This document shows, one piece after another, positions 1-64,000 of a stretch of 64,000 bases of DNA. The translations under genes and the position numbers were made by a program. A model generated the notes under the pieces. That model searched no databases and had not been told where the DNA came from. It worked only from the letters and a program-made list of their open reading frames with translations. The stretch comes from Histomonas meleagridis 2922-C6/04-290x (taxonomy: Eukaryota; Protista; Parabasalia): NCBI GenBank assembly GCA_020184695.1, contig JAANOX010000061.1:1-64000 (forward strand), read 5' to 3'. Positions within the stretch are counted from its first letter, which is position 1. Every line of letters starts with the position of its first letter.

Positions 1-11
1 CTCCGATTCGT

Positions 12-50
12 AAAGGGTTAAAAAAAGGGTTAGAAAAAGGGTTAAAAAAA
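12..50. repeat. 12-bp tandem repeat AAAGGGTTA(A/G)AA, ~3 copies
   Basis: AAAGGGTTA starts at 12, 24 and 36 (period 12). Confidence 0.7.
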
Positions 51-257
51 CATCTTTGAAAATTAAAAGGTACTTTTTGAGTTCAAAACCTCAGTTAATA
101 ACAACTTTAAGCTCCAAACACTATAATCTACATAGTATTAACAACAATCCATCCGTTATAGTCAGCAACTCCCGTAAACTTGCAATATTCACGTCAAATC
201 ACTAAAATGGAGAAACTCACTCGACTCTTCCGAATTTCCTTTAGCTAATAACTTTTT

Positions 258-284
258 TAGTAGTAGTATTAGTAGTAGTAGTAT
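258..284. repeat. (TAG)n microsatellite with TAT interruptions
   Basis: TAG TAG TAG TAT TAG TAG TAG TAG TAT read directly. Confidence 0.85.
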
Positions 285-411
285 TTTTATGCCTCACACA
301 TTTTAAATATAAATGTCATCATGAATTTAAATATATTTTATTACTTTCAATCAAAACCAACCGATTTATGAGAATTCAATCGATTTTAGCCGTTCATCCT
401 TTAGTTTATGT

Positions 412-470
412 AGCGCGAGTGGGAGCGAGTGCGTAGCACGAAGCTCACATAGCGCTGTGTGTGTGTGTGT
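412..470. other. GC-rich bulged hairpin followed by (TG)7
   Basis: AGCGC..GTG..AGC..GTGC-GTA-GCAC..GCT-CAC..GCGCT at 412-456, then TGTGTGTGTGTGTGT at 456-470, in AT-rich intergenic DNA. Confidence 0.5.
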
Positions 471-848
471 TCAAAATATACACCAAAAGATCTTAACTTC
501 GTCATAAACAATATATAAATAATTTGGGAAATAATCAGATTAAAAGAGTATAAGTAATTTTTAATTGACAATAATCAAAAATATTAATAATTTGATTAAC
601 TACGTGAGAAATATTTTTTTCATTCATATCAAAAATCAATTGTTGAATTAATTTAAGCATTTCCAAATCATTTAATTTTTCTCTTTGCGTTTCCATTAAA
701 GTTTTACAAATAAGGCTAAATATTAATTGAAATTTACCATTATTCAGACAGTTATGTCAAAATGACTCCAAATTGCATCATATGATCCGAAAATACATCA
801 CATGACAAAAATTATGAAATAAAAGTAACAGAAATTTTCATATTTAAA

Positions 849-1421
849 ATGAAACAAATTTACTTAAAACTTTGTTTTGTTGGTGATTGCTCAGTAGGGA
901 AAACATGTTTGATTCATAGGAAATGTAAAAAAGAATTTCCAAAATATTATCTTCCCACTGTTTTTGAAAGCTGGGATTTGGAAATCACAACCAATGAATC
1001 AATATTCCATATTCAACCATGGGACACTTGTGGAAGAAATGATGAAAGTGCATACCTACGAAAATTTTCTTATCCTGAAACAGACTTTTTTATTTTTTGC
1101 TTTGCAATCGATGATATAACATCTTTCAAAAACACTAAAGACAAGTGGCTACCGGAAACACAACCATACATGAAAAATTCCAAAATTCTTCTTGTTGGAA
1201 CTAAATCAGATTTAAGAAAATCTAAACCAAATCAATGTGTTACCAAAAGCGAAGCACATTCTTTGGCAAAGCAAATCAATACGTGTGATTACATTGAATG
1301 TTCTGCTCTTTTAGATGAAGGTGTAAATGAGCTATTTGACAAAGTTATGGATCTGTCTACAGCCAAACAACATGAAGACAAGCCTCACAAAGCAAATAGA
1401 GAAGTGTGTTTTGTGTCTTGA
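849..1421 (+). CDS. Rho/Rac-family small GTPase (atypical)
   Basis: GDCSVGKT P-loop, PTVF effector loop, WDTCG, GTKSDL, ECSAL, C-terminal CAAX (CFVS). Confidence 0.9.
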   Translation: MKQIYLKLCFVGDCSVGKTCLIHRKCKKEFPKYYLPTVFESWDLEITTNESIFHIQPWDTCGRNDESAYLRKFSYPETDFFIFCFAIDDITSFKNTKDKWLPETQPYMKNSKILLVGTKSDLRKSKPNQCVTKSEAHSLAKQINTCDYIECSALLDEGVNELFDKVMDLSTAKQHEDKPHKANREVCFVS

Positions 1422-1996
1422 AAAGATTCGCATTTGTCTTAATTATTAAATAACATATAATGAAAAATTTAGATACTGTGATAAATTCTTTTAAAGCTTG
1501 GATTAAATAAAGAATACATCTAAGGAATAGGTACTGCTCACATTGAAATAATATGTTACCGGTGACAAAAAAAATAAATCATTTGTTATTCAACAAAAGA
1601 AACAAACGTTATATTTAAAAAATAACTCAATAATGAATTTCCTATGTTAATTGTTTGGTGATAATATGATTAGAGTTCTCATAAAAAACGGTAAAGCTTC
1701 CGAAAATTACACAAAAAATTGCTTAATTTGTTACCAGGATTTGCAAAAATGACAATTAAAAGAGTTTTGCCTTAGAGTTTAAATCAAGAGTCCCAACTTT
1801 AATATTTTTATTGTCGAGTCTGCCATTTTCGTGGAACACTCATTATTTGTTTCATCCAAGAAGTTATTTGTTTGCAATGTCTTCATGAAGTTGCAAACAA
1901 ACGCTGGAACCAGATCATAAAAATTTAATTAACTGAAAATATCAATACAAAAAGTTATTAATATATTAATTTACAAACAATTTTCAATAATTTACA

Positions 1997-4165
1997 TCAT
2001 TCGCTGTTGTGTCCATATCCGGGTAACCCCTGTAAAGAAGTCGATATGTTCAAAGGTATTGGACGCGCTCTTTCCAACAAATGAGTAAAGTTAATTCCGC
2101 CTACTCTACAGATTTCTCTTACAAAAGATATCCATTTATCTTCTGGGACCTCAAGTATTGGATGATCAGGATCTTGAAACCTTTCGAGTGTTTTAGGTAT
2201 AAGCTCTGGGTCATAACTCGTGTGTATTTCCCATAACTCATGAAATAGCGTTGGCAAACAAATGCCATTAAATTCCAATGGATCAAAACCAGGAAAAAGT
2301 TTTTGGAATACTGCAGACGCTGCAAGTGTCGCAATTGCTGTCTCTGTCAATTGGTCAAAACAACCTTCACGAATTGATACTACTGCTAACATTGTAACAG
2401 CAGTAAATAATTGCGTGGTCGGTTGGTCAAAATGTGATAATATGTTGTCTATATCAGAGATATCAAATACTAATGGATATCCACAAGATGGACAATCATC
2501 TGGTAATTCAATATCAAATATAATTCGATATGGTTTTGGTGGGCAATAGCCTATATAGTTCTTAATTTCTTGGATAATAACATCAAATATTTGATATATG
2601 TCATCAAATTTTCCTAACTCATGCATCTTAGATTTTGGTACTGTAAATGTGATATCTTTCGCTACTATTTCTCCCCATGGGACTTCAATGTCTTTAGTGC
2701 GCTCCCATGCACTTGGATCCGAATATATTGCAATCGGGTGCTCACAAAAATTGTGGAACGTTAAGTCTATCGTCGGCGGTTTAAAATCCTGATCGTCACT
2801 CGAAACCGCTACGTAAACTATGCCGCCAAAAGTGGAAATAACCGTCGTGCTCTTTTCGGTTAGTAAATTCACCGAGACAACCGATGGCCATCTTCTCCAA
2901 GGGCCTGGCTTCGTAAGCAATGACTCTTGTTGTGAACCAACTTGAATGTGCGCGTTTTTTACAATGTCTTTACATGTTACAACAGCTGCGACTCCAGCAG
3001 GAAGCCATAATCCTGTTGAAACCCAAACATCATTTGGTAGCTCAAATGTTTTATGGAAATCACTAAGTACAACATTACCTGTCTTCCCTGGGAAGTCTTT
3101 ATGTTCTGGTATAGGCTTCACGAGGTTGATAGGAAGTATTGTATATAAGTCCATAAGAAGAACTACAACAATTGATTGTTCAACATTGGGACATATACCT
3201 CGTTCTGTATGATAGTTGGTACGTATAAGGAAATCCCATGCACTATCAGTAAGATCGCTTAATTCTTTCGAATAATTTTCATTACAAACCATAATGTAAT
3301 ATCTGAGTAGAGTAACTATATCGTCAAGTGCTGAAGTATCGACTTTCTGTTGTTGTATTAAGTTGTTGAATTTTTCAAGTAATGCCATGAAATTCGAATC
3401 ACGGACATATGTATAAGAAGATGGAACTTGAATGTTTTCATAAACTTCTACGTCTTCATTAAGAAGACAAGGTGTATGAGAAAGTGAAAATCGAGAAAGT
3501 AAATTATTAATTGGAAATGTAAATGTGTTAGCTTCTGTATGATTATAAAATACTGCAAGACCACCGCCATTACGAACATATTCAACAAAGCTGTCGATCT
3601 TTTTTGGGCTTAATTCAATGTCAGATGGGATTAGAATTCCCTTGTAGCCGGTGAAATTCACTTTGAATGATCCATATTCGATGAAAATTCCGATTTCTTT
3701 GAGTGCGTGTGTTATGTTGTGTCGGGCTTCCTTTGTAAATCCAATGCCAAGAACGGGCGTCATCGCGTTGTGGCCATTTGTAATCCAATTGATACAATTT
3801 GAAATTAATTTGCGCGTATCACCAATTCGCATATATTTGAGAGTAAGAAATTGAAGCTGTGAAAAGCATATAACACGCCCACGACTAAATACAGAGGCAG
3901 CAACAATTGGAAGCTGAATCCCGATATCAAATGGTGTAGTAGAATCCATATGAAGGAAACTCGCTACAATAGGAAACGAATTTGAGGCAAAGCACACAAC
4001 AGGCATCATGTTAGGCGGAGCAGCTATAGTTCTGACATGATTTACGATTTCATCAAAATACTTTATTGGGAAGTCAACACATTCAACGGTAAGGTCGCCA
4101 TTCTGAGATCCGTCGCGACTGACTCGTTGATGGTGTGGCTGAACCGATATGAAACCACACCCCAT
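1997..4165 (-). CDS. TCAF/FAM115-like M60-like (PF13402-type) protein lacking HExxH, probable pseudopeptidase
   Basis: SRGRVICF, NCINW, GGGL, WVSTGLWLPAG, WRRWP, FGGIVYV, VPWGE, CGYP motifs in M60/TCAF order; N-terminal MGC. Confidence 0.75.
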   Translation of the reverse strand: MGCGFISVQPHHQRVSRDGSQNGDLTVECVDFPIKYFDEIVNHVRTIAAPPNMMPVVCFASNSFPIVASFLHMDSTTPFDIGIQLPIVAASVFSRGRVICFSQLQFLTLKYMRIGDTRKLISNCINWITNGHNAMTPVLGIGFTKEARHNITHALKEIGIFIEYGSFKVNFTGYKGILIPSDIELSPKKIDSFVEYVRNGGGLAVFYNHTEANTFTFPINNLLSRFSLSHTPCLLNEDVEVYENIQVPSSYTYVRDSNFMALLEKFNNLIQQQKVDTSALDDIVTLLRYYIMVCNENYSKELSDLTDSAWDFLIRTNYHTERGICPNVEQSIVVVLLMDLYTILPINLVKPIPEHKDFPGKTGNVVLSDFHKTFELPNDVWVSTGLWLPAGVAAVVTCKDIVKNAHIQVGSQQESLLTKPGPWRRWPSVVSVNLLTEKSTTVISTFGGIVYVAVSSDDQDFKPPTIDLTFHNFCEHPIAIYSDPSAWERTKDIEVPWGEIVAKDITFTVPKSKMHELGKFDDIYQIFDVIIQEIKNYIGYCPPKPYRIIFDIELPDDCPSCGYPLVFDISDIDNILSHFDQPTTQLFTAVTMLAVVSIREGCFDQLTETAIATLAASAVFQKLFPGFDPLEFNGICLPTLFHELWEIHTSYDPELIPKTLERFQDPDHPILEVPEDKWISFVREICRVGGINFTHLLERARPIPLNISTSLQGLPGYGHNSE

Positions 4166-4857
4166 TGTGAGCCTTTGTATAAACTAATCAAAAAGTCAAT
4201 ATAACGAATTTCATTCTGGAGAAAAATGAGCCAAATTGAACGGTTATTTGCGTTAAAAAGTTTTCATCCACAAATGACAAAATCTTTGTCATCATATTTT
4301 AATGAAAATATTGTGATATAATTTAAAAATTAATGTATATAATTTTAGTATTATTACTAATGAATATTAGAAATTATATATTTAAAATAACTAAATTGAA
4401 TTGTAAGGATTTAGTGCAATATTTATGATTACTGATCAAAAAGTGGCAAATAACATTAATACAAATACTTTTGAATATGACAACGATGATTTCTTTGATT
4501 GGAACGTTTTGAATCTTTTGAAAATTGAATCCATATTTGTCTGTGAGATTATAAAAAGTGACATATCGTCATTACAACAAGCCATGGAACTCAAATCCTT
4601 GTGCAAGAATGAATTTCATCAAATTATCCATTATAAAATTTTGCTTCGGTCACATATATTTGCTTTGAAACATATTAATCAAATTTCATCAATTGATTTA
4701 ATAGTAAATGTTGCAAATAATTAAATAATTATTAAATAATGATTATGCAATATGATTAAAGTAGGTTGATTGAAATGGGAATTTTTTATGAATCAATGAA
4801 ATTATTATCGTATTCTAATGAACTAATATCAAAAATAATATTTTTACAAAAACAGCA

Positions 4858-4930
4858 GCCTGCGTAGCATAGTGGTTATTGCGTTCGCCTTGTAAGCGAA
4901 AGGTCGGCGGTCCGAATCCGCTCGCAGGCA
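4858..4930 (+). tRNA. tRNA-Thr (anticodon TGT)
   Basis: 73-nt cloverleaf: GCCTGCG/CGCAGGC acceptor stem, D arm with TGG, TTCGC-CTTGTAA-GCGAA anticodon arm, GGCGG-TCCGAAT-CCGCT T arm, discriminator A. Confidence 0.92.
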
Positions 4931-4932
4931 AA

Positions 4933-4940
4933 TTTTTTTT
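4933..4940 (+). terminator. RNA polymerase III oligo-T terminator
   Basis: T8 run 2 nt after the tRNA 3' end. Confidence 0.75.
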
Positions 4941-4987
4941 AGAAAATTTCGTTCATTCCGTTAAAATACGTTAATTGTTATTTTTTG

Positions 4988-5617
4988 ATGAGAACTCGTG
5001 TTGTAAGGAGTAATGAAACAACTTATAGTGACTCTTATCAAAGAAAAAATGTAGAAAGAGTAAATACACAAAATTTTAGACCAAGAACAACAACTGGTTT
5101 ACATTATACATCAACTCCAAAAACTTTATATACAACGAATTTCACAAATAAAAATTATACATATGTCAGACCAAGGAGCGCTAAAACTGAGTTAATGCAA
5201 CTTCCGAAGGAATATAATAGTACAATCAAACCAAATCTTGCTCCCCCTACACCAGAGTCAGATTATCAACATTATTTTGGAACGCCAGGACAGCATTCTA
5301 TTTCTAAATACAACTTTGCGCCAACTATACGTAATTTAAGCAAATCGACACGTGCCGATATTGAAGGTACAACAAAGATTACACATCATCCACCTGGATA
5401 TTGTGGATATATTCCACGTGAATGGCATGGAAACAAAGGTAAAACTCCAAGGCAAGATCCAAGTTTTGGAGATATATACTGGCAGCATCACGATGGCAAG
5501 GAAGGATATTCTGGATATACACCAAGCTGCGCAACCAATGCAAATGTAAGTACGCTTAAACGAGCGTCAACAACTTACCGCGATATGTGTGATGAAATCG
5601 GATTTAAACTTGACTAA
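4988..5617 (+). CDS. FAM166/CIMIP-like (PGYxGYxP-motif) putative microtubule inner protein
   Basis: PPGYCGYIP and GYSGYTP motifs in a small basic Thr/Tyr/Pro-rich protein. ATG at 4988 (the ORF track starts at TTG 4985). Confidence 0.5.
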   Translation: MRTRVVRSNETTYSDSYQRKNVERVNTQNFRPRTTTGLHYTSTPKTLYTTNFTNKNYTYVRPRSAKTELMQLPKEYNSTIKPNLAPPTPESDYQHYFGTPGQHSISKYNFAPTIRNLSKSTRADIEGTTKITHHPPGYCGYIPREWHGNKGKTPRQDPSFGDIYWQHHDGKEGYSGYTPSCATNANVSTLKRASTTYRDMCDEIGFKLD

Positions 5618-5856
5618 ATTTTAATTTTTGTTGAAATTACTTTTTTTGTTTCTCTGATGCTTCATAAATTAGCTCTAAATGAAAGGATAAAAAGAAAATA
5701 TTGATTCCAAATTTAAAACATTAATTATATTCTGAAATGAAATTCGAAAAATAGAACAGAAAGGAAATTAAAATTTTTCATTATTATAGAAATACTTTCA
5801 TTGTTAGATAACTAAAAATTAATTTTTTTTTGAAAATCGAAAATTTTATTATTAAA

Positions 5857-8298
5857 TTACATTTTATTTGGAACATTTTCATCATTTCTAATTCTATTTA
5901 ATTTAGTTGACGCCTGAATTTCCTTAATTTGTCTGTACAGCTGATCTCTTTCATTTTTATCTGTTTCTCTTTGTTTCACTATTGATCTCAACTGTGCTTC
6001 TGCTGCTTCTTGTGCATTTATCAGTAATCTTTGTTCAAATTCGAGTTTTTCTATTTTCCTTTGTAACTCAGTGTTATTCATTTTTAGTGATTGTATTACC
6101 ATTTTATCACCATACATTTGATTATTTTGTTGTTTCTTCTCATTTTTCTCTTGTTGAGTTTGTAATACCAATATTATCGCTTGAAGATGTCTAACTTCTT
6201 CTTGATAAGTTTTCAATTTTGCTTCAAGTATAGCATAAGCAGGTTGAATTCTTAATGATTCTATTTCTTGTTCTAACTCCAAAACTCTTTGTGACATTTT
6301 AATATTATTTTCTTTTTCGAATTTTTCTTGTTTCCTTTGGAATTCTTTTAGTTTGGTATTTAATTCCGATATTTTTTGATTTGAATCTTTGATTTGTTTT
6401 TGATAATTTTGTACTTCTTCATCATAACTTTTTACAAATGCATTAGTTTCTTCTTGATTTTGTTTTATTTTATATGATAACTTTTTCTTTTCCGATATTA
6501 ATTCTTCAATTTCAGTATGAAGACTTTCATTAACTTTCTCTAATTCGGATATTCGTGAATTTGCTGAATTTAATGAATTAAATAATTTATCTCTTTCGTT
6601 CTTTTTTTGTTGAAGTTCATCATTAGCGCCAATATATTGATCAGCAGTTTCAGATAATTCATTAATTTGTTCTTTTAATTGTGCATTCTCCGATGTAATT
6701 GCAGCAATTTGTTCATTTGATGTTTGGATTTCTTTTTCTAATGAATCAATTTTCATTTCTAATTCTTTATTAAAGTTATCTTTTTCATTATTTCTTTCAT
6801 TAGTTTCTTTAAGTTGATTTTCAAGTCGTTTATATTGTGTTAATAATGTGTCATAAGTTTCCATTAATTCTTCGTTTGATTTTTGTGCGGATTTAAACTT
6901 TTCATTTGATTTTATATTGAGTGATTCATATTCATTTATTTTCATCTCGAGTTCTTCAATTGTTGTTAATTGTTTATTATGTTCTTCGCGTTGTTTTTCT
7001 ATTGTACTTAAAAGGTTCTTCATTTGGATATCTCGATCATTAGATATTGATTGACGAAGTGAATCCATTTGTGATTGAATTGATTGAACTGATAATTCTA
7101 ATTTCGATTTATCACTTTGTAATTGTTTTATTATTCGTTTATTTTCTTCGTTTTCATTATATAACATATCATTTTCTTGTATACGTTTTTCATTTTCTTT
7201 AATTTTCATTGTAAGTTTTTGTGATTTGTTTTCATTTTCATTTTGTAATTGTTGTAAATTCTTTTTATTATTTGATAATTCATTATTTAATGCTTCTTTT
7301 TCTTGTTTTAATTTTTCGATTTCTTTTATTTTCGAATTTAAGTTTTGTTCAAAGTTATCATTTCCATCACGAATTGCCATTTCAAGTTGTGCTTTCTCTT
7401 TTTGTAGTTGTTGCAAAATCTTTTTATTGTTTAATAATTCATTATTTAATGTTTCTTTTTCTTGTTTTAGTTTATCGATTTCATTTATTTTTTGCTCGAA
7501 ATTATCATTTCCATCACGAAGAGATAATTCAAGTTGAGCTTTTTCATTTTGTAATTGTTTTATAATTAATTTATTATTTGCAACTTCTTTGTTTAATGAA
7601 TCTTTTTCTTTTTTAATTACTTCAATTTCTTTCGTTTTAGCAGTAAGTTTTTGAACAATTCGTTCGTTTTCACTTTCGGAATTGATGATTTGATTATTAA
7701 CTTCTTGATTTTGTTCTTTAAGAATTTCATTTTCTTCTTCTAATTTTGATATCTGATCTTCTAACAATGAAATTTGATTATTCTTTTCTTCGATTTGGTT
7801 TTGAAGTTGTGAATTTGCTTGTGCTAAACTTTCTTGTTCGAACTTATGATTAGTTGTAGTGTTATGCAAATCATCAAACTCTGATTGTTTCTCAAGAAGT
7901 AACGCTTCGGAAATTCGAAGTTTTTCTTTGAGATCTGTAACTTCCGCAATTAAGGAGTAAACTTGATTTTGGAGGTTTTCACACATTTCGCGTCTTCTTT
8001 CTAATTCTCTTCTTGTTTCTTCTTCTTGTTCTTTTGTCATTCGATCTCCGGAATTTGCTTCATTTAATCGATCTATTGTAGCTTGCATTGTTCGTTTTTC
8101 CTTTTCAAGAAGGACATTTTTCTTTTTTAATGTTTGTACTTCTTCAGTAAGATTTTTCATTTTACCGCCAGTAATAATTGTATCTTTACGTGGTATACTT
8201 GATTGTGATTTTGTGGGAATTCCTGACTGTATTTTGGATGGGATTCCTGATTTACGATTCTTTTTTGTTTCATCTTGTCGTAATTGTGAGTTTTGCAT
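5857..8298 (-). CDS. 813-aa coiled-coil protein with internal tandem repeats
   Basis: E/K/N/Q heptad composition; 2-3 copies of a 41-45 aa unit (KEK..LNNE..NNK....QLQ.EKAQLE...RDGNDNFEQ) at ~7220-7620. Confidence 0.85.
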   Translation of the reverse strand: MQNSQLRQDETKKNRKSGIPSKIQSGIPTKSQSSIPRKDTIITGGKMKNLTEEVQTLKKKNVLLEKEKRTMQATIDRLNEANSGDRMTKEQEEETRRELERRREMCENLQNQVYSLIAEVTDLKEKLRISEALLLEKQSEFDDLHNTTTNHKFEQESLAQANSQLQNQIEEKNNQISLLEDQISKLEEENEILKEQNQEVNNQIINSESENERIVQKLTAKTKEIEVIKKEKDSLNKEVANNKLIIKQLQNEKAQLELSLRDGNDNFEQKINEIDKLKQEKETLNNELLNNKKILQQLQKEKAQLEMAIRDGNDNFEQNLNSKIKEIEKLKQEKEALNNELSNNKKNLQQLQNENENKSQKLTMKIKENEKRIQENDMLYNENEENKRIIKQLQSDKSKLELSVQSIQSQMDSLRQSISNDRDIQMKNLLSTIEKQREEHNKQLTTIEELEMKINEYESLNIKSNEKFKSAQKSNEELMETYDTLLTQYKRLENQLKETNERNNEKDNFNKELEMKIDSLEKEIQTSNEQIAAITSENAQLKEQINELSETADQYIGANDELQQKKNERDKLFNSLNSANSRISELEKVNESLHTEIEELISEKKKLSYKIKQNQEETNAFVKSYDEEVQNYQKQIKDSNQKISELNTKLKEFQRKQEKFEKENNIKMSQRVLELEQEIESLRIQPAYAILEAKLKTYQEEVRHLQAIILVLQTQQEKNEKKQQNNQMYGDKMVIQSLKMNNTELQRKIEKLEFEQRLLINAQEAAEAQLRSIVKQRETDKNERDQLYRQIKEIQASTKLNRIRNDENVPNKM

Positions 8299-8376
8299 CC
8301 AGATGTTTAAAAAATTTAAACGTACAATAAATTGTTAAACGTTCATGATTAGGGCACTCCAAACACAAATTGGAAA

Positions 8377-9306
8377 ATGAACGAGGATCTTGTACCAATA
8401 GAAATGTCATACGTTCTTTCATGGCATCCATATTCTCGTGCGAACGATCTAATTGAGGAGTTTGGTGAATTCAGTAAGGAATTAGAAGTTGTTGCAAGAT
8501 CTAGAGGTGGAAATGCAGCTGTTGACTTATTAACAGGAAAAGGTGTTGCTGATTCTCCACAAATAGCTAAAACAATTATCCAAAGTATTGTATTTTCAAT
8601 GACAGATATTTATGAATTATGTCTAGATCAAGCAGAAAAGATCGAAAAGATATGTCAAGTTACAGAGCATGACATGGTTTCACATATCAAAGGTCTTGAA
8701 AAAGGTGAACGAGTAACCATACATTTTGGACCCATTCCAGAAATCTTTGATTCATTATGTGAATTTTTAGTTTGTTCGATTCTTCGAAGAGCTTTAGAGA
8801 TGTGGATGGCCGTTCAATATGTTTTAGCTGCAGGCAAGATTTCTGATGGTGATTTAACGGCCACAGTCAAAGAACAAAAACGAAAGAAATTCTTAAGTTA
8901 CATTGCAACCGAACTATCAGAAGAGCCATTAATAGTTGATGATGATTTACTGGAATGGATTAACACCACCGCCGATACGACGATAACATTTTTTGATGAG
9001 CAATTTAACATATTTAAAGGATTAAAGTCACATCGCGTTAGTGACTTTCTTTTCATGATCAATTGGAAGCAATTATATGTTAACATCTATAGTGAGCTTC
9101 TCGTTATCTCTGAAATTGTTTATACTTCTTTTGGAAGCTCAAATCGTTGGGATGATTCACCATTAATCCTTCCTATTATTATGCTTAGTTCTGGTGCTGT
9201 TGCTCATAACAGAACAATATTGGATGTTTTTAACGGTGTGTTACCTGAAAACTGCCCTAAAATTAGAGCCCACAAAAGATTAATGCTCAAACTATTTCCT
9301 TCATAA
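8377..9306 (+). CDS. hypothetical protein, 309 aa
   Basis: Long ATG-initiated ORF with globular composition; no recognised motif. Confidence 0.75.
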   Translation: MNEDLVPIEMSYVLSWHPYSRANDLIEEFGEFSKELEVVARSRGGNAAVDLLTGKGVADSPQIAKTIIQSIVFSMTDIYELCLDQAEKIEKICQVTEHDMVSHIKGLEKGERVTIHFGPIPEIFDSLCEFLVCSILRRALEMWMAVQYVLAAGKISDGDLTATVKEQKRKKFLSYIATELSEEPLIVDDDLLEWINTTADTTITFFDEQFNIFKGLKSHRVSDFLFMINWKQLYVNIYSELLVISEIVYTSFGSSNRWDDSPLILPIIMLSSGAVAHNRTILDVFNGVLPENCPKIRAHKRLMLKLFPS

Positions 9307-9381
9307 AATAAATTTTATAAATTGAATAAACGTCGTCAATTTTTGAATTGCTTTGTTCGATAAAAAGGACGATCGCATCCA

Positions 9382-11010
9382 ATGATAGAATTACCATTTG
9401 GGAAATGCCCTAAATCAGAAAGCTTAATGCAATCAATCATGTCATCTTATAGTATGATTATATCTCCTGCAGAAGAAAATGTGAATATATCAACAACAAA
9501 TATTCAAACGTCAGATTTTCCAAGATGCTCAAAATGCGAAGCTTATTGGTCAGTGAATTGTACTGAAGAAGGAGATTCATGGAAATGTAATATATGTTCA
9601 AAGCAAAACAAAAAATCAGAAATTTTTAAACAACTTCCAAATACATCCGATTTCCAAATTAACTTAGAAGGAGAACTTGGAGAACAATTAACAGTATTTT
9701 TTATTTCATTAAACTTTAGTCCAGAAGATATATCAAATATCACATCGGCATTGAACTCATTACTATCAAATCTACAAAATAGGTCAGTGATGGTAATCAT
9801 TAAGGATTCTGATGTTCCTTTTTCGATATTATGTCCATATAGCACAAAATATCAAAATGACGATGGAATTCTCAAATATAATTCACAAGAAAACGACGAA
9901 AATGTACAATTCCAAACATTAACAGCGCCAATAGTTCAGTTGCAGTCGTTGCCAACTGATTTCTCAAAGTTTATTTTTTCTCCATCACAAATCCCAATGA
10001 TCATTAACACATTATCTCATATTCAATCAGCTCGTTCACGATTTAACTTCAACGAAATCCTTAGTATATGTGAACGTCTTACACAAGAATTCGAATTATC
10101 GCCGATTCAATTTATTTCAATTATACCACCAATTACACAAAAGATATCAAAACTCACACGCATCTATACACAAATGATTAGAATCGATGTGCTTACGCCT
10201 TCACTTACTAAAGAAGGTGATAATCTCTCAAAACAAATTCCCGGTCTTTTCCAAGTTTTTTCACATGAATCACTTCCACAACAATTAGAAATCCTTTTCC
10301 AAGAAAGAACGTCTTATCAAGTGTATACTAATGTTCGTTGTTCACGTTGTAAAACAACATGGAAACGGACATCTACACCTTGTTCACTTGAAGAGAGAGG
10401 CGTTATATTTTTACCTGTTCTCCACAAGCGAAGCACACCAGTTATTCTTGATGTCCATACTAATGGATCATCTGACAAAGCCTCAATTCAAATAGTCTCA
10501 AGAATTGTCACATGGAGTGAAGCCGATAGAAAATACATTCAAATTTTGAGAGTCTTTGATCGGCAACTTGAATTGTGCAGCGATTTGAAAGAAACCGTTT
10601 CCGTGTTAAATCCGGATGCGCTTGTCTGGAATTGGCTCATGCACAGTCTTTCTAACTTAGAGACAAATCCGAGAGCAGTCTTAGCTGCTGTTTATCGAGC
10701 GACGTCGCGAGTTTTGTCGGAGATTGATGATGATGAAAATGAGAATTCGAAAAAGTTAACTCACGCATGTTGTTCGTTAATGTATTTGGATTCGTTTGGC
10801 GGCGATCAAAATTTGATGATCAATTCACGAAATTTAATGAGCATATCATCACCACATGAATTCCATTTAGTTCCAAAGTACGATGAAGCAAACAAATGTT
10901 ATCTCTATGGAGGTCAAACATATGGGACAAATGGCAAAATTATTCCTGATTTTGTAAGAACGCCAGACCCAAAGAATTTAGATTTCTTGAATACTGTTCG
11001 TGTAAAGTAG
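9382..11010 (+). CDS. divergent Sec23/Sec24-like zinc-finger protein
   Basis: PRCSKCEAY...WKCNIC matches the Sec23/24 Zn finger; followed by vWA/trunk-like and beta-rich regions. Confidence 0.6.
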   Translation: MIELPFGKCPKSESLMQSIMSSYSMIISPAEENVNISTTNIQTSDFPRCSKCEAYWSVNCTEEGDSWKCNICSKQNKKSEIFKQLPNTSDFQINLEGELGEQLTVFFISLNFSPEDISNITSALNSLLSNLQNRSVMVIIKDSDVPFSILCPYSTKYQNDDGILKYNSQENDENVQFQTLTAPIVQLQSLPTDFSKFIFSPSQIPMIINTLSHIQSARSRFNFNEILSICERLTQEFELSPIQFISIIPPITQKISKLTRIYTQMIRIDVLTPSLTKEGDNLSKQIPGLFQVFSHESLPQQLEILFQERTSYQVYTNVRCSRCKTTWKRTSTPCSLEERGVIFLPVLHKRSTPVILDVHTNGSSDKASIQIVSRIVTWSEADRKYIQILRVFDRQLELCSDLKETVSVLNPDALVWNWLMHSLSNLETNPRAVLAAVYRATSRVLSEIDDDENENSKKLTHACCSLMYLDSFGGDQNLMINSRNLMSISSPHEFHLVPKYDEANKCYLYGGQTYGTNGKIIPDFVRTPDPKNLDFLNTVRVK

Positions 11011-11071
11011 CGAACTTAAGTGAAACGTAAAAAGTGCCACCGAAAAAACAAAATCAAAAAAAATTATTGGA

Positions 11072-13047
11072 ATGAGTAAAAAAATTATTAGGGACTATCA
11101 TTGGCGCAATTTCAGGAGACTCGTTGATTATTGACTTTAGGCGGTATGGGAAAGTTCGAGAAAATATTCCTCCAATACAAATTGTTTCGTTAGAACATGT
11201 CATTGCGCCAAAGCTCGGAATGTATGACGGAACAGTCAAAGACGAGCTCGGAGGCTTTAACTCATGGGATTTCTTAAGGAAACTTTGTATTGGAAAAAGA
11301 GCCACAGCATATTATTCGATGAATCAGATCCAAATGAAAAGAACGCACTTTACATTTGGAAGTATTCCGATTTTTTCTCACGTGTTAAACTATACAAGCA
11401 ACAAGACGGTGACATAGCTATAGCGATTAATCGCTATCAAAAATGGATGGGTTAAACTTCGTTCGAAGCCAATCAACAACAAAGCACTCCTTAATGGTTA
11501 TTACAAAGAACTTTCAATCGCCCAACAAAGCGCACAAATTTCGAAAATCGGACTATGGAATCCGAACCAGTCAAACCTTATCATAAAATCCCCGTAAAGT
11601 TCAACAATGAAGACCTTCTCAAAGTGGGCGTGTTCACTGCAATCGTTGACTCTGTTATTAACTGGACCACATTTATACTTTATCTAATGCCAAACTTCGA
11701 GCGCATTATATTTCGTGTTGCCGGGTGTAAAAGCGTTTGTTCACGGTGAATCCATCTTACGCACATTATTCAGAGTCTGCGAAAAATTTCACGATTCATC
11801 ATTACCTTCATCGTGATATAAAGATACGAATATGTGCACACATCGAAGCTGACATGTTCATAGGGCCTATCATTGATGAAAGTGATTTGCATATGCGCAC
11901 ATTACTTTCAAAAGGTTGCGCAGAATATAACTTAGGAACACAAAGTTATTCACCGCAAAGTAATGAATACCTTCGTTGTGAAGCACAAGCTAAAGCCAAA
12001 CAAATTGGAGTATGGAGTAATACAGTTCCATTAGAACAATCAAATATTATATTTAATGGAACTGTATTACAAATAATTGGAAGCTGTGCAATTTTGGTCG
12101 ATGTTTTTGGTGAAGAACGCTTAGTTCAACTTACCAATTCAACATAATAACCCAAATTCGGATGAAGCATATCACTTCTCAGTTAAGCACTTTATGCAGC
12201 GAGTCATCGAATTTGAAGTTAAAGATGTTGATAATTCAGGAAGTTTCATTTCATGTATTTCATTGGTATTAGATGATGGTACAACTAAAAGTATTGAGCA
12301 AATACTTTTGTCTGAAGGATTATCCGAAATTCATAAGCGTGTTGGACAAATGTTTTACCATACTTTGAAATTTTGGAGAAAGCTCAAAACGAAGCAATGA
12401 ATGAAGAAAAAGGAAAATGGGGAAATTCTTCAATCGATTTAATATCATTAGAATATGAGAAATATTATCCAGTCAAAGTTATTAATGTACGAAGTTGTAC
12501 CGATTTAACTGTGCAATTCTTGTTCCAAGAGATTAGTCAAATTCGTCGATTTTTATATGTGTCTAATATTGGATTTAATAGTCCACCACCAATTGGAGAA
12601 ATCGTCTGCGTGAAAATATATTAAAATAGATATAGAGGGAAAGTTGAATCAATTATGAAAAATGGGAAAATTGGAGTTCTTTTAATTGATTATGATGTAT
12701 GCATTGAAGCAAATTTGGAATCATTACTTAAATTAAATCCAAAGTTGTCAATACAATTGGCATTCATTGATGATCAAAAGAAGGATAAAAAAGATAGAAA
12801 ATATATCGAGGAATTAACTATGAATAAGGTTTTGTATATGTATTTGATTGAAAAATGCCAAGAAAATGTAAAAGTGTTGTTGTTAGATCAGCCTTCTTTA
12901 TTAGAAGCAAACAGTTTAAATGAAATGTTATTATTATCAACGTCGGTAAAGTATATGGATATAGAAAGAACGACTACAACAGACGATTTAAAGCAAGTGA
13001 TTAATGAATTAAAGGAAATTGCACATCAAACAAATGGGGTGCCCTGA
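11072..13047 (+). pseudogene. Tudor-SN (SND1-like staphylococcal nuclease/Tudor) pseudogene
   Basis: Joined fragments give GAISGDSLII, SLEHVIAPKL, DELGGFNSWDFLRKLCIGK, KNGWVK..SAQISKIGLW, EAQAKAKQIGVW, QRVIEFEVKDVDNSGSF, and Tudor YRGKV..VLLIDY. There are about 6 frameshifts plus an in-frame TAA at 12622. Confidence 0.8.
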
Positions 13048-13598
13048 AATACAACGTTTAATTTATAATTCTCATAATAAATTATATCTTTCATGATATT
13101 TATATTATTTGAAGTGTGATTTTTTTTACAGTTTCAATTCCAAATTAATGGCAGAAATATTTTCATAAATGATATGAATCAAATCTTTTATTTTACACTA
13201 ATAATATGTTTAAATGAATAAGTGAAATATTTTGATTAAAACATGATAATAAATCTCATCTTTTAGTCATACTCAAAATGTTAATTATGTCGAAGAAGTT
13301 GAATAAATTATTCTGTCAATCACACCAAGTTCTCAAATTTTGCCGTTAATTCATAACCTTCTACAGCAGTTTGAACGCAACCACTCCAAGATACGGAATA
13401 TATTTGAAGAGATGATTTTTCGACAAATAATAATGACAAATGACATGATAAAACTTTATTAAGTTTTACATTAAACTTTATTTACCATTATAACAAACAA
13501 AAAAATCAAATGCGTATAGAGGATTTTTTCACAAATAACTTTTTGGATGATTACAAAATTGTATAGAACCGATCGTTTCTCGCTGAAAAACTGAATTA

Positions 13599-13606
13599 AA
13601 CGGTTA
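13599..13606 (+). promoter_or_regulatory. M3-like (Myb-recognition-type) core promoter element AACGGTTA
   Basis: Matches the trichomonad motif-3 consensus DRCSGYTD, ~40 nt upstream of the Rab ATG. Confidence 0.5.
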
Positions 13607-13643
13607 CTGTTCGAGCAGATCATTTGCCAAACACTTGTTTCTA

Positions 13644-14213
13644 ATGGAGTATTCTCCTGCTTTTAGAATTGTTCTAATAGGAGACGCGTTTGTAGGTAAA
13701 ACAGCGCTTGCGAAACGATTTATTTTCAAAGATTTTCAAATTAATTATGAAGAAACTGTTGGTGCAGCATTTCATTCTTTTACAGAAAAAATAGATAAAA
13801 ATGTAATTACATATCAGTTGTGGGATACAGCAGGAACCGAAAAATATCGTTCTCTAGCACCTGTATATTTTCGAAATGCATCTGCTGCAATTATTGTTTA
13901 TGACGTCACATCATTGCAAACTTTCCACGACTTAGATGATTGGATTGAAACATTTAAGAAAATAGTCGAAGAAGACGCACTAATTTTTATCGTTGGAAAC
14001 AAGATAGATTTGGTTAATGAGACCAAAGTCAGCACAGAGGATGGCCAAAAGTTTGCTGAAGAAAGAGGCTACAGCTTCTTTTCAACATCAGCAGTCACAG
14101 GAGAAAATGTAATTCGTCTTTTCTCTGCTGTAGCTGAAGCTATTTATGAAAAATTCGGAACAAAAAATGGTGGTCCTCAACAGCTAATGAAGGAAGAAAC
14201 GAAGTGTTGCTAA
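13644..14213 (+). CDS. Rab-family small GTPase
   Basis: GDAFVGKT, ETVGAAF, WDTAGTEKYRSL, GNKID, TSAVTG, C-terminal CC. ATG at 13644 (the track starts at TTG 13635). Confidence 0.93.
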   Translation: MEYSPAFRIVLIGDAFVGKTALAKRFIFKDFQINYEETVGAAFHSFTEKIDKNVITYQLWDTAGTEKYRSLAPVYFRNASAAIIVYDVTSLQTFHDLDDWIETFKKIVEEDALIFIVGNKIDLVNETKVSTEDGQKFAEERGYSFFSTSAVTGENVIRLFSAVAEAIYEKFGTKNGGPQQLMKEETKCC

Positions 14214-14463
14214 ATATATTAGAACTTTTTACACATTGTTTGATTTTAATTGTAATTTTTAAAAAATAGATCTTGAAATGTGATTTTTTTCTGTTCCATT
14301 TATTGGTAAGAATTTAATTTTCGATTTTTTTTTCCAAAAATTCAGGACGGTTCTCATTGAGACCGTTAAAATAATTGTGCAATCTATCAAAAAGTAAAAA
14401 AGGTGATGTGATTTCAATGATCCATCGTTTTCCCACTCACTTCACTTTTGCCTTTGTCATAAA

Positions 14464-15219
14464 ATGAGCAAAGATTTTGGAATTCTTGTTAGCACACTTG
14501 ATCTCAATAAAATCCAAAAACCAGAATTGCCCAAACCTGCAGATGATGGTCGAATTCCAACTTTAAATGGAAAAGGTTATGCTACTCATGAACTTGAACC
14601 AATTTCAGAACAATTTACAGAATATGCTTCAACCATCAAAATTCCTGTTATTGATGGGGGAGCTGCTTTTGGCGCTACCACTATTGCAGCACTAAAGAAA
14701 GGAGCTATTGTCATTGCAAACGAAATTGATCAACATCATCTTGATTACATAGCTAAAAATTCTACTCTAACGGATGATGATCGTACTCGCTTGTACCTCA
14801 AGCTTGGTTCGATTACAGAAATTGATTTTCCAGAGCAATCAATTGGTGCAATCCACATGGCTCGTGTCATGCACTTCTTCCATCCAAACGAAGTAGAAAA
14901 GTTCTTTGAAAAAGCTTCAAAGTGGCTTGTTCCAAATGGTCGTATTTACCTTGTTACAATGTCACAATATCATTATGGAAATACACCTGGATACTATGAA
15001 AAGTACAACAAAGCACTTACAGAAGGAGTTGAATGGCCCGGTGAAATTGAGGAGTACAAATTTAAGAGTGATTGCTATTATTTACAAGCGCTCGATCCAA
15101 ATGTGATACATAGAGTTGCAACAAAATACGGATTTACTGTTAAAAAACTTGAGCTTTGGGGTGGACAACATGATGATGACTATACGTGTGCAATTTTGAT
15201 CAATAAGTATAGTCATTGA
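14464..15219 (+). CDS. class I SAM-dependent methyltransferase
   Basis: VIDGGAAFG motif I, IANEID, FPEQSIGAIHMARVMHFF, WLVPNGRIYL; TCACTT Inr-like sequences upstream. Confidence 0.85.
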   Translation: MSKDFGILVSTLDLNKIQKPELPKPADDGRIPTLNGKGYATHELEPISEQFTEYASTIKIPVIDGGAAFGATTIAALKKGAIVIANEIDQHHLDYIAKNSTLTDDDRTRLYLKLGSITEIDFPEQSIGAIHMARVMHFFHPNEVEKFFEKASKWLVPNGRIYLVTMSQYHYGNTPGYYEKYNKALTEGVEWPGEIEEYKFKSDCYYLQALDPNVIHRVATKYGFTVKKLELWGGQHDDDYTCAILINKYSH

Positions 15220-15499
15220 AACATGAATAAATTTTTAAATTTCACAAAATATTTCTGTTTAACAAACATTAAGAAAACAAAGTTGGTACATTACGCAATA
15301 TTTTTTTTAAATCACAAGAATGAGATTTATTGATAATTGATATAAAACATTAATTTATAAATAAACAAAAATATAAATATTGTTGAAATTTTGATGTTTG
15401 TGTTCTTTGGATTATAGTAAGATTAATTATGTTAATACAAGAAAATAAGTTTTTACTTCATTTTATTTTGGGCGGATAGGCCGTTTACTATATTTTAAA

Positions 15500-18400
15500 A
15501 TGAAACAACAAAAATTTACAGGGATTCATAAACCAAAAGATGAGTTAGAAGATAACCACCAATTACAAGAACTAAATGATGAGCTCCGTCAAATGAATTC
15601 CAAACTTATTAATGAATTAGCAGAAACCAAAAACATTCTAAAAAATTTTAAAGAAATACAAAATAAAAACAAGGAAATGGCACAAGCTCTAAGAGAATCT
15701 AATGCAGAAAAAGAAGACTTAGCAAATAGACTCGAATCAAGTATTAAAGAATTAGAAGAACTCAAAATCTCAAGCGAAAAAGCTAAAGCAAAAGCAGAAT
15801 CAAACTTTCAGAATCAAATTTCAAAAATTAAAGAATCTTATCAGAATAAAAAATCTCAACATCAAATTGAATTACAAAGTCTCAAACATGACCAAGAACA
15901 AATTTTTCATCAGCTACAAGAATCCAGGTCAAAAAGTGATTCTTTAAAATCTGATCTTCAAAATATTTTAAAGATTTCATCACAATTTTTCTCTGTAACT
16001 TTTTCCAATATATCAGAGTTATTGTTTTATCTTCAAAATCAAACAAATCAATCTTCTTCTGAGTACAAATTATTACAATCAAAAAACACAGAATTGCAAG
16101 ATGAAAATGAAAGCTTACAAAACAAAGTTAAATTACTTAAAAGCAAGTTAAACAAGTTACAATCAAAGAAGGAATCCCAAATTAAAGAACTCAAAGATTT
16201 ACTTGAGAATGCAAATTCACAAATTTTCCAATTAGAATCAACAATTTCAGAACAAAAGTCAAACATATCAAAGCTTGAAAATCAAAGTAAATCTGATTCA
16301 AAAGAAAGCAATAAAGAAATCATAAAGTTAAATAATGCATTAAACGCTGAAAAGAACAAAAACTTTGATTTAGAAAGAAGATTAAATTCTAATCAACAAA
16401 TGAATCAAAAAATGAAAGAAAATGAAATATTAATGAAAAACAAAATCATTTCATTAAATCAGTCTATTAATGATTTAAAGTCAACTAATACTCAACTTAA
16501 ACTTCAAAATTCGGAGTTAATTAAAAAATTAAAGTCAACAAATAATATTGATGATCAAAACGAAGATTTAAAGAAAGAAAACAAAGAACAAAAAGAAAAA
16601 ATAATTAACTTAATAAAACAAAATGAATCAAATAACTTCGAAATGGAAATTTTGAAGCAACAAATTGAAAATCATAAAAGTGAATTTGATGTAATGAAAT
16701 CCAAATTATTACAAACTGAAACAGTTTTATTCGAAACTAAAAACAAATTAACAAAATATAAAAATTCTTTAAGTTCGGCACAAAGTTTATTACAAAAGCA
16801 AAAAGAAGAACTTCAAACAAATTATTCACAACGAAATTGTCTTATTGAAATTATACAAAAACAAAACAAAATTTTTGATATTTATGAACAAAAATTAAAT
16901 AAATCAAATGATAATAATATTAACGAAAAGAATAATTCTACTGAAAAATTAAAATATAATTTCGATATAATTAAAAATGATGAGATTCCAAATGAAACGT
17001 GGATTATTACTGAGTTTCCAAAAGATTTAATTAGTTATCTTTCTAAATTTGTTCGAACTATAGAAAATATTCATAGCTCTGCAAAAGTACATCGCGTATT
17101 ACAATTTATCGCAAATTATTATAATAATAAAATACAAACAATTCAAAGAGAAAATAATGACTTTAAAGAAAGAAACAAATTAATAATTGAAAAAATTAAT
17201 AATTTTCTTTTTAATATTAATAAAATTTTCCCAAATTTACAAATTTCATTTGAAATTTTCATGAATAATTCGGAATTACAAACACAAATTATTGAAATAT
17301 TAACAAAACTTAAAGAAGAAAATAACGAATTAATATTTTATAAAAATAAATCTGAGCAAAACTTCGCAATAATAAAAACTAAATTAAATAAGAAAACTAT
17401 TAAAGAAGTTATTGATGAAATTGATAATATTTTAGAAAATATTTCCAGAAATAATCAATTAATAAACAATATTAAATTAGAAAAAGCAAAATTAAAGAAA
17501 TTAATATCAAAAATTAAAAAAGAAAAAAATGAAAATGAATTGAATTCAGCTGAAAAAATTAAAGAATTAAATAATAAAATTAAAATATTACAAAACGAAA
17601 AAGAAGTTCTTGAACGAAACCATAATGAAACCGAAAAACAAAATGAACAATTAAATTCTAAATATGATCAAATCGAATCTAAACTTAATATGAAAGAAAA
17701 TCAATTTACAAATGATGTAAACAATATGAAAAAAGAATTTCAAACAAAATTGGCAGCTTTACAACAGAATAATTTAGATAAATCAAAACAAATTGAAGAA
17801 CAAAAAGGTTATATCAATAAATTACAAAACGATATACTTTTTTGGAAGAAAACAGTTAAATCAATCGAATCGATATCAAATGAAAAAGTCACTGAATATA
17901 AAAATTATAAGAAACAATTTAAAGAAGAACAACAAGAAAAGCAAAAACGAGAAAATGAAATCGAAGAAATTAAAGCAAAATATGATACAGTAATAGAACA
18001 AATTAAAAATGATAATAATGAATTACGAAATCTTCTACAAAATGTTACGAAATCTCTTGATGAATGTCAATTAAAGAATAAAAAGTTAACAGAAGATAAC
18101 TCAAAGTTATCACATAAAAATAATCAAATTAAAATGCAAATAGAATCTATAAAAGAACAACAAGAAAGAAATGAACAAATTTTTGAAACAAAAATTAAAG
18201 CAATTGAATTGTCAACAGAAGCGAAAAAGAACATCGAAATCGATAAAGTAAAAACTGATTACGAAATAGAAAAAAGAAGAATTTACGCTTTCTTCGCGTC
18301 AAATTTCAAAAATTTCGTCGATGTACGAAAACAACTTGGTGATAATACATTTAAAGAGATTGTAGTAAAATGTTCAAACGCAATGAATAATTACATAAAA

Positions 18401-18511
18401 CAGGACTACTATTTGAGGAAACTGTTGGGAATAACTCAAAACGAATCAATAGAATCTTCGATTTCCAATTTGTTAATGACATTTCGGAATAAGCCAAATA
18501 ATAATTTATGA
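15500..18511 (+). CDS. 1003-aa coiled-coil protein
   Basis: Long K/E/N/Q-rich ORF with heptad pattern; M3-like GGCCGTTT at 15479-15486. Confidence 0.85.
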   Translation: MKQQKFTGIHKPKDELEDNHQLQELNDELRQMNSKLINELAETKNILKNFKEIQNKNKEMAQALRESNAEKEDLANRLESSIKELEELKISSEKAKAKAESNFQNQISKIKESYQNKKSQHQIELQSLKHDQEQIFHQLQESRSKSDSLKSDLQNILKISSQFFSVTFSNISELLFYLQNQTNQSSSEYKLLQSKNTELQDENESLQNKVKLLKSKLNKLQSKKESQIKELKDLLENANSQIFQLESTISEQKSNISKLENQSKSDSKESNKEIIKLNNALNAEKNKNFDLERRLNSNQQMNQKMKENEILMKNKIISLNQSINDLKSTNTQLKLQNSELIKKLKSTNNIDDQNEDLKKENKEQKEKIINLIKQNESNNFEMEILKQQIENHKSEFDVMKSKLLQTETVLFETKNKLTKYKNSLSSAQSLLQKQKEELQTNYSQRNCLIEIIQKQNKIFDIYEQKLNKSNDNNINEKNNSTEKLKYNFDIIKNDEIPNETWIITEFPKDLISYLSKFVRTIENIHSSAKVHRVLQFIANYYNNKIQTIQRENNDFKERNKLIIEKINNFLFNINKIFPNLQISFEIFMNNSELQTQIIEILTKLKEENNELIFYKNKSEQNFAIIKTKLNKKTIKEVIDEIDNILENISRNNQLINNIKLEKAKLKKLISKIKKEKNENELNSAEKIKELNNKIKILQNEKEVLERNHNETEKQNEQLNSKYDQIESKLNMKENQFTNDVNNMKKEFQTKLAALQQNNLDKSKQIEEQKGYINKLQNDILFWKKTVKSIESISNEKVTEYKNYKKQFKEEQQEKQKRENEIEEIKAKYDTVIEQIKNDNNELRNLLQNVTKSLDECQLKNKKLTEDNSKLSHKNNQIKMQIESIKEQQERNEQIFETKIKAIELSTEAKKNIEIDKVKTDYEIEKRRIYAFFASNFKNFVDVRKQLGDNTFKEIVVKCSNAMNNYIKQDYYLRKLLGITQNESIESSISNLLMTFRNKPNNNL

Positions 18512-18696
18512 ATTAGTGGAACCAACTATCGTTTTAAATAAAGATTATTGCATGTTTAAATAATTTTTTTTTTAAAAAAAATTGGAATTAGATTTGGAAT
18601 TTTAAAAGTAATTTAAACAAGTAAAATTATGAAAAGGGTTATTATAAAGCTTTTAATTATAGATTTCTCGGGTTTATTATAAATTTTATTTATGGT

Positions 18697-18984
18697 TTAT
18701 TTATCAAAATTTATTGTTTCATCTGGCTGTATAACTTTCCAAACAACTTCATTTTCTGTACGTTCTTGTGTTGCTTCAAGCATTTTTTGAATTTTTTTTA
18801 TTTTGTTTAGTGCTTCATTTTTGATATATCGAATTTGTTCATTTTTTTCTGCTTGAACACTTGCAAGAATTTCTTCATTTGCTAGTGCTCGCATCCTAAT
18901 TTTATACAATTCCTGTATTTGCTTTTCGATTTCTATCTGTAACAAGTTAATCCACTGCCCTGAAACAGTTGCAGGCTTGCTCAT
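18697..18984 (-). CDS. small helical/coiled-coil hypothetical protein, 95 aa
   Basis: ATG in AAAATATG context, amphipathic helical composition, isolated between genes. Confidence 0.6.
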   Translation of the reverse strand: MSKPATVSGQWINLLQIEIEKQIQELYKIRMRALANEEILASVQAEKNEQIRYIKNEALNKIKKIQKMLEATQERTENEVVWKVIQPDETINFDK

Positions 18985-19313
18985 ATTTTGATTTCACATA
19001 ACATGTCACATCTTTTGGCTAGCCAAGTTAATGTTTTTATATTTTAATAAAACCAAGTAAAGAAAAAATATAAATTGTGCTACCATTTTAAGAACTAAGT
19101 GATTTTTTTTTAAAAAAAAAAAATTAAATATATTATTTTCCTAAAACAAAATCATGTTCCAATATTTTTATTTAATTTAGTCTTTATTTTTTTTTTTTTA
19201 TTTTAATAAAATGATTTTATTAAGCACGTTATAAAAAAGAGCACATTTAAAACAAACAAATATTATTGGATTAAAATCATTAAAACATTACAAACTTTAA
19301 ATATTAATTTCAT

Positions 19314-20873
19314 TTAGTCGAAGTTTATTTTTTCGATCCAGCCGTTCACTTCATTTTCGTCTTCATCCTCAGCCATTTCGTCATGTTTATATATCTGTAT
19401 CACTTCAATGCATTTCATTGCCAACAATTTCTCTCTTAAATCTTCAGCGAACTTCACAAAAGTTTTCGGGAATGAAGTTGATCCGCAACCGAACACGGCG
19501 AACTTCAAATTCGGCAATTCCCCATTAAAACTCATCAATTGGTTCCAGAATTGTTTTGCGCTTTGTGGTGGTGCTCCTCTTCCATAAGTCGACACGCAAA
19601 ACACGACAAATCTCAACTTCGACAATATATCGACAGTGAATTGGCTCATGTCCATTACTTCGAAACTTAACTTCTGTGCGATTTTCTCCGCAAAGTCTTT
19701 CGAAGTTCCCGTTTTCGAAGCGTACACAACTAAACCTCTCTCATTATCACTCACGTTCACATTAACCTCATTCTCATCTTCGATGTCAAGAAGATTCTCA
19801 GGAACAAATTGAAGTTTCGGTGGTAAATTATTCGCGTCTTCAAAGAGACCAGGAATGACTTCGCCGCATTCGCATCTTCCATTGCTCATGGAGACAGTGG
19901 CGCTAAACCATTCTCGATCGATAAGCTTCTTGCCGCATCGTGGGCATTTGGTCAGACGCGCTTCGGGCGCATTAACATTACCAATGTATATGAAGCGTAT
20001 GCCCGCGTTGCGCCCGATTTGTGCGCCGCGGCGAAGGGTGTTAAGTGGAGTGACGCCGCGGCCATGGAAGTTATAGTCGTCGTGGTACGCGGAGAGGTGC
20101 CAGACTATGTTCTTGTCAATGGAGGCGATGAAATTGGCACAATCTGATAATTCGGAATCACTATCATTCTCACCTGGGATGACTAATGTGGTGACTTCGG
20201 TGTGGATGCCCATGGCAACACATCGCTGAATGGTTTTACAGACCCCTTCAAGATGAGCGCCACAAATGCGTTGGTAAAATGGTTCGCGAAATGACTTAAG
20301 ATCAATGTTGACTGCATCAAGATAGGGCCCTAGGTAATTGAGGGTCTCAACGCTTTCAAAACCATTGGTAACATAAACTGTATGAAGACCAGATTCTTTG
20401 GCAAGCTTAAAAACTTGATAAGAAAACTCGGTGGAAATAGTGGGCTCGTTATAAGTGGAGGCAATGGACTTACAGCCATTTTTAATTGCTTGGGAAACCA
20501 TTTCTTCGGGAGTATAATAATCAAGATATCCAACATCATTTTGTTTGAGACATTTGACATCTTCTATGTCTAGTTTCCACATGCTAAGACTGGAGTTTTG
20601 ACAGAATTGACAGCTGAAATTACAACCAACAGTTCCATAGGAATATACTTTGGTACCTGGAAGAAAATGATAAAGTGGTTTCTTCTCTATTGGATCAATT
20701 TGAACAGTATATCGCCCCCAAACTGGTGAAAAAGGTTTTCCGTTGATATTTCCACGAGCACGGCAATGACCGAGTTTACCTGGTGGGATAACACAATATT
20801 TCTGACAACAAAGGCATTGAATCTCGTTGTTTGGAAGTGGTTTGAATAATGGCGATTCTTCGAACGCTTGCAT
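19314..20873 (-). CDS. AmmeMemoRadiSam-type radical SAM enzyme fused to C-terminal flavodoxin (519 aa)
   Basis: IDPIEKKPLYHFLPG, GCNFSCQFCQN (CxxxCxxC), STYNEP, VTNGF, NIDLKSF, EVTTLVIPGEND, CPRCG; flavodoxin YASKTGTS, STYGRGAPP, FAVFGCGS. ATG at 20873 in an AAAAATG context. Confidence 0.9.
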   Translation of the reverse strand: MQAFEESPLFKPLPNNEIQCLCCQKYCVIPPGKLGHCRARGNINGKPFSPVWGRYTVQIDPIEKKPLYHFLPGTKVYSYGTVGCNFSCQFCQNSSLSMWKLDIEDVKCLKQNDVGYLDYYTPEEMVSQAIKNGCKSIASTYNEPTISTEFSYQVFKLAKESGLHTVYVTNGFESVETLNYLGPYLDAVNIDLKSFREPFYQRICGAHLEGVCKTIQRCVAMGIHTEVTTLVIPGENDSDSELSDCANFIASIDKNIVWHLSAYHDDYNFHGRGVTPLNTLRRGAQIGRNAGIRFIYIGNVNAPEARLTKCPRCGKKLIDREWFSATVSMSNGRCECGEVIPGLFEDANNLPPKLQFVPENLLDIEDENEVNVNVSDNERGLVVYASKTGTSKDFAEKIAQKLSFEVMDMSQFTVDILSKLRFVVFCVSTYGRGAPPQSAKQFWNQLMSFNGELPNLKFAVFGCGSTSFPKTFVKFAEDLREKLLAMKCIEVIQIYKHDEMAEDEDENEVNGWIEKINFD

Positions 20874-20881
20874 TTTTATAC

Positions 20882-20889
20882 AAACCGTA
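20882..20889 (-). promoter_or_regulatory. M3-like element TACGGTTT
   Basis: Matches DRCSGYTD 8 nt upstream of ATG 20873, supporting that start. Confidence 0.45.
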
Positions 20890-20996
20890 ACTTCGTTAGT
20901 TCGTGACGGTTTATAAACGTTTTCCAATGTGATGGAATAAAATAGAGCTGAATTTCAATACAATATGATCGTTATTTTATTAAAAAAGTGGCATAA

Positions 20997-22493
20997 ATGA
21001 CTTTAAAGTTTTGTTCACACCTTTTACCAAATCTAGAAACAGAAAAATTTGGATTTGTTCAATCATCATATTCACCTGAAATTTCAACAGATTATACTGA
21101 TAAAATACAATTATGTAAGAGATGCAAATCATCACAATTTCCTCTTAAATCAGGAGGTTGTGCTTGCCCGATTTGCACACCAGAAGCAGATTTTATCGAT
21201 GGAACAATTAAAGTTGGTAATGGGTTTGAATCACGTCATTTATTTTATCTCGTACTTGATCTATCATTTTCAATTGAAACTGTAAAAGACTTTCTTCTTA
21301 GCTTTGCAGAATCACTAAATTCTGATGATTCTGCGGTTATTATTTCAATTGCCGAATTTCCAATCATGATTTATTGTGATAATGGTATTCCTTATTTCCT
21401 CCAAATCAAAGAACTTTCATCATTCGTACCATCAGATCAATATGAGGTCACCAAAGAAGATATTAAATCCATTATTATTCCATCACTCAATTCACTTTAT
21501 TCAATATTCATAGAAAAAGATAAAATTTCAACTCCAATAGATATTACTTTTCCCATACAAATCATTACTGAACAATCTGATAACAGACCATTTGCCACAT
21601 TTTTTATGATTCATAGATCAACTCAACCTCTTTCTCCACAACGAGCTGTTGCTGCTGGTCAAAAAATACTATTGCACAAAGGCATCATTCATTTTGGTGC
21701 ATCAGAAGGCTTTCGAAGACTCACAGCAATTGCGAAACACAGTTTTGGATGTGTTTTCGGTTTGAGTACGTTTAATCCGAACACTTTTTGTAAACTTATG
21801 AAACTCTCCCAACCGCTCAGGCTTGATGTAACCTTTCCTCGTTTTATTGAGGTTAGTAAGGTCACTAGTTGCGAAGGTGACATGAAAATGACATCGCTTG
21901 TAACTATCCTTCAACTTTCCTCTGGTTGTGGGTGCTCATCACAACTTTCAATTGATTTTTCTCGAATTTCAGATACATATAAAAATTGTGTAAATGCAAT
22001 CGAAACATCAATTTCAGTCTCTGGTAAGTTCCTTACTCTCCACAAGTTTTCATGGGCTGACTCATCTGAGAATTATCAAAATAGTTTAAGCTTAGCTATC
22101 AACAAGGAAATTGCCCTTAAGTCATTTGCATCCGATGTACTCCGCGGCGTATGGAATGGAACTAACTATGAAAAGCTTATTAATAATATTGATAAATCTG
22201 TAATTGTCGAGAGCTGCTTTACTGACATAGGGAAAAAGCCGGAAAGAGACTCTTTGAGACTTTACTATATGTTGCATAGTGTTGGTGCACATAAAAAGAA
22301 TGAAATGATCCAACTTCCGAATGGTGGCTGCATGTACATGTATCCGCCAGTGGTGTTCGTGCGCACAGATGAAGATGTAATGAAAGTGGTTAATGATCAT
22401 GTGAAATGCGAATGGCCATTTGATGTTCAGGTGTTCAAGGAAATGGATTCATTTAGAATTGTAGTGGAATCACTGTCTGGAAATGCTAAATAA
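20997..22493 (+). CDS. divergent Sec23/Sec24-like or Zn-finger/vWA protein
   Basis: CKRC...CACPIC Cys cluster followed by FYLVLDLS vWA-like strand. Confidence 0.45.
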   Translation: MTLKFCSHLLPNLETEKFGFVQSSYSPEISTDYTDKIQLCKRCKSSQFPLKSGGCACPICTPEADFIDGTIKVGNGFESRHLFYLVLDLSFSIETVKDFLLSFAESLNSDDSAVIISIAEFPIMIYCDNGIPYFLQIKELSSFVPSDQYEVTKEDIKSIIIPSLNSLYSIFIEKDKISTPIDITFPIQIITEQSDNRPFATFFMIHRSTQPLSPQRAVAAGQKILLHKGIIHFGASEGFRRLTAIAKHSFGCVFGLSTFNPNTFCKLMKLSQPLRLDVTFPRFIEVSKVTSCEGDMKMTSLVTILQLSSGCGCSSQLSIDFSRISDTYKNCVNAIETSISVSGKFLTLHKFSWADSSENYQNSLSLAINKEIALKSFASDVLRGVWNGTNYEKLINNIDKSVIVESCFTDIGKKPERDSLRLYYMLHSVGAHKKNEMIQLPNGGCMYMYPPVVFVRTDEDVMKVVNDHVKCEWPFDVQVFKEMDSFRIVVESLSGNAK

Positions 22494-22824
22494 ATAAAAT
22501 GTGATTTTGTAATTGGAAGTTTTCTTATATCTATTTGATTAAAGTATCTCGAAATGGCAATAGGAATGGTTAGATTTAAACTATTATTGAAAATAAAGGA
22601 ATTGATCACCAAAATTTAAATTTTTGTAGTAATCACTTAAAACGAAAAATATTATGAATCTTTTGCTTTCTTTACTATTTTTTATTTTATATGTAAGCTT
22701 GCTGGTGTATTACTAAATCAGGTTAGGGGTCAATTTTTTTATTAAAATTAAATCTCATGACAGAAACCAATTAATGAACCCTAAAAAACATAAGTAACCG
22801 TCGTTTTGGACCACCCCGAATTTG

Positions 22825-22832
22825 AGCGGTTA
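22825..22832 (+). promoter_or_regulatory. M3-like element AGCGGTTA upstream of left Vps36
   Basis: DRCSGYTD match 20 nt before ATG 22852; TCAT Inr-like sequence just before the ATG. Confidence 0.5.
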
Positions 22833-22851
22833 ACGATCATAAATTTTCATC

Positions 22852-23967
22852 ATGACAAGTTCATGGAAACAAGTTGATTGTACGACTAATGGTGTTGCAT
22901 TAATAGAACAAGAAACACAAATTATGCGATATCAAGAATGTTCATTAACTATTCCACGATTAAAATTTGGAGATTGGTACTTGTGTTTTAACAAGTAAAC
23001 GCATAGTTTTTCTTTTATATGGTCGAACATATGCATATTCATATGAAATCAATAATACTAAAACTATTGAACCAGCACAATATCCAGACGTCCAAAATTA
23101 TGGTTTTTTAACCATTAATACTAATTCAGGTGAAATGTTTTCATTTCAAGCCAGTTATCAATTAATTTGTGATTTAGCGCAAAAGATCACAAATTTAACG
23201 TCACCAAGTCAAACACGAACCAAAAAGATTATTACTAATAAACCTACGAATCTTAAAGAAATCAATCAAACTCATGGAGTAGCAGCCATTAAACAACATG
23301 TAGAGACAGATATTAAACAAAAAGATGAGACACTTAGTTCTTCTTTACAAGACATTAAAACTCTTAAAACGTGTGCGCAAGATTTAATATCTATTGCGAG
23401 TGAACTAAGTAAAATGACCGATTCCGAGTCTAATTCCGAGATGAGTCAAATTTGTTTAGCCATTGGTTTAACGAATCCAGTTACAAAATCGAAAGGATCC
23501 GGTGACCAATATTCGATTGCACTTGCGAATGAATTTTCTACATTTATGAATTCATATTTACCGCGTGTTAAAGAAGGGATATTATCTGTTGCAGAAGCAT
23601 ATGCTGCGTACAATCGAGCGCGCGGTAACGACTTTATCTCACCGCCCGATCTGCAAGGTGCGCTCGACTACATCGAAAGTAAAGGCAATTTCCCAATTCG
23701 AGTTGAAACTATAGCGAACATTCGTATTGTTGTTCCAGCGAGTGTTTCGTTCACAGGCGTTGTCGACACGTTTCTATCTAAACTTGGACCGAACGACTTC
23801 GCCACGCCGATGATGATGGCGAAGAAGACAGGACTGCCGACATCAATTGCGAAGAATTATTTACTTCGAGCAGAAATGCAAGGCGCGTGCTAGCGCGCGA
23901 TGACTCGTTAGGAGGATTAAGATATTATAAGAATCGTTTTGATTCATTTGAATTAATTAAATTTTAA
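22852..23967 (+). pseudogene. VPS36: ESCRT-II Vps36/EAP45 copy 1, two 2-nt indels (possibly assembly artefacts)
   Basis: GLUE-like N-terminus (GTCVLTSKRIVF), YNRARGNDFISPPDL, C-terminal LARDDSLGGLRYYKNRF. -2 nt at ~22974 and +2 nt at ~23885 relative to copy 2. Confidence 0.8.
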
Positions 23968-24612
23968 TTTTCTCGTAATTATTATAAATATTTTTTGTAT
24001 TTGTATCACAACTGAAAGAATTAAATTGAAATATAAATGATAAAATGAATAAATAAAGTAAAGTAAATCAGAATTCGAACTACAAAATAATAATTCCCTT
24101 CAAATGTAATGTTCAACTACTATATACATAAATCATAATAACAAGAAAAAAATGAATTATGATATATATTATTCTCTCAACAATTTACACAAAAAATATT
24201 TTTTATTATTTATATTCCTCAAAAAAGTGATTTGTTATTTATCAAATTTATCTAAATAGTATTCATGTGCATGATAATCAACATAACATGAGGAAAACTG
24301 TGATATTTCTATTATCAGTTGGTATCAACGAACACTCGAATACGAACAAAGACAAATATACTTTGCTAAATTGTTGCTACACTTCCTAATAACGGTTTTC
24401 GTGATGAATATAATTTTAATGTTTTTAATAAAAAAATTGAAATCGCAAATTTATTAATTTTTTCTTACTTCTTAAAATATTAATGTGATATTGTAATATT
24501 TGAATAATATAAAATATCTAAGAATTTAAGTCTATTATATCAAATTACGATTAAGAAACATATATGAATTACATCAATTAACACATTCAATGAATAACTT
24601 TTAAATATGTAT

Positions 24613-24996
24613 TCAGTCCGTTTCGTCTATGTATGGTGTGATTGTTTTTGACAAATGGTAAAGATAAACAGTCAATGGTATGCAAAAGAAAAGGCAGAAC
24701 ACAGCACAATATTCGTTAACTAGGAAACAAAGGCCAAAAGTAACCACCAAAGAAAATAAAACCTGTTTCCATGATGGTGTACCATCTCTTCCCATCATTA
24801 TAGAAATACTGCTGAAGGAAATAACAATAAAGAAGAAAACCATGCATCCAATAAATCCTGCAAGTACAGGTGCTATTGGCGAAGACCTAAAAGATTCTGC
24901 AAAAAAATATATAAGAAGGCTACATAAAACCACACAGCTTATGTAGAGAATAAGTGAAGCTTTGGGTGAAATATATTTAGGGATTGGGAGCTTCAT
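24613..24996 (-). CDS. KRTCAP2/KCP2-like small membrane protein (putative OST accessory subunit)
   Basis: 127 aa with ~4 hydrophobic segments; LAGFIGC..FFF, and EYCAVFCLFF..VYLYHLS resembling KRTCAP2 HRVCVTTCFIFS..YYINKIS. Confidence 0.6.
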   Translation of the reverse strand: MKLPIPKYISPKASLILYISCVVLCSLLIYFFAESFRSSPIAPVLAGFIGCMVFFFIVISFSSISIMMGRDGTPSWKQVLFSLVVTFGLCFLVNEYCAVFCLFFCIPLTVYLYHLSKTITPYIDETD

Positions 24997-25876
24997 GGGA
25001 GATGAAACGAGTTGTGCGCCGATAAATTGGAGTGCCCCATTTTTATCATAACATCATGATCGTTCCGCTTAATGAAAATAAAATCGCTAATAATGAGAGT
25101 TGTAGGAAAAAAACAACAACACCAAATCATTTTTTTGATGCATTTTTGGAAAATTTAGAATATTTCTTCATAAAATTAAATTTTGTTAAAATGTATTATA
25201 TAGAAGATTATCTTCAAAATATAAACAAACATCAGATGTTGCCCTTATTTTAAAAACATGCATGGGTTAAATCCAGAAATAAAAATGAGAAATTTTCATT
25301 TTTTTACTTATCCCTAATCATCTCAAAGGGACTTTTTGATAACTTTTGATTTCCCTCATTTTCTGTTTGAGATAATTCGAAAGCTTTTGATAGAAATCCG
25401 ATGTTTTCTCACCAAAAGTGTTATTCATATTTCATTCAAAAATTTATCGGAACCGTTAACTTATTCACACATTTCTGTATTCCCTGGGGTATCACAACAT
25501 GTGTGGTTTCTCAATTTTACCTTTGATAAATGCACTCTATCCATACCATATGAAACCTGTTTCAGGTTCAGGATCATTTTGTAATTTTTTTAATCAAACA
25601 TTTAAATCGAATCATGATTCAAACATCTTGGGAAATATTTTTCATTTAGAAACTTTAAGTGAAATAAAAGATGTCACTGTTGACATTTTTTCAATTGAAA
25701 CAATTTCCATCAAATTTTCTTATCTACTTACATATTTTTTATACATGTTTCAATGTTTTTTCCATTTATTTTCAAATATTTTTTCTTTCTTACTTGATAT
25801 AATAACAAATAATCCTTTTTCATTTTTTATTTTTGTTTTTATTTTGTTTTTTATTTCAAAGTTTAAGAAAAAAGAA

Positions 25877-28615
25877 ATGTTTAAAGGCAAAATCATTTCT
25901 CTTTTATTTATTTTATTTTTCACTCAATCATTTGAAATATTTGATTCAAGTTTAACACTCACTATTTCTACATCAAGTGAATATTCAGGTAGAGATACAT
26001 ATAAAAGTCAAGCACAACATCTTCTAATTGAAAGTGGTGTTGAAGAATTAGAAGAAAGAGCTTTTTATCAATGGAATTCATTGGTTACTGTTATTATTGG
26101 AGATTCAGTTACATCAATTGGAAGTTATGCGTTTGGTTATTGTTCTAATTTAAAAACAATTGATATTGGTGAAAATGTTATAACAATAAATACTTATGCA
26201 ATTAGTTCTTGTTCCAAATTAGAAACGATTAATATTGGTGAAAGTGTATCAAAAATTCAAAATTGGGCATTTAGAATATGTACGTCATTAACAAATATAA
26301 TAATTCCGAAGTCAGTTACTTCAATTGGGTATGGTGTTTTTGCACAATGCACATCACTCCAATTTATTACAGTATCTGAAGGAAATGATTATTATATTAA
26401 TGATAACAATGGTATTCTTTATAATAAAGATAAGACGACAATTGCTTGTTATCCAGGAGGAATTACAGAAGAAACATTTGAGATTCCGAATTCAGTTACA
26501 ACAATTGGAGATTATGCATTTTATTATTGCCAATCATTAATCAATATTCAAATTCCGAATTCAGTTACATTAATTGGAGGTCATGCATTTTATCATTGTA
26601 CTTCATTAATTAATATCAAAATTCCAGATTCAGTTACATCAATTCAGGGATATGTATTTTATGAATGTACAGTTTTAAATAATATTGAAATACCTAATTC
26701 AATTAGATCTATTATGTTTTATGCATTTTATCAATGTTCATCATTACTAAATATAGTAATTCCAGATTCAGTAACATCAATTGGAATTTTTGTCTTTGCT
26801 TATTGTTCTAAATTAGAAACAATTGATATTAGTAAAAGTATAACAGCAATTCAAAGTTCTGTATTTCTATCATGTACATCATTAACAAATATAATAATAC
26901 CAAATTCAGTTATTTCAATTGCATCAGATGCTTTTGCACAATGCACATCACTCCAATTTATTACAGTATCTGAAGGAAATGATTATTATATTAATGATAA
27001 CAATGGTATTCTTTATAATAAAGATAAGACGACAATTGCTTGTTATCCAGGAGGAATTACAGAAGAAACATTTGAGATTCCGAATTCAGTTACAACAATT
27101 GGAGATTATGCATTTTATTATTGCCAATCATTAATCAATATTCAAATTCCGAATTCAGTTACATCAATTGGAGATTATGCATTTTATCATTGTACTTCAT
27201 TAATTAGTGTCAAAATTCCAGATTTGGTTACATCTATTGAGTCTTATACATTTTATTATTGTCAATCATTGATTACTTTTGAAATTCCAGATTCAGTTAC
27301 ATCAATTGGAATTGATGCATTTTGTTCATGTTCTAAACTAGAAACAGTCATTTTTAGTGAAAATATTATATTTATTGATGATTTAGCATTTTATCTTTGT
27401 AATAATTTAAAATGTATTTATTTCACAGGAAATAAATCACCAACAGATATAAGCTCAAGTGCATTTTCTGATATCCCAGCAAAATATGTTATGACATCAG
27501 ATTTTTATGAGGGTGAATCATTTGGATCACTTTCAGTGTCTAAAGGTTCAGCTGTTGATGAATGCAATCAATATCCTTGGCCAACACATACATTCACGCA
27601 ATCATATACTTTTTCTAATACATTTACAAAATCGAATACATTTTCAAATACATTTACGCGATCATATACATTTTCTAACTCATTTACACAATCAAATACA
27701 TTCTCTAAATCAAATACTTTCTCTAAGTCAAATACTTTTTCACGAAGTAATACATTTACAAAATCAAATATATTTAGTCAAAGTAATACATTCTCTCAAT
27801 CAAATACTTATACACTTTCGAATATATTTAGTCAAAGTAATACATATTCACAAAGTAATACATTCTCTAAATCAAATATATTCTCTCAAAGTAATACATA
27901 TTCACAAAGTAATACATTTACAAAATCAAATATATTTAGTCAAAGTAATACATTCTCTCAAAGTAATACATATTCACAAAGTAATAAATTCTCTAAATCA
28001 AATATATTTAGTAAAAGTAATACATTCTCTCAATCAGATACTTATTCGCATCCTAATACATTTAGTCAAAGCAATAGATTCTCTCAATCAAATCCATTTA
28101 CGCCTTCGAAACAATTTGATGAAACATTTATTCAAACAATAATTTTGTCAGAATCAATTACGCAAACAATTCTTTATAATTCTACTAACACAAATACGAT
28201 TACAATTTCTTTGTTTGGTTCACAATATTCTTATATTGATACTATGATAGTTTCATATCAATATACAATTGTTCAATATTCTTCTTATTTTTCATATTAT
28301 TCTGGTTTTTATACTATTTTTAATCAAAATGAAAATTACAACTCAAATGAAACTAATAATAACTCTAATTTTGAACAAATCATTATTGGAGTATGTGTTG
28401 GAATTGCAATCATTATCATAATTTCTATAGTTATAATATTAATAGTTCGTTTTCGAAATAAGAAATTAAATAATGAAGAAAGTGTGATTGATGAAAATGT
28501 CAATGAAAATAGTCTTTCGACACATAACTTTTCTATGAACATCTCGAACATCGAAGATGATCCATTTGCAGAAGATTTCAAAGAAAATGGATACTTCGAA
28601 AAAATAGAAATTTGA
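25877..28615 (+). CDS. BspA-like leucine-rich-repeat (TpLRR) type I surface protein
   Basis: Signal-peptide-like MFKGKIISLLFILFF; many IPNSVTSIGxxAFxxCxSL repeats; S/T-rich stalk; TM IIIGVCVGIAIIIIISIVIILIV; tail with EDDPFAEDF. The start could be upstream (ATG 25550 or 25745). Confidence 0.9.
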   Translation: MFKGKIISLLFILFFTQSFEIFDSSLTLTISTSSEYSGRDTYKSQAQHLLIESGVEELEERAFYQWNSLVTVIIGDSVTSIGSYAFGYCSNLKTIDIGENVITINTYAISSCSKLETINIGESVSKIQNWAFRICTSLTNIIIPKSVTSIGYGVFAQCTSLQFITVSEGNDYYINDNNGILYNKDKTTIACYPGGITEETFEIPNSVTTIGDYAFYYCQSLINIQIPNSVTLIGGHAFYHCTSLINIKIPDSVTSIQGYVFYECTVLNNIEIPNSIRSIMFYAFYQCSSLLNIVIPDSVTSIGIFVFAYCSKLETIDISKSITAIQSSVFLSCTSLTNIIIPNSVISIASDAFAQCTSLQFITVSEGNDYYINDNNGILYNKDKTTIACYPGGITEETFEIPNSVTTIGDYAFYYCQSLINIQIPNSVTSIGDYAFYHCTSLISVKIPDLVTSIESYTFYYCQSLITFEIPDSVTSIGIDAFCSCSKLETVIFSENIIFIDDLAFYLCNNLKCIYFTGNKSPTDISSSAFSDIPAKYVMTSDFYEGESFGSLSVSKGSAVDECNQYPWPTHTFTQSYTFSNTFTKSNTFSNTFTRSYTFSNSFTQSNTFSKSNTFSKSNTFSRSNTFTKSNIFSQSNTFSQSNTYTLSNIFSQSNTYSQSNTFSKSNIFSQSNTYSQSNTFTKSNIFSQSNTFSQSNTYSQSNKFSKSNIFSKSNTFSQSDTYSHPNTFSQSNRFSQSNPFTPSKQFDETFIQTIILSESITQTILYNSTNTNTITISLFGSQYSYIDTMIVSYQYTIVQYSSYFSYYSGFYTIFNQNENYNSNETNNNSNFEQIIIGVCVGIAIIIIISIVIILIVRFRNKKLNNEESVIDENVNENSLSTHNFSMNISNIEDDPFAEDFKENGYFEKIEI
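26338..26570 (+). repeat. 233-bp intragenic direct repeat, copy 1
   Basis: Identical to 26932-27164 (offset 594 nt = 198 codons). Confidence 0.9.
26932..27164 (+). repeat. 233-bp intragenic direct repeat, copy 2
   Basis: Identical to 26338-26570. Confidence 0.9.
27588..28110 (+). repeat. 18-bp (6-aa, F[ST][QK]SN[TI]) tandem repeat stalk
   Basis: About 29 degenerate hexapeptide units in the BspA ORF. Confidence 0.9.
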
Positions 28616-29127
28616 CTTTGAATTAAAACTTAATCAGTAAAATTATAACTGCGTTTAATTTTTAAGTTTTGATAAAAACAATAATTTTAATGGTTTTAAA
28701 ACATAGAATATAACTATTGTAATTGCCTCATTTTGGTATTGATTAATTTGTATTTGTTTCAAGTGTTCGTTGATACCAACTGATAATAAAAATATCCAAT
28801 TGTCCTCATGTTATGTTGATTATCATGCACATGAATACTATTTAGATAAATTTGATAAATAACAAATCACTTTTTTGAGGAATATAAATAATAAAAAATA
28901 TTTTTTGTGTAAATTGTTGAGAGAATAATATATATCATAATTCATTTTTCTTGTTATTATGATTTATGTATATATTAGTTGAACATTACATTTGAAGGGA
29001 ATTATTATTTTGTAGTTCGAATTCTGATTTACTTTACTTTATTTATTCATTTTATCATTTATATTTCAATTTAATTCTTTCAGTTGTGATACAAATACAA
29101 AAAATATTTATAATAATTACGAGAAAA

Positions 29128-30245
29128 TTAAAATTTAATTAATTCAAATGAATCAAAACGATTCTTATAATATCTTAATCCTCCTAACGAGTCATCGCGC
29201 GCTAGCACGCCTTGCATTTCTGCTCGAAGTAAATAATTCTTCGCAATTGATGTCGGCAGTCCTGTCTTCTTCGCCATCATCATCGGCGTGGCGAAGTCGT
29301 TCGGTCCAAGTTTAGATAGAAACGTGTCGACAACGCCTGTGAACGAAACACTCGCTGGAACAACAATACGAATGTTCGCTATAGTTTCAACTCGAATTGG
29401 GAAATTGCCTTTACTTTCGATGTAGTCAAGCGCACCTTGCAGATCGGGCGGTGAGATAAAGTCGTTACCGCGCGCTCGATTGTACGCAGCATATGCTTCT
29501 GCAACAGATAATATCCCTTCTTTAACACGCGGTAAATATGAATTCATAAATGTAGAAAATTCATTCGCAAGTGCAATCGAATATTGGTCACCGGATCCTT
29601 TCGATTTTGTAACTGGATTCGTTAAACCAATGGCTAAACAAATTTGACTCATCTCGGAATTAGATTCGGAATCGGTCATTTTACTGAGTTCACTCGCAAT
29701 AGATATTAAATCTTGCGCACACGTTTTAAGAGTTTTAATGTCTTGTAAAGAAGAACTAAGTGTCTCATCTTTTTGTTTAATATCTGTCTCGACATGTTGT
29801 TTAATGGCTGCTACTCCATGAGTTTGATTGATTTCTTTAAGATTCGTAGGTTTATTAGTAATAATCTCTTTTTGGTTCGTGTTTGACTTGGTGACGTTAA
29901 ATTTGTGATCTTTTGCGCTAAATCACAAATTAATTGATAACTGGCTTGAAATGAAAACATTTCACCTGAATTAGTATTAATGGTTAAAAAACCATAATTT
30001 TGGACGTCTGGATATTGTGCTGGTTCAATAGTTTTAGTATTATTGATTTCATATGAATATGCATATGTTCGACCATATAAAAGAAAAACTATGCGTTTAC
30101 TTGTTAAAACACAAGTACCAATATCTCCAAATTTTAATCGTGGAATAGTTAATGAACATTCTTGATATCGCATAATTTGTGTTTCTTGTTCTATTAATGC
30201 AACACCATTAGTCGTACAATCAACTTGTTTCCATGAACTTGTCAT
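29128..30245 (-). pseudogene. VPS36: ESCRT-II Vps36/EAP45 copy 2, one 2-nt insertion (possibly assembly artefact)
   Basis: 1118 nt versus 1116 nt for an intact 371-aa frame; extra GA at ~29866 splits it into ORFs 29811-30245 and 29128-29679. Confidence 0.8.
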
Positions 30246-30294
30246 GATGAAAATTTATGATCGTTAACCGCTCAAATTCGGGGTGGTCCAAAAC

Positions 30295-30302
30295 GACGGT
30301 TA
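30295..30302 (+). promoter_or_regulatory. M3-like element GACGGTTA in bidirectional promoter
   Basis: Faces the ORF at 30334; a second M3 (30265-30272, minus strand) faces Vps36 copy 2. Confidence 0.5.
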
Positions 30303-30333
30303 ATTGATGTGATTTTTGATGTTTTAATTAAAA

Positions 30334-31536
30334 ATGTTAATTTCAAATTCTTTTATTTGTGATTTACGGCATACGGATGAAAATCCTATTCCATCGACAA
30401 TATTAGCATCGAATTTAGCGGATGCGCTTTGGGAACATGCATATTTTTTAGTTTCTTGTTCACCTGAAGTAAGTAAACTCTTTTCATGGACAATTTATGT
30501 TATTGATACAGAAGGAATTATACATAACTTAATGTCTGGTGACTTCTCTTTTCAAGAATTAAGGAAAACTTTAGATATGCTCAAAAATAACAAATTCGCT
30601 GGCGACATTGTATCTTCAAGTCAAAATCCTTTGTGCACAACAATTGATCTTTGTAGTTTTAATCGACAACAACAAATTCAAGTCTTTATATCTTCTGATT
30701 TTCCATGGGATGAAGAAATAGAAAAGACATTAAAAAGAGTTCAAATGACATTAGACTCAAATAACAATTTAAAAATTATAGTAGTTGGAGATCAGACACA
30801 ATTAGCAACAGAAATTGCATCGTTAAACATATTCCAAGTGATACAATTCCAAAATTGCGAAGATTGTTTATTTCAATATTTTCGTACAATTGCAGAAAAT
30901 TTAATTTTCCCTCCAATTAATGATCTTTTAGAAGTATCATCAAATATGATTCAATGCCAACGAACTCTTCTTACAATTCCTTCAGTAGAAGTTGGATTGA
31001 AAGATGTTTGTAAATGCCATAATTTACCTATTTTCATCAGATCAAATATTTATTGTTCAGTCACTAATAAAAAATTAAAGAATACGAAAACGCAGAAGGA
31101 ATATTCAATTGGTAATTTTTTAATTCCTTGGAAAGAAAGTGAAATATGCATTTCAAAGCTAGTTGCAAAATGTCGTATTTTAGCATCGAAAATTTCTGAG
31201 AGTTTTATAGTTGGGACAACGCAACTTCTTCAATCGGATTCACCGAAGTTTATCAGGCTAATAAATGAATTAAGATGTCATAAGGAAGTAATAATTGCAA
31301 AAAGAATTCCAAGCCTAATAGTTGGTGGGGAATATTGGGTATTATCTGCAGACCTAATACATCCGATTATACATTGTAAAAGAATTGCAAATCGAAATCA
31401 ATTAATGAAATTCGAATCAGCGTTATTATTTCAAAATACCACTGACATTTGTCCAACACCAATTTTAACTGAATTGCCAGAAGCAGATGAAGTTAGTCCA
31501 TTTCTATTAGGACGTGATGAGATTTACTTGCAATAA
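30334..31536 (+). CDS. hypothetical protein, 400 aa (possible vWA-like N-terminus)
   Basis: Long ORF divergent from Vps36 across 88 bp; no firm family motif. Confidence 0.7.
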   Translation: MLISNSFICDLRHTDENPIPSTILASNLADALWEHAYFLVSCSPEVSKLFSWTIYVIDTEGIIHNLMSGDFSFQELRKTLDMLKNNKFAGDIVSSSQNPLCTTIDLCSFNRQQQIQVFISSDFPWDEEIEKTLKRVQMTLDSNNNLKIIVVGDQTQLATEIASLNIFQVIQFQNCEDCLFQYFRTIAENLIFPPINDLLEVSSNMIQCQRTLLTIPSVEVGLKDVCKCHNLPIFIRSNIYCSVTNKKLKNTKTQKEYSIGNFLIPWKESEICISKLVAKCRILASKISESFIVGTTQLLQSDSPKFIRLINELRCHKEVIIAKRIPSLIVGGEYWVLSADLIHPIIHCKRIANRNQLMKFESALLFQNTTDICPTPILTELPEADEVSPFLLGRDEIYLQ

Positions 31537-31625
31537 GAATTTCAATTATTTTTATGCTGACAAATAATTTACTTCTCAAAAAATTCAGAAACTTCTGAAA
31601 ATGACCGTTTGAATAGAATGGAAAT

Positions 31626-34004
31626 ATGAGCTCTGAAACAAAAGCAAAAAATGAAGAGCCGAAAACAGAAGCCGAAAGTAAGCATACACATACACGGCAA
31701 AAGCAGAGAGCCAATGCAAATGAAGGAGGAAAAAGAAATAAAGCAGATAAAACATCTCAAATAAAACAAGAAGACGAACAAGACATAAAATCGACAACAA
31801 GTGAAGAAGAAGAAACAAGTAAATCCGGTAAATCAAATGTAAGTAAACATAAGTCAACAAATCAACCAAAGGCAGAATCAAATCAAGAAAAAACTTCAAA
31901 CGAACAACGTAAAAAAAACAGAACTGAAAAAACAAATGCAAATAAACGAAAAACACCAAATACACCTAAACAAGAATCAAATCAAGAAAGTGCAAGTTCA
32001 GGAGATGGGAGCAAAGGAAATGTAAGTAAACATAAAAAACATCCGCGACACTCAAACGCAAGCGAAAGTGGAACAGAAGATAAAGCGCAAACTAAACGAA
32101 CACGATCATCGAATGCAAACGAAAGTGGAAAAAACAATAAAACAGAAAAGTTAAGTAAATTACAGCCAACATCTCCTTCAAAGAAAGAGAAAAAGTCGGA
32201 TGAATCAGATGATGCAGGTCTCAGTGCGAAGGAACTAAGAGAAAAGATACTAAAAGCGCGTGAAAAGAGAATCAAAGATTTACTTGGCGATTACTTAAGT
32301 AAATTAGATGAAGAATCAGAGGAAGAAGAAGAGGAGGAAGAAAAGAAAGAAGAAACAAAGCAACAAGAAAAGAAAGAAGAAGAACAAAACAAAGAAATCG
32401 CTCGAACAGCATTGTCATCAATTGATTTCATTCCACGTCCTCGTCATCCATATTTGTCGAGAGGCACTTTGTTACCACCTATAGATATCCAAAGCGAATT
32501 ACAATTAATGCCGAAACGTAAAATCGATATAAATGAGTTAATAATTGAAGGAGAATTAACGTTAGAAGAAAGTTCCGATGAAGAAGCATCGAAACAAGGA
32601 CAAAGTGAAAGTGATTTAAGTGAATTAGATGATGAAATGGTCGAAAATGATAAAAGTAATGAATCAGAATCAGAAAGTGAAAGTAGTTCAGGTCAAAATG
32701 AAATAGAAGAAAAAGTTAAATCTGATAGTGATAAAGAAGATAACAAAGAAATGGAAATAATTCAAGAAAACAAAGACAAAGTTTATAGCGAATCAAGTGA
32801 TGCTTCAGATGAAGGAAGTGAATCAAACGAAGAAATACAGAATAATAATAATTACTCAAGTGATAGTAACAGTGATGAAAATGAAAATAGTTCAAGTGAA
32901 AGTAAATCGGAATCATCAAATAAAATAGAAGAAATAGAAGAAATTAAGAAATCATCTGATGATAGTGATGATGTTGAAGAGTCAACAGACGAAAAACAGA
33001 ATAATGATATAAACGAAGAAATTGCGGACTCATCAAGTGAAGAATCACAAATTGAAAACAAAGTTAAAGAAAACTCGAATTCAAATGAAGATAAAAGTGA
33101 AAGCAGTACAAGTGATAACAGCAATGAAGGAACAAATGAAGCTGCAGAAGAAGAAACACATGAAGTTGAGGAAAATTCGAAATCAAATGAAGAAAGTGGC
33201 GGCGCAAGTGATAACGAAATAAAAGAAGAAGAAACGCACGAAAATAAAGAGAATTCAAAATCAAATGAAGATAAAAGTGATAGCAGTTCAAGTGATAACA
33301 GCAATGAAGCTGAAGAAGAAGAAACAAATGAAGTTAAGGAAAATTCGAAATCAAACAAAGAAAGTGGCAGCAGCGCAAGTGATTGTAATACAGAAGAAAA
33401 TAATGAAACAAAAGAAGAAGAAGAAACGAATGAAATTAAGGAAAATTCAAACCCATCAAATAAAGAAAGCAGCAGTTCAAGCGATGGTGAAACAAAAGAA
33501 GAAGAAACGCATGAAGCTGAGGAAAACTCAAAATCAAACAAGGCTAAAAGTGATAGTAGCACAAATGACAGTAATACAAAAGAAGAGCGAAATGAAAGCG
33601 ATACAGAAAACACAAAGCCAAACAAAGAAAAAAGTGGCAGTGATTCAAGTGATAATGAAACAAAAGAAGAAGAAGAAACGAATGAAATTAAGGAAAATTC
33701 AAACCCATCAAATAAAGAAAGCAGCAGTTCAAGCGATGGTGAAACAAAAGAAGAAGAAACGCATGAAGCTGAGGAAAACTCAAAATCAAACGAAGCTAAA
33801 AGTGGCAGTAGCACAAGTGACAGTAACACAAAAGAAGAGCGAAATGAATCATCAAGTGAAGCAAAAAGTGGCCGCAGCTCAAGCGGTAGTGAAAACGAAG
33901 GAAACGAAAGCGAAGACACAGAAAACACAAAACCATCAAATAAAGGAAGTGACCGTAGTTCAAGTGATAGCGGCAGTAGTAGTGGAAAGCAAAGCGATGA
34001 TTAA
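31626..34004 (+). CDS. 792-aa intrinsically disordered Glu/Ser/Asn/Lys-rich repeat protein
   Basis: Low-complexity ORF; 33401-33539 is identical to 33653-33791 (period 252 nt = 84 aa). Confidence 0.8.
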   Translation: MSSETKAKNEEPKTEAESKHTHTRQKQRANANEGGKRNKADKTSQIKQEDEQDIKSTTSEEEETSKSGKSNVSKHKSTNQPKAESNQEKTSNEQRKKNRTEKTNANKRKTPNTPKQESNQESASSGDGSKGNVSKHKKHPRHSNASESGTEDKAQTKRTRSSNANESGKNNKTEKLSKLQPTSPSKKEKKSDESDDAGLSAKELREKILKAREKRIKDLLGDYLSKLDEESEEEEEEEEKKEETKQQEKKEEEQNKEIARTALSSIDFIPRPRHPYLSRGTLLPPIDIQSELQLMPKRKIDINELIIEGELTLEESSDEEASKQGQSESDLSELDDEMVENDKSNESESESESSSGQNEIEEKVKSDSDKEDNKEMEIIQENKDKVYSESSDASDEGSESNEEIQNNNNYSSDSNSDENENSSSESKSESSNKIEEIEEIKKSSDDSDDVEESTDEKQNNDINEEIADSSSEESQIENKVKENSNSNEDKSESSTSDNSNEGTNEAAEEETHEVEENSKSNEESGGASDNEIKEEETHENKENSKSNEDKSDSSSSDNSNEAEEEETNEVKENSKSNKESGSSASDCNTEENNETKEEEETNEIKENSNPSNKESSSSSDGETKEEETHEAEENSKSNKAKSDSSTNDSNTKEERNESDTENTKPNKEKSGSDSSDNETKEEEETNEIKENSNPSNKESSSSSDGETKEEETHEAEENSKSNEAKSGSSTSDSNTKEERNESSSEAKSGRSSSGSENEGNESEDTENTKPSNKGSDRSSSDSGSSSGKQSDD

Positions 34005-34445
34005 AATCTTAATATTAGCAAACAAAGCGAAAGTAAATTATATTGAAATGTTCTTTATACAGTAAAGAATCACATTTACTGTTACCAAAAGTGACTTCAC
34101 TAGCGAACTTCTGTTTATTTTCAAAGGTTTGATGAACTCATTTTATTTCGAACTATTAAAGAATTCGTTCGCCTTTTTAACTTACTCTTTTCTGTTGCAA
34201 AAGCATCGGCTTCACTTTTTGTACACGATACAAAGTAACATTCAATTTTGGATTTCGGAAGTTTATTGTCAGCGACCGTTGTTTGTGAAGGCAAAAAAAT
34301 TTACTGAAAAAGAAAAGTATCTTATTGCATAATGAATATTTCAGGGTGACTTACCGATTTTTAATAATATTTATTATTTAACTATCAAAAAGTGGCACTC
34401 ATTTCACAGATTCGCTAATTCCAAAACAGAATTCATTTTATCTAT

Positions 34446-35954
34446 TTAATGAACGAAGTATTTCTCTACAAAGTTAGTGAACGCCTCCACATCCTCCATA
34501 GATGTGTAAGCTCCCATTGATATTCTAACAGCGCCAAGTGGTACTCCATTTACAATGTCGATGCTATCGTGACAACTTGTCTTTTCTTTATAATACTCTT
34601 CAACCTCATCATCGGTAAGGCCGTTTGCTTTCGTGCATCCTCCTGGGTTGCAGAAGCATCCTACTCTTATGTTGATGTTTTCTTTTGCGGCATTTTTCAT
34701 CACCTCATTATAGCCGATATAGCCGCCGGTGCTATTCAAAAAGTTGAGTGTGATTATGGGGCCCTGTTTCAATGGGTCATTCAAATTGTGGTTCCCGTAA
34801 ATTTTAACCACCGGACGACCGTTTGAATGCCTGATGTTGTTCAAGCGAACATAAAGTTCACGTGCAACGCACCATGTATGTTTGCTGATGTTCTTGATTC
34901 CAAGGGCGTCAAGGGCATCAAAACCATTCTTGAGAGCAAGAATTGATAAAAATGGAATCGTTCCATCTTCAAATCTTGAGCATCCTCTTGGTTGAAGTAA
35001 TGCGAAATCTTTTCCACATGTGGCCATAACAACAGAACCACCTGCGAATCCCATTTTCCTTAGGTTTGGAACAACATCATTCTTAACAACTAGTGCTCCA
35101 AGATTTGGAAATCCGAAAATCTTATAGAAACTCATAACAACGAAATCTGCTTGTACCTTATGAAGGTTAAGTTCGTTTGTTGGTAAATAAGCTGATGCAT
35201 CGAGGAGAACATACCAATTTCCTTTTGCAAATTTGTCTGGAAAATCAGTTGTCTTGAATTTTCGTACCCATTCTTGTGGGTACTTCTTGCCGGCAAAGTT
35301 TTCTTCCAGTGGATATGCAAATAGATGACTAGCAACAGATGATGAATCTTGTTTTCTGTTACCTTGACCTTGAAGTTCTTCCTCGTTAGCCATCCTGAAG
35401 GTAGCGCCGAAGTGAGTTGCCCACCTACGAACACCAAGAACTGAGTTGTGATTATCTCTTGTATATAAATATAATGATTTAGATGACCATGGGAAAGATT
35501 CTGCTAAAAGTCGAAGTGAAGCTGTGCAAGAAGCTGTGAAAATTACTGTGTATTCTGATGAAGTTGTTCCTAAAAATTTCAATATTCTATCACGAGTTTC
35601 TTCAACAAGCTCTGTAGTGAGTGCCGATGCGGGTGATAATGAATGAGGGTTAGCAAACAAGTTATGTTTGTAGGTATTAAAAACGCCTTCGATCTGTGAA
35701 GTTCTGTATAACCCACTTCCGGCATAATCTAAATAAATTGAACCATTAAGGTGCTTCATATCTTTATCACGGATTTGGTTAAGCTTGCCATCATATCCAT
35801 AATCATCACCAAGATTTGTTCTAAATTTTGGTGGAAGATGTTTGATAGGAGGCTCATATACCATTAAAAAGTAATATGCTCCAGAAGCCGCCAATCCGAT
35901 GATAGCGACAATGGAAAATATAAGCATTCCATTTCCCTTTTTTGCGTCTTTCAT
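34446..35954 (-). CDS. molybdenum cofactor sulfurase-like (class V PLP, NifS-like) protein with N-terminal membrane anchor, no MOSC domain
   Basis: YLDYAGSGLY, VIFTASCTASL, LLDASA, SFYKIFGFP (PLP Lys), RFEDGT, RVGCFCNPG, GAVRISMG; N-terminal LIFSIVAIIGLAASGAYYFLMVY. Confidence 0.85.
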   Translation of the reverse strand: MKDAKKGNGMLIFSIVAIIGLAASGAYYFLMVYEPPIKHLPPKFRTNLGDDYGYDGKLNQIRDKDMKHLNGSIYLDYAGSGLYRTSQIEGVFNTYKHNLFANPHSLSPASALTTELVEETRDRILKFLGTTSSEYTVIFTASCTASLRLLAESFPWSSKSLYLYTRDNHNSVLGVRRWATHFGATFRMANEEELQGQGNRKQDSSSVASHLFAYPLEENFAGKKYPQEWVRKFKTTDFPDKFAKGNWYVLLDASAYLPTNELNLHKVQADFVVMSFYKIFGFPNLGALVVKNDVVPNLRKMGFAGGSVVMATCGKDFALLQPRGCSRFEDGTIPFLSILALKNGFDALDALGIKNISKHTWCVARELYVRLNNIRHSNGRPVVKIYGNHNLNDPLKQGPIITLNFLNSTGGYIGYNEVMKNAAKENINIRVGCFCNPGGCTKANGLTDDEVEEYYKEKTSCHDSIDIVNGVPLGAVRISMGAYTSMEDVEAFTNFVEKYFVH

Positions 35955-35967
35955 ATGTAATGTGAAA

Positions 35968-35975
35968 TAACGGTT
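35968..35975 (-). promoter_or_regulatory. M3-like element AACCGTTA
   Basis: DRCSGYTD match 13 nt upstream of ATG 35954, with TCAC Inr-like sequence between. Confidence 0.45.
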
Positions 35976-36668
35976 TGGCCAAACTGCAAAACAAACTTAA
36001 TTGAATGAGCGATACAAATTTTCTGAAATGGGCTGGCAAATCGACTCAAAAAATTGAATTCAAACCACTAAACCAAATAATTTTTGGAAAAACAAATGTT
36101 TGGGCCCACGATTGTAAAAACTAAATACGTTATAAGATATTCAATTTTCTGAGGATCAGATGAAGTGATTAAAAACATCATCATTTATGATTTTTATATA
36201 TATGTTGGAAATAAATACGAACCAAAAGTAATTTCAACATAATATAAATACCTAATAATAGTATCTTCAAATTTGAATTTTAATATGTAGAATATAAATG
36301 CGTTTTAATTTTTTCAAATATTTTAATCGATTTGAAAATTTTTATATAAGAATATAATAATTTTTCTCAGATATTTATATAAATTTATTTATCCATTAAT
36401 ATAATTTTTGATAAAATTTTTATATATCATTTTTATGTACAATTTATAGTGAAATATGAACCAGAATATTTTTGAACGCAAAATATTTTTACAAAATAAA
36501 ATCGATTTAATTTTGTATTATGTATTATTACTGATTTTGCCATCATTTCTTCATGTATAGGTTTGTAATATTTTAGCTTAAAAATTTATATTTATAATCC
36601 CATATAACAATATTTATAGCAACATATGTATAAATCATTTATTTAGGCAAATACAAAGAAATATTATA

Positions 36669-38024
36669 TTACTCGTCTGAATCACCAATATCTATGTTAA
36701 ATTGGTCGCTTGAGAAATTCATGCTATCATCTATGTGGAAGCTTGATTGCTTTTGGCTGCTTTTTGATTCGTTTTGTGTTTCGCTGTTTTGGTTTTCTTG
36801 AACTAAATCGTCTTCGCCATCCTCATCGTTGAAATCAAGAACATCTTCATCAACGCCGACACTGTTTCCTTCGTTCACTTGGTCTTCATCGTTTGATAAT
36901 TCGACATCGAAATCCTCGAATCGATCAAAAAAGTCCGAAACAGAACTTTCATCTTCTTTTTTGTCGTCTTCTTTTTCTTGTTTCTCTTTGTCGCTTGACA
37001 AGAAATTATCATCGATGTCTATTTCGAAATTATCTTCTTCTTCTTTTTTATTGTTTTCTTTGTTGTCTGAAATTGTCTTTTCGTTGATATCTATTTCGAA
37101 ATTTTCTTCTTCCTCTTTGTGAACTTCTTTTTGTGGTTTATCTTTGTCGCTTGATAAGAAGCTGTTATCAATGTCAATGTCTAAATCATCGTCATCTTTT
37201 TGATCTTTAGATTTTTCGGCAGAGAATTCGTTTTCATCAATTTCGATTTCGAAGTTTTCTTCTTCCTCTTTGTGAACTTCTTTTTTGGGTTTATCTTTGT
37301 CGCTTGAAATGAATTCATCATCTATGTCTAAATCTAAATCTTCTTCATTTGTGTCTTTGCTTTTGTCATTGTTTAGCTCAAAATTGTTTTCTTCTTTGTT
37401 ACTTGATAAGAATTTGTCATCAATTTCTAATTCGAAATTTTCTTCTTTACCCTTTGATGATGAACTTTCCATTTTGCGCTCTTTCTCGTCTTCTTCCTCT
37501 TTCTGTGGAAGAGTTAATGCCTGCGTTAAAAATGCGCCATTTTCATTATTTTTGTCAAGAGATATAATATTTTTGTCTTTTGTTATCTTCGGTATTTCGT
37601 GTTCGGAACGTAAAACAAAATCCTTTACTTTGTTTTGAAATTCTGCTTCTGTATCGGTTGGAACGTATTCAAGTAAATCACTAAACTGATCACTACTTGA
37701 ATTGAAATCTCTTAAAGAACCTTTTGGATTTTGCGTTTTTGTTTGCTTAAATTCACAATCAATTGTTTGTGAAGTAAGGATCAAATTATTTTCTTTAAGA
37801 TAATTCATAACAAGTGCATACGCTTTCATCCAAGCTTTGTTTGTATTCCTTGTTTTTATTTTTGGTTGCATAGAGAAAAAGTAAGGATTATCAGAACCAA
37901 CGACTTCATTAGCAATATGTTGAATAAACTGAGCTTTCATTTGATTAGAAACTCCATAGCTTTCTAACATTTTTGGAGTCTCTTTTAGAATTTTTTGTTC
38001 TTCTTCCTTCGTGAGTTGGCTCAT
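36669..38024 (-). CDS. FOP/FOR20/TON1-like (TOF-LisH) protein with long acidic repeat tail
   Basis: MLESYGVSNQMKAQF and ALVMNYLKENNLILTSQTIDCEF (LisH-like); repeats of (F/L)(E/D)I(E/D)ID..F.SSDK. Confidence 0.55.
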   Translation of the reverse strand: MSQLTKEEEQKILKETPKMLESYGVSNQMKAQFIQHIANEVVGSDNPYFFSMQPKIKTRNTNKAWMKAYALVMNYLKENNLILTSQTIDCEFKQTKTQNPKGSLRDFNSSSDQFSDLLEYVPTDTEAEFQNKVKDFVLRSEHEIPKITKDKNIISLDKNNENGAFLTQALTLPQKEEEDEKERKMESSSSKGKEENFELEIDDKFLSSNKEENNFELNNDKSKDTNEEDLDLDIDDEFISSDKDKPKKEVHKEEEENFEIEIDENEFSAEKSKDQKDDDDLDIDIDNSFLSSDKDKPQKEVHKEEEENFEIDINEKTISDNKENNKKEEEDNFEIDIDDNFLSSDKEKQEKEDDKKEDESSVSDFFDRFEDFDVELSNDEDQVNEGNSVGVDEDVLDFNDEDGEDDLVQENQNSETQNESKSSQKQSSFHIDDSMNFSSDQFNIDIGDSDE

Positions 38025-38531
38025 CCAACAAGAGCTGAAAATACGTTAAAATTATTAATAATTTTTTGTAACGAAAATCAATGATTATAACTTGAATTTT
38101 TAATAACCTTGGTGTTGCACGTCACTACAGTGTTTGGATATATCAAAATATCAATATATACGTCTTGAATATGAAATATGAATTGATATATTCTAAATTT
38201 GTAATAAATCTTGGATAGGTTCCGCATTTTAATAAACATATACAAGAAAACTAGAATAATAAAATGATAAAACTTACTTAATAAGTTTTCCATGTTTTCT
38301 CGAGAAAAAATGTGTTACCTTCAATAAACACAAATTGTTTGCAGTGGCTCTTTATTTCAAACATGCAAACGCACAGCATCACTTACTTTATTTTCCCAGC
38401 GGGATGACAACTTCACTTGAAGATAGCATTCATAATAATATTATTTTTGTTTCTATTTGAAATCCAAAGTTTATTTATTATTTAATTATTAAAGTAATTT
38501 ACAAACAAAGTCACATAAATTTTATTACAGT

Positions 38532-41500
38532 TTATTTTACATTTCTAAACATTACAATGGAGCCATTCCTTGTAGCAAATGCCACAGTAGGAAGTGATCT
38601 ATGTACAGCACACATTTCTGCATCTTTAACATCTTTAAATTCAGCAATCAATTTTCCATTTATATCTTCTGCGGTTGGTATTTTTCCATCATTCACCAAG
38701 AACATTATATTGTTTCTTACTTCGAAGTCAACTACGTCATTTTTCATATTTATGATTTCATTATTTTGTACTTTATATAAATTTTTATCTTCAGTCAAAA
38801 ACAAAACCGCCGTTTCCACCGTTTGTATTTTAAGAACTTTACTTCCGACCACTTTGTCACCAATTTTTGTTAACTTTATTTCATCGTTCTCATTCAAATT
38901 CATTTCGTGTAAATTTCCTTTTATGTCTCCAATAACAAAAGAATTATCATTTGTAGTAAAAGAAGTAATTTCTTCATTTATATTGATTTTCCATTCTTTT
39001 GCCAGAAGTTCTTCTTTTAAGTTCCATTTACTTAAAATATTTTTACTATTAATTGTATATAATATAAAAGGTTCAAATTTCGAAATTGTTAATAATAATT
39101 TCGAACTCGAACAACGAAATGAAATGTTAAAAGTTTTATCGCTAGGATTCCACACCAAAACAAATCCGTCGATGGTAGTGATGATAAATTTCGTTTGATT
39201 GTTCCATTCAGAAACAAACAAATTCGAAACATTTTCGAAATCATTTTTCAAATTCGATTTTTGTTTATCGAAATATGAAACAGAATCCGAAGTTACGACG
39301 CAATAACCCGAAGAGTTCGCGTTGAAACAAATATTTTTAATCGATGATTTAATTTTAATTTCAGATTTCATCAATGAATTATCAAATATAATATCTTTAA
39401 CTTCAATTTGTTTCAATTCTTCTTCATTATTATTATTAACATTATTTTCTTCTTTGTATTCATATTTCCAATGTTTCGAAAGTATTAAATTATGTAAAAT
39501 GATTTGATGTAATGATTCGTTTTGATCAAGATTCGGAATTCCTATTTGTTCGAAATCAATTTCACTTTCTAAGTCATCAACTGTTTTTCTTTTTGTCAAT
39601 AAAATTTGATGAATTTCTTTTTGTTTATCTACAAATTCCAAAATTTTCTTTGCGAGAATTTGAATTGATTCATGTAAATCTTCTGAATATAATTTAATAA
39701 CATATAAAGCAACTAAATATATATGTACCATGAAATCATTACTATTTACTAATTCATCAATCAAATTAAACATTTCTTCATGATTAAAATTCGTTGTCTT
39801 ATAAAATGAATTCATTAATGATTGATAAGAATCATTTGGGAAATCAATCATTTCATTATCTAAAACTTCACTATAACAATCAAATGATATAATGAATTTC
39901 TTTAACATTAATAACAAATGAAATCGAACTATAAATGATACATCCATAAATGTCGGTAATGCTAATAATAATAATTGTCCATTAACGCAACATTCAAAAG
40001 GCCTTAAAAAACATGTTAATGTACCAATTGCTGCTGCTCTAGTTAAAGGTGACTTTTGCTTAATAAATAACGCTGTTTGTACATGTAATCCATTAGATAC
40101 AAATGCACTTGTATCAGGCGAATATAAATGAAATGCTCTTCGTATTAATAATAATAACCATTGCGATCTTTTCTCAGATGATTGTTCTAATTCTTTTCGT
40201 ACTCTTTTTAGGAATTCGATGTTAGTACAAATTTGTTGAAATCCATCATGTGATACTACTAATGTAGCTAAGATAGCAGTTAATAATATACGTGTTGACT
40301 CATTTAACTTTTCATCAAAGATAAAATTAGGAAATGAACTTACATCAAGTTCTTTCCGTATCTCAATCGAGAAAGTCGGGTTATGAAATAATAATGCTAA
40401 TATTAAGAAACATAATGAATGAAATGCTAATGTTTCTCTATTAGTCTTAATTAATTTAGCAAATAATGAATTAAATAATGAAACTGTTGTTAACATTTCA
40501 GGTGATGATTTAGTTGACGCTGAATATTCCGTTAATAAAAATAATGGTTTATCATTTTGTGTCTCATAAAACATCATATGAAATAATAATGTTAAATGAT
40601 AAGGTCGAACAAGTTCTAATTGATCATTTTGTAACATAGTTTCAAATGATTTTTCCATTCGTGAATAAAGTTCAGTCGCAAATGAAGGCCGTGGGATATT
40701 TATAGAACATATTGTTGTATCGATACATACTTCCCATTGTTTCCATAATTTATGCATTGATAAATCAGGAATTGATGGATGTGATATGGGATGTACTCGA
40801 TAAGGCTTTAATAAGAATTGCGCTAATAAAAAATGTCGGAATATTACAGCTGATAATCGATCACATCGAAATATCTTATGATATAATTCTCGTGGTAATG
40901 AATCGGCTGCAATCGCATCAGTTAATGAGGTCAAAACTAATGATAATCGTGAAATATCAGATGAACGTTCATCTAATAAATGTGGAAATGGTAATTCTAA
41001 TGGAAATTTAGGACCAATTAAAGTGGTACGATAATGTTGTAAGATGTGACATACAATCGCCATTTTAATGGGCGTAAGAATTACTGATGTTAAGAAATCA
41101 CGTGGTAAATATGGCTCTTGTGGTAAATCTTCACCTGCTGACGTCGCACATGCACAAAACCAATTGGACCAATCACATTCAAGTGCATTCTTTGGATGCT
41201 TTTCTTCGGCTCGAAGAAATGCTGGAATAACAACACCTGCATTTGAACAATCAAAGATAAACCAAGTGGGAGGAGAAAGCTTAGAAAATAATTGTTCGAG
41301 ATCAAAAGGTGTGAAATTGGTGGAACGACGTTCACTACACCAAATGTTCTTATCAGTAATTCGTGGAAAACCATGGCCAACATAATGGAAAAGTATGCGC
41401 CCTGCTGGTACTTCTCGTCGAATGGATGCTATGTTTTGAAGCCGATCATAACTCGGAGCGATGGAAAAGAAAAATCGTAAATGAGAACGAATACAATTGT

Positions 41501-41978
41501 AATTGTTCTTGAAATAACTTTGAACAGTGGTTTGATACTCTGATGGAAAGGCGGTTTGTGCATCAAACCATGCAAAAACTTCGGGTTTTTTGGCTGAATA
41601 TGTTGAAGATGGTTTTGGAAATTGTTCAAGATGAGCGGCATCAACAACAATGCATTCAATCGGCTCAACTCGGAGTGGAATTGAGGGAATTGTTGAGCTA
41701 TTGAATTTTTCTAAATAATATTCAGAACCTGAGATAACATAAGATTCTGGATAAGACTTTGGTAGCTCTTTTGGAATAGAATGGACTTGAAACATTGTTG
41801 CTAAATCAATGGTGAATTCTTGAGAAACACTTTTTTGAGGTAAAAATGGATAATCATCTTGATCTAATACATCAAAAGGATCATCATCTGATGATGAGTA
41901 GTTGTCAACAAATGTGGATAGATTATTAAAATTCACTGCATTGCTCTTACGAAGCCGCAGATCCATTAAATTATTCAA
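38532..41978 (-). CDS. Raptor/KOG1-like protein (RNC + HEAT + degenerate WD40), 1148 aa
   Basis: RILFHYVGHGFP, FIFDCSNAG, ACATSAGEDLP, DFLTSVILTP, FRHFLLAQ, HKLWKQWE. Confidence 0.88.
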   Translation of the reverse strand: MNNLMDLRLRKSNAVNFNNLSTFVDNYSSSDDDPFDVLDQDDYPFLPQKSVSQEFTIDLATMFQVHSIPKELPKSYPESYVISGSEYYLEKFNSSTIPSIPLRVEPIECIVVDAAHLEQFPKPSSTYSAKKPEVFAWFDAQTAFPSEYQTTVQSYFKNNYNCIRSHLRFFFSIAPSYDRLQNIASIRREVPAGRILFHYVGHGFPRITDKNIWCSERRSTNFTPFDLEQLFSKLSPPTWFIFDCSNAGVVIPAFLRAEEKHPKNALECDWSNWFCACATSAGEDLPQEPYLPRDFLTSVILTPIKMAIVCHILQHYRTTLIGPKFPLELPFPHLLDERSSDISRLSLVLTSLTDAIAADSLPRELYHKIFRCDRLSAVIFRHFLLAQFLLKPYRVHPISHPSIPDLSMHKLWKQWEVCIDTTICSINIPRPSFATELYSRMEKSFETMLQNDQLELVRPYHLTLLFHMMFYETQNDKPLFLLTEYSASTKSSPEMLTTVSLFNSLFAKLIKTNRETLAFHSLCFLILALLFHNPTFSIEIRKELDVSSFPNFIFDEKLNESTRILLTAILATLVVSHDGFQQICTNIEFLKRVRKELEQSSEKRSQWLLLLIRRAFHLYSPDTSAFVSNGLHVQTALFIKQKSPLTRAAAIGTLTCFLRPFECCVNGQLLLLALPTFMDVSFIVRFHLLLMLKKFIISFDCYSEVLDNEMIDFPNDSYQSLMNSFYKTTNFNHEEMFNLIDELVNSNDFMVHIYLVALYVIKLYSEDLHESIQILAKKILEFVDKQKEIHQILLTKRKTVDDLESEIDFEQIGIPNLDQNESLHQIILHNLILSKHWKYEYKEENNVNNNNEEELKQIEVKDIIFDNSLMKSEIKIKSSIKNICFNANSSGYCVVTSDSVSYFDKQKSNLKNDFENVSNLFVSEWNNQTKFIITTIDGFVLVWNPSDKTFNISFRCSSSKLLLTISKFEPFILYTINSKNILSKWNLKEELLAKEWKININEEITSFTTNDNSFVIGDIKGNLHEMNLNENDEIKLTKIGDKVVGSKVLKIQTVETAVLFLTEDKNLYKVQNNEIINMKNDVVDFEVRNNIMFLVNDGKIPTAEDINGKLIAEFKDVKDAEMCAVHRSLPTVAFATRNGSIVMFRNVK

Positions 41979-42493
41979 CTTAAGTGTATGTCACTTTTTT
42001 GGATTTCAATAGTAACGACGGTTAGAATGGATAAACATAACTTTTCATTGCTCAAAGTTCATAATCTTCTTTATTAGACAATATTAAATATATCAAACAA
42101 AAACATTTTATTTTATTATAAAGACATTATGGATTTTTAAGGTACACATAAATAAGTTTAAAATTTATAGCTGAATCAGCAAAAATAAATTGTGTAAATA
42201 TGGGTCGCCCCAAATACGTTAAAATTTTGCCGGAAAAAATTTGAGTAACTTCTGGGTACCCAACGTTTTCAATATAAATATTTTGGAAGAAGAAAATCAA
42301 TTACTTAAGGCAACAAAATTTTCCTCAGATGCAAGTTAGTGATTATGAAAAATTTAGATAACGGAAGTTCTGGATGAATATAATAAGGCATTTGATTCAT
42401 AAGGAAGAAAAATTTAAAAACTTTTAAATTACCATGATGAAATACTAAGGGTTGTGTTTCTTTATCTATATGATATTTGTAAATCAATCATAT

Positions 42494-42890
42494 TTAATGA
42501 CTCTTTATGTAAGTATATAATAAATCGGCTATTTCTTCATTTGCAACCATCAATGCTGTTATAAATTATGAACATAAACTCCAAATTATTAAAATAAATT
42601 CTAAATCATCGAAATGAATGCATTTTACATCAATGACTTCTTTTTCTAAAAGTAATTTTACTTTTTCGATGTTGTTGTTTTCAACTGCTATATAAAGTGC
42701 TGTTTCAAACAATTTAATTAAATTCCAAATTATTAAAATAAATATTAAATTATTCAAATTAATAGTTTTTATATTAGCATCAATTCCTTTATCTAAAAGT
42801 AACTTTACTATTTCTATATTATTGTTTTCAACTGCTTCTGAAAGTGCTGTTTGAAATCATTCAAACAAATATTAAATTATTCAAATAAAT
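42494..42890 (-). pseudogene. ankyrin-repeat relic: three repeats separated by 60-nt spacers
   Basis: TALSEAVENNNIEIVKLLLDKGIDANIKT (42850-42764), TALYIAVENNNIEKVKLLLEKEVIDVKC (42703-42620), TALMVANEEIADLL (from 42559); spacers at 42704-42763 and 42560-42619. Confidence 0.7.
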
Positions 42891-43041
42891 TGTTTACATT
42901 AACTCAAATAGTAATAAAGTGAAATAGAAAGTGATTTATTAAAAAAAAATATCACAAACCAAATAATGTATATTTAACAATTTTTTTATGATATATATTT
43001 TGTACTTATTAAAAAAATACAAATACATAAATATTTCAAAA

Positions 43042-45360
43042 TTATTTCTTTTCCAAATCCACAATTTCCCAAACTCTTAATTTACAATCCATTCCCGAAG
43101 AAGCGAACATATTACCATTGTTATTAAACGCCACAGCTAACACAGGTCCTTGATGAGCCTCCAACGAATATTCCATTTTCTCGTCGAAGATTTGTGACAC
43201 ATTTACAGTATTATCTTCTGATCCCGATATGTGCAAATTATTTTTTGTATCCATAGTTACAACAGTTGCAGTATGACCGTATAACTCTGTTATGTTATTA
43301 TTTTCATAATTATTTATAAGTTTTACAACTGTTTCTTCAGAAGACGCGAAAATTTTTTGGTTGGACATTGTTAAACAAGTTATTGGACTATTTTCGAACA
43401 ATAAAATTTGTTTAACAATTTTTTTGTCATTAATATTATATATATCAATACTACCATCTTCATAACCAGTAACAATAACATCAGATTGATTAGAAAACGT
43501 AGTATAAGTTGCTTCAAATTGTATTTTGTTAAATGATGATATTTGTTTCATTGTCGAAAACTCATAAATTTGTGTCCCATTACCATTTAATAACGCTGCC
43601 TTTGTTATATCTGGTGAAAGTGTTATAAAATAACATCTTTCGATTGGCTTCGTTAATCGTAATGATCCATCATTCACATTAAAAAATGATATTTTAGTAC
43701 TATAACAACATATTAATAATGAGTTATCATGAGTAAAAAAAATGGATATTACAGGAGATCGTAATATCATTTTAAAGATGATAGTTAATGATGGAAACAT
43801 TAACATTTCAAGCCATCCATCAAATACTATCGCAAGATATTTATTATCTGATGAAAACTTCATAAAGTCAATTGGCTTCTTACGTTGTAATGTCGATAAT
43901 AATTTAATGTCAATAGGTTTGGAGATGTTCGTTTTTGGTATTAATGCTGCTAATGACCAATGGAAATCTTCTGTCGTTTCTTCTTCATCTTCTTCATCTT
44001 CTTCATAATATTCATATGATGATTCATTGTTATCAGTGGTACTAATTGGTGATTCATCTTCGACAAAATCTATGTCAAATGAATCACTATTATCTGAGAA
44101 ATCATATTCAGATGAAAGTGGTAAATTACCACCATATGATTTTTCGATTTGAAGAATAAGTGGATCAATCGTATTACGTGCAAATTGATTCCATTCTTCA
44201 TTGTCATCAAAATCATCAATCGAATCATTAATGATTTGTGATATTTCTAATAAAATACCCCAATATGATGCATTGATTTCATATCGCTTCTGATAGATTT
44301 CTATGATTCGGGATCGTAGATTTAATGAATCAATTATCGTGTCTGATATCGAAAAAAGATTTTTGAAAAGTGTCAAAAATGAAAGGTGAAGTGAAGTGTT
44401 TGTGGGATTTTGTAAAAAGTGCTCAAACAAAACTTTTGTAAACTCCACAATTTGGGGGGTTAATTTCCCTTTGTTGGTTTTCTTTATACAAAAGATTACA
44501 ATTGATAATGCATTAGATTTCGCTAAGGTGAAGGTCAAGCTTTGCTTGATGAAATCAATGAAATCATCAAAGACAGAAAAAAGTATTGTAAAAAATGGAA
44601 GTTTTGTATCCATATTTTGAAAATAATTACAAAGATCAAGAATTAGTCGAAATGATGAAGCAGATTTATGATTAAGAACTATTTCGAATAATTTGGTTAT
44701 GACTGGTTTTGAATAAAAAGGGACAATTAATGGTGAATCTAATTTGGCAGATTTGACAACGTGAGATAAAAGTTCAAAATATTTCTCATTGATTGTTAAG
44801 GAATCTAAAAATAAATCTGTGACATTTGATTCTGATAGAAATGACGTGATAACTTTTATTGAACTTCTATCAATGATATAGAGTAATAAATTATATATGG
44901 AAACTGTATCAATGTACCTAAGAAGTTTTGGTATGAGTTTATTTTTATCTGGGTAATGAATAAGAATGAGGCAATTTGTTGATTTTATTAAAAATTCAAA
45001 AATAACAGAAAACGTATTGAGAGTAGACAATGAAATCTTTTCTTCACTTGATATGATACCATTAAACTTTTGAAGAAAAGGTTGATTTATTGATAACTGT
45101 GAATCAAATAATGGAGATGGTGTTGTTAAGATAAAAAAAGCTGTATACCTGATTTCCGCACTTATATTCTGTGTTATGTTTCCAAATATAATATCAAGAA
45201 TTTCTATGATATGTAAAATTAAATATTGATTTAATTGATTGTTTTGTTTTCGAAATAATGAACGAACATTTGGAACATTTAACACATCCAATAAAGGGGT
45301 ATCGGGTTTGCCTAGTAGAATATTTAAATTATACGAGGCATCCCGATTTGGGGTTTCCAT
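43042..45360 (-). CDS. SAPS (SIT4/PP6-associated)-like N-terminal domain fused to WD40 repeats, 772 aa
   Basis: LLDVLNVPNVRSLFRKQNNQLNQYL SAPS-like start; acidic linker; WD40 signatures GHTATV, SGSEDNTVNV, AHQGPVLAVAF, ASSGMDCKLRVW. ATG at 45360. Confidence 0.65.
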   Translation of the reverse strand: METPNRDASYNLNILLGKPDTPLLDVLNVPNVRSLFRKQNNQLNQYLILHIIEILDIIFGNITQNISAEIRYTAFFILTTPSPLFDSQLSINQPFLQKFNGIISSEEKISLSTLNTFSVIFEFLIKSTNCLILIHYPDKNKLIPKLLRYIDTVSIYNLLLYIIDRSSIKVITSFLSESNVTDLFLDSLTINEKYFELLSHVVKSAKLDSPLIVPFYSKPVITKLFEIVLNHKSASSFRLILDLCNYFQNMDTKLPFFTILFSVFDDFIDFIKQSLTFTLAKSNALSIVIFCIKKTNKGKLTPQIVEFTKVLFEHFLQNPTNTSLHLSFLTLFKNLFSISDTIIDSLNLRSRIIEIYQKRYEINASYWGILLEISQIINDSIDDFDDNEEWNQFARNTIDPLILQIEKSYGGNLPLSSEYDFSDNSDSFDIDFVEDESPISTTDNNESSYEYYEEDEEDEEETTEDFHWSLAALIPKTNISKPIDIKLLSTLQRKKPIDFMKFSSDNKYLAIVFDGWLEMLMFPSLTIIFKMILRSPVISIFFTHDNSLLICCYSTKISFFNVNDGSLRLTKPIERCYFITLSPDITKAALLNGNGTQIYEFSTMKQISSFNKIQFEATYTTFSNQSDVIVTGYEDGSIDIYNINDKKIVKQILLFENSPITCLTMSNQKIFASSEETVVKLINNYENNNITELYGHTATVVTMDTKNNLHISGSEDNTVNVSQIFDEKMEYSLEAHQGPVLAVAFNNNGNMFASSGMDCKLRVWEIVDLEKK

Positions 45361-45451
45361 TAATGGAGAGTTGTTTTGAATACGACCAGTTATGAACACA
45401 AAATGCTTTTTCGGTTAAAATGATCCACCCTAAAACATACGTTATTGTGAC

Positions 45452-45459
45452 GACCGTTA
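45452..45459 (+). promoter_or_regulatory. M3-like element GACCGTTA
   Basis: 13 nt upstream of ATG 45473 in a 112-bp divergent intergenic region. Confidence 0.45.
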
Positions 45460-45472
45460 ATATGTTTTTCTA

Positions 45473-48187
45473 ATGGGAGATACATTTGAAAATCTCCAGA
45501 GAAAGTATCAACAAAATTTATTTGATATTCTTCGGTCTACAAAAATTACACGTCAAATAGATTCATCAGTAATTCGACAATTATTAACAGATGCAGATTA
45601 TGCCATAGAAAAATATAAACAAACAATGGCCGAAAGACATCAAGAAGAAAAAGCAACGTTAAATAGAAGCATCAAAAAAATGGTAATTGATTTCCAAACA
45701 AATTATGTAAATTCAGTTAATTTATATTTTCTACGGCATTTTAAACATTTTAATGATATTATAGATCAAGCAAATACACAGATAGGTCAACATTATAAAG
45801 AACAACAAGACAAGATCATTCAACAAAAAGAAGATTTTAATAAACATAAAAGTAATATACATCAAGAACTACAAAAATCATTAGAAGACTCAAAAAAAGA
45901 ACACAACCGAAGAATGGAACAACTTCAAAAGGAGATGGAATCAATTAATTTTTCTTCAAAAGAAAAGATCGATTCTGAAACTAATCGAATAACGCAATAT
46001 TTTGAACGGCAAATATCCCAAAAAGAAGAAAGTCTTAAAAATGTACTTGAAGCTATATCACGTACAGAAGAAGAGATTGAAACATCTAAACAACTTCGTG
46101 AATCAAAAATTCGCGATCTTCAATCATTAAATAATCAATCATTAATTAATTATAAAGAAACATTATCTAAAGAATATAAATCGATTGAAGAAAAAATTTT
46201 TGATCTCCAACAACAAAACGATTCATTAAATTCTGAACTTCGTAAAATCGAAAACGAACAAAATTTAAGTTGGGAAAAACGAAAGAATGAACTTGCAGAA
46301 TTATTTTCCAAAGAAAATGACGAAGTTACGAATAAAGTAAAAGATAAACAATTTATTATTGAACAAAAAAACAAAGAAATCAAACAATTAAAAAATGATA
46401 TTTCCGAAAGCAAAAATTATGTTAATGTTCAAAAACAAAAACAAACAGATAAAATCCAACAAAAAATTAAATATGAACTTGAACAAAGAAATGAACTATT
46501 AAAAAATGATCATGAGAAACAACAACAAATGTTTGAAGAAAGACTTAATAATCTTCAACAATCATTACAAAAGTTAATAACAAAAACAAAAGATGAAGAA
46601 AAATCATTTGAAAGTAAAATAAATGAGAAATATAATTCGCATAATATAAAAATAAAAGAAATTAAAGAAATACAAAAACAAAACATACAAAAATTAAATG
46701 ATGAAATAAGTTCAATTTATAATGAAATCGAAAATGTTAAAATAGAATGGAGAAAACAAATCGTCGATATTAAAGTTAATTATGAAAACGATGCAAGAAA
46801 TATTTATGATAAAGAAAGTCAAGATGATAAATATTATGAAGCTAAACTTTTGGCACTTAAAAAAGAACTTGGACGAATTCTTCAAGAAAATCAAAAATCA
46901 ATAAAAACCGAATTAAGTGAAATTAATATAAATAATGAAAATATTAAAAGTGAAAAAGAAATAAATTCAAAGATTGAAAATCATAAAAATAAATTACAAT
47001 TAATTCATGAAAAACATGAAAAAGAACAAAAAATTTTGTTGGAACAAATTTCATTTCTTAACGAAGAAGAAAAATTAATTCGTCAAAAAATCGAACAACA
47101 GAAAAAAGAAAATGAAAATGATAAAGAAAAAGTTATTACTATTAACGAAATTGAAGAGCATATAGATAAATCTCGTGAAAAATATTTAAACGAAACTATA
47201 AATCTGAAAGAAGATGAAACAAAAGCATTAGAAGAATTAGATCAATGCAAAGTAAAACTGAAAGAAACTATTCAAAAAGTTTCATCTTTGCGGTTACACC
47301 TTCAAAAAGTTACTGAGGAATATGAAAATGGACTTTCAGAAGCAAATAATTCAGCTAAAGATAGAGTAAATATGATACGTGAAAGCATTGAAATAAAAGA
47401 AAAAGAAATAATAAATCTCGAACATCAATTCGATGATAATGAATCAAAGATTCGAAAATATAATCAAAAAATTGAAGAAATGGAAAATAAATTATTACAA
47501 TTACGTGAACAAAATGAAATGAAGAAATCGAAAATGAAGGAAATGATAAAAAAAGAATTCGAACCATTAAAATCTAAAGAACAATCAAAAGCGCAAATGA
47601 AAATTTTGGAATATAAAAAATTTAAAGAAGAATTTCAACTTAAAAAAGAAACATTAAAAAATGAACTTTGTAATATACAAATGTCGAACGATTCGATGTC
47701 CAATAAAATCAAAGAAGAAACAAATCAAATTATACAAAAAATAAAAAACGAAATTCAAAATCAATTTGAAGAAGAAGAAAAACAAATTAATAATGAATCA
47801 AATGAAATCGAAAAAAAAGAATTCGAAAAAATAAATAATGAAATTAAAAGAATGGAAGAAGAAGTAAAAGGAATCCAAAATGAAAAAGATATAAAAGTAG
47901 AAGCTGATATTGCTGTGTATAAAGAAAAAATTTCTGATTTAAATAATAAATGTAATGAAATCATTGAAATAAATAATGAGAAAAGAGAAAAAATTAATGA
48001 AATTAATCAAAGAGAATGTAAATTGTGTCCAGTGTTGGATAAGAACTTGAGAAAATTGGAAAAAATAATGATAAAGTTACAGATTAATAACAGAGATATA
48101 TCTCTGAATGATAGAAATAAAAAGGATATGATAAAGATAATCTCAAGAAAGGCTTTGCCTGCACTAAAAGAAATTAATGATATTTAA
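45473..48187 (+). CDS. 904-aa coiled-coil protein
   Basis: Uninterrupted K/E/Q/N-rich heptad ORF. Confidence 0.85.
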   Translation: MGDTFENLQRKYQQNLFDILRSTKITRQIDSSVIRQLLTDADYAIEKYKQTMAERHQEEKATLNRSIKKMVIDFQTNYVNSVNLYFLRHFKHFNDIIDQANTQIGQHYKEQQDKIIQQKEDFNKHKSNIHQELQKSLEDSKKEHNRRMEQLQKEMESINFSSKEKIDSETNRITQYFERQISQKEESLKNVLEAISRTEEEIETSKQLRESKIRDLQSLNNQSLINYKETLSKEYKSIEEKIFDLQQQNDSLNSELRKIENEQNLSWEKRKNELAELFSKENDEVTNKVKDKQFIIEQKNKEIKQLKNDISESKNYVNVQKQKQTDKIQQKIKYELEQRNELLKNDHEKQQQMFEERLNNLQQSLQKLITKTKDEEKSFESKINEKYNSHNIKIKEIKEIQKQNIQKLNDEISSIYNEIENVKIEWRKQIVDIKVNYENDARNIYDKESQDDKYYEAKLLALKKELGRILQENQKSIKTELSEININNENIKSEKEINSKIENHKNKLQLIHEKHEKEQKILLEQISFLNEEEKLIRQKIEQQKKENENDKEKVITINEIEEHIDKSREKYLNETINLKEDETKALEELDQCKVKLKETIQKVSSLRLHLQKVTEEYENGLSEANNSAKDRVNMIRESIEIKEKEIINLEHQFDDNESKIRKYNQKIEEMENKLLQLREQNEMKKSKMKEMIKKEFEPLKSKEQSKAQMKILEYKKFKEEFQLKKETLKNELCNIQMSNDSMSNKIKEETNQIIQKIKNEIQNQFEEEEKQINNESNEIEKKEFEKINNEIKRMEEEVKGIQNEKDIKVEADIAVYKEKISDLNNKCNEIIEINNEKREKINEINQRECKLCPVLDKNLRKLEKIMIKLQINNRDISLNDRNKKDMIKIISRKALPALKEINDI

Positions 48188-48475
48188 ATAAAATTTGTTA
48201 TTATTTCGTAATGTTATTTTGTTTTGGAAATTCTCCTGTAATTATATAAGTTTATCTTTATTTGTTAACATAATATGTATTATATTGTATAAATTGATAA
48301 TGTCTGTCAAGTTATGACACTTGTGATAATTCTTTTTAGGAAAAAAAATGGAGAATAAACAGGGTGACTTGATAATATTCATAATTAAATAATACACAGG
48401 AATTTCTTATATAATATGTATACCAGAAAATGTTTATTATTTATGAATGTTATAAATGCTGAACATTTTTTGGAT

Positions 48476-49039
48476 TTAATGTGTTTGTGAAAATTGGAAT
48501 GGTTCATTTAAAATATCATTGAAGTCCTCATATGTGATTGAAAATGGATCAGCAGAGAAAATCGTGTTCTCCAAATCCTGAAGCACTTGGAAGAAATCAT
48601 GTTGTGCCTCATCAATGAACTTTGAATCAGATTCATTTTTCTTTTTTGCTGTAACTAACATTAGTTCTTTTTTGCGATTACTTTTTTTCTCTCTTCTCAT
48701 TAATAGCGCGTGTCTATTCTTTATGCTTACATCAGTTCTTCCAGGCAAAGACTCTCGAATTACAGACCACTTCGGGCCAATCTTAGAATACTTTCTGGTT
48801 AATATTATATCTTCTTCCTCTGTCCAAGGACTTGAATCGATTCCAGGAGACAAATAATGCTTCCATCTTTCTCTACATTGTCGTGGTGTTCTCCCTATTT
48901 CTTTAGCCACTTGTTTCCAACAATGTATTCCATATCTACATACCATATCAATGATAATTTGGTCTTCTTCTAATGAAAACTTTCTTTTTGCAGCCTTGAC
49001 AAAACTTGGTATATTCGTGCATGTTATCATTTTCTGCAT
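48476..49039 (-). CDS. R2R3 Myb transcription factor
   Basis: KFSLEEDQII..WKQVA..GRTPRQCRERWKHYLSP..PWTEEED..GPKWSVI..LPGRTDVSIKNR. Confidence 0.95.
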   Translation of the reverse strand: MQKMITCTNIPSFVKAAKRKFSLEEDQIIIDMVCRYGIHCWKQVAKEIGRTPRQCRERWKHYLSPGIDSSPWTEEEDIILTRKYSKIGPKWSVIRESLPGRTDVSIKNRHALLMRREKKSNRKKELMLVTAKKKNESDSKFIDEAQHDFFQVLQDLENTIFSADPFSITYEDFNDILNEPFQFSQTH

Positions 49040-49953
49040 TATGATATTGAATTTTATTTTGAAGAAAATTGAAAAAATTCAACGTTTATTGACAACAAAC
49101 GAAAAAGGGATATTTGAGAGTATTAGGGTTGATCATTTTGAATCAATTGTTTTGTTTTCATTTAAATTGTATTCAATATTGTTCTGTGACATGATCACCC
49201 CATAATTTAATTCCACAGAAATATTTGAGAATTTAACAAAACGATTTGAATGATAAATTTTATTCCTGTTTACAATTCCAAAATTGAATAAATTATAACA
49301 AATTCTTCAGAAGCAAAACTTTATTTAATTTTTATACATTTGATATTATATTACAAATATGTATTCTCATGTGGAATTGTTAATGTACTTATTTTAATTA
49401 TATTAATGCTCAAAATTTTTTATTATAATATGAAGATATACATATTCATAAGCTTAAGCCGTTGGATTCATATATGTAATGCACTAATTAAACCTATTTG
49501 TGTCTTAATGAAATATTTCTCATTATAAGGCTGGTATGAAATGATTTACAAATTTATTCGGCCGTCAAAATATGGAAAAAAGTCGAGTATTTTCCACACT
49601 TTTTGCGGTTTTAGTTAATATTGTATGTTTTTTGCGGTTATTCGATGATTTTTGTGCTCGGAAAGTAAGCACGTTATATGAAGAAACCGTTAAAGTGAAA
49701 TGTATATAAAAAAGCTTTTTTTTCAATTGTATTCAAATTTAATGGCATTTTCAACAATGTAATACTTATGATATGTCAGTGTTTATTCAAAATATAATTA
49801 TATGTTTTAATATTCGATGATTCAGAGATAAACATATAATTTAATTATTTCTTTTTACCACACATTTTCACGAGAACGTTAATACAGACAACACCAACAA
49901 CTTTACTCCTATCAAAATTCATACAAACTGTTTCAAAAAAAGCAATTGAATAG

Positions 49954-49966
49954 GACGGTTAACCGT
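49954..49966. promoter_or_regulatory. palindromic double M3-like site (G)ACGGTTAACCGT
   Basis: 12-bp palindrome ~40 nt upstream of ATG 50008, followed by TCACTTCAC Inr-like repeats. Confidence 0.5.
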
Positions 49967-50007
49967 TGCTTCACTTCACCCACATTTTTTGATTTAGAGA
50001 GCTATTA

Positions 50008-50868
50008 ATGAGCTCTTCTGCAAGTTTTCAACAATTTGATGAAGGGCACAAAAAGGCACGTGACACATCTAAAACAGTGTTAATCGTTATTAACGTTATT
50101 TTCCTATTTATTATTATCGGACTTGTTGTTTCTCTTTTCCTAGTTTTATCAAAAACAAATCATCCCAATTCTTGGCAGTTATTATGGGAACGAAACAAAA
50201 GGTGCTGCATCACTTCAATTCAAAAATGATATATTATATTCGAAGTACTATACGATGAACGATTATTACAACATGAAATCAGAGAACGGGCTGCACATTC
50301 TTAATCATTTCAGGACTTATCAGCAAACTTCTTCATATACCTGTGGTTGTGGCTGTATAATAATGGCGCTTGATTATCTCACACACCAAAATTCTACATT
50401 AAACGAGTCATATTGTGCAGAAATTGCTGACATTGGCACCGACATCCACAACAACTCATACGGAAAGCTTGGAGCTCCGCCTCAAAGCATTGAGAATGCT
50501 TTAATAACTCTTGGCTATGAGACGATATCAAATCGAAATGTTGGAGAAATGCCTTTCAACGATGAATTGTCGTTTAAGAATTGGGCGATTCAGATGATTG
50601 ACCAAGGATATCCAATCATTGTTCACCACATGGACTGGGGCGGTCACTATCTTGTTATCATTGGAATTGATACAATGGAAACAGAAAGAACAAAAGATGA
50701 CATTGTAATTGTCGCGGACCCTTCTGATTCAACTGACCATCGGCAAGATGGATATAACATATGGGGATTGGAGAATTTTATAGTTTATGGGGAGTTCCTT
50801 CCTATAATTACCCAGGTATTGATATGAGATATGAGTTTATTGTTGTGAAAAGAAAGAAAACAAATTGA
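50008..50868 (+). pseudogene. membrane-anchored C39-like (papain-fold) peptidase with two 1-nt frameshifts
   Basis: N-terminal TM; QQTSSYTCG (Cys), WGGHY (His), ADP (Asp). Removing one A at ~50151 and adding one base at ~50774 gives a continuous ORF ending LE(R)FYSLW..KRKKTN*. Confidence 0.7.
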
Positions 50869-51443
50869 GCAAAAACACATGTTAGTAAATAAAAAGTTTG
50901 ATATAAGTCAAGTTATAGGAAAACTGATGTTTCTTCATTAATTTTCATCTACAAATTATTTTTTGATCTTTTGTTGTGATTTATTTCATTTGAAACTTGT
51001 AGAACTTCTTTGGACTTTAAGAACTTTAATAACAAATTATTAAAAAAGCATATAGTATTACTGAAATCCCAATTAGTATTTAATGTTTGACATGAACATT
51101 TCTTCTTGAACTTGACAAGAGTTTTTTAATTCCCATTATAATGAAATTTTACCATAAAAATATTTAGATTTTTCTTTCGTTCATACTTTGAAATAAACTC
51201 GAAAAGCTTAACATAAAATTCTTTATTTAGCATTGGTTTTTTCCAATCCTGATGCAGAAATTGTCATTTGTCATATCAGATTATATAAGTTTAAAAACAT
51301 ATATAATAAATGGGCCAAAATATTTTTAATGACTTTAATTAAACATAAACAAAAATTATTTTAAATTTTTATAATTTATTAATTTATTAATCAGATAAAA
51401 TAAACCTAAAATAAATTGATTATTGAGAATCCAATTCATCAAT

Positions 51444-52622
51444 TTATCCAATTATATATTTACTATAAGGGATATACGAAATAATTTTAATTACAATATA
51501 AGTACAAATGAATGTACATATTGCAATTGCAGGTACGCATATCACACAATGCTTTAAATTTGGGTCGAACAACATATGGAATCCATCCAACACCAAAATA
51601 TGTGCCAAGTACATTCCATATGATTTCAGTGCTATATCCTGAAATATCTTAACAACTATTTTATTATTACATTGGATTTTCCTTAACAAAAGAAACAAAC
51701 CAAAAGTCATGCAAACAACATTAATTGTATCATAGTTCCAACTTAATTCCAATTCTACGGCGTTTTTAGTGCCAATAGACAACAAATATTCGAAAATAAT
51801 TGTCGTAGCTACATAGCCAACAATAACAAATATTGCTCCAAGCCAATACAAATCATATTGGCCAAGATGGAGCTTAACGAATGAGCCTAAAACGGCATAT
51901 CCAACATGCCCTGTAAATGGAAGTAGACTTGGAGTGTTATTCCATGATGCTTCGCCCCAAATATTTGGAAACTTTAAGTGAATATATGGAATAAAACCTG
52001 TAATAGCCCAAAATATTAAATAATATATAAATTGCCCTTTGGTTGCAATTTTAATCCATGGTGAAATAATTGGCGCAAATAAATAAATGGCTAATAACAT
52101 ATAGATATACCATAAGTGACCAACTTCAGTACCAAAATTAACAAGAATTTTAGGTATGGATAAAAATGCGTCTTTCAATGTTATCCGTCCACGAAAATAA
52201 AAATAAAATGCATAGACAATACACCAAAAGACAAATGGATATAAAACACGTGTTAATCGAGTTTTTAAAAAGGTAGGTATGTCGGTTTTAATAGGATACA
52301 ATAAATATCCTGAAATCATTACAAACAATGGTACACACGTTCGTAAAAGTGAGTTATAAAGTCCAACATATATTGGATCATCTCCTTCTCGAACAGTTAA
52401 ATCAGGGCGAATATAATAATATTCACCTGAATGTATTTGCATAACCATGTAGCAAGAAATAACGCGAATGAGATCAATTCCAAAATATCGTGGTCTTTGT
52501 GTTTGCTGATCTTGATTCGTTGAATCAATTTGAAGACTAGAAAGATTAGAATTTAATTCAATATTTGTATATGCTTGGTTTTTTTCATGATCGCCCAAAA
52601 GATTCTGATTGTCTGTGGACAT
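51444..52622 (-). CDS. acyltransferase family 3 (OafA-like) polytopic membrane protein
   Basis: GIDLIRVIS..MQIH, VPLFVMISGYLL, HLWYIYML, SYGMYLAH; about 10 hydrophobic segments. Confidence 0.9.
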   Translation of the reverse strand: MSTDNQNLLGDHEKNQAYTNIELNSNLSSLQIDSTNQDQQTQRPRYFGIDLIRVISCYMVMQIHSGEYYYIRPDLTVREGDDPIYVGLYNSLLRTCVPLFVMISGYLLYPIKTDIPTFLKTRLTRVLYPFVFWCIVYAFYFYFRGRITLKDAFLSIPKILVNFGTEVGHLWYIYMLLAIYLFAPIISPWIKIATKGQFIYYLIFWAITGFIPYIHLKFPNIWGEASWNNTPSLLPFTGHVGYAVLGSFVKLHLGQYDLYWLGAIFVIVGYVATTIIFEYLLSIGTKNAVELELSWNYDTINVVCMTFGLFLLLRKIQCNNKIVVKIFQDIALKSYGMYLAHILVLDGFHMLFDPNLKHCVICVPAIAICTFICTYIVIKIISYIPYSKYIIG

Positions 52623-53517
52623 AAAGACCTCACTTTCTGTATCGGTTATTTGGCAAATTATGTAAAGTTTTAAAAATATCAGAGATCTTTTCTCATGCTT
52701 GCTTAATTCATTTCATAATAAAACCTATTATTCTTACGCAGGCTGAATATAATTTCAATATATTCTCTTGATATAAAATTTAATTTTGATTTTCCAAATA
52801 TATTTCCATTTGGATTTTTCAAAATATAATCATTTAACAAATGTAATTTGAAAACATTATTCTACCTAAGTATTTGGAAAAGTATTTTTCTTTTCACTTT
52901 CAACAAAATCTAATATATTCATGAAATATCAACACAAAGAACACTACAATATCCTGACCAATTATATATTCAAATTCCTTTTCAAATGAGCCTTCTTTCT
53001 CGAGCATTAGAATGTGCCAAAAAATCTTTGGTATCAAAAACTGCTTTTATGCTTTTTCTTAAAGATAAGGAGAAGGTGATAAAAGATCATGGATATGAGT
53101 TTATTTTTCATTATTTTGACAAATCTGTTTAGAAAGAAAATAAGCCTATTGAAACGCATACTGTAAGGTATATCTTAGACAAGTGCAGAACTACTCAAGT
53201 TAAACGTGTAGCATATGTTTAAAATTGAGAATATCTTTCTTTTGCTTTTTGAAAAAACAATGCATTTTTTCCATTATAACCTAAATTTTTTAATTTTTTC
53301 CTGATATATTTTATCACTTGTGTTTCATGTAAAGTGTTTATCATTTGGATGAAATTTAGACGTATACGTATAGCTCATGAGCTTACAACATTTGGATAAT
53401 CTTTGAGATTTTGAAGTTTTATCTGAGCAAATACAAATTATAATATATTTATTTAAAAAATAGAAAAAAAAAAAATTCGTTCAAATTGATTATTTAAAAT
53501 TGACTATGTTAAATTTC

Positions 53518-54783
53518 TTAGCAAAGGTGAACCTTTTGGCAAACGTTAAGGGATGAGAGTCCGTTTCCGAGCCATTTGATGATGCTTGGGAGTGCGCTTC
53601 CGACGAGTTGCTTGCAAACGCCTTGGAGGAGGGCTGGAACCTTGCTGCAGAGGTTAGCAGCTAACTTAGCGATTTGTGATGTAACCTTTGTGTTCTTCAT
53701 GATGGAAACGATTCCATTAATGACTGTCTTGCAGACTGAGCAAACAGAAGCGTTGTCGATACCTTCTGGGATTTCGATGTAGATGAGATCATCATCGTCT
53801 TCTTCTTCGACATCGAAGTCGAGTTCTTCGATATCGTTACCCTTGCAGTAGCCGAGCTTGGAGCAGATCTTGGATTGTGAAAGCTTCTGGCTGAGCCAGT
53901 TCATGATTGGGCAGACGGAAACCTTGACGATTGTCTTGCAGAGAGCAGCGCCAACACCACCGCTGATTAAACCGCATGCAGCTGTAGCAGCAGCCTTAAC
54001 GATAACAACTTGGACAACGCTGTTACGCATGGCATCTGAGACGAAGCCGACAGCCTTCTTGCAGATAGCGCAGTTGTCTGCGTTAGAAAGGCCTAATGGA
54101 AGTTCGATTTCAGTAACAAAGTCATCATCGTCCATTTCAAGATAAAGTTCGAGATATGCATCATCGCAATCAACATCATTGCCGCTGCATGACTTGAGCT
54201 TGTTACAGATTGTGGAAGCACCAACCTTTTGACCGAGCCATGTCATGATCTTGCCGAGATACTTGGAGACGAGTTTATCGCAGAAGTTACGACCGATCTT
54301 TGGAAGTTTTTGGCAAAGCTTTTGTGCGGCTTCTGTAGCCTTGGATTGGACAGATGAGCTGGAAAGAACCTTGGCAACTGCGTTAACAAGGTGCTTGCAG
54401 ATGGAGCAGGCGATTCCGTTTTCAAGACCTTCTGGGATTTCGATGTATTCGATTTCGTCATCTTCTTCTTCATCGTTGGACTTGCAAACGTTGATTCTGC
54501 TGCAGACATTAGCCTTAGAAAGACCTTTTGAGAGGTATGATAAGATTGTTGGGAGCTTGTTAACAATGTTCTTGCAAAGTGTGTTGCCAGAGCCAGAGAA
54601 TTTACCGCAAAGACCAAGAGCTAATTGTTTGATGACTGATTGAACTGGTGAAGCACCGATGAATCCAGCAATTCCACCAACAACTGTCTTGCAGATTGAG
54701 CAAGCATCAGCATTAGAAAGACCTTCTGGGATTTCGACTGCGTCAATGTAAGATAATGTATTGATCAAGAGAAGAGCAAACAT
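53518..54783 (-). CDS. prosaposin-like polyprotein with four saposin-B (SAPLIP) domains
   Basis: Four CxxC...C...C...C..C six-cysteine domains, acidic linkers, short hydrophobic N-terminus, strongly C/G-ending codon usage. Confidence 0.9.
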   Translation of the reverse strand: MFALLLINTLSYIDAVEIPEGLSNADACSICKTVVGGIAGFIGASPVQSVIKQLALGLCGKFSGSGNTLCKNIVNKLPTILSYLSKGLSKANVCSRINVCKSNDEEEDDEIEYIEIPEGLENGIACSICKHLVNAVAKVLSSSSVQSKATEAAQKLCQKLPKIGRNFCDKLVSKYLGKIMTWLGQKVGASTICNKLKSCSGNDVDCDDAYLELYLEMDDDDFVTEIELPLGLSNADNCAICKKAVGFVSDAMRNSVVQVVIVKAAATAACGLISGGVGAALCKTIVKVSVCPIMNWLSQKLSQSKICSKLGYCKGNDIEELDFDVEEEDDDDLIYIEIPEGIDNASVCSVCKTVINGIVSIMKNTKVTSQIAKLAANLCSKVPALLQGVCKQLVGSALPSIIKWLGNGLSSLNVCQKVHLC

Positions 54784-55649
54784 TTTTATGACTTAGAAGT
54801 CAAACTGACAAGTGCTGCATTCAATATTTGGCATTTGACATTTAAACCAACTTAAACCAATTAATTGGTTGTTATCAAATTTTAAACGGTTCAAAAAAAC
54901 TACTCAAATTTTGAATGTTTTTGAATCGGTCTTTTGTTGTAAACTTAATGAAATTACAATGGTTTATTTGTGTTAAAAATTCACTGAAAATATATTAAAT
55001 ATAACATATATTCCACCATCAATTTTTAGGCTTTTTCTTACGAGAAGTAATTTTACGATTTCTATATAACCTCTTTTTGCTTCTTATGTGAGTGCTGTTC
55101 TACCTATCAAATTATAAATGAACGAAATAATATAAACAAACTTCAGAAGTTAAGAGAAAAATATCAGTTACATTAATATCAATAGAACAATTATTATATT
55201 TATAAAAAAAATATTTAACAAGTTCATGATCACCAAAAATGCATGATTGATATTCAATATCTTTTGGCATTTGTTTTGATCCTTATCTCATTCATTCTTT
55301 ATGAAAATTGTTTTTAATATATTTTATTTTCCTCTTGTGATGCAGAATGCAAATAAAAAATAGGATATTAAAATACAAAGTTATTTCTTTAATTTTATTT
55401 CTACAAAAAAAAATCAATAATATTTGGCTTAGTTAATATAAATTTCACTTGATATTGTTATTCAATTAGTTACAAAAAGTACTTTAATAGCGAATTATTC
55501 AATAAAAATAATCAAATTACAAATTTCTTTACTTTCATATAAATAATGAACGCGAATTTTAATATTGAAATAATTATCAAATAATGAAACAAAAAATTTT
55601 ATAAAAATGTTCAAATATAAATTTTATTTTCTCATCAAAATAAATATCA

Positions 55650-57533
55650 TCAAATGATCAATGCGTTCACTTTCATTCTTTCTCCGAATCCCGATTTCGA
55701 CACAGATTTTATCAGCATTGACAGTATCATTGGCACGTTATTCTGTGGGTCGTTTGCTACGTTTCTATAGTTCTCTCTAACAGTTTCATCCTTATCATCT
55801 TTCAGCTTATTCAGACATCCTCTAATTGTTCCGTCATCGAAGTCCATAGCCAATTGATTAAACGCGTCGATCAAAGTCATTCTCACTATTGGCTCATTAT
55901 CATCCATCAATTTCGTTAAGTAATTTATCACTGTTTTATCCTTAGAGAACCCGAGCACGTAAACAGCTGCAGCTCTAATGTCTGATCTTTCATCATTTAG
56001 CAAAGGCAAAAACCTTTTATAGAATGAAGGAACTCCTAAAAGCCTTCCAGCTTTCATTAATATTTGTCCTAATAACATTGCCGAATAAGGTGCGCAATCT
56101 ATTGCATGTTCGATACATAAAGTAATTAATCGATTTGTCGATGGTATGAATTGATTAGTGATAGCACAACATAACGCTAATATTCCACATTTAATAATCT
56201 CCGAATTATCCGAGTTGATAAAGTTCAATGAAGTTTGTTGATTAAATTGTTGCGACATTCCTTTCGCAACAATTTTCGCTAAGATTAATAATGAATAATT
56301 CGACGGCTTCGACATCTCGATGATTGTCATAGCTATACCACTTCGTGATGCTGATATTAATATGTTTTCATCTGAATCTAAATAATCAAATAATACTTTA
56401 GCTGCTTCTTGACTAAACTTTTGCATTTTTAACAAAAATGAAAACAATGGAAAATATCCGGAATTAGGAAACTTACGAAATGATTCAATAAATAACTTAA
56501 AGATCATTTCGCCTGCTTCTTCTTCTGGTAGCGTGATAGCAAAATCAACAGCAATGTCCCAGAAGTCCCATAATGGATGTGACGCCATTGGTTTTAATGC
56601 GGGTATTGACACCGGATGTAAGTTAAAGGATAACATTACACGTTGCGCTAAGATGAATCCGCGTGTTAATAATGCAATACTTGGATCTTTAACAAATAAT
56701 TCAACATTGGTTTGTGTTTGTGTATCAAATAATATCGACTCAAGTATAGAAGCAAACATTTTTTCTAATAATGTCATAAGAGATTTGTCAGGCGCACGTG
56801 GCTCATTATAGATCGAGTTATGTTGGCGCATATGAAAGGAAAGAGCAGTCTCAAATGGAGATAATAAACATGACGAAAATAAATCCATTGGACAATCGGT
56901 GGAAAGTGGTAAATATTCTGACGATGAACATGCCATGAATGCAAAAATGTTTGGGCGCGTAGATAAATGTGGAGCTAAGACTGCTGCAAATGGACAATCT
57001 AAGATAAAACATAATGGACATGAACATGTATTAATTATGTTTTGGATTTTGATCGGCTTATAACGCGAACGATTCTCTGAAAAGAAAAATAAATAGCCAT
57101 CGGATGTGGGTGGATGACAACCATGTCCATAATAATGAAGAATAACATTTTGTGGTGGTAATGATGAAGCATGTTTTTTAAGTAGTTCTATGACTGTTTC
57201 AACAGATGGATCAACAGTAATTTCACAAGGGCAATAAACATAACGGGAATATTGATTTTTTAAAGCTTGTTTTGATGATGGTGAATAAAAAGATGGATCA
57301 AAGGTAAGTAATGGATGACCGCATATAGTGCGTGGCTTACGAACAAGTCGACGAATAGAAGGAGTTCTTAGACCATCAAACAAACAAAGAAAACATATGG
57401 CATATTTGGTTTTTTGACTCATTCCTGCTTGAGTTTGTGGATTAGCACGTGAATGCGTTACCTGAGAAGCTCGTACAGAACGCCTAATTGGAGGATTTTG
57501 TTGGAAACATCTCGTTAAAGGGTTTGCATTCAT
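55650..57533 (-). CDS. truncated Raptor-like protein (RNC + HEAT, no WD40), 627 aa
   Basis: KTKYAICFLCL, VILHYYGHG, ILDCPFAA, DLFSSCLLSP, RGFILAQR, HPLWDFWD; C-terminal HEAT repeats (DIRAAAVYVLG, EPIVRMTL). Confidence 0.8.
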   Translation of the reverse strand: MNANPLTRCFQQNPPIRRSVRASQVTHSRANPQTQAGMSQKTKYAICFLCLFDGLRTPSIRRLVRKPRTICGHPLLTFDPSFYSPSSKQALKNQYSRYVYCPCEITVDPSVETVIELLKKHASSLPPQNVILHYYGHGCHPPTSDGYLFFFSENRSRYKPIKIQNIINTCSCPLCFILDCPFAAVLAPHLSTRPNIFAFMACSSSEYLPLSTDCPMDLFSSCLLSPFETALSFHMRQHNSIYNEPRAPDKSLMTLLEKMFASILESILFDTQTQTNVELFVKDPSIALLTRGFILAQRVMLSFNLHPVSIPALKPMASHPLWDFWDIAVDFAITLPEEEAGEMIFKLFIESFRKFPNSGYFPLFSFLLKMQKFSQEAAKVLFDYLDSDENILISASRSGIAMTIIEMSKPSNYSLLILAKIVAKGMSQQFNQQTSLNFINSDNSEIIKCGILALCCAITNQFIPSTNRLITLCIEHAIDCAPYSAMLLGQILMKAGRLLGVPSFYKRFLPLLNDERSDIRAAAVYVLGFSKDKTVINYLTKLMDDNEPIVRMTLIDAFNQLAMDFDDGTIRGCLNKLKDDKDETVRENYRNVANDPQNNVPMILSMLIKSVSKSGFGERMKVNALII

Positions 57534-57572
57534 TGATTATTGAATGCCCAGATTTCCATATATTCAAATTAA

Positions 57573-58109
57573 ATGAAAATTTTTTATCGGCGCGATTTGG
57601 AAAATGGGGAAGGTCAAATAACGATACGTTTAAGAATGCAGAAACAGAAATGGAAAGAGTTTTTTAATTACGTAATTAGCTTTTGCTTATTTGGTTACGC
57701 TATTTATTGGATGTATATTTGTTGTGGTGAACATTGGAGAAAAGCAGTTGGTGTTCAAAATTTAATCTTTTTGTTATTCTTTGCTTTGTTCTGTTTTATA
57801 TCAATTTTACTTAGGCTCAATAACTCAACATTTGCTTCAAATTTTTTCTCAGTTATTTCATTGATACCTGGATTGATTATTTGTTATTTGAATCGAGCTT
57901 CAAGATATCCAGATATTGAACAAATGATTTTAACATATAATTCTGAACATCCTGATGATCCTGTATCTAATGGATATAATGCTATTTATTCATATTCATT
58001 TCTTCAATATGATTATATCATCAGTCACAGTTCATCTTCTTCAATAATTTTGTTTGTGCTTCAAGTTTTATGGATTATAATCCTTGTTCTACAAATTTCA
58101 TCAAAGTAA
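57573..58109 (+). CDS. hypothetical multi-pass membrane protein, 178 aa
   Basis: Four hydrophobic segments; start codon uncertain. Confidence 0.6.
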   Translation: MKIFYRRDLENGEGQITIRLRMQKQKWKEFFNYVISFCLFGYAIYWMYICCGEHWRKAVGVQNLIFLLFFALFCFISILLRLNNSTFASNFFSVISLIPGLIICYLNRASRYPDIEQMILTYNSEHPDDPVSNGYNAIYSYSFLQYDYIISHSSSSSIILFVLQVLWIIILVLQISSK

Positions 58110-58245
58110 TATATTGTGAATAAAATATTTTGTTTTAATATATTAATCAAAAAATTGTTTTGACAACTTGCAAAAGCAAAACAAAATTAGTTTTTGTGGA
58201 TTTGTATATTAAAAATTTAATGATTATTTTGAAAAAATCTGACGT

Positions 58246-58818
58246 TTACTCATCTATTTGGGGAACCATCGAAGAAATGATAAAGCTTTGGCGGCGTATT
58301 GTGTCATCTGGTGATTCTTTGGCAAAACCAGAATCAATCGCATTTTGAATAATTTCATTCACACTACTTACTAAATTCTTCATTTTATCCTCAGGGACAG
58401 AAAGGTCCTGCGAATCTAAGCATGATTCTGTTAATGTAAATAAACTATTTTGTATTTGTTCAATAATTTTCAAAGTAGCTATTCCTGTTGGTCCATCGGC
58501 AACTTGCGCTTGATGATCTGCATCACCTATTGCTTTATCAATGATTGAATTTATGTTTTTAGCTTTTGCAGATGAAATTAATAAATCATGCTTTTGTTTC
58601 TCAATCATTTCCTTTATCTCCTTTCTTCTTTGTTCAACTTCAATCAGTTCTTTACTTGTTTTTACCACTTCCAAAAGAATTTCCCTTTGTTTATCAATCA
58701 GTGCATCCTGAATTTGAGAAAGCTGTTTTAGCCTGGAATTTTCCATATTTACCTGCTTTTCTTTTTCTTTGAGGGCTAATATCATATTATTTATTTCGTT
58801 CATTTGTTTTTTTTCCAT
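58246..58818 (-). CDS. coiled-coil hypothetical protein, 190 aa
   Basis: ATG ORF with heptad N-terminal half. Confidence 0.7.
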   Translation of the reverse strand: MEKKQMNEINNMILALKEKEKQVNMENSRLKQLSQIQDALIDKQREILLEVVKTSKELIEVEQRRKEIKEMIEKQKHDLLISSAKAKNINSIIDKAIGDADHQAQVADGPTGIATLKIIEQIQNSLFTLTESCLDSQDLSVPEDKMKNLVSSVNEIIQNAIDSGFAKESPDDTIRRQSFIISSMVPQIDE

Positions 58819-58937
58819 CCCGAAATTTAACGGCTAAATTAAGATAAAAATGATCGTCTTCGGAGTGGTCCAGATGAAGTGAGAACAAACATTTTTTTGT
58901 AAAAGAAGAGAATTTTCCCAACAACAACTCTTTATAA

Positions 58938-58963
58938 AGAGAGGCATGGAGCCATGCCTTTCT
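58938..58963. other. 12-bp-stem inverted repeat AGAGAGGCATGG-AG-CCATGCCTTTCT
   Basis: 11/12 Watson-Crick pairs plus one G-T, in AT-rich intergenic DNA. Confidence 0.6.
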
Positions 58964-59228
58964 AAAAGGTATTATATATATTTTTTACTTCTAAACATGA
59001 TGTTTAAAATATTTGAAAGAAATTTTTTGAAAATAACTTTATTGAAATAAATCAAGAAATTTATACTTCAAATCCCTATTTTTTACATTATAGAAATTTA
59101 AACTTCCAAAATTTCAAAGGAATGAAATTTACAATTTATTTTTTATAGATATTAAAAAACTTAAAATGCATAAATAAAAATCATTTATATCAATTTTTCT
59201 CATCACCAAAACCCTTAAAGTTTAGCGA

Positions 59229-60907
59229 TTAAAATAATTAAAATAAATCCCAAATGTTATTTTGGGATATAAGGTTGTTAAAATGGGTATTAAATAAAAC
59301 AAATAAATATCTTTAGCTTTAATATCAATTCATTTTCGTTCAAGAAGTAATTTAATTATTTCTGTATAACCACATTTGGATGCCATCATAAGTGCTGTTT
59401 GAAATAATTTTCATAATTTCCAAATAATATTTTGAAACATAAAATGATGAGCATAAATATTTAATAAAACAAATTAATATTTTTAGCATTAATATCAATC
59501 CCTTTTTGTTCAAAAAGTAATTTCGCTATTTCTGCATGTTCATTATGAATTATTTTAAAAAGTATTGTATTAAATAATTTTAATAATTTCCAGATATTAT
59601 TTTGTAATCATAAATTACTAAAATAAATATCAAATAAAACAAATAAAAATCTCTCTCATTAATATCAATTCCTTTTTGTTCAAGTAAATAGTTAAATATC
59701 TTAATATTCATAAATTTATTAGTTGAAAGCCTTTCAATAAACTCACTCGAATTTCTTCAATAATATTTTCATAAATATATATAAAGAGAAATACATAATT
59801 ATCATAGAAAATACAATAGTTTCCTAATTGATCGATACCATAATACATGAGCATACATCCAAACTTTTGACGCAAACTTTCGATTTTTTCTAAATTATTT
59901 TCATAGATATAATGAAAGATATCATTTCTATGAAATTCAATTGCTGCTTCATATGCACCTTCAAATGATGAATGATTTTGCCCACATAAATGAACAATTT
60001 CTTCGTTTCCACTTGCAACTGCATATTTACCTGTATTTTCCATTTTATCACCATTCATAAGTAAATATTTAAAACATTTTTCTGCAGAAAAAAATGATGC
60101 CTAATCAATTAATGCAATATCATCTTGATTAATAAAAGAATATCTTTCATAAAGTGATAGTTTAATTGATTGATTAAAATTAAAATTACTTTGTGATGAT
60201 ATTTCTTGAAGTTTTTCGATTTCATCATTTCGAATTATTTTTGATATTTTACTTGAATTAACTCCTTCTTTAACATATTTCTTATGTCGTTCAAAATCAT
60301 TCTTTGAAAGTTCTTCATAACTTTCATCATGATAATTATAAGATTCATATTGCACCTTCAAAACATTTGTTGGTTTATTCGGAAAATGATGTGCAAAATA
60401 AAAATTATTTTTATTATCAACTGTTTTTGAGGAAACCATTCCCAATTCAATCATCCTTTCGAGAATAAAATATGATTCTTGTGAGTCTATGTTAAGAAGA
60501 AAATTTTTAAATCTATTGATCAATTCATTATTACTTATGTTAAATTCTTTTTCTTTATTTTCAATTTGTTTCATGAAATTAATATATAATTTAAAATTAT
60601 TCATTTGCAAAACAATTGCTGAATATATTAATTGACTTAAAATCAAGTTTGAGAAATTATGTATACCATCATCTATTATTACATTCATGGTTGCACTGAT
60701 AGATTCATAAATGTTAATTTCGTTCAAATTAAAAATAATTTCTTCAAGATATTCCAAATTTTGCATAAATTTCGGAAGTACATAAGTAAATGATTGGTCA
60801 ACACTTTTTTGCATGACCTCTTTACTGGAACTATTTCCCATAATTTCAAACGATGAACCAAAATGCACTTTTTGAGATATCACACAAAAATCAGCACACA
60901 AAAACAT
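59229..60907 (-). pseudogene. DUF3447-type ankyrin-repeat gene, disrupted, with 80-nt spacers between repeats
   Basis: ISKIIRNDEIEKLQ, ALID*ASFFSAEKCFKYL (in-frame TAG at 60101), YAVASGNEEIVHL, AAIEFHRNDIF; frameshift at ~59730; ankyrin modules ending EQKGIDINAK. Alternative start MGNSSS at 60841. Confidence 0.8.
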
Positions 60908-61969
60908 TTATTTCAACTGAAAAATTCAACGAATAAAATGCAGGTTAATTTTTTTTAATGAAAGTTTTAGAAAAGATGGAATGGAAGAGTTTGGCCACAA
61001 ATAAGAAAACTCCAACCTGAGTTTCCATGCCTTGCTTCAATTATCTTAAAAAATGTTCATTGGGAAGCGAATGAAGATTCAAGTCATGTTATAAAAATCT
61101 AAATAGTATGGATAAGCTTATCCACAAAAATCTAACTGAGCTCCAATAAGCAGCTATTGGCGTGTTAACATCATTTATGACATTCTCTTAATTAAACATA
61201 ATGTTAGTGGCTACTTCATTTTCTGAGTTCATCAAAAATTTTAGTAAAGGCAATTCAGTTAATTAACAAATATTTGCTTTAAAAATGCCCAAATTTTTTT
61301 ATCATCACCAATCACAGCCACTAGAAGCTAGCACTCGCTGCTATATAGCTTGTTGATTCCAATTTGTTTATAAGCATTTATATTAAGGAATAAAAATTAT
61401 CAATTTTTAATGATACATTTTCATGATAAATCAATTTCAAGATGAATATACAATATGAAACATATTTCACAATTTAAAATAACATTAGATATTGTTCATT
61501 GTGCAGCTCGATTAAAAACGTTTAAATACGTTTATTTTTAGCGTTGCGGTTTGAATTGACGATACCATTGTTTCCATCAACGATGATCAATGAGCGGTTA
61601 AATGTGTTCAAAATTGAAAATATACGGTTTATATAAAAAATTGATTGCCTCACATTTTGATCACGGTTAGTATTGAAAAGTACAATTTCATTGCATTCAA
61701 TTACATAATCAAACTGCCATTTTTCATTGAATATATATCGCATATAAAATAGAAATATCTCTATATACATATTAATTATTATGGTAAAATATGTAGATAT
61801 ATCATATACATGTGTACTAATGTAATGTTTATTAGTTATAATGATTAAACAGAACTTTTATTTAACCAGAAACACTGTTTCTTTTGTTTATTCTCTGCGC
61901 TATAACTTCCGTTTCCACTCAAAAATTGTCAAAAAAAGAGGTTTTGAGTGAAATACGTTAGCTAAAAAT

Positions 61970-64000
61970 ATGCAGCCAAAAAAATCGGGTCGGAACAATT
62001 ATCAACCTTCCCATCCCTATAACAGCTGGCGCGGAAACATACCAAGCACACAAAATCCATATTCAAAATACACCACGTTCTCATCAAATTATCATAGCAT
62101 GGTCACCAAAAAATATACAAACCAAGTAACACCACAAAAGCGGCTACCCAAAGATGTTCATCCCGGTGTTGAAATCAAAAAGCAAACTACTCATTCAACC
62201 AAAGCACCAATTGTTGATAAGTATAATCAACGTGAATCTGTCTTAGAAGCCTTTCTCACCAATGCTACCACAATGCCTCTACACTCAGCTGTCGAAGAGA
62301 TCATGACCATTTCATTAAAAGCGCAAAATGTAATAATGTGGCAAGATGTCCCATCATTACATGCGTTATATTCCGAGAAAATCAAGAAGTCCATTGACCA
62401 TTCAGTCGGCCTTGTCGGGTACACCTTCTTTCGTCGCGAGATTGTGAAGATTCCAAATGTCACAGAACATCAAGCGTACAGCCCGGAGATCGACGGCGAA
62501 ATCGTTCCAAACAACAGCTCAGTCATCATCTTCCCGCTGTGGGACCTCAATAACAATGTGTGTGCTGTTGTTGAAGTTATTCGTGATTCAAAGAATCCAT
62601 TTTTCGATAACGACGACGAAGAATTCATAGAATATTTCATTAGAAAATATAAGTTTTATTGTACATGGCTTAGGAAACAACCTCATCCTCATCAACAATG
62701 TCTTGAGTTAATGCAACTTATGGAAGTTGAACAATTCTTAATTTTACTCCAAAGAAAAATTTCAGAACTTTACAACTGCAGAGTATGTGAAATTTGGAAA
62801 TATGATAAAACGAATGGAGAACTCCAACAATACAAAAGATCGAAGATATCAATCGATATTAACCATTCTGGGATTGTCGGCGAAGCGATTTTAAATGAGA
62901 TACAGATCAATTGTATGGTCAATAAATTACAAAGTTCATATTGCGAAGAAGTGGATGGATCTGAAGCAGAATCAGTGCTTGCAGTCCCAGTCGTAGACCC
63001 AAAACAAAACACACGGTACGTCGTATGTGTTCGTGGAAGAAAAGATCTTCCAATGTTTACCATGGATGATGAAGTTAGCCTTAAGGACCTTGCGCCATAT
63101 ATAATCCTTGCGCTTGATAACAACGAAAGATATTCACAATCTGGATCAGGTGATCAACGAAATGAAAATGAACATCAATGCGTTAAAGATCTGACTGATA
63201 TCATCGAAATGCTTAATGACGAGTCAACTATTGATGACATTGTTCAGAAATCAGTTGAAAGTTCTCGTCGAATCACAAATTCAGAACGTTCATATATGTA
63301 TATTCTTGACAAACAAAAACAAGTTCTTACACCAATCGTTGCACCGAACTTACGTAATGTTGAACCATTTCCAATTACTACAAATAATACTATTACTCAA
63401 ACATATAAAAGTGGCGAAGTTACAAACGTTTCTGACGTATACGAGGAACTTCACTTTGACAAGTCAAGTGAAATCGAGAATGGCTTCAAGACAAAATCGT
63501 TATTATCAATTCCCATCAAAAACGCACGTAAAGAAGTCATTGGCGTTGTTGAATTCCATAACAAACATGACGGGAAACCGTTTTCATCGACTGATATTAA
63601 TTACGTTAACTTATTGATGTATTTCTGTGGATTATATATTGATAATCAAACTACGTATGAAAAGTCCGCAAAGAAAACACAACAATATGATTCATTATTA
63701 CAAACATCGACTATGTTAACATCGAGTGATAACATTAAGACATTATTAACTAACTTATTACAAATCATCAAACAAGTTATTGACTCTGATTGTGGCTCAA
63801 TCTTTTTAGTTGATGATGCACTTAGTTCATTAACATCATATATTGTTGACGGCGCTAATTTACCACCAACAATACCAATATCAAATGGAATTGCAGCTAC
63901 AACAGTTAAAACTAAAGAAGCGCTAATGATTAATGATGCATATCATGATCCACGATTTAATAAATTCATTGATTATACAACTGGTTATAAGACTAAATCA
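61970..64000 (+). CDS. multi-GAF-domain protein, 3'-partial (>677 aa)
   Basis: Frame open from ATG 61970 to the window end; GAF signatures GLVGYTF..IFPLWD, GIVGEA..SVLAVPV, GFKTKSLLSIPI..IGVVEFHNK, GIAA..INDAYHDPRFNKFIDYTTGYKTKS. Confidence 0.88.
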   Translation, partial: MQPKKSGRNNYQPSHPYNSWRGNIPSTQNPYSKYTTFSSNYHSMVTKKYTNQVTPQKRLPKDVHPGVEIKKQTTHSTKAPIVDKYNQRESVLEAFLTNATTMPLHSAVEEIMTISLKAQNVIMWQDVPSLHALYSEKIKKSIDHSVGLVGYTFFRREIVKIPNVTEHQAYSPEIDGEIVPNNSSVIIFPLWDLNNNVCAVVEVIRDSKNPFFDNDDEEFIEYFIRKYKFYCTWLRKQPHPHQQCLELMQLMEVEQFLILLQRKISELYNCRVCEIWKYDKTNGELQQYKRSKISIDINHSGIVGEAILNEIQINCMVNKLQSSYCEEVDGSEAESVLAVPVVDPKQNTRYVVCVRGRKDLPMFTMDDEVSLKDLAPYIILALDNNERYSQSGSGDQRNENEHQCVKDLTDIIEMLNDESTIDDIVQKSVESSRRITNSERSYMYILDKQKQVLTPIVAPNLRNVEPFPITTNNTITQTYKSGEVTNVSDVYEELHFDKSSEIENGFKTKSLLSIPIKNARKEVIGVVEFHNKHDGKPFSSTDINYVNLLMYFCGLYIDNQTTYEKSAKKTQQYDSLLQTSTMLTSSDNIKTLLTNLLQIIKQVIDSDCGSIFLVDDALSSLTSYIVDGANLPPTIPISNGIAATTVKTKEALMINDAYHDPRFNKFIDYTTGYKTKS

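What the first reader, a model, noticed from the sequence alone, without database searches (positions are those of the whole stretch)
19314..20873. Eukaryotic AmmeMemoRadiSam radical SAM enzyme fused to its own flavodoxin
Seen: one uninterrupted ORF with all the family motifs of the AmmeMemoRadiSam radical SAM enzyme (TIGR04337-type: N-terminal Cys cluster, IDPIEKKPLYHF, CxxxCxxC, C-terminal CxxC ribbon), an acidic linker, and a complete FMN-binding flavodoxin (~19314-19740). Known: in prokaryotes this enzyme co-occurs with AMMECR1- and MEMO1-family proteins, the reaction is unknown (RNA/base modification has been proposed), and most eukaryotes keep AMMECR1 and MEMO1 but lack the radical SAM partner. 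Radical SAM enzymes need a flavodoxin-type reductant, and eukaryotic TYW1 is an analogous fusion with the opposite domain order. Inference: this anaerobic protist may run a complete, self-reducing three-component system, making it a tractable model for the unknown function.
Basis: partly seen in the sequence, partly recalled or inferred. Interest (0 to 1): 0.8.

Follow-up and report, generated by a model that had tools for sequence, protein, structure and literature searches.

The report
Radical SAM enzyme fused to flavodoxin
An anaerobic parabasalid protist expresses one gene that joins the radical SAM enzyme of the uncharacterised Memo/AMMECR1 system to a flavodoxin-type electron-carrier domain; the fusion is real and conserved in its relatives, but nobody has studied it and its reaction is still unknown.

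Summary
The minus-strand ORF 19314-20873 (519 aa) scores 286 bits against TIGR04337 (cut-off 220) at residues 13-348, and 78.5 bits against Flavodoxin_1 at residues 382-512. RNA contigs cover both domains without a break and stop within about 20 nt of the stop codon.

The fusion is not unique to this genome. Histomonas (77% identity), Tritrichomonas, Trichomonas and about 30 metagenomic parabasalids carry it. UniRef misnames several of them as TYW1. No paper describing it was found.

Three new points emerged:
- The FMN domain is of the cytochrome-P450-reductase (CPR) type.
- Anaeramoeba ignava carries the same enzyme fused to a complete FMN-FAD-NADPH reductase.
- Unfused orthologues occur in other anaerobic eukaryotes: Blastocystis, Paratrimastix, Kipferlia, Carpediemonas and Barthelona.

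"Self-reducing" is therefore overstated for the parabasalid protein, because it lacks the FAD/NADPH module and needs an upstream electron donor. Whether this genome encodes AMMECR1 and MEMO1 could not be tested; neither lies in the window. The scan also noted a second copy on another piece of this genome (s1-304802), which was not examined here.

Verdict: a new variant of a known kind, of moderate interest.

The parts
19314..20873 (-). Complete CDS (519 aa plus stop) of the radical SAM-flavodoxin fusion protein
   Evidence: ORF list and sequence. 100% match to database protein P0001. The start Met aligns with the Histomonas start.
19830..20837 (-). AmmeMemoRadiSam-type radical SAM domain (residues 13-348)
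   Evidence: TIGR04337 at 286 bits against a cut-off of 220. AF2 pLDDT is mostly above 90. The closest solved fold is PFL-activating enzyme, TM by target 0.76-0.80.
20763..20816 (-). N-terminal four-Cys site (C20, C23, C27, C37); metal or auxiliary-cluster site, inferred
   Evidence: All four Cys are invariant in 101 aligned homologues.
20664..20699 (-). Family signature IDPIEKKPLYHF (residues 59-70)
   Evidence: Position. Nearly invariant columns D60 to F70.
20601..20624 (-). CX3CX2C motif (C84, C88, C91) that binds the SAM-cleaving [4Fe-4S] cluster
   Evidence: C88 and C91 are invariant; C84 is missing only in the degenerate Anaeramoeba paralogue P0243.
19863..19946 (-). C-terminal Cys ribbon (C310, C313, C334, C336)
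   Evidence: Invariant in 101 homologues. Modelled as short beta strands.
19737..19829 (-). Linker (residues 349-379): a conserved NLxPKLxxVPxxL segment followed by a flexible acidic stretch
   Evidence: Alignment A1. pLDDT is 97 for residues 351-360 and drops to 73-74 for 361-380.
19317..19736 (-). CPR-type FMN-binding flavodoxin domain (residues 380-519)
   Evidence: Flavodoxin_1 at 78.5 bits, full length. The best solved relatives by sequence are the FMN domains of cytochrome P450 reductase, NOS and NDOR1. Cindoxin joins them among the best structural matches. T429, G433 and G464 are invariant.
19296..19313 (-). Very short 3' UTR and polyadenylation region
   Evidence: RNA contigs end at 19296-19312. 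One contig carries a T-rich (poly-A on the minus strand) loose end at 19312. Depth is 0 at 19048-19184.
20874..20996 (.). 123-bp divergent intergenic region shared with the head-to-head neighbour gene (20997-22493, +); presumed promoter region (inferred)
   Evidence: ORF positions. RNA contigs X3 and X4 run across it.

Best explanation
This is an intact, transcribed parabasalid gene for an AmmeMemoRadiSam-family (TIGR04337) radical SAM enzyme with a CPR-type FMN (flavodoxin) domain welded to its C-terminus. Proposed mechanism, all steps inferred rather than measured: an upstream donor reduces the FMN; the FMN passes single electrons to the CX3CX2C-bound [4Fe-4S] cluster; the reduced cluster cleaves S-adenosylmethionine to a 5'-deoxyadenosyl radical; the radical abstracts a hydrogen from the still-unknown substrate that prokaryotes process together with Memo and AMMECR1. 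The upstream donor is unidentified, because the FAD/NADPH module is absent. Shown here: family identity, intact cofactor motifs, a single transcript, and conservation across Parabasalia. The fusion predates the divergence of the sampled parabasalids (Trichomonas, Tritrichomonas, Histomonas and this genome). It probably shares an origin with the Anaeramoeba enzymes, in which the same radical SAM domain is followed by a complete FMN-FAD-NADPH reductase. The parabasalid form is therefore best read as that arrangement without the FAD/NADPH half. The direction of change (loss in parabasalids or gain in Anaeramoeba) is not resolved.
For: Family and motifs. Transcript: the X6 RNA contig covers 19296-20867 with no mismatches or gaps; the X7 contig bridges the linker (19312-20014) and carries a poly-A-type loose end; the intergenic stretch has zero depth. 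Conservation: the same architecture at 53-77% identity in Histomonas, Tritrichomonas (two copies), Trichomonas and about 30 metagenomic proteins. Eukaryotic setting: the neighbours are a Vps36/EAP30 gene and coiled-coil genes. FMN domain type: the best PDB sequence hits are the FMN domains of CPR, NOS and NDOR1 at E about 6e-11, against about 1e-5 for free flavodoxins; Foldseek broadly agrees. Anaeramoeba P0121 aligns collinearly with query residues 7-496. Its FMN domain scores 70 bits against ours. Its C-terminal 573 aa align end to end with CPR at E 5e-60. The AF2 model has pLDDT 93.2 and pTM 0.83, which suggests a defined two-domain packing. Link to Memo/AMMECR1: the closest unfused prokaryotic homologue examined, P0044, sits in an rSAM-Memo-AMMECR1 operon. 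Fusions of the radical SAM domain with Memo and/or AMMECR1 occur in several domain orders, including triple fusions in four different orders. Independent fusions of this radical SAM family to other electron-carrier modules (FMN_bind, Fer4_5) show recurrent selection for a dedicated electron supply.
Against: There is no biochemical evidence for FMN binding, cluster content or electron transfer. No model coordinates were available, so the FMN-to-cluster distance could not be measured. AMMECR1 and Memo were not found in the window and could not be sought in the rest of the genome. The radical SAM tree does not resolve the deep nodes. One clade of all flavodoxin-fused forms is not rejected but is also not shown (support 61/85; AU p 0.35). 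The donor that reduces the FMN is unknown.
Confidence: 0.8

Rival explanations
1. The flavodoxin domain is not mainly the reductant of the SAM cluster. Instead it accepts or recycles the electron released when a substrate radical is oxidised, possibly via the two conserved four-Cys sites. Oxidative radical SAM enzymes need such an electron outlet.
For: Two extra invariant four-Cys sites (N-terminal and C-terminal) could hold auxiliary clusters. The parabasalid protein lacks the FAD/NADPH module expected of a purely reducing chain.
Against: The Anaeramoeba homologue carries a full NADPH-to-FAD-to-FMN reducing chain of the CPR type, which points to electron input. The established role of flavodoxin with radical SAM enzymes is cluster reduction. 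The four-Cys sites may equally be zinc ribbons.
Confidence: 0.1
2. The enzyme is functionally an activase of the PFL-activating-enzyme type. It would install a radical or modification on a protein partner (for example AMMECR1 or Memo, or a glycyl radical enzyme) rather than modify a nucleotide or lipid. The flavodoxin would be its built-in reductant.
For: The closest solved fold is pyruvate formate-lyase activating enzyme, with TM by target 0.76-0.80. The next-best NCBIfam hits are glycyl-radical activases. Many databases label family members as PFL activase.
Against: All activase models score far below their cut-offs, for example PFLA at 61 bits against 232 and YjjW at 65 against 250. The conserved partners are Memo and AMMECR1, not glycyl radical enzymes. 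No glycyl-radical-type target is known in either partner.
Confidence: 0.12
3. It is TYW1 (tRNA 4-demethylwyosine synthase), as UniRef names the Trichomonas and Tritrichomonas orthologues.
For: UniRef names. The protein shares the flavodoxin plus radical SAM domain content with TYW1.
Against: The domain order is the reverse of TYW1. Pfam found no Wyosine_form domain at E up to 0.01. TIGR04337 is the only family above its cut-off. The closest unfused prokaryotic relative examined, P0044, sits in a Memo/AMMECR1 operon.
Confidence: 0.02
4. The fusion is an artefact: a misassembly, a merged gene model, or bacterial contamination.
For: None found. One merged model does exist elsewhere: the Blastocystis ST4 protein combines Ribosomal_L1 with the radical SAM domain.
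Against: The ORF is continuous. RNA contigs from two independent studies bridge the junction. The architecture is identical in four genera and in many metagenomes. The flanking genes are eukaryotic.
Confidence: 0.01

Closest known systems
Prokaryotic AmmeMemoRadiSam system radical SAM enzyme (NCBIfam TIGR04337)
   Same: Residues 13-348 align over the full model above the curated cut-off. The CX3CX2C motif, both four-Cys sites and the DPIEKKPLYHF signature are the same. Identity to DPANN, Nitrosopumilus, Patescibacteria and other members is about 45-50%.
   Different: It is eukaryotic and monocistronic, with no adjacent Memo or AMMECR1 gene. It has a C-terminal CPR-type FMN domain, and a lineage-specific insert after the cluster motif (residues ~100-120, low pLDDT).
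Anaeramoeba ignava KAJ5074596.1 (P0121) and KAJ5071532.1 (P0271; a near-identical EukProt entry is P0243)
   Same: Same radical SAM family, same linker position and same FMN domain, aligned collinearly to query residues 7-496.
   Different: They continue into FAD_binding_1 and NAD_binding_1 domains, giving a complete NADPH-dependent diflavin reductase. The window protein stops at the end of the FMN domain. P0243 has a degenerate cluster motif.
Eukaryotic TYW1 (flavodoxin plus radical SAM wyosine synthase)
   Same: A flavodoxin-type FMN domain is fused to a radical SAM enzyme in a eukaryote, presumably as a built-in reductant (established knowledge).
   Different: The domain order is opposite, the radical SAM subfamily differs, and there is no Wyosine_form domain. 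The UniRef TYW1 label on the orthologues is a misannotation.
Self-sufficient redox fusions with a CPR-type reductase (P450 BM3, nitric oxide synthase)
   Same: A catalytic domain is covalently linked to a CPR-type FMN domain. PDB matches include the FMN domains of CPR, BM3 and NOS.
   Different: The catalytic partner here is a radical SAM iron-sulfur enzyme, not a haem protein. The parabasalid version lacks the FAD/NADPH half.
Pyruvate formate-lyase activating enzyme (PDB 3C8F, 3CB8, 8FO0)
   Same: It is the closest solved fold for the radical SAM core.
   Different: Only 17-18% identity. PFL-AE lacks the N- and C-terminal Cys-rich extensions and the FMN domain. The PFLA model scores far below its cut-off.

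Membership tests
AmmeMemoRadiSam radical SAM enzyme (TIGR04337) | Whole-protein score above the curated cut-off of the family model | tested here: met
   286.1 bits against a cut-off of 220; E 3.2e-85; model positions 7-337 of 349.
AmmeMemoRadiSam radical SAM enzyme (TIGR04337) | CX3CX2C radical SAM cluster motif and the family's conserved N-terminal and C-terminal Cys sites | tested here: met
   C84/C88/C91, C20/C23/C27/C37 and C310/C313/C334/C336. These are invariant columns in 101 homologues, except C84, which is nearly invariant.
AmmeMemoRadiSam radical SAM enzyme (TIGR04337) | Co-occurrence in the genome with AMMECR1-family (PF01871) and Memo-family (PF01875) proteins | not testable with these tools
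   tblastn of a bacterial Memo and AMMECR1 against the 64-kb window gave nothing below E 0.2. No earlier scan note mentions either protein. The association does hold in prokaryotic relatives.
Flavodoxin / FMN-binding domain (PF00258) | Full-length match above the gathering score | tested here: met
   78.5 bits against 25; profile positions 1-143 of 143.
Flavodoxin / FMN-binding domain (PF00258) | FMN phosphate loop (T/S-x-T-G-x-T/S) and the two loops that flank the isoalloxazine ring with aromatic residues | tested here: met
   SKTGTS at 386-391, STYGRG at 428-433 and FGCGSTSF at 461-468. T429, G433 and G464 are invariant in 32 fusions. The correspondence to the CPR residues is from memory of CPR structures.
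Flavodoxin / FMN-binding domain (PF00258) | Actual FMN binding and a low-potential redox couple | not testable with these tools
   Needs purified protein.
Diflavin reductase (CPR/CysJ/NOS-reductase type) | An FMN domain followed by FAD_binding_1 and NAD_binding_1 domains | tested here: not met
   Only the FMN domain is present and the protein ends at residue 519. No FNR-like remnant lies anywhere in the window. The feature is met in the Anaeramoeba homologues.
TYW1 (tRNA 4-demethylwyosine synthase) | N-terminal flavodoxin, then a radical SAM domain, then a Wyosine_form (PF08608) domain | tested here: not met
   The order is reversed and Pfam found no PF08608 hit at E up to 0.01. No TYW1 model appears among the best 25 NCBIfam hits.
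Glycyl-radical enzyme activases (PflA, TIGR02493 and relatives) | Score above the family cut-off | tested here: not met
   PFLA 61.4 against 231.75; YjjW 65.3 against 250.2; PFLE_PFLC 51.4 against 174.35. The similarity is at the level of fold only.

The most novel reading that the evidence does not exclude
The radical SAM component may be an ancestral eukaryotic gene, perhaps of archaeal descent, that survives only in anaerobic lineages: Metamonada in the broad sense, plus Blastocystis. On this reading, the MEMO1 and AMMECR1 genes of aerobic eukaryotes, humans included, are the remnant of a three-enzyme radical pathway. Within this clade, the Parabasalia/Anaeramoeba lineage wired the enzyme to a CPR-type reductase. 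That would make the Anaeramoeba protein the first natural 'self-sufficient' NADPH-driven radical SAM enzyme, and the parabasalid protein its truncated derivative.
Probability: 0.3. Interest if true: 0.8.

Novelty: new variant of a known kind. Interest (0 to 1): 0.55.

Why it matters
MEMO1 and AMMECR1 are conserved, disease-linked human genes whose biochemical function is still unsettled. Their prokaryotic radical SAM partner has no known reaction and no solved structure. Three things follow from this work.

- **Electron input.** A natural fusion that fixes the electron-input route gives enzymologists a handle. The Anaeramoeba version with a full NADPH reductase could allow NADPH-driven turnover in vitro without artificial reductants. 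That would ease the search for the substrate.
- **Eukaryotic models.** The family occurs in Trichomonas, which to my knowledge is genetically tractable, and in other anaerobic protists. This offers eukaryotic systems in which all three components could be studied together, if the partners are present.
- **Annotation and evolution.** The result corrects a database misannotation (TYW1). It also shows a pattern of retention in anaerobes that bears on how this system evolved in eukaryotes.

Tried and rejected
- **AMMECR1 and Memo in this genome.** tblastn of a bacterial pair against the window found nothing. Word searches of earlier scan notes found nothing. Neighbourhoods of eukaryotic orthologues in Histomonas, Barthelona, Paratrimastix, a metagenomic parabasalid and an unknown flagellate showed no clustering. 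The protein-search tools list only the best 120-150 hits, so parabasalid partner proteins could not be retrieved. The question stays open.
- **Origin of the FMN domain.** A word-index search with residues 372-519 gave only 130 candidates and 4 hits, all of them the fusion itself, so it was uninformative.
- **Literature.** Searches for AmmeMemoRadiSam, for AMMECR1 with radical SAM, Memo, Trichomonas or Anaeramoeba, and for Trichomonas with radical SAM and flavodoxin found no description of this fusion. Burroughs et al. 2019 (JBC) on Memo-AMMECR1-radical SAM systems is cited in PMC7159879 but is not held. Its proposal of base or isoprenoid modification is quoted from memory only.
- **Deep phylogeny.** Quick and careful trees disagree on whether eukaryotes, or the flavodoxin-fused forms, are monophyletic. 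AU tests reject neither grouping. No donor lineage is claimed.
- **FAD/NADPH remnant.** A degenerate FAD/NADPH remnant or a separate FNR-like gene was sought in the window and none was found.
- **Whole-architecture structural analogue.** None of the AlphaFold DB cluster representatives matches both domains; the highest TM by query is 0.62, covering the radical SAM part only.
- **Hydrogenosomal targeting.** There is no N-terminal extension before the conserved fold and no upstream in-frame ATG. A cytosolic location is assumed, not shown.
Full report
**What is in the sequence**

The minus strand carries one open reading frame from the ATG at 20873 to the stop at 19314-19316, encoding 519 aa. The bacterial-code ORF list starts it at an upstream TTG. 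No in-frame ATG lies upstream, however, and Met1 aligns with the start of the Histomonas orthologue.

NCBIfam places residues 13-348 in TIGR04337, the AmmeMemoRadiSam system radical SAM enzyme, at 286 bits against a curated cut-off of 220. All other radical SAM families score far below their cut-offs, including the glycyl-radical activases, MoaA and viperin. Pfam finds Radical_SAM at 83 bits and a full-length Flavodoxin_1 domain at residues 382-512 with 78.5 bits.

- the N-terminal Cys cluster at residues 20-37;
- IDPIEKKPLYHF at 59-70;
- CX3CX2C at 84-91;
- the C-terminal CxxC...CxC ribbon at 310-337;
- the FMN loops SKTGTS, STYGRG and FGCGSTSF.

In an alignment of 101 homologues, the eight extra cysteines plus C88 and C91 are invariant.

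**It is a real, expressed, eukaryotic gene**

The window is AT-rich. The flanking genes are eukaryotic: a Vps36/EAP30 gene and long coiled-coil proteins.

Contigs from RNA libraries of the same organism were laid on 18500-22600.
- One contig (X6) covers 19296-20867 with no mismatches or gaps. That is the whole gene, including the linker between the two domains.
- An older, independent library (X7) gives a contig from 19312 to 20014. It also bridges the linker and carries a T-rich loose end at 19312, which is a poly-A tail on the coding strand.
- Depth is zero in the intergenic stretch 19048-19184 in all four runs. This argues that the libraries really are RNA.

No introns are seen. The two domains are therefore made as one transcript, and misassembly is excluded.

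**How widespread the fusion is**

A search of the 5.8-billion-protein collection returns the same architecture (503-546 aa, radical SAM followed by flavodoxin) in several places:
- Histomonas meleagridis, at 77% identity, annotated there as an AmmeMemoRadiSam enzyme;
- Tritrichomonas foetus, two copies at 60-64%;
- Trichomonas vaginalis G3, at 59%;
- about 30 proteins from metagenomes and Logan assemblies.

The host of the window is thus a parabasalid close to Histomonas. A Dientamoeba-like organism is my inference, not a result.

UniRef calls the Trichomonas and Tritrichomonas proteins 'tRNA 4-demethylwyosine synthase' (TYW1). That name is wrong. The domain order is reversed, there is no Wyosine_form domain, and the radical SAM domain belongs to TIGR04337.

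No paper in the held library mentions the fusion. An earlier first-stage note (s1-304802) reports a second copy, 1551 nt long, on another piece of this same genome. I did not examine it.

**Relatives outside Parabasalia**

An exhaustive HMMER scan of 1.84 billion cluster representatives found only three other proteins in which the match runs on through the flavodoxin.
- Two are from Anaeramoeba ignava: KAJ5074596.1 (P0121) and P0243, whose cluster also holds KAJ5071532.1. To my knowledge Anaeramoeba belongs to the lineage regarded as sister to Parabasalia.
- In these two, the radical SAM and FMN domains are followed by FAD_binding_1 and NAD_binding_1 domains.
- The C-terminal 573 residues of P0121 align end to end with NADPH-cytochrome P450 reductase at E 5e-60. 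One of the two, P0243, has lost the CX3CX2C motif.
- The third protein, P0122 (559 aa), is radical SAM plus flavodoxin only. It comes from an unidentified, transcript-like contig.

The FMN domain of the window protein is itself of the CPR type.
- Its best solved relatives by sequence are the FMN domains of CPR, NOS and NDOR1, at E about 6e-11. Free flavodoxins score about 1e-5. Foldseek on the AF2 model gives a similar picture, with cindoxin and the CPR and NDOR1 FMN domains leading.
- It scores 70 bits against the Anaeramoeba FMN domain.

This fits a single fusion of the radical SAM enzyme to a diflavin reductase in a common ancestor. Parabasalids would have kept only the FMN half. The opposite direction, with the FAD/NADPH half added in Anaeramoeba, is not excluded.

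**The radical SAM enzyme occurs in other anaerobic eukaryotes**

The unfused sequences closest to the fusion clade turned out to be eukaryotic:
- Blastocystis (BT1 and ST4);
- Paratrimastix pyriformis, where the gene range implies introns;
- Kipferlia bialata;
- Barthelona sp. PCE;
- Carpediemonas membranifera;
- an unidentified flagellate whose contig also encodes a radial-spoke protein.

All are anaerobes or microaerophiles.

The radical SAM domain trees give the following.
- The parabasalids form a fully supported clade.
- The deeper nodes are unresolved. The first quick tree groups all eukaryotes and all fused forms together, while the careful tree interleaves them with DPANN archaea, Nitrosopumilus and Patescibacteria.
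- AU tests do not reject a single clade of fused forms (p 0.35).
- AU tests do not reject a single clade of all 19 eukaryotic sequences either. That constrained tree was actually 5.6 log-likelihood units better than the free search (p 0.63).

It does not hold for anaerobic protists.

**Link to Memo and AMMECR1**

The closest unfused prokaryotic homologue examined, P0044 (48% identity), lies in an rSAM-Memo-AMMECR1 operon with a tRNA_bind gene next to it. The family also contains fusions of the radical SAM domain with Memo and/or AMMECR1 in several domain orders: triple fusions in four different orders, plus rSAM-Memo and rSAM-AMMECR1. These are strong evidence that the three act together.

Independent fusions to other electron-carrier modules also exist: FMN_bind and Fer4_5, sometimes with a DsbD-type membrane domain. 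Attaching a private electron supply to this enzyme has thus happened more than once.

In this window there is no Memo or AMMECR1 gene. I could not search the remainder of the genome.

**Structure**

AlphaFold2 with a 101-sequence alignment gives mean pLDDT 93.2 and pTM 0.83.
- Confidence is low only in a lineage-specific insert (residues ~100-120) and in the acidic part of the linker (361-380).
- The first part of the linker (351-360) is conserved among parabasalids and is modelled confidently.
- The high pTM suggests a defined docking of the two domains.

No member of TIGR04337 has a solved structure. The closest fold for the core is PFL-activating enzyme. No AlphaFold DB cluster representative matches both domains together.

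**How it most likely works**

- Shown: the family identity, intact cofactor-binding motifs, one transcript, and long-term conservation of the fusion.
- Inferred from established radical SAM and flavodoxin chemistry: reduced FMN delivers one electron to the [4Fe-4S] cluster held by C84, C88 and C91. SAM is then cleaved to a 5'-deoxyadenosyl radical, which attacks the substrate.
- Unknown: the donor that reduces the FMN. The FAD/NADPH half is missing from the protein, and no FNR-like gene or remnant lies in the window.
- Unknown: the substrate. Burroughs et al. 2019 proposed base or isoprenoid modification; I recall this from memory because the paper is not held. The PFL-AE-like fold keeps a protein substrate possible.
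- Unknown: the role of the two four-Cys sites.

The parabasalid enzyme is best described as carrying its own electron carrier, not as self-reducing.

**Verdict**

The finding is genuine. The architecture is already in public databases, partly misnamed, and is conserved across Parabasalia. It is not unique to this genome, but it is undescribed in the literature I could search.

The added value of this second look is threefold: the CPR-type nature of the FMN domain; the full-reductase form in Anaeramoeba; and the retention of the radical SAM component across anaerobic eukaryotes.

I rate it a new variant of a known kind, with interest 0.55.

Noticed in passing
P0121 (KAJ5074596.1); P0243 and its cluster-mate P0271 (KAJ5071532.1), Anaeramoeba ignava: The AmmeMemoRadiSam radical SAM domain is fused to a complete CPR-type FMN-FAD-NADPH reductase (952 and 961 aa). 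This is a candidate 'self-sufficient' radical SAM enzyme. The second paralogue has lost the CX3CX2C motif and may be catalytically dead.
   Followed up: partly
P0123/P0277 (Blastocystis), P0131 (Paratrimastix), P0144 (Kipferlia), P0155 (Barthelona), P0301 (Carpediemonas), P0124 (L006, unknown flagellate): Unfused TIGR04337-type radical SAM genes occur in several unrelated anaerobic eukaryotes. Monophyly of all eukaryotic copies is not rejected (AU p 0.63).
   Followed up: partly
P0020, P0005, P0016 (Trichomonas and Tritrichomonas orthologues): UniRef names them tRNA 4-demethylwyosine synthase (TYW1). This appears to be a misannotation driven by domain content.
   Followed up: yes
P0278 (Blastocystis sp. 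subtype 4, 654 aa): This gene model joins a Ribosomal_L1 domain to the radical SAM enzyme. The BT1 orthologue is 366 aa, so the model is probably a merge of two genes.
   Followed up: no
P0222 (ENA metagenome, 1124 aa): This protein has five tandem flavodoxin domains followed by FAD and NAD-binding domains. It is an unusual multi-FMN diflavin-type reductase of unknown origin.
   Followed up: no
L001:3943-4275: A tRNA_bind (PF01588) gene lies directly after the rSAM-Memo-AMMECR1 operon of the closest unfused prokaryotic homologue examined (P0044). This is a single case and only a weak hint towards an RNA substrate.
   Followed up: no
P0137, P0207, P0216: Prokaryotic members of the family are fused to FMN_bind, Fer4_5 and, in one case, a DsbD-type membrane domain. 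These are independent solutions for a dedicated electron supply.
   Followed up: no
P0134 (811 aa): A family member is interrupted by an intein with a LAGLIDADG homing endonuclease.
   Followed up: no
window 19328: The 2013 RNA contig (X7) lacks one base here, five codons before the stop. The three 2023 RNA runs laid here (X3, X4, X6) do not show it. It may be a strain difference or an assembly error.
   Followed up: no
window 20997-22493 (+): A head-to-head neighbour gene (498 aa, no Pfam match) starts 123 bp from the fusion gene's ATG. It is transcribed, and two RNA assemblies join it to the fusion gene in one contig.
   Followed up: partly
Tritrichomonas also has two copies.
   Followed up: no
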